Assembly (NCBI GenBank): GCA_963798845.1
Contig: CAWCUS010000006.1
Location: forward strand, 352,001 to 416,000
Source: an uncultured Gemmatimonadales bacterium
GTDB taxonomy: Bacteria; Gemmatimonadota; Gemmatimonadetes; Longimicrobiales; RSA9
Direction of reading: 5' to 3'
DNA length: 64,000 bases
Part shown: positions 1-64,000 of the stretch, in pieces
How positions within the stretch are numbered: position 1 is the first letter of the stretch
Layout of the letters: each line of letters opens with the position of its first letter
Translations under genes and position numbers: made by a program
The notes under the pieces: model-generated
Databases searched by the model: none
Told to the model about the DNA's origin: nothing
The model's input: the letters and a program-made list of their open reading frames with translations, nothing else

Positions 1-1080
1 GGACTCATACGTGCCCTCGGCATGGTCGGAGACCGGGACCGACCGCTCGTTGCTCCACGGGATGCCACGGATGAGGAGCTCCTCACGGTGCACGAGCCCG
101 ACTACATCGAGGCGGTCCGGGTGGTCTCGGACGATCCGTGGGCCAGAGTGGACCGCCGTTTCGGGCTCGGGACCCAGGACGTGCCCGTGGTGGCCCGGAT
201 GCACGAGATGTCGCGGGCCGTGGTCGGCGCCACACTGACGGCCGCCGAGCTGGTCGCGCACGGCCGTGCGACGAGGGCGTTCGCGCCTGCGGGCGGCCTC
301 CACCATGCCCACGCCGGCGCGGCGTCCGGGTTCTGCGTGTACAACGACCTGGCGGTGGCGATCCGGTGGCTGGAGCGGGTGCAGGGCATGCGCGTGATGT
401 ACGTGGACTACGACGGCCACCACGGCGATGGCGTGCAGTCGGTGTTCTACGACGACCCTGACGTGCTCACCGTCTCGATCCACGAGAGCGGCCTCTACCT
501 CTTCCCCGCGTCCGGCTTCGTCGACGAGGTGGGCGACGGCGACGGGCACGGGTTCGCTGCCAACATCCCGCTCGAGGCCCAGACGGAGGATGCGTCCTTC
601 ATCGCGGCGTTCGACGCCATCGTACCGGACCTCGCGGCGGCCTTCCGCCCCGACATCATCGTGATGCAGGGAGGGTGCGACGCGCACGCCCTCGATCCGC
701 TGACCCACCTGCGCTGCAGCACGCGCCTGTTCGAGGAGCTGGCGGGGCGAGTGGCGGCGCTGGCCGACCGGTTCTGCGACGGCCGTCTCGTCGCCACCGG
801 CGGAGGCGGGTACGCGATCCACGAGGTGGTGCCGCGCGCCTGGACGCTCACGTGGGGCGCGCTTTGCGGGCATCCGGCTCCCGACGATGCGCCCGCCGAG
901 TGGCTGGCGTCCGTGCGCGCGGAGGCGGCGGGTCCGGTGCCTACGCCGTTGCGCGACCCGCCGGACCTGATCCCGCCGTCACAGCGGCGAGAGGAGGTCG
1001 AACGCACCAACGAGCTCACGGTGCAGGCGCTGCGGCGTCGGATCATGCCGATCCTGACCGGTTGGGGGCTGGCCTTTTGA
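1..1080 (+). CDS. acuC: Histone deacetylase family / acetoin utilization protein AcuC (probably 5'-truncated by the window edge)
   Basis: GGLHHA..SGFCVYND, DYDGHHGDG, SIHE, GCDAHxxDPL and GGGGY Zn-dependent HDAC motifs. The frame is open from base 1, so the true start may lie upstream. Confidence 0.9.
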   Translation, partial: GLIRALGMVGDRDRPLVAPRDATDEELLTVHEPDYIEAVRVVSDDPWARVDRRFGLGTQDVPVVARMHEMSRAVVGATLTAAELVAHGRATRAFAPAGGLHHAHAGAASGFCVYNDLAVAIRWLERVQGMRVMYVDYDGHHGDGVQSVFYDDPDVLTVSIHESGLYLFPASGFVDEVGDGDGHGFAANIPLEAQTEDASFIAAFDAIVPDLAAAFRPDIIVMQGGCDAHALDPLTHLRCSTRLFEELAGRVAALADRFCDGRLVATGGGGYAIHEVVPRAWTLTWGALCGHPAPDDAPAEWLASVRAEAAGPVPTPLRDPPDLIPPSQRREEVERTNELTVQALRRRIMPILTGWGLAF

Positions 1081-1595
1081 GTGATGACGCCGAGCCGCTT
1101 CCGCTGACCTGGAGCCTGCTGGACAAGGCGGGACACCCCTTCACCATCCGCCCCTACGTCGAAGCGGATCGCGCTGCGGTGGATGCCATGTACGCGGACT
1201 TCGAGCCCAAGCGCTGCGCCCAGGGACTTCCAGCGCTGGACCCAGGTCAGAGAGCGCGGTGGCTGGACGAGATCCTGTCCATGGGTATCCATCTGCTCGT
1301 CGAAGTGGGAAGCGTCGTGGCGGGACACGGCATGCTGATCCCACTCGACGAGCACGCTGCCGAGCTTGCCAACTTTCTTCACCAGGCCTCACGTGATCGG
1401 GGCATCGGGACCGCGCTGAACCGGGCGCTGCTGGAGGTCGCCCGGCGCGAGCGGATCCGACGGGTGTGGCTGTCCGTGGAGCACTCCAACCGCCGCGCGA
1501 TCCGATCCTACGAGAAGGTAGGATTCCGCCAGCGCCCGGTGTCGGTGTGGGCGCCCGAGCTGGAAATGGAGATCGCCCTCATCCCGACTGGATGA
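1077..1595 (+). CDS. GNAT family N-acetyltransferase
   Basis: Acetyl-CoA motif A (RDRGIGTAL) and VWLSVEHSNRRAIRSYEKVGF. The TTG start overlaps the acuC stop (TTGA). Confidence 0.85.
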   Translation: MSDDAEPLPLTWSLLDKAGHPFTIRPYVEADRAAVDAMYADFEPKRCAQGLPALDPGQRARWLDEILSMGIHLLVEVGSVVAGHGMLIPLDEHAAELANFLHQASRDRGIGTALNRALLEVARRERIRRVWLSVEHSNRRAIRSYEKVGFRQRPVSVWAPELEMEIALIPTG

Positions 1596-1600
1596 TCTTC

Positions 1601-1630
1601 TTGAATCCTGGCGCGCATAACGACTATCTT
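1601..1630 (+). promoter_or_regulatory. Possible sigma70-type promoter for the histone-like gene
   Basis: TTGAAT (1601-1606), N18, TATCTT (1625-1630), in an AT-richer patch. Confidence 0.3.
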
Positions 1631-1672
1631 CGGACGACCTCGGCAGCACCGCACCTCCGCACGGAGAGAGGC

Positions 1673-2020
1673 ATGGCCACGAAGAAGACCGAGACGACGA
1701 AGTCGAAGTCCACCGCCAAGAAGGCGCCGGCCAAGAAGGCGACCGCCAAGACGGCGACGGCAAAGAAGGCGACAGCGAAGAAGGCCGCGGCTCCGAAGAA
1801 GGCCGCTGTCAAGAAGCCCGCGGCGAAGAAGGCCGCTGCGCCGAAGAAGGCCGCTGCCAAGAAGCCCGCTGCGAAGAAGGCCGCTGCGCCGAAGAAGGCC
1901 GTGGCCAAGAAGCCGGCGGCGAAGAAGGCTGCGCCGAAGAAGGCTGCTTCGAAGACGTCGGCTGCCGGGGCGAAGGCGGGCGTGGGGAAGGGCAAGGCCA
2001 AGATGTCGAAGAACCGCTGA
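1673..2020 (+). CDS. Histone H1-like Lys/Ala/Pro-rich basic DNA-binding protein (115 aa)
   Basis: ATG at 1673 follows a GGAGAGAGG RBS. 39 Lys and one acidic residue, with repeated AKKAAAPKK/KKPAA motifs. Confidence 0.8.
   Translation: MATKKTETTKSKSTAKKAPAKKATAKTATAKKATAKKAAAPKKAAVKKPAAKKAAAPKKAAAKKPAAKKAAAPKKAVAKKPAAKKAAPKKAASKTSAAGAKAGVGKGKAKMSKNR
1778..1921 (+). repeat. 48-bp imperfect coding tandem repeat x3 (KKAAAPKKAxxKKPAA)
   Basis: Units at 1778-1825, 1826-1873 and 1874-1921. Confidence 0.8.
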
Positions 2021-2044
2021 GCGGCTGACGAGCCACATGGCGTG

Positions 2045-2084
2045 GAGAAGAGGGGGCGCCCGCTGGCGGACGCCCCCCTTCTTC
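2045..2084. terminator. Hairpin, probable terminator between convergent genes
   Basis: gagaagagggggcgcccgc-tg-gcggacgccccccttcttc imperfect inverted repeat just after the H1-like stop. Confidence 0.6.
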
Positions 2085-2130
2085 ATCGCCTCCTGCCTCG
2101 GTCTTCCTCCCCGCCACCTCAGCGCCGGAG

Positions 2131-4026
2131 TCAGGCGTCCGGCACCGTTTCCATCCCGCCCTGTACCCGTACGGTTCGGCGCACCAGAGCGCCGAGGGTC
2201 CCCTGCAGCTCGGCGTGGCTGATGCCGGACGGGAAGCAGACGTCGGCGCCAGTCTCGAGCAAGCGGAGCCGGAGCTTCACGGTTTCGGCGTTCACCACCA
2301 CGATCGGGAGGCGCCGGAGAGACGGATCCGCCCGCAGATCCCGGATCAGGGACACAACCCAGTCCACGCCCTCTCCAGCTGACAGGACGAGCGCCCCCAC
2401 GGGTACGCGCAGCAGCCGCTCCCGCGCCCGATCCAGGTCCGCGGCCACTTCCGCCAGGTACCCCGCCGAGCAGAGGCGAACCGCCGTCGCGACGGCTTCG
2501 GCCCGGAACGGGTTGACCAGCAGGATCTGGTGGCGTGCGGGGGATTCCAGACGCGCAGGAGCGCGCCGGGCCACCACTTCGAGCAGCGCGTCCACCACCG
2601 CCGGATCGTAGCGTCGCCCGGCCTCGCCACGCAGCTCTTCGGCCGCTTCCGTCGGCCTGACCGGCAGCCGGTACGGACGCGGCGAGATCATGGCCACGAA
2701 TGAGTCCACCACCGACAGGATCCGCGCGGAAAGGGGGATGTCGAGGCCGGCCAGACCGTTCGGGTAGCCCGCACCGTCCCATCGCTCGTGGTGGTGGCGA
2801 ACGGCCGATCGCACGCCGGCGGGGAGCGGCACGTCGTCGAGGAGGTGGAGGGCCACATTCACGTGGCCTTCGATGCGGCGCCGTTCCTCGGGGGTACGCG
2901 CGCGGCGTGCAGAGGCGATCAGCCGTCCTCCCACGGCCAGGCGCGCGAGGTCCCGCAGCAGCGCCGCGAGAGCGACTGCGTCCCGCTCCTCCCTGCGCAG
3001 CCCCAGCTCTTCGGCGACCCGGCCGGCGAGGAGCCGGACGAGGCTGCTCCCGCCGCGGAAGAACGGGTCGCGGTATTCCAGGAGACCCACCAGCCGATCC
3101 GTGATTTCGAGCAGGGCGGCCGCGTCACCACCCTCGGCTGCAGGGGCGGCGGGCACTGGAGCCACCGCCGACGATCGGTCGGCTGGCGGAGCTGCCGGGG
3201 ACGCGATTTCTGCGGTACCCGCCGACGCGGGTTCTGTCGCGGCTGTGCCTGCGCCATCGGCAGCGGTGGGCGTGGCGGATGCGGTCCCGTCGGCGGCCTC
3301 CGGCCGCCAGCCGAGCATATGGGAAAGCCGCTCGCGGATACCGGGCGCCGTGGCTTCGGATGCACCACGCGCGGGAGCGATGGCTTCGAGCTTGGCCAGG
3401 AGGCGCGGATCACCGGGCGTGCGGTCGAGGAGCGACCGGTACACCGACGCGGCCTCCTCGCGGAGGCCCTGGCGCTCGTACAGCTCGGCCATGGTCTCCG
3501 TCACCACCTCCCGGGGCAGTCCTCCCGCCGGGGGCGGACTCGCTTCCGTGGTGACAGATGGCCGCGCCTCGTCAGGAGCGGGCGCGTCCCCGTCGGCCGT
3601 TCCGAGGGCGGACGCCGCGACCAGACGCTCGAGGTCACGGACTCGCGCTTCCACCTCGGCCGAATCCGTCAGCCGGTCCAGCCGGCGGAAACGCTCCAGC
3701 CCTTCGTCGAGGCGTCCTTGCGCCACCGCCAGCTGGCCCAGGTGCTGGAGCGCCACCTGGTTGTCCGGGTCCAGCTCCAGCACACGCCGGAATGCGCCCT
3801 CCGCCTCTTCTTCCCTGCCCTGGTCCAGATGCAGCCGGCCCAGCACCACGTACGCACTCGAGTAGTCCGAATGGCGGAGCAGCCCTGCACGCAGGAGCGT
3901 TTCCGCCTGCGCGTAGCGGCCCGCGCGGCGGTACGCGTCCGCGAGGTGGGGGAAAACGAGACCGTCTGGGTGAGCGGCGTGAAGCAGCTCGAGGCGGCTG
4001 ATCTCGTCGCGGTTGTTTGACGCCAT
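2131..4026 (-). CDS. TPR + HD-GYP-like + receiver-like signalling protein
   Basis: N-terminal TPR repeats, HHHERWDGAGYP motif and a C-terminal receiver-like fold. Start taken at MASNNRDE. Confidence 0.8.
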   Translation of the reverse strand: MASNNRDEISRLELLHAAHPDGLVFPHLADAYRRAGRYAQAETLLRAGLLRHSDYSSAYVVLGRLHLDQGREEEAEGAFRRVLELDPDNQVALQHLGQLAVAQGRLDEGLERFRRLDRLTDSAEVEARVRDLERLVAASALGTADGDAPAPDEARPSVTTEASPPPAGGLPREVVTETMAELYERQGLREEAASVYRSLLDRTPGDPRLLAKLEAIAPARGASEATAPGIRERLSHMLGWRPEAADGTASATPTAADGAGTAATEPASAGTAEIASPAAPPADRSSAVAPVPAAPAAEGGDAAALLEITDRLVGLLEYRDPFFRGGSSLVRLLAGRVAEELGLRREERDAVALAALLRDLARLAVGGRLIASARRARTPEERRRIEGHVNVALHLLDDVPLPAGVRSAVRHHHERWDGAGYPNGLAGLDIPLSARILSVVDSFVAMISPRPYRLPVRPTEAAEELRGEAGRRYDPAVVDALLEVVARRAPARLESPARHQILLVNPFRAEAVATAVRLCSAGYLAEVAADLDRARERLLRVPVGALVLSAGEGVDWVVSLIRDLRADPSLRRLPIVVVNAETVKLRLRLLETGADVCFPSGISHAELQGTLGALVRRTVRVQGGMETVPDA

Positions 4027-4162
4027 GTACCGGGCCGGTGGACGAACGCAGGTGTCGTTCGCCCGGGAATATGCGCGGGCCCCGAGTCTGTCCACAAGCG
4101 CGGCGGCCCGGATCAGCCGCCGTTCATTCGCGCGGTTCGGCGGAGTGGGGCGGCGGGTTGTG

Positions 4163-4927
4163 TCAGAAGATGTATACGGGCGTCCCGACGCTCACCAGCT
4201 TCGCCAGCTTCAGAACGTCCTCGTTGTTCATCCGTATGCAGCCGTGGCTGGCGGCGTCGCCGATGCTGTCCTGATCGTAATAGTGGGTGCCGTGGATCAT
4301 GTATCCATCGCCGAGGGACAGCTTGACCGGGCCCAGGGCATTAGGGATCACGCGCTGGGGGCTGTCGAGGGGAGGTATGAAGATCTTCCCGTCGAAAACG
4401 ATCTCGCTCCCCGGGGTGAACGGCCACCAGTTGCCCCAACGATTGACGCGTCCTACCCGGTTGTCGCGCACGTCCAGGTAGGTGCCATCGGAGAGCCCCA
4501 CGCGATCCCCGTCGTTCAGGTGCACAGGCTCCAGGCCTCGAGCGGCGGCCTTCTCGAAGTAGTGCCAGTCGGGCGGGACCCAGCTCGGGTCCTCCCTCTT
4601 GTTGAGGATCCGGCGCTCGCCTTTGGGCGTGTCGAACCGGTACGTCCGGTCCGCGAACTTGAAGACCGTCCCCTTCCCCACCGCCACCGGCGCAGAGAAG
4701 ACGGTGTCTCCGTGCACGACCAGCCAGAGACGTCGCTCCTCCAGCGACACGAGGATCTTCCGGCCGGGATCGGCGGCGGCGGCTTTCACCACGGCACTGT
4801 CGACGCCGGAGGGGCTCGGGATCAGGCGCTGGCTCTGTGACGCCCCGGCGGTGAGCACGGTCACCGCCAGACCCAGCGTCGCTGCGGCCGTCGCGGTGGT
4901 CCCGATTCTACGCTGGAGCTTTTGCAT
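4163..4927 (-). CDS. L,D-transpeptidase family protein (exported)
   Basis: YMIHGT...ASHGCIRM YkuD catalytic motif and an N-terminal signal-like stretch. Confidence 0.9.
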   Translation of the reverse strand: MQKLQRRIGTTATAAATLGLAVTVLTAGASQSQRLIPSPSGVDSAVVKAAAADPGRKILVSLEERRLWLVVHGDTVFSAPVAVGKGTVFKFADRTYRFDTPKGERRILNKREDPSWVPPDWHYFEKAAARGLEPVHLNDGDRVGLSDGTYLDVRDNRVGRVNRWGNWWPFTPGSEIVFDGKIFIPPLDSPQRVIPNALGPVKLSLGDGYMIHGTHYYDQDSIGDAASHGCIRMNNEDVLKLAKLVSVGTPVYIF

Positions 4928-5103
4928 CGAACTACCCCTCACACCCGCAGATGCACCCTTCGATTCCCTCGCTCACCGAGTCGCAAACACTGCACAACAC
5001 GGACCAGCCAGCAGCCCCCCTGCTGCCCCCGTATCCTGTTGGGGTGCCGCAGCTTTGCGGCCACCTCATGGCCGACTGTGTCGCGGTTTTCGTAGGCGTG
5101 GCG

Positions 5104-6327
5104 TCATCCCAGCGACGGCACGGGGATCCCGCGCGTGGCCAGGATCCGCTCGAGCGTCTGGCCGATCTTGCTATTGGGCGTGGACGCACCGGCCGTGAAG
5201 CCAATGGTGATCGGGCCGTGCGGCAGCCATTCGGCCGCCTCCACTTCCGCGGCCTCGGGATCCAGCTCCGGCTTGTGCCGAATGCGGCCGGCCACGGGAT
5301 CGATGCAGGTCGCATCACTAATATGGTAGGTGGTCGTGTGCTGTCGACAGAGGTGCGCCAGGTGGTTCGTGTTCGAGGAGTTGTAGCCGCCGATCACGAT
5401 CATGACATCGGGCGGTTCCTGCATCAGCTTTCGGACCGCGTCCTGCCGCTCCTGCGTGGCGGAACAGATGGTGTCGAAGCTGCGGAAATGCCGGTCGAGC
5501 GTCTCCTCGCCGAAGCGGCGGGCGAGGCTCTCTCGCAGCGAGCGGGCAATGGACAGAGATTCGTTGGCCAGCATCGTCGTCTGGTTGGCCGCTCCGACGC
5601 GGACGAGGTCCGTTTCCGGATCGAACTCGGGCGAGGCCTTGCCGCGGAAGTGGCTGATCAGCGCTTCACGGTCGAGCGCAACCCCGTTCCCCTCGATGTA
5701 GTCCGTCAGCAGCTTCGCCTCCTCCATGTGCCGCACGATGACGTACCGTCCTCCGTGGCGGTTCACCTGGGAGGCCGTGGCCCGCGTCTCCTCGTGGCGG
5801 TGCTTGCCGTGGATCACGGCGGTGAACCCGTCGCGGGCGTAGCTGTCCACTCTCTTCCACACGTTCAGGACCGAGCCGCACGTCGTGTCCACCAGGATCG
5901 CTCCGGTGCCCTTCAGCGTCTCGAAGTCGTGCAGCGTGACGCCGAAGGCGGGAAGGATGACGACGTCGTCGGGGGTGAGGTCGGAGAAGTCGAAGCGGCC
6001 GTCGCCGTCCGGATAGAGGAAGCGGATCCCCATGTCCCGCAGGCGCTGGTTCACGTGCGGGTTGTGAATGATCTCACCGACCAGGAACATGCGGCGCTGC
6101 GGGAACTTCAATGCCGTCTGGTACGCGTACTCCACGGCGCGGTCCACACCGTAGCAGAAGCCGAACTCCTCCGCGAGGCGGACCGTGATGTCGCCGTAGA
6201 GCGCGGTGTGACCTTCGGCGGCCTTTATCTGTGCCACCACCGCGCTGTGGTACTCGGCATCGAGAACGGGCTGGACCTCCTGTTTCAGACCCAGGCCGCG
6301 GCGGAAGTAGGTCTCGGATTCGGGCAT
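5104..6327 (-). CDS. ispH: 4-hydroxy-3-methylbut-2-enyl diphosphate reductase (long form)
   Basis: FGFCYGVDRA, EIIHNP, DTTC, HEET, TICSATQERQ, SSNT and TAGASTP motifs. Confidence 0.95.
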   Translation of the reverse strand: MPESETYFRRGLGLKQEVQPVLDAEYHSAVVAQIKAAEGHTALYGDITVRLAEEFGFCYGVDRAVEYAYQTALKFPQRRMFLVGEIIHNPHVNQRLRDMGIRFLYPDGDGRFDFSDLTPDDVVILPAFGVTLHDFETLKGTGAILVDTTCGSVLNVWKRVDSYARDGFTAVIHGKHRHEETRATASQVNRHGGRYVIVRHMEEAKLLTDYIEGNGVALDREALISHFRGKASPEFDPETDLVRVGAANQTTMLANESLSIARSLRESLARRFGEETLDRHFRSFDTICSATQERQDAVRKLMQEPPDVMIVIGGYNSSNTNHLAHLCRQHTTTYHISDATCIDPVAGRIRHKPELDPEAAEVEAAEWLPHGPITIGFTAGASTPNSKIGQTLERILATRGIPVPSLG

Positions 6328-6609
6328 CGGCGCTCTGCGCTCCTGGTGGCATCGTCATCGTCCAGCACGGGTCCCGCAGGGTAGCCGCCACCCGCGCCGT
6401 GATGAAGACCCCGTCGCTGCGGCCGTGTTCCGCCGGGAGCGGCAGGCACGGGCAATGTGGCCGGGGTGCGGAGTTCGGAGCATGGCGTCCCCCACGGACG
6501 AGCCGTTCGTCGCTCCGATGGCTACGGCGGCAGCGCATGGCGGGCGGTCGCGCGGGAGGCGGAAATGCTATACCTTACGCGGCTTTCAGTCCCCTTTGGA
6601 GGTGGAAAT

Positions 6610-7680
6610 TTGGACGTTCGATCGGTGGAGTTCCTGAAGCGGCTTCTCGACGCCGCCGGCCCGAGCGGATTCGAGGCCAGGGCGGCGCGCGTGTGGCGGG
6701 AGGAGGCGGAGACCTTCGCCGACACGGTCACGGCAGACGTGAGCGGCAACTCAATGGCCGCTGTGAACCCGGAGGGTGTGCCGCGGGTGATGCTGGCCGG
6801 TCACATCGACGAGATCGGCCTGATGCTGACACACATCGATGACGACGGCTACCTCTATTTCCAAGGAATCGGTGGCTGGGACCCGCAGGTGCTGGTGGGC
6901 CAGCGTGTCCGGCTTCTGACGCAGAACGGGGACATCTCGGGTGTGGTCGGCAAGAAGCCGATCCACCTGATGAAGGGCGACGAGAAGGACAAGGCGTCGA
7001 AGATCGAGGATCTGTGGATCGATGTCGGCGCCGCGAACAGGGAAGCCGCGAAGCGACTGGGTGTTCGCGTGGGCGATCCGGCCGTGATCGACGCGCCGGT
7101 GGTGGAGCTGAACGAGGAGCGGATCGTCAGCCGCGCCATCGACAACCGGATCGGTGCCTTCGTGGTGCTGGAAGCGCTACGGCTTCTGGCCGCGGAGCGG
7201 CCGCAGGCGTCGGTGACGGCCGTTGCCACGTCCCAGGAGGAGATCGGATACAGTGGCGGCGGCGCGCGCACGAGTGCGTACACGGTGGACCCGGCGGTGG
7301 CACTGGTGGTGGACGTCACCTTCTCGTCCGACGCCCCGGGGCTGGAGAAGAAGGAGCTCGGGGAGCACAAGCTGGGCGGGGGTCCCGTCCTGGCCCGGGG
7401 CTCCGCGGCGCATCCGGTGGTGTTCGACCGCCTGGTCGAGATCGCGGAGCGGGAAGGGATTCCGTACACGATCGCGGCACAGGCTCGCTTCACCGCCACG
7501 GACGCGGACACGATCTATCTGTCCCGGGCGGGCGTGGCCACGGGCCTCATCTCCGTGCCCAACAGATACATGCACTCGCCGAACGAGATGGTGAGCCGCT
7601 CGGACCTGGAGCACGCTTCCAGGCTCATTGCCACCTTCGTGCGCGAGCTGGGTCCGGATACCGATTTCGTGCCGAGGTAG
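6610..7680 (+). CDS. M42 family metallopeptidase/aminopeptidase
   Basis: GPSGFE, AGHIDEIG, AIDNRIG, QEEIG and RYMHSPNE motifs. TTG start follows GGAGG. Confidence 0.9.
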   Translation: MDVRSVEFLKRLLDAAGPSGFEARAARVWREEAETFADTVTADVSGNSMAAVNPEGVPRVMLAGHIDEIGLMLTHIDDDGYLYFQGIGGWDPQVLVGQRVRLLTQNGDISGVVGKKPIHLMKGDEKDKASKIEDLWIDVGAANREAAKRLGVRVGDPAVIDAPVVELNEERIVSRAIDNRIGAFVVLEALRLLAAERPQASVTAVATSQEEIGYSGGGARTSAYTVDPAVALVVDVTFSSDAPGLEKKELGEHKLGGGPVLARGSAAHPVVFDRLVEIAEREGIPYTIAAQARFTATDADTIYLSRAGVATGLISVPNRYMHSPNEMVSRSDLEHASRLIATFVRELGPDTDFVPR

Positions 7681-7688
7681 TGAACGGG

Positions 7689-8321
7689 ATGCGCCTGATC
7701 GACATCTCGCAGCCGCTCGGGCCCGGCACGGCGGCCTGGCCAGGGGACCGGCCCTTCGAGCTCCAGTGGAGCCTGCGCCGGGACCGCGGCGACAGCGTCG
7801 ACGTGGCCAGCATCACGTTGAGCGTCCACACGGGCACTCATGTCGACGGTCCCGGCCACACCGGGGACGGGCCGGGGGCCGGCGCCCTGGACCTGGCGCC
7901 GTTCTTCGGCCCGTGCGTGGTGGTGGACGCTCGCGCTGCAGTGGCGGGAGAGCCTGCGGTGGTGACCGCGGCGGCACTCGAGGGTGTGGACGTCGCGAGG
8001 ACGCCCCGTCTCCTGTTGAGGACGCGAGACTCGGTGGACGCGGCCCGGTTCCCCGAGCGGTTCGCCGCATTTTCGGTCGAGCTCGCGCGCGAGGTGTCGC
8101 GGCGCGGCTTCGTGCTGGTCGGGACCGATGCGCCTTCCGTGGATCCGGTGGACTCAACGACGCTGAACGCGCACCGGTTGCTGGCAGAGGCCGGGATCCC
8201 GAACGTGGAGAACCTGGTCCTGTCCGGGGTAACACCGGGCCTGTACACGTTCATCGGGTTGCCGCTCCGCCTCGTGGAGGCGGACAGCTCGCCGGTCCGC
8301 GCGGCGCTGATCGCGTCGTAG
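7689..8321 (+). CDS. Cyclase family protein / kynurenine formamidase (KynB-like)
   Basis: HTGTHVDGP, GTDAPSVD, ENL and DSSPVRA motifs. Confidence 0.85.
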   Translation: MRLIDISQPLGPGTAAWPGDRPFELQWSLRRDRGDSVDVASITLSVHTGTHVDGPGHTGDGPGAGALDLAPFFGPCVVVDARAAVAGEPAVVTAAALEGVDVARTPRLLLRTRDSVDAARFPERFAAFSVELAREVSRRGFVLVGTDAPSVDPVDSTTLNAHRLLAEAGIPNVENLVLSGVTPGLYTFIGLPLRLVEADSSPVRAALIAS

Positions 8322-8372
8322 GAAGCGAGGTGGATCACCGGGAGCCTGGCCAGCGCCAGGGGAGGCGTACGC

Positions 8373-8840
8373 TTGACAGTACCCATCGTCATCCCGTGGG
8401 ACCTCTACGAGGGCAAGCTGGTGGTCTGGTGCGAGACGGTGGCGGCGGGTGCCCGGCGGGCCGTGCTGCTGCCACGATTGGACACCATCTTCGCCCCGAC
8501 GGAAGAGGATCCGACGCGGGAGAGGGAGTACGCGTCGCTCGACTGGCGGCTGGTGTCCCCTCGGGAAGAGGACTGGGCCCGCTACGCTTCGATCGTGGCG
8601 TCGCACGCGGGACGCTACCGTATACTCCACCGAATGCAGCGGGTGGAGAACATCGCAGAGTGGGTGGCGGGGCGGAAGGTGGTGGTGCCACAGTACCACC
8701 TGTGGCTGTACGGACGGGAAGAGACAGGGGTCGAGATCGACAGACTGTATGCAGAGCCGGACGCCGGCGCGCGGCGGCGGCTCTGGCGTGACCTGCTGGC
8801 GTGGCAGACGTCAGCGCAACTGCGGATGGAGGACGACTGA
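8373..8840 (+). CDS. Hypothetical protein
   Basis: TTG start follows GGAGG. Fills the operon gap and has protein-like composition; no family recognised. Confidence 0.65.
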   Translation: MTVPIVIPWDLYEGKLVVWCETVAAGARRAVLLPRLDTIFAPTEEDPTREREYASLDWRLVSPREEDWARYASIVASHAGRYRILHRMQRVENIAEWVAGRKVVVPQYHLWLYGREETGVEIDRLYAEPDAGARRRLWRDLLAWQTSAQLRMEDD

Positions 8841-8845
8841 GTCGC

Positions 8846-9316
8846 ATGGATACGACGAAGCTGGTGAAAGAGATCCAGGGGATGCGGGAGGGTGGCTACC
8901 TGGCCGACCCGATCCTGCGGAAGGCGGTCCGGACGCTTGAAGAGGCGGATGACCGTTTCAACTGGGTGGGCGTGTACCTGATGAGGGAGAACGAGCAGAA
9001 GCTCTGGCTCCACAACTACGTGGGTACCCCGACGGAGCACGCCATCATCGAGGTCGGCCAGGGTGTGTGCGGCACGGCCGTGGCCGAGAAGGCCAACCAG
9101 ATGGTGGCGGATGTGAGCCAGGTTGAGAACTACCTGGCATGCAGTCCCAAGGTGAAGTCGGAGATGGTGGTGCTGATCCGTGCGGGTGACGAGATCCTGG
9201 GGCAGATCGACATCGACAGCCACCAGAAGGCCGCCTTCACAGAGGCGGACGAGGGAGGCGTGCAGCTGGTGGCGGACAAGCTCGCGGAAGTCCTGATGCA
9301 CGAGCGGCAGAGCTGA
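8846..9316 (+). CDS. GAF domain protein (free methionine-R-sulfoxide reductase MsrC-like)
   Basis: NWVGVY, GQGVCGTA, NYLAC, SEMVV and GQIDIDS motifs. Confidence 0.85.
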   Translation: MDTTKLVKEIQGMREGGYLADPILRKAVRTLEEADDRFNWVGVYLMRENEQKLWLHNYVGTPTEHAIIEVGQGVCGTAVAEKANQMVADVSQVENYLACSPKVKSEMVVLIRAGDEILGQIDIDSHQKAAFTEADEGGVQLVADKLAEVLMHERQS

Positions 9317-9323
9317 GCCGATC

Positions 9324-10085
9324 GTGCTGAGGACGGTCCTTGCGCCGAATGCGTCGCCGCTGACGCTGGACGGCACCCGGACCTACATCGTCGGACGTGA
9401 CCGGGTCGCGATCATCGACCCGGGCTCGAAAGACCCGGGACACCTGGATGCGGTATCGCTGGCCATCGGCGACGCGGCCGTGTCCGCCATTCTGGTCACG
9501 CATGCCCATCCGGACCACGCCGATGGCGCCGGCGAGCTGGCCGAGCGCCACGGCGCGCCGGTGCGGATGGAACGGACACGCTCCCTCGCAGACGGCGCCC
9601 GTGTCCCGACCGACGACGGGGACCTCGTGGCCGTGTTCACCCCCGGGCACACCCTGGATCACGTCTCCTTCCACTGGGCCGCGAAGGACGCCGTGTTCTG
9701 CGGCGACCTGATGATGGGCGGCGCGGACACCGCCCTGGTGGCACCGCCGGAAGGGGGGCTCGGCCCCTACCTCGCCTCGCTGGAGCGGATCCGGTCGTTG
9801 AGGCCGAACGTCATCTACCCGGGCCACGGTCCCGCCTTCCAGACTCCCGACCAGGCACTCGATCGCTACGTCCGCCACCGACAGCTGCGCCTGGAGCAGG
9901 TGGTGAGTGCGCTGCACGGCGGCGCACGAACAGCCGACGACCTGCTTGCCGCCGTATACGGCCCCCGCCTCGACCCGGATCTGGAGGCAGCCGCGGCGGC
10001 GGCGCTGAAGGCGTACCTCGAGTACCTCCAGGGGCAGGGACGGATCCGCCGCGCCGGACGCGGATGGGAGCCCCGGGAGCGATGA
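9324..10085 (+). CDS. MBL-fold metallo-hydrolase
   Basis: THAHPDH, TPGHT and PGHG motifs. Confidence 0.9.
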   Translation: MLRTVLAPNASPLTLDGTRTYIVGRDRVAIIDPGSKDPGHLDAVSLAIGDAAVSAILVTHAHPDHADGAGELAERHGAPVRMERTRSLADGARVPTDDGDLVAVFTPGHTLDHVSFHWAAKDAVFCGDLMMGGADTALVAPPEGGLGPYLASLERIRSLRPNVIYPGHGPAFQTPDQALDRYVRHRQLRLEQVVSALHGGARTADDLLAAVYGPRLDPDLEAAAAAALKAYLEYLQGQGRIRRAGRGWEPRER

Positions 10086-11215
10086 CGGTCGCCTCCCCGG
10101 GCGAGGAGAAGGCGGCCGGATCCGTGCTGGAGCGGCTGCGAGCGCTTGTGGAGCTCGAGTCCCCATCCGAAGACGAGGATCGCCTGCGCGCGCTGGCAGG
10201 GCACCTGGCCCGGACCCTCACCGACCTCGGCGCCGCCGTCGAGCGGGTGGAGGCCCCCGGGGTAGGTGAGCACCTCGTGGCCCGGGCACGGGGCACCGAG
10301 CCGCAGCTGGAACCGGTCCTGATCCTGGGCCACTTCGACACCGTCCACCCGGCGGGCTCCTTCGCGCCGGCCTTCACCGTGGCGAACGGCATCGCTCGCG
10401 GCCCCGGCGTATTCGACATGAAGGGCGGCATCGCGTGCGTGCTCGAGGCGCTTGCTCGCCTTGCCGGTCGGGGCCGCGCGCCGCGGCGCCCCGTCGTCCT
10501 GCTGCTGACGTGCGACGAGGAGACGGGCTCGACCACGTCGCGCGAGCTGATCGAAGCGCTCGGGCGCGAGGCCTCGGCGGTGCTGGTGCCCGAGCCGCCG
10601 CTGGAGAATGGGGCGGCGAAGACGCGGCGGAAGGGCGTCGCCTTGTACCGCGTGGACGTGACGGGCAAGGCGTCCCACGCGGGTCTGGACCCGGACGGGG
10701 GCGTTAACGCCGCGGTGGAGCTCGCGCACCAGGTCGTTGCAGCGGCGTCGCTCGGCGACCGGGGGGCGGGGACGACGGTTTCCGTGACGCGGATCGGCGG
10801 CGGCACGGCGTCGAACGTGATTCCGGCTTCGGCGTGGGCGCTCCTGGACGTCCGCTTCACGAGCGCCGATGAAGCGCGCCGGATCGATCGGCTGCTGCGC
10901 TCGCTGACGCCGGCGACGCCCGGGGCTTCGGTCGAGGTCAGCGGAGGGACGAATCGGCCGCCGCTGGAGCGCACTCCCGGGGTGGTGGCGCTGCTGGAAC
11001 GAGCGCGGTCCCTGGCAACGGCGAATGGCTGGACGCTGGCCGAGGGCTCGGCCGGGGGTGCCAGTGACGGTTGCTACACCGCGGCGCTGGGCACACCCAC
11101 GCTGGACGGCATCGGCCCGGCTGGCGGTGGGGCGCACACGCCGGACGAGCACGTCCTGGTCGAGGACCTCGAGCGGCGAGTGTCCCTGTACGCGAGGCTG
11201 CTGGAAACGCTATGA
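10082..11215 (+). CDS. M20 family metallopeptidase (carboxypeptidase G2 / desuccinylase-like)
   Basis: GHFDTV, GPGVFDMKGG, DEETGS, GGASD and GAHT motifs. ATGA overlap with the upstream gene. Confidence 0.9.
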   Translation: MTVASPGEEKAAGSVLERLRALVELESPSEDEDRLRALAGHLARTLTDLGAAVERVEAPGVGEHLVARARGTEPQLEPVLILGHFDTVHPAGSFAPAFTVANGIARGPGVFDMKGGIACVLEALARLAGRGRAPRRPVVLLLTCDEETGSTTSRELIEALGREASAVLVPEPPLENGAAKTRRKGVALYRVDVTGKASHAGLDPDGGVNAAVELAHQVVAAASLGDRGAGTTVSVTRIGGGTASNVIPASAWALLDVRFTSADEARRIDRLLRSLTPATPGASVEVSGGTNRPPLERTPGVVALLERARSLATANGWTLAEGSAGGASDGCYTAALGTPTLDGIGPAGGGAHTPDEHVLVEDLERRVSLYARLLETL

Positions 11216-12033
11216 CGGAGATCGTGGTCCGACCGGTGGAGGGACCGGCGGAGCGGGAGGCATGCGTGCGCCTCCAGCAGGCCACGTGGGGCCGCGACTT
11301 CGCCGACCGGGTCCCCGCGTCCATCCTCATGCTGGCCCAGGAGATGGGCGGAATAGTGAGCGGCGCGTTCCTCGGTGACCGGCTGGTGGGGTTCGTGTTC
11401 GGGATCACGGGGCTCCGGGACGGCGAGCTCGCGCACTGGTCCGACATGCTCGCCGTGGACCCGGAGGTCCGCGGCCGCGGAGTCGGGAGACGCCTGAAGC
11501 TGCACCAGCGCGAGCTTCTGCTCGCCCGCGACGTCCCGCGGATGATCTGGACCACCGACCCGCTCGAAGCCCGCAACGCCCACCTGAACCTGCGGCGTCT
11601 CGGCGCCACCGCCCGGACGTATCTCCGCGAGCTCTATGGCGATTCGGTCTCGCCTCTGCACGCAGGAATCGGCACGGACCGGATCCTCTGTGAATGGGCG
11701 CTCGACTCGGAGCGGGTCGCCGCCCGCGTGGCCGGCAGCGGGCCGGAGACGCCCGCCCGGCCGGGGACCATCCTCAACCCGACGGCGGAGGCAGGCAGAC
11801 CGTGGCCGCAGCCGCCGGAAGGCGGAGTGACGCCCCGGGCCGAAGTCGTGGGGGTGGTCGTTCCCGCGGAGATCCAGGGGTTGAAGTCGGCGGATCCGGA
11901 GCTTGCGCGCGCGTGGCGTTTGAGCGTGCGGACGGCGCTCGAGGCCGCCTTCCGCGAGGGCTACGTGGCAGTCGACTTCATTTCGGGGCCTGTGGTGGGG
12001 ACGTACGTGCTCGCGCGCGGCTTGTCCCTGTAG
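11212..12033 (+). CDS. GNAT acyltransferase, putative D-amino-acid N-succinyltransferase type
   Basis: HWSDMLAV..RGRGVG, WTTDPLEARNAHLNLRRLG and GTDR motifs, typical of GNATs encoded next to NSAR/OSBS genes. Confidence 0.75.
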   Translation: MTEIVVRPVEGPAEREACVRLQQATWGRDFADRVPASILMLAQEMGGIVSGAFLGDRLVGFVFGITGLRDGELAHWSDMLAVDPEVRGRGVGRRLKLHQRELLLARDVPRMIWTTDPLEARNAHLNLRRLGATARTYLRELYGDSVSPLHAGIGTDRILCEWALDSERVAARVAGSGPETPARPGTILNPTAEAGRPWPQPPEGGVTPRAEVVGVVVPAEIQGLKSADPELARAWRLSVRTALEAAFREGYVAVDFISGPVVGTYVLARGLSL

Positions 12034-13934
12034 AGCTCGGCGTCGGCCCTCTGCAGGAGATCCTCCGCCCCGGTCACGTCGCGGGCGTACACCGCGATTC
12101 CCGCGGACACGCCAATGTCGCAGCGACCCAGCTTTGTCGCCGCGTCCGAGAATCGTGCGCGAACCCGCTCGACGAAGACGCGCGCGCCGGCAAGATCGGT
12201 GTCGGAGAGCAGCGCGACGAACTCGTCACCACCGTAGCGTGCGGCCAGGTTCATGGCCCGGGTCTCCTCCCGCAAGGTGCTGCCGAATGCGGCCAACGCC
12301 TGGTCGCCGGCGAGGTGCCCGTACGTGTCGTTGTACTCCTTGAAGGTGTCGAGGTCGAACATCACTGCGGCGAGGCGACGTCCGCGCCGGGCGGCCGCGA
12401 ACTCCCGTTCCAGCTCCCGCTGCAGCTGGCGCCGGTTGGCCAGCCCGGTGAGCGGGTCCGTGATGGAAAGGGTGCGGACCTGATCAAAGAGGCGCGCGGT
12501 CTTGATCCCGATGCCTGCCTGTTCCGCCATCGCCCCCAGGAGGTGCAGCTCCTCTGCCTGGAACGGGTCGCTCCGGATGCAGGCGAACAGGGCACCGAAG
12601 GTCTGGTCACGGAATCGGATCGGCGCAGCCGCCACGGGCCAGCGCCCGAGGAACGCGAGGCTTTCCGGCTGGATATACGGGTCCCGCGTCGGGTCCACCG
12701 TGGCGCGCGGCTCACCGTGGAGCACCACCCAGCCGGTGAAGCTGCCCTCGAGGGGGAAGCGGAGCCCGACCACGTCCTCGGACATGCCGACCACGGCCCG
12801 GGTCTCCAGCGTCCGCCCGTCCTCGGTCAGGAGCTCGATCCCGGCCGCTCTCGTGCCGAAAACGCGGCGCGCTGCCTCCGAGATCAGCCTGAGCGTGGAA
12901 TCGAGATCCGTCGTGCCGGCGAGCGAGTGAGCCACCTCCACGAGCGCCTGCGTATGCGCCAGCTGCCGCCGATGGTCCGCACCCCGTTCCGCTGCGCGGA
13001 GCGCCTGCGCGGTGCGAACTGCCAGCACGACCGCGAGCAGCGCGATCGCCCCGAGCGTGACGCGGCTCACGGCGTCGCGAAAAGCGATATCCAGCGCAGC
13101 GGCGCCGAGAAGGAGCGAGACGGCCGGCACGATCGAGGCGCGCACCACCTCGTGGGCGCGGCGTCCCACTAGCATGGCGGCGGCCGTGGCGGCCTGGCGC
13201 CTCGCTCGATACCCGGCGGCCGCGAACAGCAACCAGCCGGCGACCCATGCGAGGTCGAAGCCGTCGCCCATGCGCAGCGGGTGCGCGTCGATACCGGCCA
13301 GTGAGAACAGCGTGGCCGCGGCGAAGAGAGCCGTGGCGAGGAAAAGGAGCACCGCGGAGGAGGAATCCAGCGTGGAGGTGCCACGCAGCAGGACGAGCGC
13401 CGACACGAGCGCAGGCACGACGACCACGGTGTGGGCGAGGGCCAGGGTGGCCAGCTCGGCGTGAGTCGCGCTTCGGGCGAGGAGCGGCTCCACGGCCACG
13501 CGCAGCGTGATCACCACCGCGGCCAGGAGCAGAAGGGCGGCATCCCCCTTCAGCGCCGGTGTCCACAGGCTCTGCCGCCGCTGTCCAACGGCCAGAGCGG
13601 CGCCCACCGCGAGAAGGATGTTGGGCAGCAGGTAGACGTACAGCGACAGCGGCACACCGGCCGGGGACCAGACGTACTGCTCGTACAGGGCGAGGATCTC
13701 CGCCACCACCGCCACCGCCGCGGCGCTCGCCAGCACCACGAAAGCCAGGCGCGGCCACGAAAGCGCCCGGCGCGCAGCGTACCCCCACCCGAGCGAGCCG
13801 ATCAGGGGCGCGAACACCCAGGGCCACGCGCGAAGCGGCGCGGCACCCGCGTGCGCGAGCAACGGCAGCGATGCCACGGCGACGGCGATGATGCCGAGGA
13901 GCCACCACGGCACCCTCGCCGTCGATCGCTGCAT
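11961..13934 (-). CDS. Membrane-bound GAF-GGDEF diguanylate cyclase
   Basis: Multiple TM helices, a GAF domain, DPLTGLANRR and an intact RYGGDEF. The start may be 13994. Confidence 0.9.
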   Translation of the reverse strand: MQRSTARVPWWLLGIIAVAVASLPLLAHAGAAPLRAWPWVFAPLIGSLGWGYAARRALSWPRLAFVVLASAAAVAVVAEILALYEQYVWSPAGVPLSLYVYLLPNILLAVGAALAVGQRRQSLWTPALKGDAALLLLAAVVITLRVAVEPLLARSATHAELATLALAHTVVVVPALVSALVLLRGTSTLDSSSAVLLFLATALFAAATLFSLAGIDAHPLRMGDGFDLAWVAGWLLFAAAGYRARRQAATAAAMLVGRRAHEVVRASIVPAVSLLLGAAALDIAFRDAVSRVTLGAIALLAVVLAVRTAQALRAAERGADHRRQLAHTQALVEVAHSLAGTTDLDSTLRLISEAARRVFGTRAAGIELLTEDGRTLETRAVVGMSEDVVGLRFPLEGSFTGWVVLHGEPRATVDPTRDPYIQPESLAFLGRWPVAAAPIRFRDQTFGALFACIRSDPFQAEELHLLGAMAEQAGIGIKTARLFDQVRTLSITDPLTGLANRRQLQRELEREFAAARRGRRLAAVMFDLDTFKEYNDTYGHLAGDQALAAFGSTLREETRAMNLAARYGGDEFVALLSDTDLAGARVFVERVRARFSDAATKLGRCDIGVSAGIAVYARDVTGAEDLLQRADAELYRDKPRASTYVPTTGPEMKSTAT

Positions 13935-14097
13935 CACGCGAACGGCGCCAGTTGCTATGAGTTCGCTTCGGGGTGTCGGTAGATCGACCCCCATGGTGCC
14001 CTTCCTGGACTTCCTATATACGTTGCCCGGGAGATTAGGGAGGGCTCGCCAAGTCCAGGGAAGTTACTCCCTCGGGCGCGCACGTTCAAGGATCGCA

Positions 14098-15207
14098 ATG
14101 CGCATTCACCGGGTTCGGCTCAGGACCATCCAGCTCCGTCTCCGCCACCCGTTCCGGATCTCCTCGGGCGTGACGCACGAACGGACCATCCTGCTGGCGT
14201 TCGTCGACTTCGGCGGGATGGAGGGGGTAGCCGAGTGCGTGGCAGGAGAGGCGCCCATCTACACGGCGGAGACGGTGGAGACCGCGAGCTGGGTGATCCA
14301 GCGCCACCTGGCGCCTGCGGTGATCGGCGTGGAGTTCGCAGACCCGCCCGCGCTCTGGGGTCTTCTGGAGCGCACTGCGCGCGGGCACCTGATGGCGAAG
14401 GCGGCGATCGAGATGGCGGCCTGGGATGCGTACGCGAAGCTGCGCGGCGTCCCGCTGGCGGAAGCGCTCGGAGGGGTAGCAGCCGCCGTTCCGGCGGGCG
14501 TGAGCATCGGGATCCAGGATAGCCTGGATGCGCTGCTGGCGCGCGTGAGTGAGTTCGTGCACCAGGGCTACCGACGCGTGAAGCTGAAGATCGCGCCCGG
14601 CAAGGACACCGCGGTCCTGGACGCCGTGCGCTCGGCGTTCCCGGAGGTCCCGCTGACCGTGGACGCGAACAGCGCCTACGAAGCGGGAGACCTCGACCAC
14701 CTGGCGGCGTTCGACCGCTACGAGCTTCAGCTGATCGAGCAGCCCTTCCGGGAGGACGCCCTGCTGCTGCACGCCCGCCTGCAGGCGAGGATGGCGACAC
14801 CGGTATGCCTGGACGAGAGCATCACGTCGGCGGAGCGGTGCCGGGAGGCGCTCGAGCTCGGCGCGTGCCGGGCGGTCAACATCAAGCCGGGCCGGCTCGG
14901 CGGGCATTCCCCCTCCCTCCAGGTCCACGACCTGTGCCGCGATGCGGGTGTGCCCGTCTGGTGCGGGGGAATGCTGGAGTCCGGCATCGGCCGCGCCCAC
15001 AACGTGGCTCTGGCGAGCCTCCCCAACATGAGGCTCCCTGGCGACACATCCGCCAGCGACCGTTACTGGGACAGGGACGTCGTGGACCCGCCTTTCCGCC
15101 TGGCGGAGCACGGAATGGTGGCGGTGCCGACGGGTGCGGGGATCGGCGTCGCCCTGGACGAGGAGTTCCTGACTGCCATCGAGTCCGACCGGGTCGATCT
15201 CGTGTGA
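14098..15207 (+). CDS. menC: o-succinylbenzoate synthase / N-succinylamino acid racemase (NSAR/OSBS subfamily)
   Basis: Enolase-superfamily KLK, DANSAY, EQP, DESI, NIKPGR, WCGGMLESGIG and PGDTSAS motifs. Confidence 0.85.
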   Translation: MRIHRVRLRTIQLRLRHPFRISSGVTHERTILLAFVDFGGMEGVAECVAGEAPIYTAETVETASWVIQRHLAPAVIGVEFADPPALWGLLERTARGHLMAKAAIEMAAWDAYAKLRGVPLAEALGGVAAAVPAGVSIGIQDSLDALLARVSEFVHQGYRRVKLKIAPGKDTAVLDAVRSAFPEVPLTVDANSAYEAGDLDHLAAFDRYELQLIEQPFREDALLLHARLQARMATPVCLDESITSAERCREALELGACRAVNIKPGRLGGHSPSLQVHDLCRDAGVPVWCGGMLESGIGRAHNVALASLPNMRLPGDTSASDRYWDRDVVDPPFRLAEHGMVAVPTGAGIGVALDEEFLTAIESDRVDLV

Positions 15208-15223
15208 TGGCGCCCGCCGAGCG

Positions 15224-16678
15224 TCAACGGCTGGCTTCCGGCAACGGCCTGCTTCCTTCGGACGCGGCGGCGCGCACGAGCTCCCACGCTCGGCGGACGT
15301 GGGCCTCCGTGGTCCGGAGGTTCCCGATCGCGATGCGGATGGCGTAGCGCCCCCGCACGCTGGTGTGCGACATGAAGACCTCGCCGCTGGCATTCACCCG
15401 CGCCAGGATCCGCTCGTTCATCGCGTTCACCGCCTCGTCCTCAAGCCCGGTGGGATGGAAGCGGAAGGCCACCACCGAGAACAGGGTGGGGGCGAGGCGC
15501 TCGAAATCCGGAGCGTCGTCGACCCAGGAGGCGAAGAGTCGGGCGAGCCGGACGTGCTCACGCAGCGCCTCGACGATCCCGCTGCGGCCGAAGTAGCGGA
15601 GCACGAACCAGAGCTTGAGCGAGCGGAACCGCCGACCCAGGGCGACGCCGTAGTCCATCAGATTGGTTACGCCTGTCTCCGGCGTACGCAGGTACTCGGG
15701 GGTCAGGCTGAAGGCCTGGCGCAGGATGTCCGGGTGCCGGGTGTACGCCGCCGAGCAGTCCACGGGCACGAACATCCACTTGTGCGGGTTGACGACCAAC
15801 GAGTCGGCCCGTTCGCATCCGTCCAGAACGTGGCGGAGCTCCGGGACGATGGCGGCCGTGCCGCCGTACGCGGCATCCACGTGGAGCCACATCGCTTCGC
15901 GCTCGCAGATGTCGGCGATTTCCGGAACCGGGTCCACGGCGGTGACGCCCGTGGTCCCGATGGTGGCCACGGCCGCCATGGGTCGGAAGCCACGCGCGCG
16001 GTCCTGACCGATGGCGTGTCGGAGCGCGTCCGTGTCCATGCGGAAGTCCCCGTCGGTTGGCAGGCGAACGAGGTTCTCGGCGCCCAGACCCAGGGCGATG
16101 ACGGCCTTGTCCACGCTGGAGTGCGCCTCCTCGGAGCAGTACACGCGGAGCCGGGGGACGTCGTCGCGGCCCGCGAGCCCGCGCGCCCGGATGTCGAGAC
16201 CCGCAGCCTCACGGGCTGCGGCGAGAGCGTAGAAGGTGCTGGAAGAGGCGGTGTCGTTGATGACCCCATGGAAGGAGGCGGGGAGCCCCAGCAAATCCCG
16301 CAGCCAGCCCAGGGTCACCTCTTCGAGCTCGGTCTGCGCCGGGCCGCTGCGCCAGAGCATGGCGTTGACGTTCAGCGCCGCAGCGAGCGCTTCCCCGAGG
16401 ATCCCGGGCGCCGATCCCGTGATGCCGAAGTAGGCGAAGAACCCCGGGTGATTCCAGTGAGTGGTGTTCGGGACGATGAGCCGGTCATAGTCGGCCAGGA
16501 TCGCCTCGAACGGCTCGGGATGCTCGGGTGCGAGGGGAGGCAGCGCTGCCCGGACGTCGCCGGGCTGCAGCCGCGGAAGCACCGCCACGCGCTCCGGGTG
16601 CGCGAGGTAGTCGGCGATCCGGTCGATGACTGCGCGGCCCTGCTCCCGGAAGGTTTCCGGATCCATGTCGGCGTGCAT
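15224..16678 (-). CDS. PLP-dependent group II (aromatic L-amino acid type) decarboxylase
   Basis: THWNHPGFFAYF, AHSSVDKA, HVDAAYGG, NPHKW and LGRRFRSLKLW motifs. Confidence 0.9.
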   Translation of the reverse strand: MHADMDPETFREQGRAVIDRIADYLAHPERVAVLPRLQPGDVRAALPPLAPEHPEPFEAILADYDRLIVPNTTHWNHPGFFAYFGITGSAPGILGEALAAALNVNAMLWRSGPAQTELEEVTLGWLRDLLGLPASFHGVINDTASSSTFYALAAAREAAGLDIRARGLAGRDDVPRLRVYCSEEAHSSVDKAVIALGLGAENLVRLPTDGDFRMDTDALRHAIGQDRARGFRPMAAVATIGTTGVTAVDPVPEIADICEREAMWLHVDAAYGGTAAIVPELRHVLDGCERADSLVVNPHKWMFVPVDCSAAYTRHPDILRQAFSLTPEYLRTPETGVTNLMDYGVALGRRFRSLKLWFVLRYFGRSGIVEALREHVRLARLFASWVDDAPDFERLAPTLFSVVAFRFHPTGLEDEAVNAMNERILARVNASGEVFMSHTSVRGRYAIRIAIGNLRTTEAHVRRAWELVRAAASEGSRPLPEASR

Positions 16679-16773
16679 GGCAGCGAAACTAGGCGAGCGG
16701 CGACGACGCGTCCACCGCTGGCGCCCACCCGCCCCCGCTTTACGGGCGGACCCGGGGCGACGACCTTCCGTCG

Positions 16774-18384
16774 ATGCGCACGCTACTTCCCCCGGCGGGA
16801 TTCGGTGCCGCCGTCGCGGCCGTGCTCGCCCTCTCCGGATGCGGCGCGGGTGGGGCGAGGCCGGTGCCGGCCCCGAGCCCTCGCGAGCCGGTTGCCGCGG
16901 CAGCCGGCCACGCGGCCGACCTTCCTCCCGCGCCCGATACGAGTCCGGGCATGGCGGCTGCGCCGGGCAACAGCAGTCCGGCGGCGACACCGACCGTGCC
17001 GGCGCCGTCGCTCCGGGAAGCTACGCGCCTGCTGGACTCCCTGATGGCCGCCCCGCCGCTGGGGCGTGCGCACTGGGGCGTCGCCGTCTACGATGCGGCG
17101 ACGGGTGAGGCTCTGCTGGAGCGGAACGCGGACGAGCTGTTCGTCCCGGCTTCGAACATGAAGCTGGTGACCGTGGCCGCTGCGCTCGCGCTGCTGGGCC
17201 CCGACTTCCGCTTCACCACAACGGTGGCCGCGCCCGGGCTCGCCGACGGAGCCGCGGAAGCGCTCGTGGTCCGCGGCGGTGGCGACCCGACGATCTCGCG
17301 CGCGTTCTTCCACACCCCGCTGGCGCCGTTCGATTCCCTCGCCGACTCACTGTCGGCGGCGGGATTGAAGCGCGTGGATGGCCCCCTGATCGTGGACGAG
17401 ACCCGGTTCGACAGCACTCTGGTGAGCCCGGCCTGGGAGGCGGGCGACCTGCGCTGGTACTACGCGGCCCCGGTCACCCCGCTGGCCGTGCTCGAAGGCG
17501 CCTTCCCGCTGCTCGTCGTTCCAGGCGGCGCCGGAGGCCGCGCACGCGTGAGCGTGCTGCACGAAGGGTCGCCGGTGACGCTCGACGCAAGCGTGACAAC
17601 GTCTCCGGGAAACGCCGCGTGGAACGACGTGGTGGGGTGGGTCGGGGCGACGGACACGCTGCGCGTCCGCGGGCGGATCGGCGCCGGCGCGCGCCCGGAC
17701 ACGTCGTGGCTGGCGCAGCGGGACCCCGGCCGCTGGGCCGGCCTCGCGCTTGCGGCGTCGCTTGCAAGGGCGGGGATCGACGTCGCCGGTCCGGTGATCG
17801 TGCGGTACGGCGAGCCGCCGTTTCCTGACGCTCCATCCCTCGCGGTATGGCGATCTCCGCCGCTCGTGCATATCCTCCCGCTCCCGTTGGCGCACTCGGA
17901 CAACTGGATCGCGGAGATGATCCTGAAGACGTTGGGCGCGGAGGCGGGTGACGGTGGAACATGGAGCGCCGGGACGGCCGTGGCCGAGCGGTTCATGGCC
18001 GCGGAGGTGGGGTTGGATCCCGGCGCCATGTACATGCGCGACGGCTCGGGGCTGGCTGCCCAGGACCTGGTCACGCCGCGTGCACTGGTGAGCGTGTTGC
18101 GATACGTTCGCAGCACCCCGTGGGGCGCCGCCTTTCGCGCTGCCATGGCTGCTCCCGGCGACACGGCCGGGACGCTGGAGCATCGGCTCGATGGCTACGG
18201 AGGTCGCCTGGTGGCAAAGACGGGTACGATCACGCACGTGAACGCGCTGAGCGGGTACCTGCGGACGGAAGGCGGACGGGAGCTTGTGTTCAGCGTCCTG
18301 GTCAACGCCGCCGGCCGCCCCGCCTCCGAGGTCCGCAGGGCGGTGGATCGGGTGGTGGAAGCGCTACTCCGAAGTGGGAGCTGA
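16774..18384 (+). CDS. dacB: D-Ala-D-Ala carboxypeptidase/endopeptidase PBP4 (lipoprotein)
   Basis: PASNMK (SxxK), SDN, DGSGL and KTG motifs, with lipobox LSGC. Confidence 0.9.
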   Translation: MRTLLPPAGFGAAVAAVLALSGCGAGGARPVPAPSPREPVAAAAGHAADLPPAPDTSPGMAAAPGNSSPAATPTVPAPSLREATRLLDSLMAAPPLGRAHWGVAVYDAATGEALLERNADELFVPASNMKLVTVAAALALLGPDFRFTTTVAAPGLADGAAEALVVRGGGDPTISRAFFHTPLAPFDSLADSLSAAGLKRVDGPLIVDETRFDSTLVSPAWEAGDLRWYYAAPVTPLAVLEGAFPLLVVPGGAGGRARVSVLHEGSPVTLDASVTTSPGNAAWNDVVGWVGATDTLRVRGRIGAGARPDTSWLAQRDPGRWAGLALAASLARAGIDVAGPVIVRYGEPPFPDAPSLAVWRSPPLVHILPLPLAHSDNWIAEMILKTLGAEAGDGGTWSAGTAVAERFMAAEVGLDPGAMYMRDGSGLAAQDLVTPRALVSVLRYVRSTPWGAAFRAAMAAPGDTAGTLEHRLDGYGGRLVAKTGTITHVNALSGYLRTEGGRELVFSVLVNAAGRPASEVRRAVDRVVEALLRSGS

Positions 18385-18388
18385 ACAG

Positions 18389-18985
18389 ATGGACGAGAAC
18401 ACACAGGGCACGGCGGGCCGCGCAGCACCGAAGCGGGGGAAGGGGTTTCTCTGGGCGTTCCTGGCGGTGCTGATCGCGTTCGGCGCCGGGTACGGATGGC
18501 AGTGGTACGAAGGCCGCTCAATCCGCGAACAGCTGGATCGGACCGAGAAGGAGCTCCGTATCGAGCGGCTCCGGATCGGGCTCGCCCAGGCCGCCGTGGC
18601 CGCACAGTCCGGTGACTTCGAAGCCGCGCGCCGGCAGATGAGCGAATTCTTCACGCACCTCCAGGACGCCGCCGAGGACCTCCCGCCCGACCTCGCTGCC
18701 CTGGCGCAAACGATCCTGGTTCAGCGCGACGACGTCATCACCGGGCTGTCGCGCTCCAACGCGCAGTACGTGGGCGTGCTCTACGGTATGCTGAACCGGT
18801 TCGAGGCGGCCGCCCCCCAGGCCGGCGCAGAGACCCCGGAACCAGACCGGTCCGCGCCGAGCACCGCGCCTTCGGGGGTGGGAAACGAGCCGGCAGGAGG
18901 CGAGCAGGCACCCGGGACCGGCGCGGAATCCGCGGGCTCCGCGCTGCCCGCGGCCCCGCCGGCCGTCGACAGCGGCGCGCGGTGA
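18389..18985 (+). CDS. Hypothetical membrane-anchored coiled-coil protein
   Basis: ATG 4 nt after the dacB stop. One TM helix, a helical region and a low-complexity tail. Confidence 0.7.
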   Translation: MDENTQGTAGRAAPKRGKGFLWAFLAVLIAFGAGYGWQWYEGRSIREQLDRTEKELRIERLRIGLAQAAVAAQSGDFEAARRQMSEFFTHLQDAAEDLPPDLAALAQTILVQRDDVITGLSRSNAQYVGVLYGMLNRFEAAAPQAGAETPEPDRSAPSTAPSGVGNEPAGGEQAPGTGAESAGSALPAAPPAVDSGAR

Positions 18986-19016
18986 GCCCGTGCCGGGCCA
19001 CGCACGTCCTGGCAGC

Positions 19017-19850
19017 TCAGGACCCGGCGAGCTCGGTCGACAGCGCGGCCCTCGTGGCCCGGTAACCCTCTTCGAGGAAGTATTCGACGGCGTCGAAGTC
19101 GAAGGTCGAGTACCCTTGCAGCTTCGGGTGTACGTGTACCACCCGCGGGCCGAGCCAGGAGTCCTCCACCACCTCCCGCCGGGCGTGCGCCATGATGTCC
19201 ATGACGCGGTGGTGGATCGCGATCATCCCTTTCTCCACCGTGTCCGCGGCGTCCTTGGTCCGGCCCGCGGAGGCGTTCACGGCAATGATCAGGTCGGCCC
19301 CCCGATCCGCCGCGCGCGTGATCGGCACGGTGTCCATCACCCCCCCGTCCACCAGGTGCATCCGGTTCACCTGCGCAGGCGGGTAGAAGACCGGCAACGC
19401 CGAAGACGCGTACACCGCCTCCGCCAGGTGCACGTCCGTCCGGCCCCCGGCACCGAACCACACGGTGCGCCCGCTCTCCAGGTCGACCGCGTTGATGCTT
19501 ACCGGCAGCACCAGCTCAGACCATTCCCGCACGGGCAAGACGCGCGCGATGTACGCTCGCAACGCCTCTCCCTTGAACATCGCGGGCTGACGGATGCCGT
19601 TCGGCAGCAGCGCCCAGCGATTGATGTCCACGATGTCCTGCTTGCGGAGAGCCCGCGCGTGCCGCACCAGGTCTTCGGGAGTGGCCCCGCCGGCTATGCT
19701 GGCCGCCACGAGCGCCCCGATGCTCGTCCCCACGACTTCCGTCACCGGAATCCCCGCCTCGCGCACGGCGCGCCACGCTCCGGCGTGGGCGATCCCCTTC
19801 ACTCCGCCGCCCCCCAGGACGAGCACCACCCGCTGTGTCAATGCGGTCAT
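19017..19850 (-). CDS. Patatin-like phospholipase
   Basis: GGGGVKG, GTSIG and DGG motifs. The upstream part of the 696-aa ORF is a shadow of sufC. Confidence 0.9.
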   Translation of the reverse strand: MTALTQRVVLVLGGGGVKGIAHAGAWRAVREAGIPVTEVVGTSIGALVAASIAGGATPEDLVRHARALRKQDIVDINRWALLPNGIRQPAMFKGEALRAYIARVLPVREWSELVLPVSINAVDLESGRTVWFGAGGRTDVHLAEAVYASSALPVFYPPAQVNRMHLVDGGVMDTVPITRAADRGADLIIAVNASAGRTKDAADTVEKGMIAIHHRVMDIMAHARREVVEDSWLGPRVVHVHPKLQGYSTFDFDAVEYFLEEGYRATRAALSTELAGS

Positions 19851-19949
19851 GCCGGCAACGTACCGCCCCGGCTCCTTCGCGGGAAGCCGGGGACCCTGGG
19901 GCGTGTTCGGGGGTTGCATTGGGACTGGCGGCGCGGTATGGTTGAGATC

Positions 19950-19962
19950 AAGAATCATTCTT
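19950..19962. promoter_or_regulatory. AT-rich palindrome upstream of the suf operon (Fur/PerR-box-like)
   Basis: AAGAAT-C-ATTCTT, a perfect 6-1-6 inverted repeat in the divergent promoter region. Confidence 0.45.
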
Positions 19963-20042
19963 TGTAACGAGCGCACCGCCCGGCAGGCCCGCCACGGGGC
20001 GGGTTTTGTTTGCACGGCAGTGGAGGAATCGAGCGCGGAGAC

Positions 20043-20813
20043 ATGGCGATCCTGAAGATCGAGGACCTGCGGGCGAAGGTCGCAGGAGACGAGGGGCAGG
20101 AGATCCTGCGGGGGTTGAGCCTGGAGGTGGAGGCCGGGAAGATCCACGCGATCATGGGCCCGAACGGGTCCGGGAAGAGCACGCTGGCCAAGGCGCTGGC
20201 GGGGCATCCCTCGTACGAGGTGACCGGAGGTCGGGTCGAGTTCGAGGGCGAGGACCTGCTGGCTCTGGCGGCGGATGAGCGGGCGCGGGCGGGCGTGTTC
20301 CTTGCTTTCCAGTACCCTGTGGAGATCCCGGGCGTGTCCATCGCGAACTTCCTGCGAACGGCGATCCAGGCGAAGCGTGGCGACGAGGAAGTGGACCTGT
20401 TCGAGTTCCAGCAGGAGCTGATGGAGAAGATGGCGCTGCTGGAGATGGACCCGGCGTTCGCGGTGCGGAGCGTGAATCAGGGGTTCAGCGGTGGCGAGAA
20501 GAAGCGAAACGAGATCCTGCAGCTCGCGATGCTGGAGCCGAAGCTGGCGATCCTGGACGAGACGGACTCGGGCCTGGACATCGACGCGCTGAAGGTGGTG
20601 GCGAGCGGGGTGAACAGGATCCATGACCAGCGCGAGGACATGGGAGTGCTGCTGATCACGCACTATCAGCGCCTGCTGAATTACATCAGGCCCGATGTCG
20701 TGCACGTGATGGTGCGGGGCCGGATCGTTGAGAGTGGCGGCGCGGATCTGGCGCTCAAGCTGGAGGAGCAGGGCTACGAGGCCTGGCGAGAGGAGGAGGC
20801 GGCGGGGGTCTGA
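20043..20813 (+). CDS. sufC: Fe-S cluster assembly ATPase SufC
   Basis: [32 protein letters not shown] and [10 protein letters not shown] motifs. Confidence 0.97.
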
Positions 20814-20930
20814 GCGCGTCCCGTATAACGGTGGTGCGGGACGGCGCGCCTTTCGAACGGCGGCGCCGCTTCGCGGCTGTCGAGGGCGGGGCCGGCGGAA
20901 CGGCGGATCAGGAGGGTATTGCGGGGCTGA

Positions 20931-21021
20931 GATCGAATCCCGCAGCGCGGGTCGCGACGGCGAAGCCGGAGCGATCGAATCCCGCAGCGCGGGTCGCGAC
21001 GGCGAAGCCGGAGCGATCGAA
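20931..21021 (+). repeat. 42-bp perfect tandem repeat x2 plus a partial copy, intergenic
   Basis: gatcgaatcccgcagcgcgggtcgcgacggcgaagccggagc at 20931-20972 and 20973-21014, then gatcgaa. Confidence 0.9.
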
Positions 21022-21139
21022 CTCCGCGTAGCGGGCTGCCGGAGGCATGGACCGCCATCCGGCGCCAACGGAACGTCGGCTGCCGGGTAGCAGAGGGAAG
21101 ACGACAAGCAGTGCCCACACGGGTGGAAGGCGAGAAGCT

Positions 21140-22555
21140 ATGCCGTACGACGACACAGTCGCGAATCTGGGGCTCGAGGACTACAAGTACGGGTTCCGAA
21201 CGGACGACCAGGTGGTCTTCCGGGCCGAGCCGGGCCTCAGCGAGGACGTGGTTCGCCAGATCTCGGCGAACAAGGGCGAGCCGGACTGGATGCTGGATTT
21301 CCGGCTGAAGGCGCTGGAAGTCTACCACCGGAAGCCGATCCCGACGTGGGGCGCGGACCTGACGGGTCTCGAGGAGGTGCTGGACAGCATCTACTACTAC
21401 GTCCGGCCGCAGGAGAAGATGGAGCGGTCATGGGAGGACGTGCCGGAGAACATCAAGAAGACGTTCCAGCGGCTCGGGATCCCGGAGGCAGAGCAGAAGG
21501 TGCTGGCGGGTGTCGGTGCGCAGTACGAGTCGGAGATGGTGTACCACTCGCTGAAGAAGGAGTGGGAAAACAAGGGGATCATCTTCGAGTCTATCGAGAA
21601 CGGGCTGCGTCTCTATCCCGAGCTCTTCCGCGAGCACTTCTCCACGGTCGTTCCGCCGGCCGACAACAAGTTCGCGGCGCTGAACTCGGCCGTGTGGTCC
21701 GGGGGGTCGTTCGTCTACATCCCGAAGGGCGTGAAGATCGACACGCCCCTCCAGGCGTACTTCCGTGTGAACCAGGAGCGGATGGGCCAGTTCGAGCGCA
21801 CGCTGATCATCGTGGAGGAGGGGGCGGACGCGCAGTACATCGAGGGGTGCACGGCGCCGGTCTACTCGACGGAGTCGTTCCACAGCGGCGTGATCGAGAT
21901 CATCATCAAGGACAACGCCCGTTTCCGCTACGTCACGATCCAGAACTGGTCGAACAACATGTACAACCTGGTCACCCAGCGGGCGCTGGTGGGCCGGAAC
22001 GGGCACATGGAGTGGATCGACGGGAACCTGGGGTCGAAAGCGACGATGAAGTACCCGTCGTGCTACCTGATGGGCGAGGGTGCGCACGGCTCGATCCTGA
22101 GCATCGCGTACGCGGGCAACGGGCAGCACCAGGACACGGGCGGGAAGGTGGTGCACGCGGCGCCCAACACGACGTCGCAGATCATCTCGAAATCGATCTC
22201 GGTGGGCACAGGCCGCTCGACGTACCGGGGTCTGGCGAAGGTGTACGAGGGAGCGACGCGGGCGAAGAGCAACGTGGAGTGTGACGCTCTGCTGCTGAAC
22301 GAGACGAGCCGCACGGACACGTTCCCGTACATCGAGATCGAGGAGAACAGCGCGAGCATCGGGCACGAGGCGAGCGTGTCGAAGATCGGCGAAGAGCAGC
22401 TCTTCTACCTGATGAGCCGCGGTCTGGCGGAGGACGAGGCCGCCGCGCTGATCGTGCGCGGCTTCATCGAGCCGATCTCCAAGGAGCTCCCGCTGGAGTA
22501 CGCGGTGGAGCTCAACCGTCTGATCGAGCTGGAGATGGAGGGCAGCGTTGGCTGA
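21140..22555 (+). CDS. sufB: Fe-S cluster assembly protein SufB
   Basis: [35 protein letters not shown] and HEASVSKI motifs. Confidence 0.97.
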
Positions 22556-23858
22556 GGTCGCAGCGCCCCCGAGGGGGCTGACGGGCATAAGACGGGAGGA
22601 GGCGCTGGACCTGGCCGACGGGCACCCGGACTGGCTGCGGTCGCTGCGCAAGGAAGCGTTCGATGCGTTCGAGCGCCTGGACTATCCCACGCGCAAGCTG
22701 GAGGAGTGGCGGTACACGGAGGTGAGCCAGCTGAAGCTGGACGCCGTCCGCCCCGCTTCGAGGGCCGGGGGCCCGCCACCGGCGGAGGCGAGGACGCTGC
22801 TGGCCGAGAAGGACGCCGCGGCGAGAGTGCTGTTCGCGGGGGCGTCGCCGGCGGAAATCGAAGTGGATCCGGTCGTCGCCAGGCAGGGTGTGGTCGTGCA
22901 GGACCTGGCGACGGCGGCGGCGGAGCACCCCGAGCTGGTGCAAAAGCACCTGGGCTCGGCCCTGGCCATGGATGCCGACCGGCTGGCTGCGCTGAATGGC
23001 GCGTTGTGGACGGGTGGCGTCTTCGTGTACGTGCCGCCCGGGGTCAGGGTGGAGCAGCCGATCCGGGCGGCGCGCTGGCTGGGGGAGAGCGGTGTGGCCG
23101 TTTTCCCACGCACGCTCATCGTGGTGGAGGCCGGGAGCCACCTGGCGTACGTGGACGAGTTCGCTTCGCCGGACTTCGACGCCCCGGCCGTGTCGCTGGG
23201 CGCGGTGGAGGTGATCGCGGGGGAGGGCGCGGACGTGCAGTACGTGGCCGCGCAGCAGTGGGGGGCGAAGGTGCGGCACCTTTCCATGCAGCGGACGCTG
23301 GCGGCGAAAGACAGCAACCTGGACACGCTTGTGGTGAACCTGGGCGCGGAGGTCGCTCGGGTGGACCTGAACGCGCGGCTGGAGGGCCCGGGCGCCCGGA
23401 GCGAGATGCTGGGGCTCTACTTCGCCCGGGGCAGGCAGCACTTCGACCACAACACGCGGCAGGACCACGTGAGCCCGGGCGCGAACAGCGATCTGCTGTA
23501 CAAGGGTGCGCTGTACGACCGCTCGAAGGCGATCTTCCGTGGGGTGATCAGGGTCTTCCCGGGCGCGCAGAAGACTGACGCGTATCAGACCAACCGCAAC
23601 CTCCTGCTGAGCGAGGAAGCGGAAGCGGTCTCGCTCCCGAACCTGGAGATCGAAGCGGACGACGTGAAATGCTCCCACGGCGCCACGGTGGGGCACCTGG
23701 ACGACGAGGAGATGTTCTACCTTCTGAGCCGCGGGCTCAACAAGGAGCAGGCAGAGCGGCTGGTGATCTTCGGCTTCTTCGGCGAGGTGCTGGACCGGCT
23801 CCCGCTTCCCGGTGTGGTGGCGGAGCTCAAATCGGCGATCGAAGCCAAGATCCGCTGA
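22548..23858 (+). CDS. sufD: Fe-S cluster assembly protein SufD
   Basis: [21 protein letters not shown] and [19 protein letters not shown] motifs. Confidence 0.95.
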
Positions 23859-24169
23859 TGGTGTGGATACAGGTGGCCACGACGGCCGACCTCCCCGAGC
23901 GGGGAATCGTGGCCGTCGAGGCCGACGGGGAAAACATCGCGCTGATCGCGACCGGCGGGGGCGCGTACTACGCGCTGAAGGACCGGTGCTCGCACGCGAA
24001 CTATCCGCTCTCGGACGGCGAGCTGATCGACGATGAGCGGCTGGAGTGCCAGTATCACGGTGCGAAGTTCGACGTGAAGAGCGGGCGGGCGCTGGCGCTG
24101 CCGGCGATCCGGCCCGTAAAGAGCTACGAGGTCAGGGTGGAAGGGGACGCCATCCTGGTGGACGTGTGA
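23858..24169 (+). CDS. Rieske [2Fe-2S] ferredoxin
   Basis: CSH...CQYH Rieske ligands. TGATG coupling to sufD. Confidence 0.9.
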   Translation: MVWIQVATTADLPERGIVAVEADGENIALIATGGGAYYALKDRCSHANYPLSDGELIDDERLECQYHGAKFDVKSGRALALPAIRPVKSYEVRVEGDAILVDV

Positions 24170-24173
24170 GGCG

Positions 24174-25466
24174 ATGAGCGATCGAGAACGACGGGAGAAC
24201 GGCGGGGTCACCGTCGCGGGGGCAACCGCGGCGCGCGGCCCCGATTCCATCAATGCGGCCGCGGTGCGCGAGCGCTTTCCGCTGCTGGCCCGGGGCAACG
24301 GGGGTCGGCTCGTCTACCTGGACAGCGCGGCCACGGCCCAGCGTCCGGACGCCGTGATCGAGGCCGTGTCCGAGTTCTACCGCCGGGACAACGCCAACGT
24401 CCACCGCGGCATCTACGACCTGTCCCGCCGGGCCACGGAGCGGTTCGAGTCGGCGAGGGCGGTGGTGGCGAGAATGCTGAACGCCCCGTCGTCGTCCGAA
24501 GTGGTATGGACGCGGGGCACGACGGAGTCCATCAACCTGGTGGCGGCCACATGGGGCCCGGAACACGTGGGCGAGGGCGACGAGATCGTCCTCACGCTCC
24601 TGGACCACCACTCCAACATCGTCCCCTGGCAGCTCCTGGCTCGGCGGGTGGGCGCGAAGCTCCGCTACGTAGGGATCGACGACCAGGGCCGGCTGAAGCT
24701 GGACGAGCTGGACGCGCTGCTCAACGAGCGTACCCGGCTCGTGGCGCTGAACCACGTGTCCAACGCGCTGGGCACGGTGAATCCCGTGGCGGAGGTGGCG
24801 CGGCGGGCGCACGCCGCGGGCGCGAAGGTGCTGGTGGACGGGGCGCAGGGTGCGCCGCACCTTCCGGTCGACGTGCAGGCTCTCGGCGCCGACTTCTACG
24901 CGCTGAGCGGGCACAAGATGGGCGGCCCCATGGGGATCGGGGCGCTCTGGGCCCACCGCGAGCTCCTGGATGCCATGCCGCCGTACCAGGGCGGCGGCGA
25001 GATGATCGACGTGGTGAACGCCGACGAGTCCACGTGGGCGGAAGTGCCGCACAAGTTCGAGGCAGGCACGCCCAACGTGGCCGGCGCGGTCGGAATGGCC
25101 GCGGCCGTGGAGTTCCTTTCGGAGCTGGGCTCCGAGGCGGTGGCGGCCCACGAGGCGGCGCTGGTCCGCTACGGGCTGGAGCGTCTGGGCAGCCTCGAAG
25201 GCGTGCGTCTGTTCGGCCCCACGTCGCCGGAGGACCGGATCGCGGTGTTCTCCTTCGCACTGGAAGGCGTGCACCCCCATGACGTGGCCACGATCCTGGA
25301 CGCGGAGGGGATCGCGGTGCGGGCGGGGCACCACTGCACGCAGCCGCTCATGCGCTGCCTGAAGGTGCCGGCCACGACGCGAGCGTCATGTTACGTGTAC
25401 AACACCACCGACGACCTGGACCGTCTGGCGGAGGGGCTGGAGAAGGCAAGGGCCATCTTCGGCTGA
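24174..25466 (+). CDS. sufS: Cysteine desulfurase SufS
   Basis: YLDSAATAQ, HHSNIVPWQ, SGHK, FEAGTPN and RAGHHC motifs. Confidence 0.97.
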   Translation: MSDRERRENGGVTVAGATAARGPDSINAAAVRERFPLLARGNGGRLVYLDSAATAQRPDAVIEAVSEFYRRDNANVHRGIYDLSRRATERFESARAVVARMLNAPSSSEVVWTRGTTESINLVAATWGPEHVGEGDEIVLTLLDHHSNIVPWQLLARRVGAKLRYVGIDDQGRLKLDELDALLNERTRLVALNHVSNALGTVNPVAEVARRAHAAGAKVLVDGAQGAPHLPVDVQALGADFYALSGHKMGGPMGIGALWAHRELLDAMPPYQGGGEMIDVVNADESTWAEVPHKFEAGTPNVAGAVGMAAAVEFLSELGSEAVAAHEAALVRYGLERLGSLEGVRLFGPTSPEDRIAVFSFALEGVHPHDVATILDAEGIAVRAGHHCTQPLMRCLKVPATTRASCYVYNTTDDLDRLAEGLEKARAIFG

Positions 25467-25507
25467 GCCTCAGCCGCGCAACCGAGACTCGAACGCTGAA
25501 TCAACCA

Positions 25508-25963
25508 ATGGACCGATCGACGCCGGCGCTGGGAGACCTCTTCCAGGACATCATCCTCGAGCACTACAAGCGGCCGCGGAACAAGGGGACGCTGGAAGAC
25601 GCCACGGTCTCCGTGCACATGAACAACCCCACGTGCGGGGATGAAGTGATGCTGTACCTGGGGATCGAGGACGGCGTGGTGAAGGACGTGGCGTTCGAGG
25701 GGGAGGGTTGCTCGATCTCGCAGTCGTCGATCTCCATGATGACGCAGATCCTGAAGGACCAGCCGGTTGCCGACGGCCTGCGCATCGCCGGCCGGTTCAA
25801 GGAGATGATGCACGGCGACGCGGGCGCGGCGAAGGACAAGGAGCTGCGCGACGCCCGGGCGCTCGCCGGCGTGAGCAGGTTCCCGACCCGCATCAAGTGC
25901 GCGCTGCTCGGCTGGAACGCGTTCGAGGAAGCGGCCAAGCAGGCGGGGAACGGCAAGAAGTAG
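25508..25963 (+). CDS. sufU: SUF system NifU-family sulfur-transfer protein SufU
   Basis: NPTCGD, GCSISQSS and RIKCALLGW motifs. Confidence 0.93.
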   Translation: MDRSTPALGDLFQDIILEHYKRPRNKGTLEDATVSVHMNNPTCGDEVMLYLGIEDGVVKDVAFEGEGCSISQSSISMMTQILKDQPVADGLRIAGRFKEMMHGDAGAAKDKELRDARALAGVSRFPTRIKCALLGWNAFEEAAKQAGNGKK

Positions 25964-26035
25964 CAGGCGGCAGGCGGCAGGGGCCGCCACCGTCGCACCT
26001 GATCGGCGCTCACCGTTCCGGCGCGCCGATCAGCT

Positions 26036-27532
26036 TCAGCGGGCGTGCGTTCCCAGCACGCTACGCAGTGTATTTTCCAGTTCGCCTCCGCGCAGCCCCT
26101 TGTCGATGGCGATCACCGAGCCGTCGGGACCCACCAGCACCGCCTCGGGCAGACCCACGACTCCATAGGCCCGGGAGAGGTCGCTGCCGAAGATCGAGTC
26201 GGGGCCGGCGAAGGAGTGCACCCACGGCATGGGCCACTCTTTCCGGAAGGCCGCGACGTCCGCGCGCTGCGCGTCGAACGAGACGCTGACAATGTCGAAC
26301 CCGCTGTCGTGGAAGTCGCGGTACGCCCTGTGAAGGCTCGGCATCTCCGCCACGCACGGCACGCACCAGGTGGCCCAGAAGTCCACGAGCCAGACTCGCC
26401 CGGCAAAGCGGGACGGTGGGATCGAGTCGCCGTCCGCGGCGAAGGGTGGGAACTGAATGTCTGGTACCCGGCTTCCGGCGTTGATGGCCACTCCGGGCGG
26501 CGCCTGGCTGGCGAAGCGGTACGCGTCGCTCGTCGGGAAGCGCTCGCCGAGCTGCTGGTAGAGCGCCAGGGCATCCTGCTGGCGACCGGCGTTCTTGGCC
26601 AGCGCCAGCCGCTCTTCCAGCGCCCATGACCGGGCCGCGCTGTCGGGGTTCTCCTCGACCACGCGCCGCAGGTACTCGTCGGCCCTGTGGTCCGCCAGCG
26701 CTTTCCGTCCGGCCGCCGCCTGTACCTCCTCACCACCGGTGGTCCCCACACCCCCTGGGGCGTCCGCTGGAGCGGCCGCCCCGTCTTCACCCGTTTCCAC
26801 GGCGTCCTCGGCCATCAGGGCCATGGCGCTGATGGTGCGCAGGTCCGTCGGGCGCCGCGCCCAAACCAGGGACGTGGGCGGGATGCCGCGGAGGGCTGCA
26901 TCGTACGTGGTGTCGGGCAGGTCGTCGCCCGTGCCCCTGAAGCCGGTGCTGGCGAGAGCGAGCCACGCCGCGGCGCGGACTTCGGCGTTCCGGTCGGTGG
27001 TGGCGATGCGTCTCAGGGAGTCCGGCCAGGCTCCGAGCGGGACGCGGAGGTCCGGCTCGCGGCCGGCTGCCACGTCCGCTTCGTACGCTTCGAACTGGCG
27101 CCGCTCCACCGCGCGGATCTGGTCGAGGATCCGGCCCCAGCGGGCCGACGCGGTCCCGGGATCGGCGGGGTGGAGGTCGGGCGCGGCGGCGGTGTCGTCG
27201 ATGACGACGTCGAAGCGATCGGTCCCGGGCTGAAGCAGGAGCGCGGCCCAGTCCCAGCGCGCGTGGTCGCCAGCGCTGTCACGGGAGAATCCGACCATTG
27301 CGGAGCCTCCGGCGGGCACCCTCCACCGAATCCGTCCCGTGGAATCGGTGCGGGCCTGGAGCGTGGTGTCGGCGGCGTCCACGATCAGGCGGCCGTACAG
27401 TCCCGCCACCGGGCGCCCGTCGGAGTCGCGGGCCACGGCGGTGATGGTGCTGGTCCGGGAGCTGCCGTGGCAGGCCACCAGGACGACCATGGCGGCCAGC
27501 CGGAGCGGGCGGAGCTCGTTGCCAGGTTTCAT
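26036..27532 (-). CDS. TlpA/ResA-type thiol-disulfide oxidoreductase lipoprotein with a long N-terminal extension
   Basis: Lipobox LVAC and C-terminal thioredoxin fold DFWATWCVPC. Confidence 0.85.
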   Translation of the reverse strand: MKPGNELRPLRLAAMVVLVACHGSSRTSTITAVARDSDGRPVAGLYGRLIVDAADTTLQARTDSTGRIRWRVPAGGSAMVGFSRDSAGDHARWDWAALLLQPGTDRFDVVIDDTAAAPDLHPADPGTASARWGRILDQIRAVERRQFEAYEADVAAGREPDLRVPLGAWPDSLRRIATTDRNAEVRAAAWLALASTGFRGTGDDLPDTTYDAALRGIPPTSLVWARRPTDLRTISAMALMAEDAVETGEDGAAAPADAPGGVGTTGGEEVQAAAGRKALADHRADEYLRRVVEENPDSAARSWALEERLALAKNAGRQQDALALYQQLGERFPTSDAYRFASQAPPGVAINAGSRVPDIQFPPFAADGDSIPPSRFAGRVWLVDFWATWCVPCVAEMPSLHRAYRDFHDSGFDIVSVSFDAQRADVAAFRKEWPMPWVHSFAGPDSIFGSDLSRAYGVVGLPEAVLVGPDGSVIAIDKGLRGGELENTLRSVLGTHAR

Positions 27533-27539
27533 GACGATC

Positions 27540-28877
27540 TCAGAACTCGTCGAGGAGCCGGAAGCTCTCGCGCGTGGCGAAAGCACGGGCCAGCAGGTTT
27601 ACATCTCCGGATGTCCGGAGGGTCCGGCGGCGGGGTGGGAGAAGGGGGTCGAGCTCGCCGACATACAGCCGCGCGAGCGCGGACGGGTCAGCCAGGAGCG
27701 CCGCGTCTTCAGACTGTTGTCCGCCGTCGCCCGGCGGCGCTGTCTCCACCGAGGCGCTGCCATCCGGCGCGATCCGCACGACCCAGGCGCCGTCGTTGGC
27801 CGGGCGCTGGCTGTCGGCCGTCGCGATCCGCAGCGAGCATCCGCCAGCCGGCGCCCCGCCGTCGTCGAACCAGTGGCGGCGGCGCAGTGCGCCGGGCACG
27901 TCCAGCAATCTGGCCATGGGACCGCGGATTATGGTGGCTGTCGGGAACCAGAGCCCGCGCGAGCGAGGACGGCGGCCGCCCGGCGGCCGGGGATCGCGGA
28001 GCCGGTCGCCGAAGCGCTCTTCGGGTCGGGCGAAGTGGACGGCCTGGGGCCACTCGTCGGCGAGCCCGGCAAGATGCGCGAGGAGCGCGTCGTAGGCGAC
28101 GTCATCCTCCGCCACCAGCTCGCGCACCAGCAGGGTCCCCGGGCCACCGCGCCTCCCCGCCCGGAAGTGGAGCAGGGCGTAGCCGCGCACGCCGTCCTCC
28201 TCGACCACGACGGCGCTGTGCCGGAAGAGGCTCTCCCACACAGGCGGTCGCCGCAGAAGCAGTCCGTTCGAGCGCGCAGCCACGCGGGCGTAGCAGCGGG
28301 CGATGGCATCGCGGTCGTCCCGGGAGCGGGGGGACCGGACCGTACCGTGCGGGTCGGGCGGGGGGTCAGGAGCGGCCGCGGGGTGGCCTCGTGCGCCGGT
28401 GCCACCGGCGCGGGTGTAGTCGCCCGCGAGCAGGTCGCCCGTGGAGAACCGGTAGCGGTGAAGCCGGCCCACCAGCCCCCACCCGAGCCGTTCGTAGTAG
28501 TCGGGGCGGAAAGGGTAGAGCAGGCCGATCACGTCGCCGCGGTCGGCCGCGGCGTTGATGGCGTGCGTGCACAGTGTGGCACCAATGCCGCGGCGCCGGA
28601 AGTGCGGCTCCACGGCCACGGCCGCGAGCCCCATCACCGGCATCTCCCGACCGGCCACCACCTGGGTGAGCCGATAGATCCTGCACGCGGCGGCGAGGCG
28701 GCCCTGGTGCCGGGCTACGAGGACGTCGTCGAGCCCACCGTAGCGACCGCCGCGCTCCAGCTCGGCCGCCCTCGCCGCGGCGTCGCGCCGGCCGGGAAAG
28801 GCGCGAGACCAGAGGTCAGCGAGCGGGTGAATGTCGGACCGACAGGCGGGCTGGATCGCGAGGTCGGGGAGTTGCAT
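27540..28877 (-). CDS. Eis-family GNAT acetyltransferase (with C-terminal SCP2-like domain)
   Basis: VAVEPHFRRRGIG, LYPFRPDYYERLGW, MARLLDV and C-terminal LDEF. Confidence 0.85.
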   Translation of the reverse strand: MQLPDLAIQPACRSDIHPLADLWSRAFPGRRDAAARAAELERGGRYGGLDDVLVARHQGRLAAACRIYRLTQVVAGREMPVMGLAAVAVEPHFRRRGIGATLCTHAINAAADRGDVIGLLYPFRPDYYERLGWGLVGRLHRYRFSTGDLLAGDYTRAGGTGARGHPAAAPDPPPDPHGTVRSPRSRDDRDAIARCYARVAARSNGLLLRRPPVWESLFRHSAVVVEEDGVRGYALLHFRAGRRGGPGTLLVRELVAEDDVAYDALLAHLAGLADEWPQAVHFARPEERFGDRLRDPRPPGGRRPRSRGLWFPTATIIRGPMARLLDVPGALRRRHWFDDGGAPAGGCSLRIATADSQRPANDGAWVVRIAPDGSASVETAPPGDGGQQSEDAALLADPSALARLYVGELDPLLPPRRRTLRTSGDVNLLARAFATRESFRLLDEF

Positions 28878-29065
28878 GGCTCTGGCGTGTACACGGGCTG
28901 AAGCTGGAGCTTGGCGAGTCGATGGCGCCCGGTCAACGGCGGGCGGGGCAACCCGCTGTGCGCCGGTGCCGGCGCTTGCCGCCACCTGTCGCCGCGGTCA
29001 GCTTGTCCGTGCGGCCCGGGAACGGCTCCGGCCGGTCACGTGAGGGAGCAACCTGGAGGCGAGGA

Positions 29066-30388
29066 ATGAGCGACGGAGACGGTGAGCTGAGCGGGGCGGG
29101 GCGGATCGGTCGGCGCGTGGCCGTGGTGGCGGGGTGTCGCACGCCGTTCGCGAAATCGGGCACCGTGTTCAGGGACATGACGGCCATCGACCTGGGGACC
29201 CTGGCCGTGCGGGAGCTGCTCAACCGCGCCGAGCTCGAGGGGGACGACGTCGACGAGCTGGTCTACGGCACCGTCGTCCATTCCGTCCAGGCGCCGAACC
29301 TCGCCCGGGAGGTCAGCCTCCGTGCTGGCGTGTCCCCGAGCGTGCCGTCCTTCACCGTGAGCCGCGCGTGCGCCAGTGCGAACCAGGCGATCACTTCAGG
29401 CGCGGAGAAGATCGCGCTGGGTCAGGGCGAGGTGGTCATCGCCGGGGGTGCCGAGTCGCTCACGGACATCCCCATCATGGTGTCGAAGCCGCTCCGGGAC
29501 CGGCTGGTGGCGGCGTCGAAAGCCAGGACGATGGGTCAGCGTGCGAAAGCCTTCGCCGGATTCCGCCCCGGCGAGCTGGCGCCGATCACGCCCGCCATCG
29601 CCGAGCCGTCCACGGGCGAGACCATGGGCGACAGCGCGGAGCGGATGGCGAAGGAGAACGAGATCAGCCGGGAATCTCAGGACCGCTGGGCACTCCGGTC
29701 ACACGAGCTTGCCGCCAGAGGAACGGAGGACGGACGACTCACGGCCGAGATCGTGCCCGTCTACATCCCACCCCGCTACGACGAGGTAGTGGACGCGGAC
29801 AACGGGATCCGCACCGACACCAGCCTGGAGAAGCTCGCCTCGCTTCGCCCCGTGTTCGACCGGAAGTACGGCAGCGTGACCGCGGGCAACTCGTCGCCGC
29901 TGACCGACGGCGCATCCGCCGTGCTGCTCATGAGCGAGGAGCGGGCGAAAGCGGAGGGCCGCGCGCCGCTCGGCTACATCCGCAGCTGGGCGTACGCCGC
30001 GCTCGCGCCATCCGACCAGCTTCTCCAGGGCCCCGCTTTCGCCGTTCCGCGCGCACTCGACCGCGCCGGGGTGACCATGCAGGACATCGAGCTCTGGGAG
30101 ATGCACGAGGCGTTCGCCGCCCAGGTGCTGTCGAACCTGCAGTGGCTCGATTCGGACACCTTCGCGCGGGAGCGTCTGGGCCGGTCCTCCAGGGTTGGGA
30201 TCATCGACGAGGAGCGGATCAACGTCATGGGCGGAAGCATCGCGATCGGCCACCCCTTCGGAGCGACGGGCGGCCGGCTCACGGTCACGCTGCTGAACGA
30301 GATGAAGAGGCGGGGTGCCGGGATCGGCCTGATCAGCGTGTGCGCGGCCGGCGCGCTCGGCTTCGCCATGGTCCTCGAGCGCGACTGA
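29066..30388 (+). CDS. fadI: Acetyl-CoA C-acyltransferase (thiolase, FadI type)
   Basis: RACASA, HEAFAAQ, GHPFGATG and CAAG motifs. Confidence 0.88.
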   Translation: MSDGDGELSGAGRIGRRVAVVAGCRTPFAKSGTVFRDMTAIDLGTLAVRELLNRAELEGDDVDELVYGTVVHSVQAPNLAREVSLRAGVSPSVPSFTVSRACASANQAITSGAEKIALGQGEVVIAGGAESLTDIPIMVSKPLRDRLVAASKARTMGQRAKAFAGFRPGELAPITPAIAEPSTGETMGDSAERMAKENEISRESQDRWALRSHELAARGTEDGRLTAEIVPVYIPPRYDEVVDADNGIRTDTSLEKLASLRPVFDRKYGSVTAGNSSPLTDGASAVLLMSEERAKAEGRAPLGYIRSWAYAALAPSDQLLQGPAFAVPRALDRAGVTMQDIELWEMHEAFAAQVLSNLQWLDSDTFARERLGRSSRVGIIDEERINVMGGSIAIGHPFGATGGRLTVTLLNEMKRRGAGIGLISVCAAGALGFAMVLERD

Positions 30389-30418
30389 CCGCACCGGGCA
30401 GGGGCCAGGGCGTCCGCC

Positions 30419-31354
30419 TCACCTCGTCGAAATGACCCGGCGCAGCGTGCGCCACGCGATCAGGGCGCGGCGGGCACCGTAGTCGGGACCCCAGGAGCCA
30501 TCCGGCTGCTGCGTGGAGGTCAGGAGCCGGGCTCCGCTCCAGAGCGCCCGCCGCGTGTGCTCGGGCGCGATGCCGGCGTCGGCGGCGGCCAGGAGCGCCT
30601 CCAGCGCCTGGAAGGCGTCGGTCTCCACCCAGCTTCCGTCCCCGCGCTGCTTCGCCGCGACCAGCCGCAGTCCCCGCTCGCCCGTGGCACGGTCTTCCGA
30701 CACGGGCGAGAGAACAAGGGCGTGGACGGCGGCGAGCAGCGACGTGTTGGTCAGCCCCGGAGGCTGCGTCCGCTCCCACGCCGTGACGAGGGTGCGCAGG
30801 CCCCGGAGATGCAAACGCGAATCGGGACCGTCGTCGCCCCAGGCGAGGAGTGCCCGCAGCGCTGTGGTTGAAGCGAAGAATCGGACTTCCGAGTCACCCG
30901 CCAGCAGCCCCCCGCTCGGCGTCCTCGCCTCGGCGTAGACCACTTCGGGCGGGCCCGCGGAGAAGAAGCCGCCAAGGAAATGGTGACAGAGCGCCATCTC
31001 GTGCCGCTCCGGTGTGCACCCATCGCTCCAGGCCCCTGCCGCGCCGCGTCTCTGGCGAAGCCAGTCGAGCGCGCGCCCCACGGCCGGGTCGCGCTCGACG
31101 AGGCCGGCGGCGCTGCGCAGCTCCTGGATCAGGAGGAGCGCGCCGGCCGTGTCCAGGAGCTCACCGCCCCACGAAGACGACGGCTCCTGCTCGTCGAGCA
31201 GGCGTTGGACCCAGCGGCGCGCAGCCGCGGGATCGGCCGCGGTGGCGGCGTCATGGCCGGTAAGGCAGGCGGCGATCACGCTTTCGGGGGTGTCGTGCTC
31301 GGCGAGCCAGGCGCCCACCCCATCGATCGCGAGCCGGACGGCATCGGCCGTCAC
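30419..31354 (-). CDS. Hypothetical protein with prenyltransferase/squalene-cyclase-like QW repeats
   Basis: QEPSSSWGG, QRGDGSW and QQPDGSWG motifs; predicted helical. Confidence 0.6.
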   Translation of the reverse strand: MTADAVRLAIDGVGAWLAEHDTPESVIAACLTGHDAATAADPAAARRWVQRLLDEQEPSSSWGGELLDTAGALLLIQELRSAAGLVERDPAVGRALDWLRQRRGAAGAWSDGCTPERHEMALCHHFLGGFFSAGPPEVVYAEARTPSGGLLAGDSEVRFFASTTALRALLAWGDDGPDSRLHLRGLRTLVTAWERTQPPGLTNTSLLAAVHALVLSPVSEDRATGERGLRLVAAKQRGDGSWVETDAFQALEALLAAADAGIAPEHTRRALWSGARLLTSTQQPDGSWGPDYGARRALIAWRTLRRVISTR

Positions 31355-32553
31355 GACAGGAAACGGCGGATGGCGGCCAGCAGCACCACGTGCGCGCGTC
31401 GAATCTCCTCCACCGGCGCGGATTCATCCGCGGAGTGGGCGTCCCCGATGCTGCCCGGCCCGAAGCAGAGGGCGGGAGTGCCGGAGTGGTTGAACAGGTC
31501 GGCTTCCACCCACGCGCTCATGCCCTCTATGCGCGGCTCGATTCCACCGGCGGACAGCGCAGACTCCAGCACGCGCACCAGCTCATGGTCCTCCTCGATC
31601 TGGCTCCCGGGCTGGTGGAGGACCACGGAGACTTCCGCTCTCAGCGAAGGCACGTCGGTGCGGAGCTCCGCGAGCAGGTACTCCACCTCCGAAGCGACCG
31701 CCGCCTCTGTCTCGCCGGGCAACATTCTCCGCTCCAGCGTGAGACAGCAGGAGTCAGGGTAGACCGATGCCGCGCTGCCGCCCCGAATGGTGCCCGCGTG
31801 AATGGAGCCGTGACCGAGGAGCGGGTGGGCGGAGCGGCGGGAGAGCGTGGTCTCGATCTCGTCGAGGCGCGCCAGGAAGAGTCCGGCGTGGCGAATGGCA
31901 TCCACGCCTCGCTCCGGTCGAGAGCCGTGGGCGGCCTGGCCGCGGAAATCCACCTGGATCCACGCAAATCCCTTGTGCGCCGGCATGATGGCGAGCCCCG
32001 TCGGCTCGCACACGATCGCGCCGTCCGCCGCGAGCCCTTCCTCCAGGAGGCGACGACAGCCGACGGCCGCCTCCTCCTCGTCGGCCGTGAGCACCACCGT
32101 CAATCTCCCGCGGATCCCGGTCCCGCCGTCCGACGGCTCGCGCGCTGCGTCGCGCGCTGCCGCGAGGGCGGCGGCAACCCCGCCCTTCATATCCGCTGCG
32201 CCCCTCCCCCACAACCTCCCGTCCCGCAGGTCCCCGCTGAACGCAGGAACGGTCATCGCGGCCACGCCCACGGTGTCGAGGTGGCCGCTGAGGATCAACG
32301 ACCGCCCCGCTCCTCGCTCGAGCGTGCCCACAACGCTGTAGCGCTCGGTTGGGGCCTCCACGAGTCGCACCCGGTACCCCCACTGGTCCAGCCAGGACGC
32401 CGCCAACCGGGCGATCTTCGCTTCCCCCGCGCCGTCCTCTTCCAGTCCCGGGTTCACGGATGGCACCTGGACGAGGGCCCGGGCCAGCTCCACCACGTCC
32501 TGTGGCGCGGCCGCAATCTGGTGTGGAGATTCTACATCTTTTCGCGCTGCCAT
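31351..32553 (-). CDS. ArgE/DapE family (M20A) deacylase
   Basis: SGHLDTV, GRGAADMKGG, DEE, CEPT and AHSADE motifs. Confidence 0.9.
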   Translation of the reverse strand: MAARKDVESPHQIAAAPQDVVELARALVQVPSVNPGLEEDGAGEAKIARLAASWLDQWGYRVRLVEAPTERYSVVGTLERGAGRSLILSGHLDTVGVAAMTVPAFSGDLRDGRLWGRGAADMKGGVAAALAAARDAAREPSDGGTGIRGRLTVVLTADEEEAAVGCRRLLEEGLAADGAIVCEPTGLAIMPAHKGFAWIQVDFRGQAAHGSRPERGVDAIRHAGLFLARLDEIETTLSRRSAHPLLGHGSIHAGTIRGGSAASVYPDSCCLTLERRMLPGETEAAVASEVEYLLAELRTDVPSLRAEVSVVLHQPGSQIEEDHELVRVLESALSAGGIEPRIEGMSAWVEADLFNHSGTPALCFGPGSIGDAHSADESAPVEEIRRAHVVLLAAIRRFLS

Positions 32554-32658
32554 GCGGTCATCCCCGGGCGACATCGCGACCAAAATCCGGCGGCATTATT
32601 CTTGATCCTGAGACCCAGCGAGCCCCGCGAACCGGGAGGGAATATCCGTACCATCAAT

Positions 32659-32805
32659 GTGAGTCTGCTGGCCATGGCCGCGCTGGCGGCGGGGTACCTG
32701 CTGAACCGGATCCGCCGCCCCGAGCCCGAGCCCCTCGGACCGAGAATCCAGAGCGAGTCCGAGGGCCAGGTCTCGCTGGAAAAGCTGCGCGCCGCAGGCT
32801 TCTAG
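32659..32805 (+). CDS. Small membrane-anchored hypothetical protein
   Basis: Hydrophobic N-terminus followed by a charged tail ending SLEKLRAAGF; fills the intergenic gap. Start uncertain. Confidence 0.5.
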   Translation: MSLLAMAALAAGYLLNRIRRPEPEPLGPRIQSESEGQVSLEKLRAAGF

Positions 32806-32834
32806 ACGCCGATCCTCCCCGATGCCGGAACGTC

Positions 32835-33314
32835 CTACGACGAATGGTCGTGGACGATCTCCCACCTCTCCCCTGCCTTCAGGAAGGTGAGGGAGAAGCT
32901 CCCCGTTGCGTTCTGCTCCCCCGAGTCCCGGTCGTACAACACGTAGTGCCCGAAGGCGATCGCCATCGTCGGCGCGACGCGTCGGACGTCCAGGTCCTCG
33001 TAGCGCAGGCCGTCACGCGGAGCGCCGTCACGCCAGTAAGCCGTCTGGTAAACCGCGCGGATCGCGTCGCGGCCATGGACGAGGCCGCGGGACGTGACGA
33101 AGGTGGCGTCCTCCGCGTAGTCGCCCACGAACGCGTCCAGATCGCCCCGGTTCCATGCGGCGGCGGAGCCCGTCATGATCTTCGTGATCCGGGCCGCGGT
33201 GTCGTCCTGGGGAGACGGCGCGGCGGCCGGCGGGGCATGCGCGCACGCGCCGGCCGCCAGGAGGCAGGGCGCGACGATCGCGAGCCTAATCGAAGAACGC
33301 GCGGTTCTTCTCAA
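32835..33314 (-). CDS. NTF2/SnoaL-like (DUF4440-type) lipoprotein
   Basis: [10 protein letters not shown]...WEIVHDHSS, with lipobox-like AGAC. TTG start inferred. Confidence 0.75.
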
Positions 33315-33519
33315 TGTAGTTGGTCCATTCCGGGGGAACGTCGGTGTCCGGGAAGATCGCGGTAACCGGGCACTCGGGCTCGCACGCGCCGCAGTCAATG
33401 CACTCGTCCGGGTGGATGTAGTACTGGTCCTCGCCTTCGTAGATGCAGTCCACCGGGCACACTTCGACGCAGCTCGCGTCCTTGGTCCCGATGCACGGCT
33501 CGGCGATCACATATGGCAT
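33286..33519 (-). CDS. Dicluster (7Fe/8Fe-type) ferredoxin
   Basis: [17 protein letters not shown] and [15 protein letters not shown] follows GGAGG. Confidence 0.95.
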
Positions 33520-33601
33520 TCTGCTTCCTCCAACTGCTTCCGTAGCGGGAGCCAAAATAGTGCACGGAGTATCAAGCCGTTGCAAGTGCCGGGCGCGCGC
33601 A

Positions 33602-34153
33602 TCAGTCGCGCGGCCGCCACGGTGTTTCGGCGGCTCCGTCCCGGTGGTTCGCCAGCCGCGCCAGCTCGAACAGGAGGTCCGAGAGCCGATTCAGATAAAC
33701 CAGGATTGCGGGCTCCACCTCTTCGGACTCCGCCAGCAGCACCACCGCGCGCTCGGCCCGCCGACAGATGGTCCGCGCCACGTGGAGCGCGGCCCCCGTG
33801 GGGGCGCCGCCCGGTAGGATGAAGGACCGTAGCGGCTCGAGCTCCTCTTCCGCGGCGTCCATCCATGCCTCGAACTCGGCGGGCCGCGCACCGGGCAGCG
33901 GAGGAACGTGAGCACCGGCGCGCGCGCCAACCGGCGTGGCGAGGTGCGCACCGAGTGAGAACAGGTCTTCCTGCACGCCGGACAGGCGCGTGTGGAGATC
34001 CGGGTCGTCGGCCTGGGCGAGCACCCAGCCGAGCGCGGCGTTCAGCTCGTCCACGTCTCCGTACGCCGCCACGCGAGCGCTGGACTTGCGCACGCGTCCA
34101 CCGCCGAAAAGGCCCGTTTCCCCCCCGTCGCCCGTCCGCGTGTAGATCTTCAT
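33602..34153 (-). CDS. Cob(I)alamin adenosyltransferase, PduO type
   Basis: [26 protein letters not shown] and YLNRLSD motifs. Confidence 0.93.
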
Positions 34154-35100
34154 CCGCTCTTTCCCTCCCGGTCCGTGGCAGGCTCCAGCAGCTCGATCGA
34201 TCCGGCGTCTGCGTCCAGGCGCGCCCGGACGCCCATGGGCAGCGTCCAGTTTTCCCGACCGTGGCCGAACGGCAGCCCGATCACTGCCGGTATCCCGCGG
34301 GGTCGCAGGATCTCGTCGACCAGCTCCGCGAGCGCGACCCACGGGTCGCCACCGGAACTGGATCCGTCACCGGCGGTGATCCCCGTGAACTCGCCGAGTG
34401 CGACACCGGCCGCGCCGTCGAGGACGCCGGCGAGCTCGAGCTGCGCGAACATGCGATCGATCCTGTACAGCGGCTCACCGACGTCCTCGATGACCAGGAC
34501 AGCTCCGCGGGCGTCAGGCTGATACGGAGTGCCGCAGCTGGCGGCGAGGAGCGCGAGGTTGCCACCCACGAGGGGACCCTCGGCCACCCCGCTCGCCAGC
34601 GTCCTCGGGCGCGGCCACCCCGGCGGGACGGGCAGCAACCCGGCAGGCTCCCCGGCCATGACCACTCGCCGGAACACGGCTTCCGTGCACGAAGGGAAAT
34701 GGCGGAACCCCGCGTGCGGCCCGTGGAAGGAGGCGACGCCCAGGCGGCGCAGTGCGAGGTGGATGATGGTGTTGTCGCTGAATCCGATGACTGCCTTCGG
34801 ACGGTCGCGCAGGGGCGAGAGGTCCAGGTGGCGAAGCGTTCGCATCGCGCCGTAGCCGCCACGCAGCATCCAGATGGCGGCGGCCGGGCCGGCGATCGCG
34901 CGCTCGAAGTCCCTGGCCCGGAGGCGATCGGGACCGGCGAGGTATCCGAGGCGGCCGCGGGCGGCGTCGCCGGTGACGGGCTCCAGGCCGAGGCGACGGC
35001 AGCGGGAGACGGCCGTGCGGACGGCGGCGTCAGTGACGGGGCCTGCGGGCGCGATGAGCGCCACGCTGTCCCCGGGTCGCAGCGTCGGCGGGAGGATCAC
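34150..35100 (-). CDS. LD-carboxypeptidase (S66 family)
   Basis: RGGYG, GFSD, GGNL, EDVGE and FGHG motifs. Confidence 0.92.
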   Translation of the reverse strand: MILPPTLRPGDSVALIAPAGPVTDAAVRTAVSRCRRLGLEPVTGDAARGRLGYLAGPDRLRARDFERAIAGPAAAIWMLRGGYGAMRTLRHLDLSPLRDRPKAVIGFSDNTIIHLALRRLGVASFHGPHAGFRHFPSCTEAVFRRVVMAGEPAGLLPVPPGWPRPRTLASGVAEGPLVGGNLALLAASCGTPYQPDARGAVLVIEDVGEPLYRIDRMFAQLELAGVLDGAAGVALGEFTGITAGDGSSSGGDPWVALAELVDEILRPRGIPAVIGLPFGHGRENWTLPMGVRARLDADAGSIELLEPATDREGKSG

Positions 35101-35141
35101 GGGGCGAAGGTGTCATGCCCGGAGTCGCGGCGCCAGTCCGC

Positions 35142-37316
35142 TCAGAAGAGCGCGTCGAAGTATATGTCCGCACGCCACTGCCGGACCGGACGGATCGCCC
35201 GGGCGATGTCGATCCGCACGAGCCCGTCCAGCACGCTCCCCCCCACACCGACCGAGACGGCCACATCGGCGCTTTCGAAGTCGGCTCGGTCTCCCGCCCA
35301 GCCGGCGTCCGAGAACAGCGCCACGCGGGCGCCGGGGAAGTCGTTCGCCACCTCCAGCCGCGCGCGAGCGTAGTCGCGCCCGGCGAAAGCGCCCGCGGCG
35401 AACCCGCGCAGGGTCGGCGCCCCACCCAGGAACCAGCGCGCCTGCGGGGAGACGGATTCCGGCTCGTCGCCGGGGCCGAGCGTCGTGCCCCCACCCAGCT
35501 CGAGGGCGCCCATCAGCCGACCGGGCAGCGGCGCCCCTCCGTGCAGCGTCAGCCCTGGCCGGACGAAGTCGTACGTTCCGGTCTCGGCGGTGACGTCGAG
35601 CCAGGCGCCCCATCGGAAGCCGGTCGGGTCGAGGCCCCGGTCCGTGCCGAAGCCCAGGGCCATCCCGACCTGGTCGGCCGTTGCCGCGCCCGGCGCGTCG
35701 GCGAACACCCGCGACGTGTCGAACGCGTGGGGAACGCTGAAATCGGTCCCGGTGAAAACGGGTGCCTGATGCTCTCCGTACAGGCGCAGCCGGTAGTGCC
35801 CTTCGCCCACGGCCGGAGACAGGGTGAGCTCTGCTCCCGTCGCCGCGAAGTAGAGGCCATCATCCCGGCCGACGAGCAGCGCACCGAGTGAATTGGCGAT
35901 TCCGAAGGGCCTGAGCGCGGGCTCCGACGAGGCGAGGCGTCGGTACCCTGCGAGGCGCCAGGTCCGACGCAACGTCGGGAGCTGGAGGCCCAACTCGGCG
36001 CGCGGGACCAGGTCCGCCGTGCCGAGGCGGCCGGTCAGGTCGGCCTGGAGGCGTCCAAGGTCCCAGTCCACGCGCGCTCCGAGCGAGAGGCCCTCCACGC
36101 GATTGTACCGGACCAGGCCACTGCGCAGCGCCCAGGGCCAGCTGAACACCGGGCGCTCGAGGGCCCACGGAGCGGCGGGGATGAGATCGAGTCTCTCGCC
36201 CAGGTCGCGCAGGTCGGCCTCCGCGATCAGGGGTTGACCCTGCGTGAAGATGGACGGTGGCAGGAACTCACTCGTCAGGAGCGCCGAAGTGTCGTCCGGG
36301 ATGACGACGTCGTAGCCCCAGTACGGCTCCTTCTCGCGGGCACCCGGCACCCCGGCGAGCTTCAGCTTCAGGGGTGGCAGCTCGGGGAGCCCGAACCGGT
36401 CGGGCTCGACTTCATAGTCGGAGTAGGTGACCTCCAGGTCGAGAGGGAAGTGGGCGGCGCCCAGCTGGAGCGATCCGTCGAACGCCATGAGACGCGGCAG
36501 CCACCACCGCATTTCCCAGAGTCCATACTCCACGGTGATGTAGCGGATCTCGAAGCGGACGGGCTTGAGGATTCCCGGAATGTCGTCGGTGTCCTCGGCG
36601 TCGTCGGGGTCGAGGGTGCGCATGTCACGATCCAGATCGAAGTCCCGCGCCGGGCGGAACACCGCCTGCACGATGGCGTGGTCGTCCATCTCGATCCAGA
36701 ACGACCCCGTCACCAGCCTGATGTCGCGCCGGCGCGGAGTGACCCGCAGCTCCACGAGGCGGATCGAGCGCCCGTCCGGCAGCCGGATGACGGTGGTGTC
36801 CCCCGTCGCGTACCGGTACACGGACTCCCCGTTCCTCACGAGCGGGTGCCAAGCGAACCCATCCTCGTCGGGCGTCAGCCAGAGCCGATCGGCCCCGGGC
36901 TCGGGTATGAAGGACTGCGCCCAGTCCTCCAGGTCATCGGGGATCTGCACGCCGGGGATCGCCACCGGGATCGCCTCGCGTGCGCCCAGCACCTCCACGC
37001 GCGTCACCCCGTCCCGCCTCCAGTCCACGCGCTCTGCGCTCTCGCGTCGAAAGAGCAGGCGGTCCCGGCGGAGTGCCCTGAGGCCCACGGAAACGCGCTG
37101 GCGGACCAGGGCGCGGTAGCGGAACACAGACGCGTCGAACAGGCCCCGGTGCTCTCGCGCGAGCCGCACCAGCTCCCGCGTGGCCGCGTCCGCGTACGCC
37201 GTCGCCATCGCCGCGGAGTCGGGCGGCGGGAGCAGCGTGTCGGCAGGCGGGGCCGTCGCCCCGCCGACGGAGACGGAAGCAGTCTGGAGGAAGGCGAACA
37301 GCAGCGAAATGGCCAT
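35142..37316 (-). CDS. Exported protein with a C-terminal outer-membrane beta-barrel-like region
   Basis: Signal peptide, RYNRVEGLSLG motif, amphipathic beta strands and a C-terminal Phe. Confidence 0.65.
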   Translation of the reverse strand: MAISLLFAFLQTASVSVGGATAPPADTLLPPPDSAAMATAYADAATRELVRLAREHRGLFDASVFRYRALVRQRVSVGLRALRRDRLLFRRESAERVDWRRDGVTRVEVLGAREAIPVAIPGVQIPDDLEDWAQSFIPEPGADRLWLTPDEDGFAWHPLVRNGESVYRYATGDTTVIRLPDGRSIRLVELRVTPRRRDIRLVTGSFWIEMDDHAIVQAVFRPARDFDLDRDMRTLDPDDAEDTDDIPGILKPVRFEIRYITVEYGLWEMRWWLPRLMAFDGSLQLGAAHFPLDLEVTYSDYEVEPDRFGLPELPPLKLKLAGVPGAREKEPYWGYDVVIPDDTSALLTSEFLPPSIFTQGQPLIAEADLRDLGERLDLIPAAPWALERPVFSWPWALRSGLVRYNRVEGLSLGARVDWDLGRLQADLTGRLGTADLVPRAELGLQLPTLRRTWRLAGYRRLASSEPALRPFGIANSLGALLVGRDDGLYFAATGAELTLSPAVGEGHYRLRLYGEHQAPVFTGTDFSVPHAFDTSRVFADAPGAATADQVGMALGFGTDRGLDPTGFRWGAWLDVTAETGTYDFVRPGLTLHGGAPLPGRLMGALELGGGTTLGPGDEPESVSPQARWFLGGAPTLRGFAAGAFAGRDYARARLEVANDFPGARVALFSDAGWAGDRADFESADVAVSVGVGGSVLDGLVRIDIARAIRPVRQWRADIYFDALF

Positions 37317-37443
37317 CGGTGGTCCCTGGTGTCGGCGCCGGCGCTCACTCCTCTACGGGAGGGCGTCACGCCCGGTTTCGTGCTGGTCCGGCTCCTGCCC
37401 GGACCCTATGTTTCCCGTCGGCTTCCCTCGCGCCCCGATTGCT

Positions 37444-37857
37444 ATGATGGACGACCCGGCCCGTGAGAAGGTGAACGCCCTGTACTGGGAATCCGACGCG
37501 TCCGTGGCGGAGATCGCGGACAACCTCGGAATCTCGCGTCGCGCGCTCTACGAGACCATCGACCCCCGCCCCGCCGGCGCCCTCTGCCCTGCTTGCGGGG
37601 GCGACCTCCACTTCCGGAACCGGACGGCTGCCGAACGCCTCCGCCCCGAGTGCGCCGACTGTGGTGAGGAGACCACGCTCCCTGACGCTGCCGGGGCCGC
37701 CACCCGGACAGCGCCAACGCCGCCGTCACCGGTCCGGTCCGCACCGCGGTCCGTGCCCGGGATCTCACGGGACGTTCCAGGGGCGTGGGTGGGCGGCGCC
37801 ATGGTGACCGGCCTGGTGGTCGGGGCCGCGCTCGGGTACCTCCTGCGGCGCCACTGA
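37444..37857 (+). CDS. Hypothetical HTH + zinc-ribbon protein with a C-terminal TM anchor
   Basis: SVAEIADNLGISRRALY, CPACG..CADCG and a terminal hydrophobic helix. Confidence 0.65.
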   Translation: MMDDPAREKVNALYWESDASVAEIADNLGISRRALYETIDPRPAGALCPACGGDLHFRNRTAAERLRPECADCGEETTLPDAAGAATRTAPTPPSPVRSAPRSVPGISRDVPGAWVGGAMVTGLVVGAALGYLLRRH

Positions 37858-37866
37858 GGCACGGCT

Positions 37867-39213
37867 TTGGCCGAGGCCGCCGGCGAATTCGGCGAAGCGC
37901 TCCCCACCCTCGCCACGGAAATCCCCGGTCCGCGCTCCCGCGCCCTCGGCCGGCGGCTCCGGAGCGTGGAGAGCCGCAACATCACGCGCATCGACGAGGC
38001 CGGGCCCATCTTCTGGGCGGAGGCCGCGGGCGCGAACGTGCGCGATGTGGACGGGAACGAGTTCGTCGACCTCACCGCGGGCTTCGGCGTGGCCGCTGCC
38101 GGCCACCGGAACGGCAGGGTTGCCCGGGCCGCGGCCGCGCAGCTCGGCCGCCTCGTCCACGCCATGGGCGACGTTCACCCGGCGGAAGCCAAGGTGCTGC
38201 TCCTGGAGCGCCTCGCCGCGCTGACACCGGGCGACCTGCGCGTGGGCATCCTCGGAACCGACGGCTCCGACGCCGTGGAGGCCGCCCTGAAGACGGCGGC
38301 CCTCGCCACTGGCCGCCCGGGCGTGGTGGCGTTCGAGGGGGCATACCACGGGCTGGGGTACGGCGCCCTCGCGGCCACGCACGCTGCGCCCTTCCGTGAA
38401 CCGTTCGCCCGACAGCTGTACGGCGGCGTCCGCTTCGCACCCTATCCTGCGCGTCAGCGCGATGCCGCCGATGCCGCCTCCACGGAGCGAGCGCTGGAAG
38501 AGGTCGAGCGCCACATACGGAGCGGGCGAAGCGGTGAGGATGCCGTGGGCGCGGTCATGGTCGAGCCCGTGCTGGGCCGTGGCGGGATCGTGGTGCCGCC
38601 CCCCGACTTTCTCCCCGGGTTGCGAACGCTGTGCAGCGACATGGATGTCGTGCTCGTTGTCGACGAGATCTACACGGGCCTCGGACGCACCGGGCGGTGG
38701 TTCGCCTGTGAGCACACGGGTGTGGTGCCCGACCTGCTCGTGCTGGGTAAATCCCTGGCCGGCGGTCTCCCGCTCAGCTGCGTGGTCGGGCGTCCCGAGA
38801 TCATGGACGCGTGGCCGCGGTCCACGGGCGAGGCGATCCACACGTCCACCTTCCTCGGACACCCGGTGGCGTGCGCCGCCGCGCTGGCCAACCTCGACGA
38901 GATCGAAACGCACGCGCTGGTCGCCCGCTCTGCCGCGCTCGGCGACCGGCTGGCCGGCTGGCTTTCCGATCTTGCGGAGCGCGTGCCGGGCGCCGGGCCT
39001 GAGCGGGGCCTGGGCCTGATGCGCGCGCTTCCGCTCGACGCGGGGCCGCAGCTCGCCGGCGCCCGCGCCGCGCGGGCCGTGCACGGTGCTCTTCGCCGCG
39101 GTGTGATCGTGTTGCCGGAAGGTGATGCGCTGGCGCTCACCCCGCCGCTCACGATCACGGAGCGACAGCTGCGGCATGCGCTGGGCGTCATCGAGGACGT
39201 GCTGGCGCGGTGA
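37867..39213 (+). CDS. Class III PLP aminotransferase (GABA-aminotransferase-like)
   Basis: DVDGNEFVDL, GSDAVEAALK, DEIYTGLGRTG and GKSLAGG motifs. Confidence 0.9.
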   Translation: MAEAAGEFGEALPTLATEIPGPRSRALGRRLRSVESRNITRIDEAGPIFWAEAAGANVRDVDGNEFVDLTAGFGVAAAGHRNGRVARAAAAQLGRLVHAMGDVHPAEAKVLLLERLAALTPGDLRVGILGTDGSDAVEAALKTAALATGRPGVVAFEGAYHGLGYGALAATHAAPFREPFARQLYGGVRFAPYPARQRDAADAASTERALEEVERHIRSGRSGEDAVGAVMVEPVLGRGGIVVPPPDFLPGLRTLCSDMDVVLVVDEIYTGLGRTGRWFACEHTGVVPDLLVLGKSLAGGLPLSCVVGRPEIMDAWPRSTGEAIHTSTFLGHPVACAAALANLDEIETHALVARSAALGDRLAGWLSDLAERVPGAGPERGLGLMRALPLDAGPQLAGARAARAVHGALRRGVIVLPEGDALALTPPLTITERQLRHALGVIEDVLAR

Positions 39214-39216
39214 GGC

Positions 39217-39495
39217 TCAGCGGGCGGCGTCGAGCTCGCGGGCCAGGTCGAAGTCCCGGTGCGTGAGCCCGCCCTCACTGTGGGTCGAGAGGGCGCACGA
39301 CACGCGGTCGTAGCGGATGTCGATGTCGGGATGGTGGTTGGCCCGCTCCGCCAGCTCCGCGATGCGGTTGACGAAGGCGATCGCCCCGGCGAAGGAATCG
39401 CAGGTGTAGGTTTTCCGGATGGCGCTCCCTTCCCGTGTCCACCCATGCAGCTCGTCCAGCTTGCGTCCGATATCCACGTCGTCCAGCAGGGGCAT
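39217..39495 (-). CDS. 4a-hydroxytetrahydrobiopterin dehydratase (PCD)
   Basis: AERANHHPDIDI and STHSEGGLT motifs; GGAGG RBS. Confidence 0.93.
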   Translation of the reverse strand: MPLLDDVDIGRKLDELHGWTREGSAIRKTYTCDSFAGAIAFVNRIAELAERANHHPDIDIRYDRVSCALSTHSEGGLTHRDFDLARELDAAR

Positions 39496-39621
39496 GCGTC
39501 CTCCTCGGACCATGATGGTGTGGGCAACGTGCGCCCCAGCCGCCGCGCGGGGCAAGGGTAGCGCCAACGCGGGGTGCGCCATTGCCTTTTCCCCCCGGCT
39601 CGCCCACCTTCTAGACCGATC

Positions 39622-40617
39622 GTGACCGAGATACTGATCACCGGCGCAACCGGCTTCGTCGGCTCGCATCTCGTCGAGCTGCTTGGCCGGCGGGGGCTGC
39701 GCGCGCGGGCACTGGTGCGGGCCACGAGCGACACCGCTCTGATCCGCCACCACGGGCTCGAGTGCGTCCCGGGTGATGTCACCGATTCAGCATCCCTGAC
39801 GGAGGCCGTTCGGGGAGCGGATGTGGTGATGCACCTGGCCGGGGCCACCCGGGCGCTGACGGCGGACGAGTTCTTCCGCGTCAATGCCGGCGGTACCCGG
39901 AACCTCCTGGCCGCGCTGGGAGGCGGCGACGGCCGTCGCGTGGTGCTTCTAAGCTCTCTAGCCGCGGCGGGTCCTGCGCGCGGGCGCGAGGTTCGCCCGG
40001 GCGACGAGCCCCGGCCGCTGACCGCTTACGGGCGCAGCAAGGTCGAGGCCGAGCGCCTGGTCCTCGGGCACCCGGGGATATCGGGTGTGGTGCTGCGGCC
40101 GCCTGCGGTATACGGTCCGAGGGATCGTGACCTGTTGACGTTCTTCAAGCTTGCGCGGTGGGGGATCCTGCCCGCGCTCGGTGGAGCGGACCGGCGCCTG
40201 CAGATGGTCCACGCCACCGACGTGGCGGAGGCCGTGATGGCCGCGGCGGAAGGCTCGGCGACAGGGATATTCCACATCGCCGAGCCAACCTCGTACGCGT
40301 GGGGTGAGGTGCTGGACCGCGTGGCCCGGGCCGTCGGGCGAGCGGGAGTGCGCGTACGGGTGCCGGGTGCGGCAGTGAGGGCGGCGGCTGGGGTCAGCGA
40401 GCTGATCGGGCGGATGCTGCGGCGGCCGGGCATCTTCGATCGGGACAAGGCCAGCGAGCTGCTGGCGGATGCATGGCTGTGTGAAACCGATGCGGCGTTC
40501 GAAGCGTTCGGTTTCCGGGCATCCGTGCCGCTCGGAGAAGGACTGAAGGAGACGGCGGACTGGTACACGGCACACGGCTGGCTTCAGGCCGTGGGCGGCA
40601 CCGAGGCAGCGATATGA
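39622..40617 (+). CDS. NAD-dependent epimerase/dehydratase (extended SDR), candidate ceramide reductase CerR
   Basis: TGATGFVG and YGRSK motifs; ATGA overlap with the spt-like gene. Confidence 0.75.
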   Translation: MTEILITGATGFVGSHLVELLGRRGLRARALVRATSDTALIRHHGLECVPGDVTDSASLTEAVRGADVVMHLAGATRALTADEFFRVNAGGTRNLLAALGGGDGRRVVLLSSLAAAGPARGREVRPGDEPRPLTAYGRSKVEAERLVLGHPGISGVVLRPPAVYGPRDRDLLTFFKLARWGILPALGGADRRLQMVHATDVAEAVMAAAEGSATGIFHIAEPTSYAWGEVLDRVARAVGRAGVRVRVPGAAVRAAAGVSELIGRMLRRPGIFDRDKASELLADAWLCETDAAFEAFGFRASVPLGEGLKETADWYTAHGWLQAVGGTEAAI

Positions 40618-41801
40618 GTCTCTTTGAAAAGTGCTACGGCTTTACCCAGGCTCGCGAAGTCCAGGCGGCCGGGTACTACCCGTACTTTCGGGCGATCCAG
40701 GAGTCGCACGACACCGAAGTGCTCATCGACGGTGAGCGCAAGGTCATGGTCGGATCGAACAACTACCTCGGTCTGACGCACCATCCCAGGGTGGTGGCCG
40801 CGGCGGCGGATGCCATCCGTCGTTACGGCAGCGGGTGCACCGGGAGCCGGTTCCTCAATGGCACGCTGGACCTGCACGAGCGGCTGGAGGCGGAGCTGGC
40901 GGAGTTTCTGAACAAGGAAGCCGCCCTGGTCTTCAGCACCGGGTTCCAGACGAACCTCGGCGCCATCGCCACGCTGGCGGGCCGCAACGACTTCATCATC
41001 TCCGACAAGCTGAATCACGCCAGCATCGTGGACGCATCGCGGCTCGCCTACGCCGAGGTCCAGCGGTACGCCCACAACGACATGGACGCGCTGGAGCGAG
41101 TGCTCCAGAAGCTGCCGGATGAGGCCGGAAAGCTGATCGTCACCGACGGCATCTTCTCGATGGAAGGGGATATCACCGACCTTCCGGCCATCACTTCGCT
41201 GGCGGAGGTCCACGGCGCCAAGGTGCTGGTGGACGATGCCCACGCGTTCGGCGTGCTCGGACACCGGGGCGCCGGCACGGCGGAGCACTTCGGCCTGGAG
41301 AACGAAGTGGACCTCATTGTCACCACGTTCTCCAAATCGCTGGCGTCCATCGGCGGCGTCGTGGCCGGGCCGGAGCCCGTGATCCATTACCTGAAGCACC
41401 ACGCCCGTCCGCTCATCTTCAGCGCGAGCATGCCTCCGTCGGCGGTTGCCACGGTGCTCGCCGCGCTCGACGTGCTGCGCACCGAGCCGGAGCGGATCGA
41501 CGCCCTGTGGCGCAACACCCGCAAGATGCAGCAGGGGCTGAAGGACCTCGGGTACGACATCGGTATGAGCGAGACTCCCATCATCCCGGTCGTGATCGGC
41601 GAGCTGGACCGTCTGCTCATGTTCTGGCGGGAGATCTTCGACGCCGGCGTCTTCACCAACCCGGTCACTCCGCCTGCGGTGCCCGAGAACTCCTGCCGGC
41701 TCCGGATCTCCCTCATGGCGACGCACACCGACGAGCACATCGAGCGCGTCCTGGAAGCGTTCGCACACGTAGGGCGGCAGATGGCGGTGATCCAGCCGTG
41801 A
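40614..41801 (+). CDS. spt: Alpha-oxoamine synthase, probable serine palmitoyltransferase
   Basis: YPYFRAI...DTEV...GSNNYLGL, GSRFLNGT, NHASI, DDAH and TFSKSLASIGG, resembling Bacteroidota-type Spt; gene context agrees. Confidence 0.75.
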   Translation: MSLFEKCYGFTQAREVQAAGYYPYFRAIQESHDTEVLIDGERKVMVGSNNYLGLTHHPRVVAAAADAIRRYGSGCTGSRFLNGTLDLHERLEAELAEFLNKEAALVFSTGFQTNLGAIATLAGRNDFIISDKLNHASIVDASRLAYAEVQRYAHNDMDALERVLQKLPDEAGKLIVTDGIFSMEGDITDLPAITSLAEVHGAKVLVDDAHAFGVLGHRGAGTAEHFGLENEVDLIVTTFSKSLASIGGVVAGPEPVIHYLKHHARPLIFSASMPPSAVATVLAALDVLRTEPERIDALWRNTRKMQQGLKDLGYDIGMSETPIIPVVIGELDRLLMFWREIFDAGVFTNPVTPPAVPENSCRLRISLMATHTDEHIERVLEAFAHVGRQMAVIQP

Positions 41802-42940
41802 GCGGAGCGGCGGGAAGCGCGGTGCTGGTGGCACCCGCCAGAGACAGGGCAACCCGGGAGCGTTTCATACGCTTCCCGTGGAAGGTGTACGCCGGCGACC
41901 CGGCGTGGGTTCCGCCGCTCCTGGCCGATGTCCGCAAGCTGCTCGACCCTGCACACCCGTTCCATCAGCACGCCGACTCGGAGTTCTTCCTGGCGCTGCG
42001 CGACGGGGATGTCGTGGGCCGCATCGCCGCGGTCGTGAATCACGTGTACAACGATTTCCACGAGACCCGGACCGGATTCATCGGGCTGTTCGAGTCGGTG
42101 GACGACGATGCGGTTGCGGGCGCGCTGCTGGACACCGCCGCGGACTGGCTCGTGGCGCGCGGGATGAGCGAGGTGATCGGGCCGTTCAACCTCTCCACGA
42201 ACGACGAGCTCTACTCGCCCGGGATCCTGCTGGACGCCTTCGAGCGGCCTCCGGTCCTCCTGATGGCGCACAACCCGCCGTACTACCGCCGCCTGTTCGA
42301 GGCCGCAGGATGGGAAAAGCAGCGGGACCTGCTGGCGTACTGGCTGGATGGAGAGGAGCTTCCGAAGCGCCTGGTCCGGGGCGTGGAGCGGCTGACGGGC
42401 AGCATCGAGGGTCTCGAGGTCCGGCAGCTGGAGATGAAACGGCTCGACCGCGAGGTGGAGCTGATCAAGGACGTCTACAACAGCGCGTGGCAGCGGAACT
42501 GGGGCTTCGCGCCGCTGACCGATGCGGAGATCCAGCACCTCGCCCACGACCTGAAGCCGATCGTCGACCCGCGCTTCGCCCTCATCGCCGAGGTGCGTGG
42601 CGAGCCCGTGGGCTTCGCCCTCGCCCTTCCCGATTTCAACCAGGCGCTCAAGCACGTCAACGGGCGCCTCTTTCCGATCGGGATCTTCAAGCTGCTCTGG
42701 TACCGACGACGCATCGATCGCGTCCGCGTCTTCACGCTCGGGCTCAAGCCCGAGTACCAGCGGCGGGGCATCGACGCGCTGTTCTACCTGCGCATCTACG
42801 AGAACGGGTTTGCGGCCGGAATCCACAAGGCCGAAGCTTCGTGGATCCTGGAGGACAACTGGGGCATGCGCCGGGGGCTCGAGCGCATGGGCGCGTACGT
42901 GTACAAGACCTATCGCGTCTACGGTCGCGCCCTCGCCTGA
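41798..42940 (+). CDS. GNAT-related N-acyltransferase, probable bacterial ceramide synthase (bCerS)
   Basis: WVPPL, GRIAA, GPFNLSTNDE, HNPPYY, NWGFAP, LPDFNQ and SWILEDN motifs; GTGA overlap with spt. Confidence 0.7.
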   Translation: MSGAAGSAVLVAPARDRATRERFIRFPWKVYAGDPAWVPPLLADVRKLLDPAHPFHQHADSEFFLALRDGDVVGRIAAVVNHVYNDFHETRTGFIGLFESVDDDAVAGALLDTAADWLVARGMSEVIGPFNLSTNDELYSPGILLDAFERPPVLLMAHNPPYYRRLFEAAGWEKQRDLLAYWLDGEELPKRLVRGVERLTGSIEGLEVRQLEMKRLDREVELIKDVYNSAWQRNWGFAPLTDAEIQHLAHDLKPIVDPRFALIAEVRGEPVGFALALPDFNQALKHVNGRLFPIGIFKLLWYRRRIDRVRVFTLGLKPEYQRRGIDALFYLRIYENGFAAGIHKAEASWILEDNWGMRRGLERMGAYVYKTYRVYGRALA

Positions 42941-42955
42941 GTCCCGCCCGCCCGT

Positions 42956-43732
42956 GTGTCACGGCCGTCGCAGTCCACAGCCGTGAGACGCGCCGCCACT
43001 GCGGTGGCCGCCGCGCTGCTTCTGGCACTCACGGCTGGCGCGTGGCTCGTCCTCGGCGGCCTGGACTGGCCCGCCCGCGCATTCACGGCGGCGCTGCTCG
43101 TCCCGATCCCGGCCGCCCTCGGCCTCCAGGCCCTCCTGCTCGACCAGCTCCCCGCTGAAGAGGCTCGCGAGTCCGTCTACACCTCGTCGGCCGCGTCCAT
43201 ATGGGTGCTCGCGGGCGCTGCCATGCTGGCCGCACGCTTCAGCGAATTCACGCGCGCCGAGCTCTGGCTCAGCGCCGCTCCGCCCGGGATCACGGCCCTT
43301 GCCGCAGCCGGCGCCTTCGGCGCGGGCATCGGCATCATGGTCATTGCGCGGCTGCTCCGCTTCCCCGAGCCCGAAATCGTCTCGTATCTGATCCCGCGCT
43401 CCACGAGCGAGAAGATCGCGTTCACCGGGCTGTCCATCTCCGCCGGCATCGCGGAGGAGCTGGTGTTCAGGAGCTTCCTGATGGCGGCACTGGCGCGCGC
43501 CTTCGGGTCGCTGCCCCTGGCCGTGGCCGCCAGCATCGCCGTCTTCTCGGTGGCTCACGCGTACCAGGGCTGGCGGGGGCTCGCCCAGGTGGCGCTGCTC
43601 GCCGGCATTCTCACCGCCCCGCTGCTCCTGACCGGGAGCGTCTACCCGGCCATGGCCGCGCACGCGGCGCTGGACATCGCTGCCGGCCTCTTCCTCCACC
43701 CCTTGCTCGAGCCGGAAGCGCCACGGGATTGA
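42956..43732 (+). CDS. CPBP (CAAX protease-like) intramembrane metalloprotease
   Basis: EELVFR, FSVAH and AHAALD motifs; multiple TM helices. Confidence 0.88.
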   Translation: MSRPSQSTAVRRAATAVAAALLLALTAGAWLVLGGLDWPARAFTAALLVPIPAALGLQALLLDQLPAEEARESVYTSSAASIWVLAGAAMLAARFSEFTRAELWLSAAPPGITALAAAGAFGAGIGIMVIARLLRFPEPEIVSYLIPRSTSEKIAFTGLSISAGIAEELVFRSFLMAALARAFGSLPLAVAASIAVFSVAHAYQGWRGLAQVALLAGILTAPLLLTGSVYPAMAAHAALDIAAGLFLHPLLEPEAPRD

Positions 43733-43951
43733 CACGCCACAGCCGCCGCTGCCAGCTTCTGTGGTACCCACACCGCAACATCGTGAAAGAACGCAGCACG
43801 TTTTTTCCGGGCGCTCGTGCTCCCCACCGTGGAGATCGAGCTCTCTGTCCCTCCCGGAAGTTGGCTTTCTCCGGCAGATACTGGCCGGATTCAGCGGGTT
43901 CCCGCATCACATGTCGGCAGCGCCGCTCCTCCGTCGAGGTGTGCGGGGAAC

Positions 43952-43968
43952 CGGGAACGGGCATTGCA
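43952..43968 (+). promoter_or_regulatory. Possible sigma54 (-24/-12) promoter
   Basis: cgGGAACGggcaTTGCA; GG (43954-55), N10, GC (43966-67), about 60 nt before the ATG at 44029. Confidence 0.4.
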
Positions 43969-44028
43969 CGTACACACAGGCGGGCATGGGGTCGCCCGGG
44001 CGGGCGACGGCCGGAGAGGATCGAGGCC

Positions 44029-44445
44029 ATGATTCTGCGGATCTCGTACGAGGAAGTGACGGCACTGAATGCCGCTGCCGAGCGACTGCTGTCGTCGAGG
44101 TCCGGCGGAGGAGTCGTCGCGGCGCCGCCGGAGCTGCTGGCCGAGCTGGAGTCGAGGCTCCCGCTGCCCGGCGACATCTCGCTCGAGACCCTGGCGGAGC
44201 AGATGCGACTTTCGCGCGCACTGGACGTGGTGCAGGAGCATCTCAAGCGCCGGATGGACGCGCTGGTGATGGAGCAGTACGTGGGCTCCGACGACGCGGT
44301 CAACGCGTACTTCGACTACGCCCACCTTCTCACGGTCCGCTCGCGGCTGCGCGGCATCGGTCGCGAGATGGAGCTGATGATCGAGCTCATGACGGGCGAA
44401 TCGCCCACGCAGGACGTAGCGACGGACGTGACCTTCCCGGATTGA
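44029..44445 (+). CDS. Hypothetical protein
   Basis: ATG follows an RBS-like GAGG; helical, protein-like composition (MILRISYEEV...VTFPD). Confidence 0.7.
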   Translation: MILRISYEEVTALNAAAERLLSSRSGGGVVAAPPELLAELESRLPLPGDISLETLAEQMRLSRALDVVQEHLKRRMDALVMEQYVGSDDAVNAYFDYAHLLTVRSRLRGIGREMELMIELMTGESPTQDVATDVTFPD

Positions 44446-44468
44446 CGGCCGGGCAGAAGCCGTGGAAA

Positions 44469-45269
44469 ATGAGAGCGGCCGGACCAGCAGGGTCCGGCCG
44501 CTCCGTCATCGGGGAGGCAGTGATCGACACCACGACCGCCCGGCCGCCGGACCTCTCGCACGAAACAGTCTTCATCACCGGAGCGTCGCGTGGGCTCGGC
44601 GCCGCGCTCGCGCTCGCTTTCGCCCGCGCCGGTGCACGCCTGGTGCTGTGCGCGCGGGGGGAGGACGCGCTGGCCGACGCTGCAGGGCGAGCTGCAGGGG
44701 AGGGGTCGAGCGTGGAGTGGCGCGCGGCGGACGTGACAGATGAAGCGGCGGTGCGTGCGCTGGTCCTGGCGGCGGAGCAACGGCTCGGCCCGATCTCCGT
44801 GCTGGTGAACAACGCGTCGATGCTCGGATCCCGCGTCCCCTTGCGGGAACAGCGCCTCGCAGACTGGAGGCGGACGCTGGCCGTGAACGTCACGGGGACG
44901 CTCATCCCGGTCCAGGCTGTGCTGCCGGGGATGCGGCGTGCGGGCCGTGGCTCCATCATCAACGTCACGTCGGGAGTGGGGAACGTCGCGCGCAGGCGCT
45001 GGGGCGCATACGCCGTGGGGAAGTGGGCGGTGGAGGGGCTGACGTGGAACCTGGCGCTGGAAGAGGCTGAGGTCGGCATCCGGGTGAACGCGGTGGATCC
45101 GGGACGGCTGCGCACGGACATGCGCCGAGCCGCGTATCCGGAGGAGGATCCGGAGGACCCGGCGCCGCCGGAATCGGCCGTGGGCGTGTTCCTGTGGCTG
45201 GCCTCCAGCGCGTCGGCCGGGGTAACGGGCGAGCGCTTCCAAGCGCTCGAATGGAATCGACAGGGATGA
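44469..45269 (+). CDS. SDR family oxidoreductase
   Basis: TGASRGLG, NNAS, YAVGK and VNAVDPG motifs. The start could be 44520. Confidence 0.9.
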   Translation: MRAAGPAGSGRSVIGEAVIDTTTARPPDLSHETVFITGASRGLGAALALAFARAGARLVLCARGEDALADAAGRAAGEGSSVEWRAADVTDEAAVRALVLAAEQRLGPISVLVNNASMLGSRVPLREQRLADWRRTLAVNVTGTLIPVQAVLPGMRRAGRGSIINVTSGVGNVARRRWGAYAVGKWAVEGLTWNLALEEAEVGIRVNAVDPGRLRTDMRRAAYPEEDPEDPAPPESAVGVFLWLASSASAGVTGERFQALEWNRQG

Positions 45270-45312
45270 CCAGGGACCCGCGCGGGTCCGAACTCGAACA
45301 GGAGACCGATCG

Positions 45313-45642
45313 ATGCGACGCCTTCACCTCCCGCTCGTCCTGCTTCTCGGCATCGCGGCCAGTGCGTGCACCCGTGGGGTGACGCTGAACCCCGAGCCGG
45401 AGACGACCTATGCCGTCAACGTGACCAACGACCTGGGCGAGGCGATGATCGTCTCCTTCGACGACGGGAGCGGCACCCGCCTCCTGGGCACCGTGGCGGC
45501 GGGGAACACGGAGCGCTTCGTCGTGGCGGGCAGCGCCAACCAGACGGTCTCGATCACGGCACGCAACGAGTCGGATTCGCGCACGGTGCGCCGGACCGTC
45601 ACGCTGGTACCGGGGGGCACAGTGGACGTGCGCTTGAATTGA
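45313..45642 (+). CDS. Small beta-rich lipoprotein, hypothetical
   Basis: Signal peptide with ASAC lipobox; AGGAG RBS. Confidence 0.75.
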   Translation: MRRLHLPLVLLLGIAASACTRGVTLNPEPETTYAVNVTNDLGEAMIVSFDDGSGTRLLGTVAAGNTERFVVAGSANQTVSITARNESDSRTVRRTVTLVPGGTVDVRLN

Positions 45643-45714
45643 CTGGAGCGGAGCGAGAGGAGGGGAGGGGAGCTGCGGGCGCGCGGGTGCCCTGCCCCGC
45701 CGCCGGCCCCGCGC

Positions 45715-46803
45715 TCAGTCGCCGAAGGAGATTCCGAGGTCGCGGGCAGTCTGGACGATGTCCGAGTCCAGCGGCACGGCCTTGATCCGGGCGATCGCCT
45801 CCTCGAGCGGAACGGCGTGAACCTCCGGCGGATCGAGGGCCACCATCGTTCCGTACTTCTTCTCCTCCACGGCGCGGATGGCGGCCGCACCGAAGCGGAG
45901 CGCGATGAGCCGATCATAGGCGATCGGGGATCCGCCGCGCTGGAGGTGCCCGAGCACCAGGGAGCGCGTTTCCTTCCCTGTCTCGGCGGCGACATTGGCC
46001 GCCACCCGCTCCGCCATCCCGCCGTACCTCGCCGCACGACCTGGCCGCGCCTCTTCCACCAGCGCGGGCTCACCCTCAGCGGGGCGCGCTCCTTCCGCCA
46101 CCACGATGATGGTGAAGCGGCGCCCGCTGCGGTCGCGCTCACGGATCTTCTCGTACACGCGCTCCATCCGGAACGGGATCTCCGGAATGAGGATCACGTC
46201 CGCAGTGGCGCTTACGCCGGCGTAGAGGGCGATCCAGCCCGTGTTCCGGCCCATCAATTCCACGACCATGACGCGCTCGTGGCTTTCTGCCGTGGAGTGG
46301 AGCTTGTCGAGCGCTTCCGAGGCGGTCTGGACGGCCGTGTGGAAGCCGAACGCCACCTGGGTGGCCGAAAGGTCGTTGTCGATCGTCTTGGGCACGCCCA
46401 CCACGGGCATCCCCTTCTTGGCGAGGCTGTTGGCGATGTGCAGCGAGCCGTCACCGCCGATCGCGATGAGGGAGTCGAAGCCCCGACTGCGGAACGACTC
46501 GATGAGCTCGTCCGACCGGTCGACGGTGATCATGGTCCCGTCCGGCTGCTGCACCGGCCACTCGAAGGGGTTGCCGCGGTTGGTGGTCCCGAGGATCGTG
46601 CCGCCGAGATGGGTGATCCCCCGAACGGTTTCGGAGTCCAGGCGGATGATCGCCTCCTCGCCGAGCAGCCCACCGTACCCCTTCCGGATGCCGTGCACCT
46701 CCCAGCCGCGGTTCAGCGCGGACAGCACCGTCGCCCTTATGACTGCGTTCAGGCCCGGCGCGTCGCCGCCGCCCGTGCTGATCGCCACTCGTCGAAAGCT
46801 CAT
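45715..46803 (-). CDS. pfkA: 6-phosphofructokinase
   Basis: TGGGDAPGLN, GGDG, PKTIDND, ELMGR and LGHLQRGG motifs. Confidence 0.93.
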   Translation of the reverse strand: MSFRRVAISTGGGDAPGLNAVIRATVLSALNRGWEVHGIRKGYGGLLGEEAIIRLDSETVRGITHLGGTILGTTNRGNPFEWPVQQPDGTMITVDRSDELIESFRSRGFDSLIAIGGDGSLHIANSLAKKGMPVVGVPKTIDNDLSATQVAFGFHTAVQTASEALDKLHSTAESHERVMVVELMGRNTGWIALYAGVSATADVILIPEIPFRMERVYEKIRERDRSGRRFTIIVVAEGARPAEGEPALVEEARPGRAARYGGMAERVAANVAAETGKETRSLVLGHLQRGGSPIAYDRLIALRFGAAAIRAVEEKKYGTMVALDPPEVHAVPLEEAIARIKAVPLDSDIVQTARDLGISFGD

Positions 46804-46819
46804 GCCCCGCCCCCGTCGT

Positions 46820-47044
46820 TCACGTTCCCCCGAGAGCCGCCCGCACATCCTCCCACTCCGGGTGCCGTCCCGTCCTCTTCTTCGAATAGACCAGGTCCCC
46901 GTCCCGACGGACCTCGAACACGCCTCCGCGAGACTCGATCAGCTCCACGGTGGCATCGGGGAACTCCGCCTGGATCCGTGCCTCCAACCTGGAGGCTCGC
47001 GGCAAGTAGTTTCAGATGCCGCAGTATTCGATGCTGACGTGCAT
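46820..47044 (-). CDS. SelT/SelW/SelH (Rdx) family selenoprotein, 74 aa, Sec at in-frame TGA 47012-47014
   Basis: Reads MHVSIEYCGI-TGA-NYLPRASRL...GGVFEV...VYSKK..GRHPE. CxxU motif, with GGAGG 8 nt before the ATG. Confidence 0.88.
46976..47002 (-). promoter_or_regulatory. Putative bacterial SECIS element
   Basis: Minus strand, 15 nt after UGA: GCCUCC-AGGUU-GGAGGC stem-loop with G-containing loop, extendable by CCG/CGG. Confidence 0.7.
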
Positions 47045-47179
47045 GAGACTGCCCTCCCGTTGCTGTGCCGGAGATAGGTTGCCGTTCCGACCGCTCGCGG
47101 GCAAGAAACGTACGTCGGGAAGGACGCAGCGGGCGTGTCCGGGCGGGCGGTGGGGCGCGGGGCGGGAAGGAGCGGCGGG

Positions 47180-48112
47180 TCACGCGTCGCCGGCGACGAG
47201 CATCTCGCCTTCCGTCGCGATGGCGAGCGACAGCCCCGATCCGCGGCGCTCCACGTCCGCCAGGAGCGCGTTCAGCACGTGGAGGAGCTCGTCGTCGCTT
47301 CGCTCGGGCGCGTGGTGGAAAAGGCAGAGCTTGCCCACGCCGGCGTCCTCGGCCAGGCGGACTGCCTGTGCGAAGGTGCTGTGCCCCCAGCCCTCGACGC
47401 TCCGGTACTCGGCGTCCGTGAACATGGCGTCGTGGAAAAGGATGTCCACCCCGTCGAGGAAGTCGACGAGACCCGGGTACCACCCCGGCCCATCCACCCG
47501 GTATCGCCCGCCCACCAGCTCATTGTCGGGTATGTAGGCCACTGCGGCCGACCCCGTCCGGATGCGGTAGCCGTACGTGTCTGCCGGGTGGCGGACCCGG
47601 TACGCGGCGACCTCCACGCCCCCGTCCCCCCACGCCTGTCGGGACAGGTGCTGGAAGGACAGGCTCGCGGCCAGCGATTCGTAGGGAACCGGGAAGTAGA
47701 CGGGGCCCATCTGCGCCTTGAGGAGCGTGGCAATGTCCAGCCCGTCCTGTGGTGCCGCGTGGACGCGGATGAAGCTCTCTGCCTCGTGCAGCGGGGCGAA
47801 GAAGGGGATGCCCTGGATGTGGTCCCAGTGGAAGTGGGTGAGGAAGAGGTCCACGTCCGTGACGCCGGGCTCCCGCACGAGCTCCCGGCCGAGGCCCCGG
47901 ATTCCGGTGCCGGCGTCGAAGATGTAGCGGCGCCCGGCCGCGCGGACCTCCAGGCATGGCGTGTTCCCGCCGAAGCGCACGGTGGCGGGACCCGGACTCG
48001 GGATCGACCCGCGTGTCCCCCAGCACGTCGCCCGTACGTCCGTGGCCTGAGCGGTTCCGGCTTCTGCGTCGGCGGAGGGGAGGGGGACCGGGGCTCTGGG
48101 GTCGCGATCCAT
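47180..48112 (-). CDS. MBL-fold metallo-hydrolase (phosphodiesterase-like)
   Basis: WGTRGSIP..FGGNTPC, DAGTGI, THFHWDHIQG, GWGHS and FHH motifs. Start uncertain. Confidence 0.88.
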   Translation of the reverse strand: MDRDPRAPVPLPSADAEAGTAQATDVRATCWGTRGSIPSPGPATVRFGGNTPCLEVRAAGRRYIFDAGTGIRGLGRELVREPGVTDVDLFLTHFHWDHIQGIPFFAPLHEAESFIRVHAAPQDGLDIATLLKAQMGPVYFPVPYESLAASLSFQHLSRQAWGDGGVEVAAYRVRHPADTYGYRIRTGSAAVAYIPDNELVGGRYRVDGPGWYPGLVDFLDGVDILFHDAMFTDAEYRSVEGWGHSTFAQAVRLAEDAGVGKLCLFHHAPERSDDELLHVLNALLADVERRGSGLSLAIATEGEMLVAGDA

Positions 48113-48305
48113 GCGGTCGATCGAGCGTGGGTGTGGACCGGCAAGAACGGGGAGGCGCGGCAGTTCGGGCACCATGAGCCGGTCGGGAGTGGCAAGATGA
48201 ACACACGCCGTAGCGCCGGCAAGTGACCGCTTCCCTTTTCCAGAACGTTGTTCGGGACGTAAATTCCCGACCTCTTCCCCGGAGTCCCATCCCGGAGGCG
48301 CGGTC

Positions 48306-49460
48306 ATGAGTGTTCAGACGGCCACGGAACACGTTGTGGAGGTCCTCGGCCGAGTGCCGTTTTTTCAGGGCCTTTCACGCTCAGACCTCGAGCGCATGGC
48401 CGACCTCGTTCAAACCCGCGACATCGCGGCCGCCGAATTCCTGTACCGGGAAGGGGATAGCGGCGACAAGCTGTACGTGGTGGTGCAGGGGGCTGTGGAG
48501 ATCCTCAGGGAGCGCCCTCTCGGCGACCACGAGCGCCTCGTGGTGGTGCGGCCCGGTGAGGCCTTCGGCGAGCTCTCCGTCCTGAGCGACGCGCCGCGTT
48601 CGACCTCCGCGCGCGCACTCCAGGAAACCCGGCTGTTGACCATGGCCCGGACCGAGTTCGTGCGCCTGCTCGGTGGCGAGTCGCTCAGCGTACGTCTCAT
48701 GCGCAGCCTGGCGCGGGCGCTCCGCTCGGCGGAGCGCCGCTTCACCGTCCGCGAAAGCGGCACGGGAACGGGCGCCACCGGACAGTTCGGCCAGGTCGTC
48801 CTCAACGGCCTCGAGCCAGCCGCCCCGCCACACGCCGCCGGCTACCAGATCGCCGGAGGGAGCGCGCGCAGCGAGGACGGCCCGGGCAGCGCGCTCTGGG
48901 ACGGCTTCGTCACGGGCGGTGGCCGCGCCATGGTCGCGCTCCTGGACGTTCAGGGCACCGGCCTTCCGCCGGCCTACCTCCTCGGTGTGACCCGTGCCAT
49001 TCTCCGCGAGCTGGCGCCGGAGCATCCTTTCGACGGCCTCGTCTCCCGCCTGAATGCGGCCACCTTTCGGAACCTCTTCGACGGCATGGACGAGTGCGTG
49101 GATGCGGCCGTCACGGAGGTGGCGAGCGGCCAGGTGCGGTGGAGCTGCGCCGGCAACCCGGCCGGCGTCCTCGTGCGCGCCGACGGCACGGTGGGCGCCG
49201 TGCCCTCCCACGGGCCGCCTCTCGGGATCGTGCCGAATTTCGTCTACGACACCACGCCTCTCCAGCTCGCCGCCGGTGACACGCTGGTCGCGTTCTCCAG
49301 CGCGCCCGCCGGGCTCGTGAAGGGCGCGGTCGAGCTGGTCAGAGAGCGACCGGACGCCAGCGCCGCGGACGTCGTGCGGCTCCTCGGCACGACCCTGCCC
49401 AGGATCGAGCTCAGGGGGGCTGCAGCGGACGTTGCGTTCCTCATCGTCCGGAAGCTATGA
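48306..49460 (+). CDS. Cyclic-nucleotide-binding domain fused to a SpoIIE/PP2C-like domain
   Basis: GEAFGEL..PRSTSA cNMP motif; DVQGTG, CAGNP, GPPLG and GDTLV in the C-terminal part. Confidence 0.8.
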   Translation: MSVQTATEHVVEVLGRVPFFQGLSRSDLERMADLVQTRDIAAAEFLYREGDSGDKLYVVVQGAVEILRERPLGDHERLVVVRPGEAFGELSVLSDAPRSTSARALQETRLLTMARTEFVRLLGGESLSVRLMRSLARALRSAERRFTVRESGTGTGATGQFGQVVLNGLEPAAPPHAAGYQIAGGSARSEDGPGSALWDGFVTGGGRAMVALLDVQGTGLPPAYLLGVTRAILRELAPEHPFDGLVSRLNAATFRNLFDGMDECVDAAVTEVASGQVRWSCAGNPAGVLVRADGTVGAVPSHGPPLGIVPNFVYDTTPLQLAAGDTLVAFSSAPAGLVKGAVELVRERPDASAADVVRLLGTTLPRIELRGAAADVAFLIVRKL

Positions 49461-49480
49461 GCGCACGCCGGGGCGCTGCC

Positions 49481-49524
49481 GGCGAACGGCGCGGCTCCTG
49501 CGGGCGAACGGCGCGGCTCCTGCG
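49481..49524 (+). repeat. 22-bp perfect tandem repeat x2, intergenic
   Basis: ggcgaacggcgcggctcctgcg twice. Confidence 0.85.
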
Positions 49525-49572
49525 GGGTACCCATGATCCCACGCCAACACTCATACGAAAGCCCGTGCCCGG

Positions 49573-49869
49573 ATGACTGACGAGAAGACCGTCATGAAGG
49601 CGCTCCGGAAGGTGAAGGACCCGGAGCTCAACCTGGACCTCGTGGTTCTCGGCCTGATCTACGGGGTGGACGTGCACGGCGAGCACGTGCACGTGAGAAT
49701 GTCGCTCACCACCCCCATGTGCCCCGCCGCAGACCAGATCCTCATGGACGCCAAGCGGGAGATCGAGGCGCTCGAGGGCGTCGACTACGCCGAGGTCGAG
49801 CTGACCTTCGACCCGCCCTGGAGCCCCGAGAAGATGGACCCGCTGATCCGGGCCTCGCTCGGCCTCTGA
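49573..49869 (+). CDS. Metal-sulfur cluster assembly factor (SufT/DUF59)
   Basis: VKDPEL..LGLIY, LTTPMCP and FDPPW motifs. Confidence 0.92.
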   Translation: MTDEKTVMKALRKVKDPELNLDLVVLGLIYGVDVHGEHVHVRMSLTTPMCPAADQILMDAKREIEALEGVDYAEVELTFDPPWSPEKMDPLIRASLGL

Positions 49870-49880
49870 CACCCTCGACG

Positions 49881-50723
49881 GTGCAACTGCGCTTCGATCG
49901 GGCGGGGCCCACGGAGGCGCCCCGGGGGTGCATCGTCTTCCTCCACGGGTTCCCCTTCGACGCGTCCGTCTGGAAGCACCAGCTGGACAGGCTCCCGCCC
50001 GGATGGCGGGCCCTCGCCCCCGACCTCCGCGGCTTCGGCTCGACGCCCATCGGAGACCTCCCCGGGGAGGTGTCCTCCGGCCGCAAGGCCGGTGGCGGCA
50101 TTGCCCGCGCCGACGAGCCCGTCCTCACCATGGACCGCCTGGCCGAGGACGTGGCCGCCCTCGTGCACGAGCAGGCCGCCGGGCCGGCCGTCGTGTGCGG
50201 ACTCTCCATGGGCGGATACGTCGCCTTCTCCCTCTGGCGACGCCACCCCGAGCTCGTCCGCGCACTCGTTCTCGCCGACACCCGCGCGGAAACCGACTCC
50301 GACGAGGCCCGCGAGAACCGGCGCCGCACCGCGCAGCTCACGCGCGACGACGGCGCCGCCGCCGCCGCCGCGTCCATGCTCACCAGCCTCCTCGCCCCCG
50401 GTACTCTGAGCAACGCCGCCGACGCGGTGGGCCACACGGAGGCGATGATCCTCAACACGACCCCCGCCACTCTCATCGCCGCTCTCGCCGGCATGGCCTC
50501 TCGCCACGACTCCACCCGCGATCTCGCCGGCATCACCGTGCCCACCCTCGTCCTGGTCGGTGAGCACGACTCCATCACCCCTCCTGACGTGGCCCGGTCC
50601 ATGGCCGAGGCCATTCCCGGTGCCGAGCTCGCCATCCTTCCCGACGCCGGCCACCTCGCCTGCCTCGAAAACCCACGCGCGTTCAACGCCGCCCTCTCGA
50701 CCTTCCTCGACCGCCTTCCCTGA
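49881..50723 (+). CDS. Alpha/beta fold hydrolase
   Basis: LHGFP, PDLRGFG, GLSMGG, GEHD and AGH motifs. Confidence 0.9.
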   Translation: MQLRFDRAGPTEAPRGCIVFLHGFPFDASVWKHQLDRLPPGWRALAPDLRGFGSTPIGDLPGEVSSGRKAGGGIARADEPVLTMDRLAEDVAALVHEQAAGPAVVCGLSMGGYVAFSLWRRHPELVRALVLADTRAETDSDEARENRRRTAQLTRDDGAAAAAASMLTSLLAPGTLSNAADAVGHTEAMILNTTPATLIAALAGMASRHDSTRDLAGITVPTLVLVGEHDSITPPDVARSMAEAIPGAELAILPDAGHLACLENPRAFNAALSTFLDRLP

Positions 50724-50771
50724 CACAGCTGGCGGCCGAGCGCGGTTCAGCCGTCCTCACGCCTCCTTTTC

Positions 50772-50824
50772 CCCCTTGACATTCTACAGGAATGCGTCCC
50801 ACCTTCTTGTAGGATATCTAGGGG
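50772..50824. promoter_or_regulatory. Promoter/operator upstream of PadR: TTGACA plus a 20-bp imperfect inverted repeat
   Basis: Arms 50772-50791 and 50805-50824 are complementary at 16 of 20 positions; TTGACA at 50776-50781. Confidence 0.6.
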
Positions 50825-50840
50825 AATAACGGGGCTGAAC

Positions 50841-51173
50841 GTGGCGAAATCGAACGTGGATGTGCTGCAGGGGACGCTGGATCTGTTGATCCTGAAGGCG
50901 CTGTCGCTGGAGCCGATGCACGGGTGGGGTGTGGCGCAGCGGATCCAGCAGGTGTCGGAGGACGCGCTGCAGGTGAACCAGGGATCGCTGTACCCGGGGC
51001 TGCATCGGCTGGAGCAGCGTGGCTGGATCGCGTCCGAATGGGGGACGAGCGAGAACAACCGGCGGGCGAAGTACTACCGGCTGACGAAGACGGGGGAGCG
51101 GGAGCTCGGTCGCGAAGTCACGGCGTGGCGGCGCTTCTCGCGTGGCGTCGAGCTGGTGCTGGGGCTGGGATGA
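50841..51173 (+). CDS. PadR family transcriptional regulator
   Basis: LQGTLDLLILK, MHGWG, GSLYPGLHRLE and SENNRRAKYY motifs. Confidence 0.93.
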   Translation: MAKSNVDVLQGTLDLLILKALSLEPMHGWGVAQRIQQVSEDALQVNQGSLYPGLHRLEQRGWIASEWGTSENNRRAKYYRLTKTGERELGREVTAWRRFSRGVELVLGLG

Positions 51174-53899
51174 GGCGGGGACCGGCGGACGGACTGCGGA
51201 GCGTGCCGGACCGGGTGCGAGGCGTGTGGCGGCGGCTGCGGGTGCTGTGGGCGCGCGATGCGGTGGAGCGTGAGCTGGCGGAAGAGCTTCGCTTCCACAT
51301 CGAGATGGAGACGGAAGCGGGCGTCCGGGGCGGTCTGGAGCGTGGTGAAGCGCGGAGGCGGGCGCTGGTGAGGTTCGGGGGGGTGGAGCGGTACAAGGAG
51401 GCGGCGAGGGACGTACGGGGGGCGAAGTGGCTGGAAGACGCGGCGCGGGACGTGTGGCATGCCCTGCGTCGCCTGCGGAGGGAGCCGCTGTTCGCGGCGG
51501 CCGCCATCGCGACGCTGGCGCTGGGGATAGGGGCGAACACGGCGATCTTCAGCGCGGTGGACGCGGTGCTGCTGCGAGCGTCCCCGTTCGCGGAGCCGGA
51601 TCGGCTGGTGATGGTCTGGGAGACGGACCGGGCGAGCGATACGCACCACGAGCCGGCGTCGTGGCCTGATGTGGCCGACTTCCGGGAACGTTCGCGGATG
51701 CTGGCGTCGATCGGCTCGGTGGTGGGGCAGGACCTGACGCTCGGGGGCGAGGGGGAACCGGAGCGGGTCAGCGCGGTGGCGGTGACGCCCAACTTCCTAA
51801 CGCTGCTGGGTGTGCGGCCGGTGACGGGGCGCCTGTTCACGCAGGAGGAAGGCGACACCGGCGCCGGGCAGGTGGTGCTGCTCGGAGAGGAGTTCTGGCG
51901 TGCCCGGTTCGGCGCGGATCCGTCGGTGGTGGGCCGTACTCTGACGCTGGACGAGCGCCCCGTGACCATCGCGGGCGTGGTGCCCGCCGGGACCGAGCTG
52001 GGAATCCGGCAGGTGCACGAGCGGGCGGACTACGCCCCGTCGTTCAGCGGCGAAGGGGTGGACATTTGGCTGGCGTTCCGCCCCACTGCGGACGCGTTCC
52101 CGCGCGAGACGCACCCGTTCCTGACGCTCGGGCGGCTGGCGCCCGGGGTGTCGCTGGCGGCGGCGCAGTCGGAGCTGGCCGGGATCTCGGCCGAGCTGGA
52201 GGCGGCGTATCCGGAGAACCGGGACCGTGGCGTGAACCTGGAGCGATATTCGGACGTGGTGTTCGGGCCGGTGCGGCCGGCGCTTCTGGTGCTGCTCGGT
52301 GCCGTGGCCCTGGTGCTGCTGGTGACGTGCGCGAACGTGGCGAACCTGCTGCTCGCCCGAACCGCGGCGCGGTTCCGTGAGGTGGCGCTCCGGCGCGCGC
52401 TGGGGGCGGCCCGGCGGCGGATCCGCGCGCAGTTCATGGCGGAAGCGGTAGTGCTGACGGTGCTGGGCACGTTGGCCGGCGTGGCATTGGCGTACGCCGG
52501 ACTCCACGCGCTGGTGGCGCTGGCGCCGGCGGACATCCCCCGGCTCGCCGAGGCGCGTGTCGACGGCTCCGTGCTCGCCTACACGGCGGGCGTAGCCGCC
52601 CTGGTGGCGCTGGCGTTCGGCATGCTGCCGGCGTTCCAGAGCCGCCGGCTCGACCTGCACGGGGCGCTCCAGACGCAGCCCGGACCGCGCGTCTCGGAAG
52701 GGCGCCGCGGCCGGGGCTTTCGGTCGGGGCTGGTGGTGGCGGAGGTCGCGCTCGCCGTGTCGCTGGTCATCGGCGCGGGCCTGCTGCTGCGGAGCTTCTG
52801 GCGGCTCCAGCACGTCGATCCTGGATTCGACGCCGCGCGCGTGGTGAAGGCGCAGTACCAGCTTCCGGACTCCCGCTATCCTCGCGACTTCTCACGCTGG
52901 CCGGACATCCCGGAGATCACCGATTTCCACCGCCGCTTTCTGGAAGAAGTCCGATCGATTCCGGGTGTGGCCGCGGCCGGCATCGCCGGCGGCCATCCCC
53001 TGGACCCGGGGTTCACGAACTCGTTCGTGATCGTGGGCCGCGAGGCGGAGTCATCGGATTTCCCGGAGATCCGGACCCGGTTTCTCTCGCCGGGCTACCT
53101 CGCGACGATCGGCGTTCCCCTGCTGGAGGGGAGAGAGATCCGCCCGGGCGACGACGCCCGCGCCACCCCCGTGGTGCTGATCAACCGGGCCGCTGCTCGG
53201 CGCTATTTCGCGGGGAACGATCCGATCGGGCAGCACATCATCTTCTGGGGCACGGATCGGGAGGTCGTGGGCGTGATCGGCGACGAGAAGTTCGAGGGCG
53301 TGGACCGGCCCACCGAGCCAGCCGCCTACGCCCCGCTCGCCCAGAACCCGTTGCAGGTGGCGGCCCTGCTCGTTCGGGCCGAGCCCGGCCGCGACCCGAT
53401 GGCCCTGGTCCCCGAGATCCGGCGTCGCTTCCACCGGCTCGACCCCCGCCTGGCGCTGTTCGCCGTCGAGCCGCTGCAGGCGACGGTGGCCGGGAGCATT
53501 GCCGGGCCACGCTTCACTGCCGCGCTCCTCGCCGTGTTCGCGGGGCTCGCCCTGCTCCTGGCGCTGGTCGGGGTTCACGGGGTGTTGAGCTACACCGTCG
53601 CCCGTCGCACACCGGAGCTGGGAATCCGGATGGCACTGGGCGCCAGCCGCACGCGCGTGATGCGGGCCGTGGTGGGGGAGGGCATGGCGCTCGTGGGCGC
53701 GGGCGTGGCGATAGGCGTGGCAGGCGCCCTGCTGGCGTCGCGGCTCCTGGGGTCGCTCGTTTTCGGCATCACCACGACGGACCCGGCGACCTACGTCGCG
53801 GTGGCTCTGGCCGTGCTGATGGTGGCCGCCGTGGCGAACCTGGCGCCCGCCTGGCGGGCCGCCCGGGCGGACCCGGTGGAAGCCCTGCGGGCAGAGTAG
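51170..53899 (+). CDS. ADOP-type duplicated MacB/FtsX ABC permease
   Basis: [40 protein letters not shown] and ADPVEALRAE motifs; ATGA overlap with PadR. Confidence 0.92.
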   Translation: MRRGPADGLRSVPDRVRGVWRRLRVLWARDAVERELAEELRFHIEMETEAGVRGGLERGEARRRALVRFGGVERYKEAARDVRGAKWLEDAARDVWHALRRLRREPLFAAAAIATLALGIGANTAIFSAVDAVLLRASPFAEPDRLVMVWETDRASDTHHEPASWPDVADFRERSRMLASIGSVVGQDLTLGGEGEPERVSAVAVTPNFLTLLGVRPVTGRLFTQEEGDTGAGQVVLLGEEFWRARFGADPSVVGRTLTLDERPVTIAGVVPAGTELGIRQVHERADYAPSFSGEGVDIWLAFRPTADAFPRETHPFLTLGRLAPGVSLAAAQSELAGISAELEAAYPENRDRGVNLERYSDVVFGPVRPALLVLLGAVALVLLVTCANVANLLLARTAARFREVALRRALGAARRRIRAQFMAEAVVLTVLGTLAGVALAYAGLHALVALAPADIPRLAEARVDGSVLAYTAGVAALVALAFGMLPAFQSRRLDLHGALQTQPGPRVSEGRRGRGFRSGLVVAEVALAVSLVIGAGLLLRSFWRLQHVDPGFDAARVVKAQYQLPDSRYPRDFSRWPDIPEITDFHRRFLEEVRSIPGVAAAGIAGGHPLDPGFTNSFVIVGREAESSDFPEIRTRFLSPGYLATIGVPLLEGREIRPGDDARATPVVLINRAAARRYFAGNDPIGQHIIFWGTDREVVGVIGDEKFEGVDRPTEPAAYAPLAQNPLQVAALLVRAEPGRDPMALVPEIRRRFHRLDPRLALFAVEPLQATVAGSIAGPRFTAALLAVFAGLALLLALVGVHGVLSYTVARRTPELGIRMALGASRTRVMRAVVGEGMALVGAGVAIGVAGALLASRLLGSLVFGITTTDPATYVAVALAVLMVAAVANLAPAWRAARADPVEALRAE

Positions 53900-53920
53900 T
53901 GGCCCGGGAGGGAGAGCGGG

Positions 53921-56449
53921 CTAGTCGCCGTTCTCTCCCTCGTCCTCCGCCGCCGCCACGAGCTCCAGCTGCTCGTCCGCGTCGTCGCGAGCCGACGCTT
54001 CCTGCCTCCGGTCCGACTCCCGCTCGGAGGCGACCCGGCTGATCTCGACCACCCGGTCGCCCGTCCTCACGGGCACCAGCACCTTGCCCTGGCTGGCGCG
54101 ACTCTGGACGGGGACCTCGGCGGCGGCGATGCGGGCGGCCTGCCCGCTCGCGGTGATCACCATCAGCTCGTCACCCTCGAGCATCTCCTTCGCACCCACG
54201 ACGGGGCCGGTGCGCTCGCTCACGCTCAATGCCACGGTGCCCTGGCCGCCCCGGCCCTGCACCCGGAAGTCGCCGATGGGCGTGCGCTTTCCGAAGCCGT
54301 TGGCCGTGACGCACGCCAGCGTTGCATCGCGCCGGACCACGACCATGCCGACGACGTCGTCGTCCTTCTTCATCCGCACTCCGATCACGCCCTGGGCGTT
54401 CCGGCCCACCTGGGGGACTTCAGTCTCGGGGAAGCGGATCGCCCGGCCGCCGGCGGTCACCAGCACCACGTCGTTGATCCCCTCGCTCACCCGTACGTCC
54501 AGCAGCTCGTCCTCCGCCTTCAGGTTGATGGCGTTGATCCCGCCCGCCCGGATGTTGGCGAATTCGGCCAGCGACGTCCGCTTCACGATGCCGCCCCGGG
54601 TGAGGAAGACCAGGTCGACGCCGGGGTCGTACTCGTTTATGGGCAGGAGCGCCGCGACGCGAAGGCCGGCCTCGAACCCGAGCAGCTGGTTGAGCGCACG
54701 GCCCCGCGAGGCGCGCCCGCCCTCGGGGAGGTCCAGCACCGCGACCTCGTACGCCTGGCCATCCGCGGTGATGATCAGCACTGCGTCGTGGGTGCTGGCG
54801 ATGAAGACGTGCTCGAGGAAGTCGTCCTCGTACCTCTCCATTCCCGCCAGCGCCTTTCCGCTGGTCACGCGTCGGCGGTACAGGGAGACGGGCATGCGCT
54901 TGATGTAGCCCTCGTGCGAGACGGTGATGACCACGTCCTCCTGGGCCACCATGTCCTCCATCTTGAACTCGGCGTCCCCTTCCACGATGGTCGTGCGCCG
55001 ACCATCCCCGTACTTCTCCACTATGCCGTCCATTTCGGCCAGGAGCAGCGCGAACTGCTTCTCCTCCGAGTCCAGCAGATCGAACAGAGCCCGGATCTGC
55101 TTCTTCAGCTCTTTCAGCCGGTCGCGGAGCTCCAGCGTCTCCAGCTCGGTCAGCCGGTGCAGGCGCATGTTCAGGATGGCGTCGGCCTGGATGTGCGACA
55201 GATCGAACATCCTCTGCAGCCGCTCGCTCGCCTGCTCCTTCCCCTTCGACTCCCGGATGACCCGGATCACCTCGTCTATCCGGTCCAGCGCGGTGATCAG
55301 CCCCTCGGTGATGTGCGCTTCCGCCTTCGCCTGTTCCAGATCGTACGCGGCGCGGCGCTGGATCACCTCGATGCGGTGGTCCCGGAATTTCTCCAGGAGC
55401 TCCTTCAGGTTCATCTCCCTGGGGACGCCGTGGTCGAGCGCCAGCATGATGGCGCCGAACGTCGCCTGCATGTAGGTCTTCTTGTACAGCCTGTTCACGA
55501 CCGGCTTCACCTTGGCGCCACGCTTCAGCTCGATCACGATGCGCATGCCGTCACGGTCGCTCTCGTCGCGCAGGTCGCTCACGTCGTCCAGCTTCTTCTG
55601 CCGGACCAGGTCCGCCACCTGCTCGATGACCCTCGACTTGCTCACGCCGTACGGAAGCTCGGTGACCACGAGCTGCTCCTTCCCGCCCCGCTTCGCCTCC
55701 CGGACCACCCTCGCCCGCATGGTCATCCGACCGCGCCCCGTGCGGTAGGCAGCCACGATCCCCTCGGTGCCGATGATGAACCCGCCCGTTGGGAAGTCCG
55801 GCCCGGGAACGTGCTCGATCAGGTCGTCGATCGTGCAGTCGGGGTGCTCCACCAGGTGGCGGAGCGCGGCCGCGATCTCCCGCAGGTTGTGCGGCGGGAC
55901 GTTCGTCGCCATCCCCACCGCGATCCCCGACGATCCGTTGACCAGCAGGTTCGGGAGCTTCGATGGCAGCACCACGGGCTCGTCGCGCTGGTCGTCGAAC
56001 GTGCGCACGAACTCGACTGTGTCCTTGTCCAGGTCGGCCAGGATCTCCGTGGCCAGCGCCTGCAGCCGGGCTTCCGTGTAGCGGTAGGCGGCGGCGTTGT
56101 CGCCGTCGATCGAGCCGAAGTTCCCCTGCCCGTCCACGAGAGGGTAGCGCAGGCTGAAGTCCTGCACCATCCGCACGAGCGCGTCGTAGACCGCCGAGTC
56201 TCCGTGCGGGTGGTACTTGCCCAGCACCTCGCCCACCACCGAAGCCGACTTCTTGTAGGGCCGTCCGGGGTTCAGCCCCAGGTCGCTCATGGCGAACAGG
56301 ATCCGCCGGTGCACCGGCTTCAGCCCGTCCCGCACGTCAGGGAGCGCTCGCTGTACGATCACGCTCATGGAATAGTCGAGGAAGGACTCCCTCATCTCCT
56401 CCTCGATGAGACGCGGGAGCACGCGCTCGCGGCGTTGCGGCATCACCAT
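53921..56449 (-). CDS. Type IIA topoisomerase A subunit (GyrA/ParC paralog, GyrA-box degenerate)
   Basis: [20 protein letters not shown], catalytic YRYTEARL and C-terminal pinwheel repeats. Confidence 0.9.
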
Positions 56450-56602
56450 TTATGGCTCTCCGTCCACTACAGGTCGGGCGTTCGGCGCTCGGTCACCGCA
56501 ATCTGTGGGATGGCGGGCCTTTCGTCGAGACGGGCCAGAGCCCGACCCAACGTTTCGGCGGCTTCCGGCGTCTTACCCCTTAGACCGTTAGTGGAGGACG
56601 CC

Positions 56603-56926
56603 ATGGAGCTGTTGAAGGGGACGCTGGACGCGATGGTGCTCAAGACGCTGTCATGGGGACCGATGCACGGGTACGGCGTCACGCGCTGGATCCGCCGGCG
56701 AACGGAGGGGGCACTGGAGGTGGAAGACGCCGCGCTGTACCAGGCGCTGCACCGCCTGGAGGCGCGAGGGTGGCTGGAAGCCGAGTGGGGGTTGAGCGAG
56801 AACAACCGGAAGGCGAAGTACTACGCGCTGACGGAGGCGGGCCGGGAGCACCTGAGGTCGGAGGAGGTGTCGATCCGGCGATACGTGGAGGCGCTGTTCC
56901 GGGTGCTGGACGTGGAGACGGGCTGA
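56603..56926 (+). CDS. PadR family transcriptional regulator (second copy)
   Basis: LKGTLDAMVLK, MHGYG, ALYQALHRLE and SENNRKAKYY motifs; GGAGG RBS. Confidence 0.92.
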   Translation: MELLKGTLDAMVLKTLSWGPMHGYGVTRWIRRRTEGALEVEDAALYQALHRLEARGWLEAEWGLSENNRKAKYYALTEAGREHLRSEEVSIRRYVEALFRVLDVETG

Positions 56927-57096
56927 TGGGGCAGCGGGATGCGGGGAAGCGGCGCCGGCGCAAGCGGGAGCGAATGGCGCCTCCCGGATCGAGCGCGACG
57001 TCGAAGCTCCGCGTTGTGACGGTGCGGCGGGTCGCGGGCGGAGCGAGCGAAGTCAGGGGGCGTCTGTCCATCCCGAAATGCGAAGGGAGCTGAGCC

Positions 57097-59758
57097 ATGC
57101 TGCCGGAGGGAATCCGTCGGGTCTTCCGCGCCCCTCGCCGAGCCGGCGACCAGGCGCGCAGGGACGTGGACGCGGAGATCCGCTTCCACCTGGAGAGCCG
57201 GATCGCGGAGCTCGAAGCCGAAGGGCACGATCGCGGCGAAGCGGAGCGCCGGGCCATGGCCGAGTTCGGGGACGTGGGCGCGGCGCGGCGGGCGCTGGGC
57301 CGGGTCTCGGTCCGACGCGAGCTGTCGCATCGCCGATCGAAGTGGGCCGCCGAGCTGGCCCAGGATGTTCGATTCGGGTGGAGGAAGCTGAGAGCCGAGC
57401 CCGGGTTCGCGGCGGTGGCGGTCCTGACGCTCGCGCTCGGGATCGGGGCGAACACGGCGATCTTCAGCGTGGTGGATGCCGTGCTGCTGCGCCCGCTGCC
57501 ATACCCGCGGGCGGATCGCCTGGTGAAAGTGTGGGAAACGGCCCCGGACGGCACCGCGACGAACGTCGTGTCCAGCGCGAACTTTCTGGAATGGCGAGAG
57601 GCGGCCACGTCCTTCCGTGCGGTCGGTGCGCACTCCTGGCTATTCGGCACGACCCTGACCGGGGTGGAGGAGCCGATGCGGCTCCAGGCGATCCGGATCT
57701 CGCCGTCCGCGCTGGCGGCGCTCGGGTCGGCGGCGGTGGTGGGACGGACGTTCACTGCGGCAGATGCGGAGCCCGGATCGCCGAAGGTGGCTCTGATCAG
57801 CGAGCGACTGTGGCGCACGCGGTTCGGCGGCGCTCCGGGGGTGGTGGGCCGCTCCATCACGCTGGACGGCGAACCGTTCGAGGTGGTGGGGGTCATGCCG
57901 GCGTCGTTCCACTACCCGGACCCGCAGGTGGATGTCTGGCGAGTTCTCGGGTTCGATGCCGATGACCGGGAGAACCGGCGGTCGCACCAGTGGAACGTGG
58001 TGGCGCGACTCCGGGACGGCGTCTCGCAGGAACGTGCGCAGGCGGAGATGGACGGCATTGCCGACCGCATCAGGACGGACCACCCGGAGGCCATGACCGG
58101 GTGGGGCGTGAACGTGGTGCCGTTGCGGGACGACATCGTCGGTCAGGCGAGGACGCTGCTGCTGGTGCTGATGGGAGCGGTGGGGGTGGTCCTCCTCCTC
58201 ACCTGCGTCAATCTGGCCAACCTCCTCCTGGCGCGAGCGACGGTGCGCGAACGGGAAGTGGCGGTGCGTGGGGCGCTCGGCGCCGGACGCCGCCGCCTGG
58301 TCCGGCAGCTGCTGGTGGAGAGCCTGCTCCTCGGCGGGATCGGCGGCGCAGTGGCGGTGGTCGTTCTTCTTCTGGGGCTCAACGGGCTGGTGGCGCTGGC
58401 GCCCTCGAACATCCCGCTGCTCGACGCTGTGCGCATCGATGCTCGGGTCTTCGCCTTCGCGGCTCTCGCCACGATCGTGGCAACGCTGCTGTTCGGGCTG
58501 GTGCCCGCGCTCCGTGCCACTGCCGGGGCTCCCGGCCAGGCGCTGCGGAGCGCGCGCGGATCCGGCATCGCGCACGGCCGCCTGCGGGCCGGGCTGCTGG
58601 TGGCCGAGATGGCGCTCGCGGTGGTACTGGTCGTCGGCGCGGGGCTGCTCCTGCGGAGCATGGTCCGGCTGAGCGAGGTCGATCCGGGGCTCGACGCAGC
58701 GAACGTCCTTCTGGTCCCGATCGATCTGCCACCGTCGTACCCGACCCCGGCCGCGCAGCTCGCGTTCTACAGGTCGCTGCTGGACCGGGTGGGCGGGATG
58801 CCCGGTGTGGTCGAGCGTGGCGGGGACGAGCGAGCCGCCGATGATGGGCTACCAGATAACCTTCAGCTACTACATCGAGGGCCGCCCCGCCGAGACTGCC
58901 AGCGGGCGGGAGGAGGACGAGCGGCTGCTGGCCGTCACGCCTTCGTATTTCAGGACGCTGCGGATCCCGATCCTGGAGGGACGCGGCTTCGAGCCGTCGG
59001 ACCGGGAGGGCGGCACTCCCGTCGTGATCCTGAGCGAGAGTCTCGCGCGCAAGCAATGGCCGAACGGCGGTGCCCTGGGCAGCCGGATCCGCTTCTCGGA
59101 GGAGCTGCCCTGGTTCGAAGTGGTCGGGATCGTCGGGGATACGCGGGTGGATGGACTCGACCAGCCCGCGCCCCCGGCCCTCTATCTCTCCTACGCCCAG
59201 CGGCCGTGGTCGTGGATGTCGTGGCTCGCCCTCACGATCAGGACCAGCGGGGACCCGACGTCCCTCGCCCCGGCCATCCGGAACGAGCTGGTCCGCCGGG
59301 ATCCCACGGTGCTGCCCGAGCGAATCGCCACGCTCCGCCGGCTCTACTCCGAGAGCGACGCCCGGCGCCGGTTCGCCACCGTGGTGTTCGGCGGATTCGC
59401 CGGGGTCTCGCTCCTGCTGGGGCTGGTCGGCGTGTACGGCGTGATGTCGTACATGGTGGCGCAGAGGACCCGCGAGCTGAGCGTGCGGATCGCTCTGGGC
59501 GCTCCCCGCAGCACGGTGGCGGTCGGGGTGGTCCGCCGGGGCATCGGGCTCGCTCTGGCCGGGATCCTCATCGGCCTGGGCGCCGCGCTCGCTCTTTCGC
59601 GTTTCATGGCGACGCTGGTGTTCGGCATCGGCACCCGCGACGCCACGACCTTCACCGTCATCCCCGTCGTGCTCCTGCTGGTGGCCGGGGCAGCCGCATA
59701 CGTGCCGGCCCGTCGGGCGACGCGGGTGGACCCCATGCAGGCGCTGCGAACGGACTAG
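57097..59758 (+). pseudogene. ADOP-type duplicated ABC permease with a +1 frameshift near 58810 (pseudogene or sequencing error)
   Basis: Permease motifs run in the 57097 frame to ...MPGV, then continue in the 58805 frame (SVAGTSEPP...[10 protein letters not shown], stop 59758). Confidence 0.8.
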
Positions 59759-59775
59759 GCGGCGTCCGGCGGAGC

Positions 59776-60702
59776 TCAGCGGCGCATCAGCTGCCGGGCG
59801 ACGAACCAGAGATTGGCGGGCCGTTCCGCGAGCCGGCGGACGTACCAGGGGTACCAGTGCTCGCCGTACGAGATGAGCACACGCACGGCCTCTCCCTCCG
59901 TCGTCATCTCCTCCTGGAGGTCCGTGCGGATGCCGTAGAGCATGTGGATCTCGAAGTCGCCCGGCGCCACGCCGTGCCGACGTGCAGAGGATCTCACGCG
60001 CTCGAGGAGGTGCTGGTCGTGGGTCCCGATGACGGGTTTGGCGGCCGCCACGTACGCCGGATCCCGGAACAACTCGACGGCAAGGTCGTGGAAACGGCGG
60101 TCGACGTCCTTCTTCCGGGGGAGCGCCACGTCGGCGGGCTCTCGATACGCCCCCTTCACCAGGCGCACCCGAATGCCCTCGTCACGTAGCGCGGACAGGT
60201 CGTCCGGGGTGCGGTGGAGGTAAGCCTGGAGGCAGACGCCGACATGGGACGAGAGGTGGTGCGCCCCACGGACGAGGTCGAGCGTTCGATCGACGTAGGA
60301 GCTGTCCTCCATGTCCACCCAGACCACGGTGCCGAGCGCGTCGGCCTTGAGCACCAGCCGCTCGAGGTTCTCCCGTGCCAGGTCCGCCCCGAGATCGAGC
60401 CCGATGTGCGTGGGCTTCACCGAGACCTGGCCGTCCACGCCCGACGACTCGATCCGCTCCAGCACGCTCTCGTAGTGGGCGGCAGTGTCGATCGCTTCGT
60501 CGGAGCTCGCGACGTTCTCCCCCAGCTCGGTGATCACGACGCCGATGCCGCTCCGCCCCACCCGGTCGGCGGCGTCGAGTGCATCCTCCAGCCGCTCGCC
60601 GGGCATGAAGCGCAGGACGGCCTGGCGGGCGAACGGACGCGTGCTGATGTAGCGCTCGAGGCGCGGCGACCTGGACATGCGGAGCAGGAGGGACCTCAAC
60701 AT
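59776..60702 (-). CDS. Proline dehydrogenase (monofunctional)
   Basis: SVKPT, VDMEDS, QAYL, RLVKGAY, GTHD, MLYGIR and RRLAERPAN motifs. Confidence 0.93.
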
Positions 60703-60899
60703 GGCGAGCCTGTGTCTCCCGAAGCTGGTGGGCGGGGGGCCGGTCCGCGACCGGCGACAACGACCGCGGCCCTGGCCGGCTCTCGTATTACGGCGACCGC
60801 GGCGCGGGTGTCAAGCTCACGCGCCGGGCGTGCACCCGGCGGCGGAATCGTCTCAATGCGCTATTCCGGTGCCCCTACTCGGCTGCGGTATTCGCCCGC

Positions 60900-63800
60900 A
60901 TGGCGAATCCAACCACCCTCGAAGCGCTGGCGCGCGCGGCGAACCACCGGGCGGGGCTCCTGTCGCTCCTGCGCGGGCTCGGCTTCGGCGGCCACGGCGA
61001 CGAGGTCCCCGAGCCGGTGTGGCCCGCCTGGGGGGTGGCGCCGCGTGGTGACGTGGCCGCGCTGCTGCTCGCGGGGACCGTCGGCACGCTCACCGCCGTG
61101 GTCCTCGAGCTGAAAGGGCGGCTGTGCGGTGACACGATCGCGGCCATCGCCGGCGCCATCCGGCGACGCAATCCAGCCCTCCTCTACCTGTTCGCGTTCT
61201 CCAGCCGCGTCTTCGAGGAGGTGGCTCTCGCCACGTTCGCCGCGGATTCCGAGTTCCGATACCTCCGCTTCGAGCCGGAACGACTGCGGCGCTCCGACCT
61301 GGATGCCCTCTGCGAGCTGGTCGCCGGCCCGGGCGAGACGGGGCTGGAGCTGGCCCTCCGGCACGCGCGCGCCCTCGACCGGTCCCGCATCACGCGCCGC
61401 TTCTTCAATGAGTTCCGCGCCCGGCGCAACGCCGTTTCCCGCGCCTGGACCGGAATCCCGGCAGTTGCGGAGCGGGAGCGGTCGGAGCTGGCGCTGCTGC
61501 TCCTCAGTCGCCTGACCTTCCTGTACTTCCTGCAGCGCAGGGGAGTGCTGGCCAGTGACGACCGCTACCTGCCTCACCTGTTCGGCGCGTGGTCGGACAC
61601 GCCCGGCGCGGGCTCGTCGTTCTACCGGGCCCGGCTGCGGCCGCTCTTCTTCGAGTCGCTGAACCGGCGCGTGGAGGAGCGCGCCCCCGCCGCGGCGGCG
61701 CTGGGCCCTCTGCCGTATCTGAACGGCGGTCTGTTCGAGCCTCACCCGCACGAGCGCGCCTGGCCGGGGCTGGACCTGCCGGACGCCGAGATGCGGGCGA
61801 TCTTCGACGACCTGCTCGAGCGGTACCGGTTCACCCCCCGCGAAGCGCTCGGGGGCGGCGGCTTCGGGGTGGACCCGGAAGTGCTCGGCCGGGTGTTCGA
61901 GGGGCTGATGGAGCCGGACCGCCGCCTCGATACCGGGAGCTACTACACCCCGTCTCACGTCGTCCACCGGATGGTGCACGAAGCAGTCGCCGAGTACGTC
62001 GCTGGGAAAGTCCCCGGCGTCGACGTACGCACCCTGCTGGCAGGCTGCGGCGCCCCCCTCGACGCGGCCGCGCGTTACCGGACCCGCAGCGCACTGCAGC
62101 GCGTGCGGGTGCTCGATCCTGCGTGCGGGTCGGGCGCCTTCCTGGTCGGGGCCCTGCACCACCTCGCCAGGGCGCTCGGCGCCGTGTCGGATGGCGATCC
62201 CCACGCGATCCGCGAATCCATCGTCGCCCGCTCACTGCACGGCGTGGACCTGCTCGATGACGCCGCCCTCCTCTGCTCGCTGCGGCTCTGGATCGCCCTG
62301 GCCGACGACGGCGGGGGCGAGGTCCGCCCCCTCCCCAATCTGGACCGCCGGATCCGACAGGGCGACGCCCTCCTCGATCCGCTGGACCTCGCTGCGACCG
62401 AGACTGCGCCTGGCGACGACTGGGTGCCCGCCTCCGATCCCGACCTCCGGCACGCGCTTCGGGCGCTTCCCGCGGCGGCACGCCGCTACGTGACCTCCGA
62501 CCCGAAGGCGAGGCCGTCCGCACGCGCCGGACTCGCCCGGGCCGAAGCCGCCCTCGCCCGCCACTGGGTGCGGGCCCTCTCCGCCAGACAGAGCACGTGG
62601 CTCCGCCATTTCAGGGCAGTCGCGGCAGACCGTGACCTGTTCGGCGACAAACCGCGCAGTGCTCGAACCGCCGAGACAGCATGCCGGCGCGCGGAGGAGC
62701 GACTGGAAGAGCTGAAAGTCGTGGCCCGCCAGCTCCAGGAGAAGGGATCGCTCCCGTTCTTCAGCTTCGGCGTCCATTTCGCCGCCGCGGAGCGAGGCTT
62801 CGACATCATCGTGTCGAACCCCCCGTGGGTGCGTGCCCACCGCTGGCCCGCGCGTCTCCGGACCGTGGCCGCCAAACGGTTCGAGGTGTGCCGTGAGCCG
62901 GGGTGGCCGGCGGCCACGCGCCTCACCGGCGTTCCGGCGGCCGCCGGGGCACAGGTGGATCTCTCGCTCCTGTTCGTCGAGCGGTGCGTGTCGCTGCTGG
63001 CTCCCGGCGGCGTGGTCGCCGTGCTGGTGCCGGCCAAGACGCTGCGCGCGCTCTACGGCGGGGCCATGCGCCGCATCCTATTGCGGGACCTCGAGTTCGC
63101 GTTGATCGAAGACCACTCGCTCGACGCCGGTGCCATGTTCCGCGCCGATACGTTCCCGGCCGTCCTCGTCGCGCGCCGGCCGACCACGCCCGGATCCCGG
63201 CAGGCGAACGGGCGGCCCGTCCGCGTCCATCTCGGGCGGCACCACGCGGCGCCGCTGGAGTTCGTGGCGAACCAGCTGGACCTCCCGGTGTTCCCGGGCG
63301 ATCCCGCGTCGCCCTGGCTGCTGGCTCCCCCGGATGCCGTGGCCGCGTTTCGGGCCATGCAACGAACCGGTGCGCCGCTGGGAGACAGCGGCCGACCGCG
63401 GGTCCATCGCGGCGTCATGACCGGTGCGAACGACGTCCTCCTGCTCAGGCGGGCCGAACCGCGTCTGGGCGGCCTGTGCCGGGTGGAGGCGGAGGGATAT
63501 CGGCGCCTGCGGCAGGGCGGTGGGGGGAGCCGGGAGGCGGCGCGCTCGAGGGCGTACGTGGAGACTTCGGCCGTGCGGCCGCTGGTGCGTGGTGCGGACA
63601 TCAATGCATTTTGTTATCGGACTACGAGTTACGTCGTGTGGTGCCACGAGGCGTCCGGCCAGGCCGTGGAGCCACCGCCTCGCATGGGTCGATATCTCTC
63701 CAGGCATCGGGCAGCGCTGGAGGCCCGGCCGGGCTGGCGCCCCGACATGCCGCTGGGTGCGGTGTTTCGCGTCGCGGCGGCGACGCTCGGGCCGAAGGTA

Positions 63801-64000
63801 GCGTGGCACGACCTCTCGGACACGCTGCGGGCGGTGGCCCTTCCGGGCAGCGTGAACTTCGATGGTCGTCTCAGAGAGCTGGTACCGCTGAATACCGTCT
63901 ACTTCCTGCCAGCGACGGAGCGCGACGGGGGGATGGCGCTGGCCGGGCTGTTGAACTCCCTGCCCGTGCGGACGTTCGCTCGGGCGATTGCCGAGCGCGC
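60900..64000 (+). CDS. Large N6-adenine DNA methyltransferase, Eco57I/type IIG-like (3'-truncated by the window edge)
   Basis: My translation from ATG 60900 gives PYLNGGLF, DPEVLGRVFE, GSYYTP, VLDPACGSGAFL, NPPW (about 62817) and PLNTVY in one frame. Absent from the ORF track, consistent with no stop inside the window. Confidence 0.85.
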   Translation, partial: MANPTTLEALARAANHRAGLLSLLRGLGFGGHGDEVPEPVWPAWGVAPRGDVAALLLAGTVGTLTAVVLELKGRLCGDTIAAIAGAIRRRNPALLYLFAFSSRVFEEVALATFAADSEFRYLRFEPERLRRSDLDALCELVAGPGETGLELALRHARALDRSRITRRFFNEFRARRNAVSRAWTGIPAVAERERSELALLLLSRLTFLYFLQRRGVLASDDRYLPHLFGAWSDTPGAGSSFYRARLRPLFFESLNRRVEERAPAAAALGPLPYLNGGLFEPHPHERAWPGLDLPDAEMRAIFDDLLERYRFTPREALGGGGFGVDPEVLGRVFEGLMEPDRRLDTGSYYTPSHVVHRMVHEAVAEYVAGKVPGVDVRTLLAGCGAPLDAAARYRTRSALQRVRVLDPACGSGAFLVGALHHLARALGAVSDGDPHAIRESIVARSLHGVDLLDDAALLCSLRLWIALADDGGGEVRPLPNLDRRIRQGDALLDPLDLAATETAPGDDWVPASDPDLRHALRALPAAARRYVTSDPKARPSARAGLARAEAALARHWVRALSARQSTWLRHFRAVAADRDLFGDKPRSARTAETACRRAEERLEELKVVARQLQEKGSLPFFSFGVHFAAAERGFDIIVSNPPWVRAHRWPARLRTVAAKRFEVCREPGWPAATRLTGVPAAAGAQVDLSLLFVERCVSLLAPGGVVAVLVPAKTLRALYGGAMRRILLRDLEFALIEDHSLDAGAMFRADTFPAVLVARRPTTPGSRQANGRPVRVHLGRHHAAPLEFVANQLDLPVFPGDPASPWLLAPPDAVAAFRAMQRTGAPLGDSGRPRVHRGVMTGANDVLLLRRAEPRLGGLCRVEAEGYRRLRQGGGGSREAARSRAYVETSAVRPLVRGADINAFCYRTTSYVVWCHEASGQAVEPPPRMGRYLSRHRAALEARPGWRPDMPLGAVFRVAAATLGPKVAWHDLSDTLRAVALPGSVNFDGRLRELVPLNTVYFLPATERDGGMALAGLLNSLPVRTFARAIAER

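Follow-up and report, generated by a model that had tools for sequence, protein, structure and literature searches.

What product would be made by a tight operon of three genes carried by a soil or sediment bacterium of the phylum Gemmatimonadota? The question is raised by a stretch of 64,000 nucleotides (hereafter the window), in which genes for an extended SDR, an alpha-oxoamine synthase (AOS) and a GNAT-type protein follow one another and are themselves followed by a protease gene:

39622..40617, + strand: CerR-like extended SDR, NAD(P)-dependent reductase, 331 aa (PF01370 Epimerase, 2.1e-33)
40614..41801, + strand: Spt-like alpha-oxoamine synthase, 395 aa (PF00155, 7.7e-59)
41798..42940, + strand: bCerS-like tandem-GNAT N-acyltransferase, 380 aa (PF00583 GNAT, 9.7e-08)
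42956..43732, + strand: CPBP/Rce1-like intramembrane protease (PF02517, 5.9e-16)

The first three genes, all on the + strand, are joined by start/stop overlaps of 4 nt, one at an ATGA junction (GATATGAGTC) and one at a GTGA junction (CCGTGAGCG); the longest ORF in the SDR frame begins at 39574. Both the ORF coordinates and the junctions agree with the initial annotation, which had described three co-directional genes with 4-nt overlaps, and its division of the proteins into SDR, AOS and GNAT classes is borne out by Pfam (PF01370, PF00155 and PF00583, respectively). The CPBP protease gene that it placed directly downstream is indeed there, with its start 15 nt past the GNAT stop. A promoter/terminator scan found no terminator, including in the gap between the GNAT and CPBP genes, and a single promoter-like site at 44442, which lies outside the operon. 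The protease may thus be a neighbour that is co-transcribed with the trio. It was ruled out as a core part of the system since it is kept only in the window's own family: a CPBP gene follows the trio in four loci of that family (L007, L028, L029 and L030) and is missing from 11 other Gemmatimonadota loci.

The reading that we prefer, with a probability of roughly 0.8, is that the three enzymes of the operon make up the bacterial pathway to dihydroceramide. The earlier assignment of the three proteins to Spt, bCerS and CerR has held, each of them being homologous to its component, and the genes are kept adjacent across genomes and even occur fused. From this we infer the substrates, the order of the reactions, the product and the cellular location of the pathway. 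The Spt-like PLP enzyme would form 3-ketosphinganine by condensation of a long-chain acyl thioester and an amino acid, with L-serine as the most probable candidate. N-acylation of the amine from an acyl-CoA would fall to the tandem-GNAT, and the extended SDR would use NAD(P)H to reduce the 3-keto group. For Caulobacter it has been proposed that acylation precedes reduction. Judged by its genes, the source organism would produce ceramides.

The case for the synthase begins with its family. Against NCBIfam, the AOS scores 556.8 bits with NF047600, the model of CFB-type Spt, and next come the BioF, Kbl-related and beta-type Spt models at about 417 bits, in keeping with the initial annotation, which had placed the protein nearer to the Spt of Bacteroidota than to BioF or Kbl. 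None of the Spt equivalog cut-offs is reached, be it that of NF047600 (640), NF047599 (417 bits, cut-off 500) or NF047603 (353 bits, cut-off 670), whereas Bacteroidales Spt references exceed the first of these with 684 and 700 bits. In a PDB search, the best 10 distinct sequences are all labelled serine palmitoyltransferase; SPT chains score 457, 330 and 310 bits, Kbl chains 270–288 and BioF chains 224–238. Bacteroidota-type Spt is the top family and also the top structure for the window AOS (PDB 3a2b/8guh, which we take to come from Sphingobacterium multivorum). The alignment to the best SPT chain covers 389 residues without a gap, and the lysine of the FSKS motif, the His and the Asp-x-x-His positions all match. 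This lysine is presumably the one that binds PLP, and for the His and Asp-x-x-His we assume the roles described in the AOS literature. Together with the PF00155 match, the alignment identifies a PLP-dependent alpha-oxoamine synthase fold with its PLP lysine.

A phylogeny against Spt, BioF and Kbl had been proposed as a check, and in the resulting tree, which is unrooted and contains neither cysteate acyltransferase nor HemA sequences, the AOS falls into a clade with the Spt references at 100/100 support (17 rows, including all 5 Spt references); the grouping with BioF or Kbl that would have spoken against the assignment is not seen. Its side of the split holds the Spt of Bacteroidales, Sphingomonas, E. 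coli and Roseomonas as well as the GNAT-linked AOS of Streptomyces, Rubrobacter and Aureispira. On the other side are E. coli BioF and Kbl, three more BioF/Kbl references and two further AOS paralogs from the same genome, one BioF-like and one Kbl-like. One could take the synthase for a housekeeping enzyme of biotin synthesis (BioF) or threonine catabolism (Kbl) with unrelated neighbours, and the roughly 417 bits of the corresponding NCBIfam models speak for this. The probability of such a reading is, however, close to nil: the protein lies across the split from these enzymes, the genome already has a paralog of either kind, bio and tdh genes are not adjacent, and the linkage to GNAT and SDR is kept across phyla. 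We reject this identity on the tree and the PDB ranking. A cluster for capnine-type sulfonolipids, in which cysteate would be condensed with an acyl thioester before reduction and N-acylation, would employ the same enzyme classes (AOS, reductase, N-acyltransferase). However, cysteate-C-fatty acyltransferase chains reach only 247 (28eh) and 235 bits (7u7h), below Kbl and far below the 457 bits of SPT, and we reject this highly improbable reading on the PDB ranking and on the tree, the latter being one without a cysteate acyltransferase reference.

More weight attaches to the choice of amino acid. Within the tree, the AOS sits in a Gemmatimonadota branch that is separate from every reference Spt, and this position, like its score below the Spt equivalog cut-off, would suit a synthase that favours alanine, glycine or lysine. 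The same trio would then make a non-canonical sphingoid or aminolipid, a 1-deoxy-ceramide-like product or a headless N-acyl amino alcohol in place of ordinary ceramide. In PMC11334938 the use of alanine by Spt is described, and other amino acids are hypothesised there for divergent ‘Spt-like’ proteins. Nevertheless, we hold this variant to be unlikely, because a solved SPT aligns with the protein at 457 bits without a single gap and the references in the AOS clade are all of the Spt type. The AOS is most likely an Spt-type enzyme, with serine as its predicted substrate.

For the GNAT, NCBIfam has no specific family and a PDB search by sequence gave no match, but full-length homology links it to the counterparts of bCerS. 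It shares 35.3 % identity with E. coli YghO over 94 % of the length (E 5e-59), 34 % over 100 % with the GNAT of the S. parapaucimobilis sphingolipid cluster, and 42 % with that of the Roseomonas cluster. In reverse searches with these cluster GNATs the window gene is the sole match, and it is single-copy in the genome. YghO is given as the counterpart of Caulobacter CC_1154 in the legend to Figure 9 of PMC9386255, and the link from the window GNAT to CC_1154 runs via this published orthology and not via a direct comparison. An AF2 model of the protein (pLDDT 93.4) has a tandem-GNAT fold, which Foldseek matches to 2wpw (clavulanic-acid pathway), 7q3a (MAB_4324) and 1ozp/2c27 (mycothiol synthase MshD) with E 3e-14 to 7e-12 and TM 0.54–0.62. 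These proteins share the two-GNAT-domain fold at a sequence identity of just 12–16 % and transfer acetyl to small polar amines, not a long acyl chain to a lipid amine.

With 8987 representatives at E<=0.001, the family to which the GNAT belongs is a large one, and some of its members stand apart from the other two genes: in 16 of 80 loci neither an AOS nor an SDR lies within 4 kb, and two genomes of the same order have a lone GNAT while an Spt-like AOS is absent genome-wide. Since such lone GNATs occur, family membership by itself is no proof of ceramide synthase activity. For the window protein, the homology supports a bCerS-type enzyme that is predicted to N-acylate the sphingoid amine. The Roseomonas homolog carries the annotation ‘dATP pyrophosphohydrolase’. 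A literature search for this name together with ceramide gave no match, and the name was dropped as a lead to GNAT function.

Reciprocal best hits pair the SDR with the cluster reductase in each of the 5 records compared (E. coli PN43, S. parapaucimobilis, Streptomyces, Rubrobacter and Aureispira), with E values from 2.3e-67 to 2.8e-25. Its identity to proteobacterial CerR homologs is modest, at 29–30 % by tblastn and 32–34 % in the genome search. CerR resembles NDUFA9 (PMC11087976), and the SDR in turn matches NDUFA9 chains weakly (39–47 bits) but over nearly the full length. An epimerase/dehydratase-type SDR with homology to the cluster reductases and likeness to NDUFA9 has the features of the CerR family, which supports a CerR-type enzyme with a predicted role in the reduction of the 3-keto group.

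The association of GNAT with spt and cerR is not confined to the overlapping genes of the window. Among relatives, the order SDR-AOS-GNAT is kept in 7 of 7 loci, one of which ends with its contig just before the GNAT, and because of this conservation the order is not due to chance. Across Gemmatimonadota, 12 of 14 loci have the three genes side by side, in one of two gene orders, the second, AOS-GNAT-SDR, being that of families f4 to f8. When genome contigs from many phyla were searched with a 14-sequence alignment, the three genes were adjacent in 51 of 80 loci, with their order shuffled; the figure is 40 of 56 in the subset with at least 2.5 kb on each side. Moreover, the protein P0124 is a natural fusion of AOS and GNAT.

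In Actinomycetota, the trios on a plasmid of Streptomyces sp. NBC_01001 and on plasmid 1 of Rubrobacter radiotolerans are compact, overlapping and ACP-free like that of the window. Their proteins are its closest named relatives (AOS 50–51 %, GNAT 41 % and SDR 39–48 % identity), although the genes follow the order AOS-GNAT-SDR and not SDR-AOS-GNAT. After the plasmid-borne trio of Streptomyces sp. NBC_01001 comes a condensation-domain protein, as might be expected if the three genes formed the heart of a pathway for a specialised metabolite, an N-acylated amino-ketone or amino-alcohol natural product, and not for a membrane lipid. In the window, however, NRPS and PKS genes are not adjacent, and of the 401 Gemmatimonadota genomes sampled, 245 have the GNAT (162 of 166 in one family), a distribution that fits a core envelope trait and makes a specialised metabolite quite improbable.

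The enzymes of the proposed dihydroceramide route compare well with the Caulobacter crescentus system, which consists of Spt (CC_1162/CCNA_01220), bCerS/CerS (CC_1154/CCNA_01212) and CerR (CC_1164/CCNA_01222). Common to both are a PLP alpha-oxoamine synthase, a GNAT-type N-acyltransferase and an NAD-dependent epimerase-like reductase, and the window GNAT and SDR show homology to the E. coli and Sphingomonas proteins that published orthology pairs with CC_1154 and CC_1164. The genes are arranged differently, in a single overlapping operon in the window whereas cerS lies about eight genes from spt in Caulobacter. In sphingolipid-producing Bacteroidota the three genes are unclustered, according to PMC11334938.

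A second difference from Caulobacter concerns the supply of acyl chains. The initial annotation had noted that the cluster contains neither an ACP nor an acyl-ligase, and none was found there; the genome as a whole also lacks the specialised AcpR and AasR. Genome-wide tblastn with the AcpR of E. coli and Sphingomonas gave no match, and for AasR it returned only generic ligases of about 25 % identity elsewhere in the genome. PF00550 matches occur on contigs C2, C4 and C5, none of them near the window, and a single small gene on C5 is the only one outside frames of NRPS/PKS size. The five-gene ‘Rhodobacteria’ arrangement, in which AcpR and AasR co-occur with spt, is therefore not seen in this genome. 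Since these specialised proteins are absent, the AOS would probably take acyl-CoA directly, as the Bacteroidota-type Spt does. Nor are the LptF2/G2, kinase and head-group genes of Caulobacter adjacent in the window: the surroundings of the cluster contain no recognisable head-group or transport gene, and tblastn found three generic DAGK-family matches and weak LptF/G and LTA-synthase matches elsewhere in the genome.

The operon is an ordinary new example of a known pathway, not a pathway of a novel type. Clustered spt-bcerS-cerR genes have already been published as widespread, and Spt-like proteins are reported from metagenome-assembled genomes of 38 phyla in PMC11334938. The main text of that Black Sea study makes no mention of Gemmatimonadota, and our literature search on Gemmatimonadota and sphingolipids returned incidental co-mentions only. 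We put it at slightly below even odds that the ACP-free trio is an envelope trait found almost throughout several Gemmatimonadota families, in which case the phylum would be an important and so far overlooked source, in the environment, of bacterial ceramides or of unusual sphingoid lipids not built on serine. The genome contains LpxC, so that in the source organism such lipids would co-exist with LPS. The compact ACP-free trio and the natural Spt-CerS fusion offer a handy minimal system for the heterologous study of ceramide synthesis. Gemmatimonadota are an abundant phylum of soils and sediments with few cultured members. If the proposal is true, sphingolipids belong to the cell envelope of many of them, which would bear on how environmental ceramide and long-chain-base signals from soils and sediments are read and would help to understand the outer membrane of this phylum.

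The window, with a G+C content of about 70 %, lies on contig C6 of a 4.26 Mb genome that is distributed over 6 contigs and 96 % complete. It carries a trio of genes for a CerR-like reductase (SDR), an alpha-oxoamine synthase (AOS) resembling serine palmitoyltransferase (Spt) and a GNAT protein resembling the bacterial ceramide synthase bCerS.

Genes of the trio and its surroundings, with Pfam matches and their E-values
39622-40617, + strand: SDR, NAD-dependent epimerase/dehydratase (PF01370, 2.1e-33)
40614-41801, + strand: AOS (PF00155, 7.7e-59)
41798-42940, + strand: GNAT (PF00583 as sole Pfam match, 9.7e-08)
42956-43732: CPBP/Rce1-like protease (PF02517), starting 15 nt past the GNAT gene
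44020-44445: small ORF without Pfam family
about 44500-45269: classical SDR (PF00106)
directly upstream of the trio, on the opposite strand: pterin-4a-carbinolamine dehydratase
further upstream, beyond the dehydratase: class-III aminotransferase

The SDR stop codon overlaps the ATG of the AOS gene in the sequence ATGA, and the AOS stop codon overlaps the GTG of the GNAT gene in GTGA. These junctions, the ORF coordinates and the Pfam results agree in every detail with the initial annotation, which had described three genes joined by start/stop overlaps and directly followed by a CPBP protease; its observation is therefore correct throughout. The order of protease, small ORF and classical SDR 3' of the operon is kept only in the window's family (L028-L030). 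In the vicinity of the cluster, no genes for a ceramide kinase, head groups or Lpt paralogs could be recognised. On the minus strand, a 724-aa ORF (35142-37316) lacks a Pfam match at E ≤ 0.001 and may encode an outer-membrane protein, since its C-terminal part is rich in Gly, Ala and Arg and its final residue is aromatic.

The top NCBIfam model for the AOS is the Bacteroidota-type Spt model NF047600, whose score of 556.8 bits exceeds those of the BioF, BioF/Kbl-related and beta-proteobacterial Spt models by about 139 bits, as expected from the earlier proposal that this synthase is nearer to Bacteroidota Spt than to BioF or Kbl. The score is below the curated cut-off of 640; Bacteroidales Spt reach 684 (Parabacteroides) and 700 bits (Bacteroides finegoldii), and AOS genes adjoining a homologous GNAT gene score 487 (Aureispira), 444 (Rubrobacter) and 377 bits (Streptomyces). 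Among all solved structures, the best ten distinct sequences are named serine palmitoyltransferase without exception (457, 330 and about 310 bits); next come BioF/Kbl and Kbl (270-288), cysteate-C-fatty acyltransferase (247) and BioF (224-238). The best SPT chain aligns over 389 residues without gaps, and the lysine motif FSKS, a His and an Asp-x-x-His are kept, which we take to be the AOS active-site positions. Two further AOS genes of the same genome (38 % and 35 % identity) have BioF and Kbl as their best models, both below cut-off.

A maximum likelihood tree of 24 AOS rows, computed without cysteate acyltransferase, HemA or Caulobacter sequences, arbitrarily rooted and with long branches in three rows, contains one split at 100/100 support that places the window AOS with Spt, the outcome anticipated in the initial annotation. 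The 17 rows on its side comprise the window AOS itself, six relatives, the N-terminal half of the fusion protein P0124, Spt of Bacteroidales, Sphingomonas, E. coli and Roseomonas, and the AOS of Streptomyces, Rubrobacter, Aureispira and a Priestia plasmid. On the opposite side stand E. coli BioF and Kbl, three more BioF/Kbl references and both paralogs, one of which groups with Kbl (98/90). The AOS of the Priestia megaterium plasmid (L019, Bacillota) is 50 % identical to that of the window, falls into the Spt clade and scores 525 bits with NF047600; around it lie genes for a methyltransferase and for a member of an acyltransferase family, with neither the GNAT nor the SDR of the trio.

The GNAT has neither an NCBIfam family nor a sequence relative in the PDB. 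Its named close homologs come from Longimicrobiales/Gemmatimonadota metagenome-assembled genomes, and its family is very large, with 8987 cluster representatives at E ≤ 0.001, of which 1676 remain at E ≤ 1e-30. Among annotated plasmid records, tblastn matched 47, with full-length alignments of 34-42 % identity; four of them were inspected. In E. coli PN43 the homolog is yghO, neighboured by a fatty acyl-AMP ligase, an epimerase, an ACP, an AOS and an LptF/LptG pair. The Sphingomonas parapaucimobilis block runs NAD(P)H-binding protein, ACP, AOS, one further gene, LptF, LptG, desaturase and GNAT; in Roseomonas gilardii the homolog is flanked by LptF/G-family permeases, a sterol-desaturase-family gene and a nucleotidyltransferase; and Streptomyces sp. 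NBC_01001 has AOS, GNAT and epimerase genes in this order. When the YghO, Sphingomonas, Roseomonas and Streptomyces GNATs were searched back against the window's genome, the window gene alone was matched. YghO itself is 35.3 % identical over 94 % of the length (E 5e-59), and the Figure 9 legend of PMC9386255 pairs it with the Caulobacter gene among the dihydroceramide-synthesis genes (‘aca: CC_1154, yghO ECD_02850, Swit_3908 ...’); in an excerpt of PMC11324152, CC_1154 is named cerS and CC_1164 cerR. Through YghO, the window GNAT is therefore a homolog of the published bacterial ceramide synthase family. The PN43 record (L015, NZ_MG591698.1) is a plasmid by label and chromosomal by appearance; a complete aasR-cerR-acpR-spt block adjoins yghO and a second LptF/LptG pair near the glc operon, and such a block is carried by E. 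coli strains.

A confident AlphaFold2 model of the GNAT, built from a 46-sequence alignment (pLDDT 93.4, pTM 0.90), adopts a tandem-GNAT fold. Its Foldseek neighbours are 2wpw (a tandem GNAT of the clavulanic-acid pathway), MAB_4324, a glucosamine N-acetyltransferase and the mycothiol synthase MshD, with E-values of 3e-14 to 7e-12 and 12-16 % identity to the nearest solved structures. The predicted fold is consistent with an acyl-CoA-dependent N-acyltransferase, chain length not being readable from it. A related 784-aa protein (P0121), without NCBIfam match, has two stretches that match the GNAT, which suggests that the entire 380-aa unit is duplicated in tandem.

For the reductase, the cluster-borne enzymes of E. 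coli PN43, S. parapaucimobilis and Streptomyces each have the window SDR as top match in the window's genome (105, 96 and 150 bits versus 68, 74 and 105 for the runner-up), and the window SDR in turn has a cluster-borne reductase as its best match in five of five records, positions checked. Identities are 48 % (Rubrobacter), 39 % (Streptomyces), 34 % (E. coli), 32 % (Sphingomonas) and 30 % (Aureispira). NDUFA9, to which a likeness of CerR has been reported (PMC11087976), aligns weakly and nearly end to end (39-47 bits).

The order SDR-AOS-GNAT recurs in the loci of all seven relatives, one of which ends at a contig end. The GNAT occurs in 245 of 401 sampled Gemmatimonadota genomes, including some flagged unpublished (G014, G077, G194); by family the counts are 162/166, 28/30, 20/70, 13/93 and 0 in three small families. 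Across eight sampled families, the three genes are adjacent in 12 of 14 loci, as SDR-AOS-GNAT in 4 loci (L028-L031) of two families, the window's own among them, and as AOS-GNAT-SDR in 8 loci (L034-L041) of five families, the latter order being that of Streptomyces and Rubrobacter. Both exceptions (L032 in genome G019, L033 in G138) belong to one genus of the window's taxonomic order. They carry the GNAT (48-50 % identity) with neither a Spt-like AOS nor an SDR inside 7 kb, and the best AOS anywhere in these genomes is BioF-like and only 42 % identical; some members of the GNAT family therefore act outside the ceramide trio.

Species-representative genomes contributed 80 loci, the best of 583 relatives. 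They represent Gemmatimonadota, Myxococcota (including Myxococcus dinghuensis), Zixibacteria, Ignavibacteria, Planctomycetota, Spirochaetes, Chloroflexota, Acidobacteriota and others, and their genes are arranged in five or more different ways. Both AOS and SDR lie within 4 kb of the GNAT gene in 51 of these 80, AOS only in 11, SDR only in 2 and neither in 16; for the 56 loci with 2.5 kb or more on each side, the numbers are 40, 5, 1 and 10. Moreover, P0124 (780 aa) is a natural fusion of a Spt-like AOS (residues 16-398; NF047600, 470 bits) and a bCerS-like GNAT (residues 422-780); in the AOS tree, the N-terminal half of this fusion belongs to the Gemmatimonadota clade. Its cluster has five members, P0271 and P0274 among them, three being full length at 780 aa. 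Two members (473 and 317 aa) that share a contig resemble a split version. Since adjacency survives the shuffling of gene order and a fusion exists, there is good evidence that SDR, AOS and GNAT work together.

These homologies and the linkage make a three-step dihydroceramide route the best-supported reading of the trio. The Spt-like enzyme would condense serine with an acyl thioester to 3-ketosphinganine, the tandem GNAT would N-acylate this product, and the SDR would reduce the ketone to give dihydroceramide. Acylation before reduction is taken over from the Caulobacter proposal, as cited in the parts of PMC9386255 and PMC11324152 that treat it. In alpha-, beta- and gamma-proteobacteria, spt goes with a specialised acyl carrier protein (AcpR) and acyl-ACP synthetase (AasR) according to an excerpt of PMC9386255, whereas in the window's genome AcpR queries from E. 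coli and Sphingomonas had no match and AasR retrieved only generic ligases of about 25 % identity. PP-binding domains are limited there to one small gene on C5 and to NRPS/PKS-size frames on C2 and C4. As the trios of Actinomycetota and Aureispira likewise lack AcpR and AasR, this points to direct use of acyl-CoA. LpxC is present, and any sphingolipid made would therefore coexist with LPS.

The ceramide pathway and its gene clustering are already published: in an excerpt of PMC11334938, spt, bcerS and cerR ‘are often found clustered’ and Spt-like proteins are reported in MAGs of 38 phyla. The main text of that paper, its supplement aside, does not mention Gemmatimonadota, and literature searches found no paper on sphingolipids in this phylum, which the original pathway paper might already list. 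The trio is a sound annotation, from sequence, of a system already known, here in the window's lineage. What it adds is modest: a very wide spread of the trio within the phylum, two gene orders, a fused form, and some GNAT family members that stand alone without Spt.

Follow-up and report, generated by a model that had tools for sequence, protein, structure and literature searches.

Gene organization at the SelW/Rdx locus

The window analyzed here, a 64,000-nucleotide stretch of the genome of an uncultured Gemmatimonadales bacterium, carries on its minus strand a SelW/Rdx-family gene that contains an in-frame TGA at codon 11 and is directly followed by a 6-phosphofructokinase gene (pfk). The features of the locus are as follows.

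46820..47044, minus strand: SelW/Rdx-family gene, 74 codons plus a TGA stop, with UGA11 very likely read as selenocysteine (Sec); PF10262, TIGR02174, NF041051 and structural model
47053..47057, minus strand: Shine-Dalgarno sequence GGAGG, seen in the sequence 8 nt before the ATG at 47044; many relatives have purine-rich upstream stretches
47021..47023, minus strand: codon (TGC) for Cys8 of the CxxU motif, invariant in 28 of 28 aligned proteins
47012..47014, minus strand: in-frame UGA, codon 11, putative Sec; TGA conserved in relatives and across the phylum, aligned with Cys of PDB 2fa8 and 3dex
46980..46996, minus strand: bacterial SECIS-type hairpin GCCUCC-AGGUU-GGAGGC, from its fold, pairing, compensatory changes and a recoding control
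45715..46803, minus strand: 6-phosphofructokinase gene, matched by PF00365 and, above its cut-off, by NF002872, with the motifs GGDG and PKTIDND; probably starts 16 nt past the Rdx stop
47180..48112, minus strand: metallo-beta-lactamase (MBL)-fold hydrolase (PF12706), upstream, start uncertain; 3 of 25 family loci, this one included, have it at a distance of up to 1.5 kb
49573..49869, plus strand: FeS_assembly_P (SufT/DUF59-like) gene, divergent; most relatives have it upstream of the Rdx/pfk unit by a few hundred bases

The gene opens with ATG CAC GTC AGC ATC GAA TAC TGC GGC ATC TGA AAC TAC, and beyond UGA11 a further 63 codons remain open as far as the TGA at 46822-46820. The original prediction had described a hidden SelW/Rdx selenoprotein with an in-frame UGA and a SECIS element, and everything it named on the minus strand can be read in the sequence, from the ribosome-binding site and ATG through IEYCGI-U-NY to GGVFEV, VYSKK and GRHP downstream of the UGA; the hairpin, which it placed 15 nt after the UGA, starts at exactly that distance (GCCUCC at 46996-46991, loop AGGUU, GGAGGC at 46985-46980). 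The program-made ORF list indeed offers for this locus a TTG-start fragment of 61 aa (46820-47005) only. Family cut-offs, the sel genes and the conservation of both TGA and hairpin, all described below, support the prediction as a whole. In a coding model trained on the genome, the frame after UGA11 scores +24.0, against -13.5 to -83.8 in the five other frames; the first 12 codons past UGA11 score negative (-7.1), which we attribute to the constraint imposed by the SECIS.

Family membership and predicted structure

Scored with C in place of U, the protein exceeds the cut-offs of PF10262 (70.9 bits, cut-off 22.6), TIGR02174 (63.6 bits, cut-off 34.2) and NF041051 (96.3 bits, cut-off 88), and each of the six PDB sequences matched by phmmer is SelW-like or MIEN1. 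In the phmmer alignment, the UGA11 column holds the second Cys of the CxxC motif in the solved homologues 2fa8 and 3dex, and relatives have TGA there, in agreement with the Cys or Sec that had been predicted for this column of an Rdx alignment. Among named relatives, the nearest are MAGs of Longimicrobiales and of other Gemmatimonadota.

The AlphaFold model, built on a 28-row alignment, has a mean pLDDT of 92.5 and the order strand-helix-three strands-helix, with the first strand at residues 2-8, a helix at 14-27 and C8-G-I-UGA11 at the end of the first strand. Foldseek matched it to 2fa8, 2obk and 2p0g with TM scores of 0.88-0.90 (0.89 for 2fa8) and an rmsd of about 1 Å, and more broadly to bacterial SelW-related chains (TM 0.83-0.90) and to mouse SelW (0.66). 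The protein is predicted to adopt the reduced thioredoxin-like fold, and G40, G41 and V45 of the GGxFEV/I strand are invariant in the 28 aligned proteins, as are I5 and C8 upstream of UGA11. The fold is shared with the Cys-type bacterial Rdx structures Atu0228 (2fa8), 2obk, 2oka, 2p0g and 3dex, with mouse SelW (2npb) and with human MIEN1 (2ljk). The two Cys forms that were aligned (2fa8, 3dex) have CxxC-x-W, whereas the Gemmatimonadota protein has CxxU-N-Y and a shorter C-terminus.

The gene is thus a real member, and an unremarkable one, of the bacterial SelW-like redox family, which has long been known. Bacterial SelW-like selenoproteins have stood in catalogues since the mid-2000s (PMC1794560, PMC2398784); they were tabulated across bacterial genomes (PMC1794560) and, with 427 sequences, made up the largest of the selenoprotein families in GOS (PMC2398784). 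A review lists SelW-like as "predicted with high confidence, PF10262, CxxU", describes the functions of such families as largely uncharacterised and, in its operon section, names Prx rather than pfk as the neighbor (PMC13188914). The present gene resembles the known members (PF10262, TIGR02174 CXXU_selWTH, NF041051) in the CxxU ending strand 1, the GGxFEV motif, the length of about 75 aa and the UGA with an in-gene bSECIS, and differs in its Gemmatimonadota lineage and its fixed place before pfk. Campylobacter jejuni SelW (CJnc60, 80 aa) was likewise hidden by annotation that took the Sec UGA for a stop; it comes from a different phylum, and its translation beyond the UGA is supported by Ribo-seq and MS peptides (10.1101/2022.11.09.515450), whereas the Gemmatimonadota gene is known from sequence.

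Conservation of the in-frame TGA

Among 61 related genomes, 29 match SelW/Rdx, with TGA at codon 11 in 28 and TGC in one. In an even sample of 201 genomes of the phylum, which counts G198 (flagged as unpublished) as one genome, 131 match TIGR02174 and 130 of these carry a single in-frame TGA; such counts come from non-independent kin, and searches seeded with the SelW/Rdx protein favor the Sec clade over distant Cys-type Rdx. The expectation that relatives would keep a Sec codon or Cys at this column was borne out, almost always by TGA. selA was detected in 162 of the 201 sampled genomes and in 127 of the 130 with TGA; the remaining three, all fragmented assemblies, have selB over the cut-off, and two of them have tRNA-Sec as well. 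The conservation extends to named loci from many phyla, in which TGA was present in all of the best 80 of 97 (79 by script and one, L077, by eye).

A search for selA, selB and selC in the genome with the Cys copy (G042, 97% complete) found none of them, and this copy has no hairpin (1 of 6 pairs). In family f3 of the same order, selA and tRNA-Sec were found in 0 of 12 genomes, compared with 34 and 32 of 36, respectively, in the family of the present genome and 12 of 12 in family f2, which suggests a likely family-wide loss of Sec use in f3. The f3 member G042 carries a distant Cys-type Rdx. Within the family of the present genome, no SelW/Rdx gene was detected in 12 of 36 genomes, and 10 of these 12 carry selA; the gene is therefore dispensable.

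Several deviating copies were observed. At L077:3001-3220, the TGA and hairpin are intact and a +1 frameshift follows in a C run, possibly marking a pseudogene or an assembly error. P0002, a single sequence on one 3978-nt contig, encodes a full-length 72-aa homologue that is 76% identical and has Arg at the Sec position; it and L077 are possibly two broken or mis-assembled copies. The Sec-type Rdx at locus L048 (genome G047) is extended at its C-terminus by about 50 aa with many Cys pairs, which may be real metal-binding sequence or the result of a lost stop.

As for sequence accuracy, three public runs contain part of the region, all as DNA contigs, and the public sequencing runs listed for the region include no RNA run. 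Reads with TGC or TGT would speak against recoding; two near-identical contigs, one in run X1 (0 differences) and one in run X2 (1 difference, at 46828), both span the TGA and leave it unchanged, and a more distant contig in X1 likewise keeps it. The contigs have a depth of 2-3 and possibly derive from the source sample, in which case they would not be independent.

The SECIS-type hairpin

In ViennaRNA, the hairpin folds as a 7-bp stem with a GGU loop at -10.7 kcal/mol, a stability reached by 0 of 200 shuffles; it is retained in contexts of 40-80 nt, over which its z-score fades from -2.1 to -0.2. The bSECIS constraints given in Fig. 2 of PMC13188914 are a loop of 3-9 nt, a stem of 4-16 bp, a G in the first two loop positions, a UGA-to-loop distance of 16-37 nt and an MFE of at most -7.5 kcal/mol. 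With its loop AGGUU (or GGU), G at position 2, stem of 6-7 bp and UGA-to-loop spacing of 21-22 nt, the present hairpin lies within all of these ranges. The genome is 70% GC, and under a loose definition 12,907 of its 79,042 TGA triplets have a SECIS-like hairpin after them (16%; 6% when a stem of at least 6 bp is required). Because of this frequency, the hairpin alone is weak evidence, and its use by itself as proof of Sec was ruled out. Of 79,038 genomic TGA triplets, 154 are followed by a fully paired 6-bp stem that has this exact register and a G at loop position 2.

Conservation, as judged from the aligned sequences, places the combination of hairpin and TGA beyond chance. In the alignment of the 28 TGA loci, 98.2% of the cells of the 6-bp stem are paired, and two of its pairs show compensatory changes. 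The observed score for pairing or for covariation is reached by 0 of 500 shuffles; the number of pairs changed on both sides does not attain significance (108 of 500 shuffles). As the hairpin sits inside coding sequence, a recoding control was run: the stem is fully paired in 45 of 56 loci, whereas 1000 synonymous, protein-preserving recodings give 9.3 such loci on average and never more than 19. The hairpin is conserved beyond protein constraint. Loop position 2 is G in 55 of 56 loci, and codon choice in the loop is strongly skewed: AGT for Ser in 21 of 21 cases (3 of 179 elsewhere in the genes), AGG for Arg in 17 of 18 (17 of 180 elsewhere) and GGT for Gly in 15 of 16 (38 of 263 elsewhere). 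In distant phyla, among the best 80 of 97 named loci and at a fixed register, at least 5 of 6 pairs form at the same register in 67 of 79 TGA loci and fewer than 5 in the other 12.

Selenocysteine machinery and other putative selenoprotein genes

The genome (4.26 Mb, 6 contigs, 96% complete) contains selA (548 bits, cut-off 268), selB (360 bits, cut-off 242) and selD (383 bits, cut-off 125) by profile search, together with a tRNA-Sec gene, selC, with anticodon TCA (72, cut-off 47). The Sec machinery that the original prediction implied is thus present in full, over curated cut-offs; each gene lies in a different contig region and none within the window. About 0.7 kb downstream of selA lies a gene without TGA for a HesB/IscA-type Fe-S protein (G000:C1:89860-92282, minus strand), and elsewhere 19 tRNA genes are clustered in 2.5 kb (G000:C2:202989-205480, minus strand).

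Three further genes of known selenoprotein families carry an in-frame TGA at the canonical column. SelD (G000:C6:518009-518929, minus strand) has TGA in its HGAG-x motif with a long hairpin (-23.5 kcal/mol) and is likely itself a selenoprotein. An FdhA/FdnG-type molybdopterin oxidoreductase gene, which runs off the contig end (G000:C3:195421-197149, plus strand), has TGA at 195979 in an ENQARI-x-HS motif, followed by a predicted stem-loop, and likely encodes a Sec formate dehydrogenase. The third, an AhpC-TSA peroxiredoxin (Prx) with a signal-like N-terminus (G000:C1:657459, minus strand), has a 7-bp hairpin, and its TGA occupies the peroxidatic position. With Rdx, at least four putative selenoprotein genes were recognized in scans with the genome-trained coding model, which are noisy: TAG controls were as frequent as TGA in two runs, and each threshold set missed true genes. 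In family searches, the genome's own matches to CMD/AhpD (2), thioredoxin (11) and HesB-type proteins (2) were without TGA.

Genomic neighborhood and the link to pfk

Within the family, pfk lies directly downstream of Rdx in 25 of 25 loci, and over several families in 49 of 53 TGA loci, a set from which one duplicate, the Cys copy and three sister-family loci lacking pfk were omitted. Among the 48 loci with an assigned pfk start, this start overlaps the Rdx stop in 12 and falls within 20 nt of it in 34; at two loci, the script picked a GTG at +31 where an ATG at +16 is likelier. Spacing among relatives ranges from -10 to +79 nt, and pfk here is preceded by a purine-rich stretch of its own. Terminator-like sites number 2, against 1.0 expected, with none between Rdx and pfk, and a promoter scan found no sigma-70 site. 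pfk is likely co-transcribed with the SelW/Rdx gene. The linkage has limits: in one sister family, 0 of 3 loci have Rdx near pfk, and of the best 80 of 97 named loci nine have pfk in the vicinity of Rdx, all labelled Gemmatimonadota or its orders. Read-through of the terminal TGA into a pfk fusion was ruled out, pfk being out of frame here and the frame varying among relatives.

In 20 genomes, 21 pfk loci have no linked Rdx; no Rdx remnant was found upstream of pfk at any of these loci, and the SufT-like gene stays in place at 13 of them. The translated PFK of this genome contains no Cys, and within the family no PFK Cys tracks with linkage, the commonest one occurring in 39 of 48 linked and 6 of 9 unlinked same-family copies; a redox target Cys in PFK is accordingly not supported. 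Because Rdx remnants are absent, the SufT-like gene is kept and no PFK Cys follows linkage, we read the Rdx-pfk pairing as a shared housekeeping transcript.

Further upstream, the MBL-fold hydrolase and a gene for a cNMP-binding PP2C protein separate the SufT-like gene from Rdx, and the hydrolase is, in the loci compared, a patchy neighbor outside the conserved core. Between 47180 and 49460 of the window, this hydrolase (minus strand) and the cNMP-binding/SpoIIE-type phosphatase protein (plus strand) are divergent, and they occur together in 3 of 25 family loci. The hydrolase matches the cyclic-nucleotide phosphodiesterase model NF041851 weakly, far below cut-off, and the pair is possibly a cyclic-nucleotide signalling module.

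Alternative explanations and proposed mechanism

The best explanation, which we hold to be almost certainly correct, is an intact 74-codon SelW/Rdx gene in which UGA11 encodes Sec, specifying a predicted thioredoxin-like Cys8-x-x-Sec11 oxidoreductase from a dispensable cistron before pfk; the comparative evidence makes it very likely that UGA11 is decoded as Sec. A pseudogene with a nonsense codon, or a TGA created from TGC or TGT by faulty sequencing or assembly, would be in keeping with TGA being the commonest stop of the genome (1445 of 1996 long ORFs, with the SelW/Rdx gene, selA and selB among them) and with the 12 of 36 family genomes that lack a match. However, the same TGA recurs in 130 of 131 phylum homologues, the conserved frame is intact downstream, the hairpin covaries, and the codon is unchanged in the two near-identical public contigs (maybe from the source sample, and non-independent); because TGA, frame and hairpin are conserved, we regard this reading as refuted, with a vanishingly small residual probability. 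A genome-wide alternative code that reads UGA as Trp, Gly or Cys is of negligible probability: near-cognate read-through is compatible with the tRNA inventory alone, but the sole TCA-anticodon tRNA listed by ARAGORN is tRNA-Sec, the TGA stands at a column where homologues have Cys, and since TGA is an ordinary stop in those 1445 of 1996 long ORFs, reassignment is excluded. It is also very improbable that the true product is a C-terminal fragment of 55-61 aa started from a downstream TTG or ATG, with the CxxU part never read through. Such a product would resemble 23 of 24 database matches, which are 43-65 aa long (55-74% of the query), and the five matches examined start at a Met equivalent to residue 20, yet 23 of 28 relatives have Leu at codon 20, which is not a fixed start, I5 and C8 before the TGA are invariant, the Shine-Dalgarno sequence stands before codon 1, and in the model the fragment would be without strand 1 and the active site.

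An addition compatible with the Sec reading is a functional selW-pfk pairing, in which PFK is under redox control by SelW, or pfk expression is set, through translational coupling or polarity, by how far UGA11 is read through, with selenium tuning glycolysis. The constancy and closeness of the two genes (25 of 25 family and 49 of 53 TGA loci; 12 of 48 overlapping and 34 within 20 nt) and the lack of a terminator-like site between them would suit this proposal, but stop/start overlaps are common in ordinary operons, the spacing varies and pfk has its own purine-rich upstream stretch. Moreover, PFK has no Cys in this genome, and its commonest Cys elsewhere is also found in unlinked copies; the 21 pfk loci with neither Rdx nor a remnant, 13 of them with the SufT-like gene, indicate that pfk manages alone, and the sister family keeps Rdx apart from it. 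We therefore consider a functional pairing unlikely.

Returning to Sec at UGA11, a mechanism may be proposed from the SelA/B/C/D pathway as established for bacteria (PMC13188914). SelD would supply selenophosphate, SelA would convert Ser-tRNA(Sec) to Sec-tRNA(Sec), and SelB-GTP-Sec-tRNA would bind the hairpin 15 nt downstream through the loop G and bring Sec to UGA11. Judging from fold and motif, Sec11 and Cys8 may cycle between the selenol/thiol and selenenylsulfide states, and the predicted enzyme would reduce or isomerise disulfides on protein partners. Most likely, the SelW/Rdx gene is a dispensable cistron at the head of a housekeeping transcript shared with pfk, and would use the pfk promoter region rather than act on PFK.

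Significance

The SelW-like family and the recoding mechanism have long been described. Our searches found no literature on Gemmatimonadota SelW or on a selW-pfk pairing, with the survey supplements, which may list Gemmatimonadota SelW-like genes, lying outside the search; the conserved position directly before pfk is the one clue that may be new. The finding is mainly an annotation fix, as nearly all database entries of this family are fragments that lack the active site (the 23 of 24 matches above), and it indicates that Sec use is widespread in Gemmatimonadota, with selA in 162 and TGA-type Rdx in 130 of 201 sampled genomes. The phylum-wide link to pfk offers a concrete, testable lead, although tests for a functional link were negative or neutral. 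It is conceivable, if decidedly improbable, that a Sec-dependent leader before or overlapping pfk makes UGA11 read-through a selenium sensor that sets PFK synthesis across much of Gemmatimonadota; if this were true, a trace element would control glycolysis via recoding.
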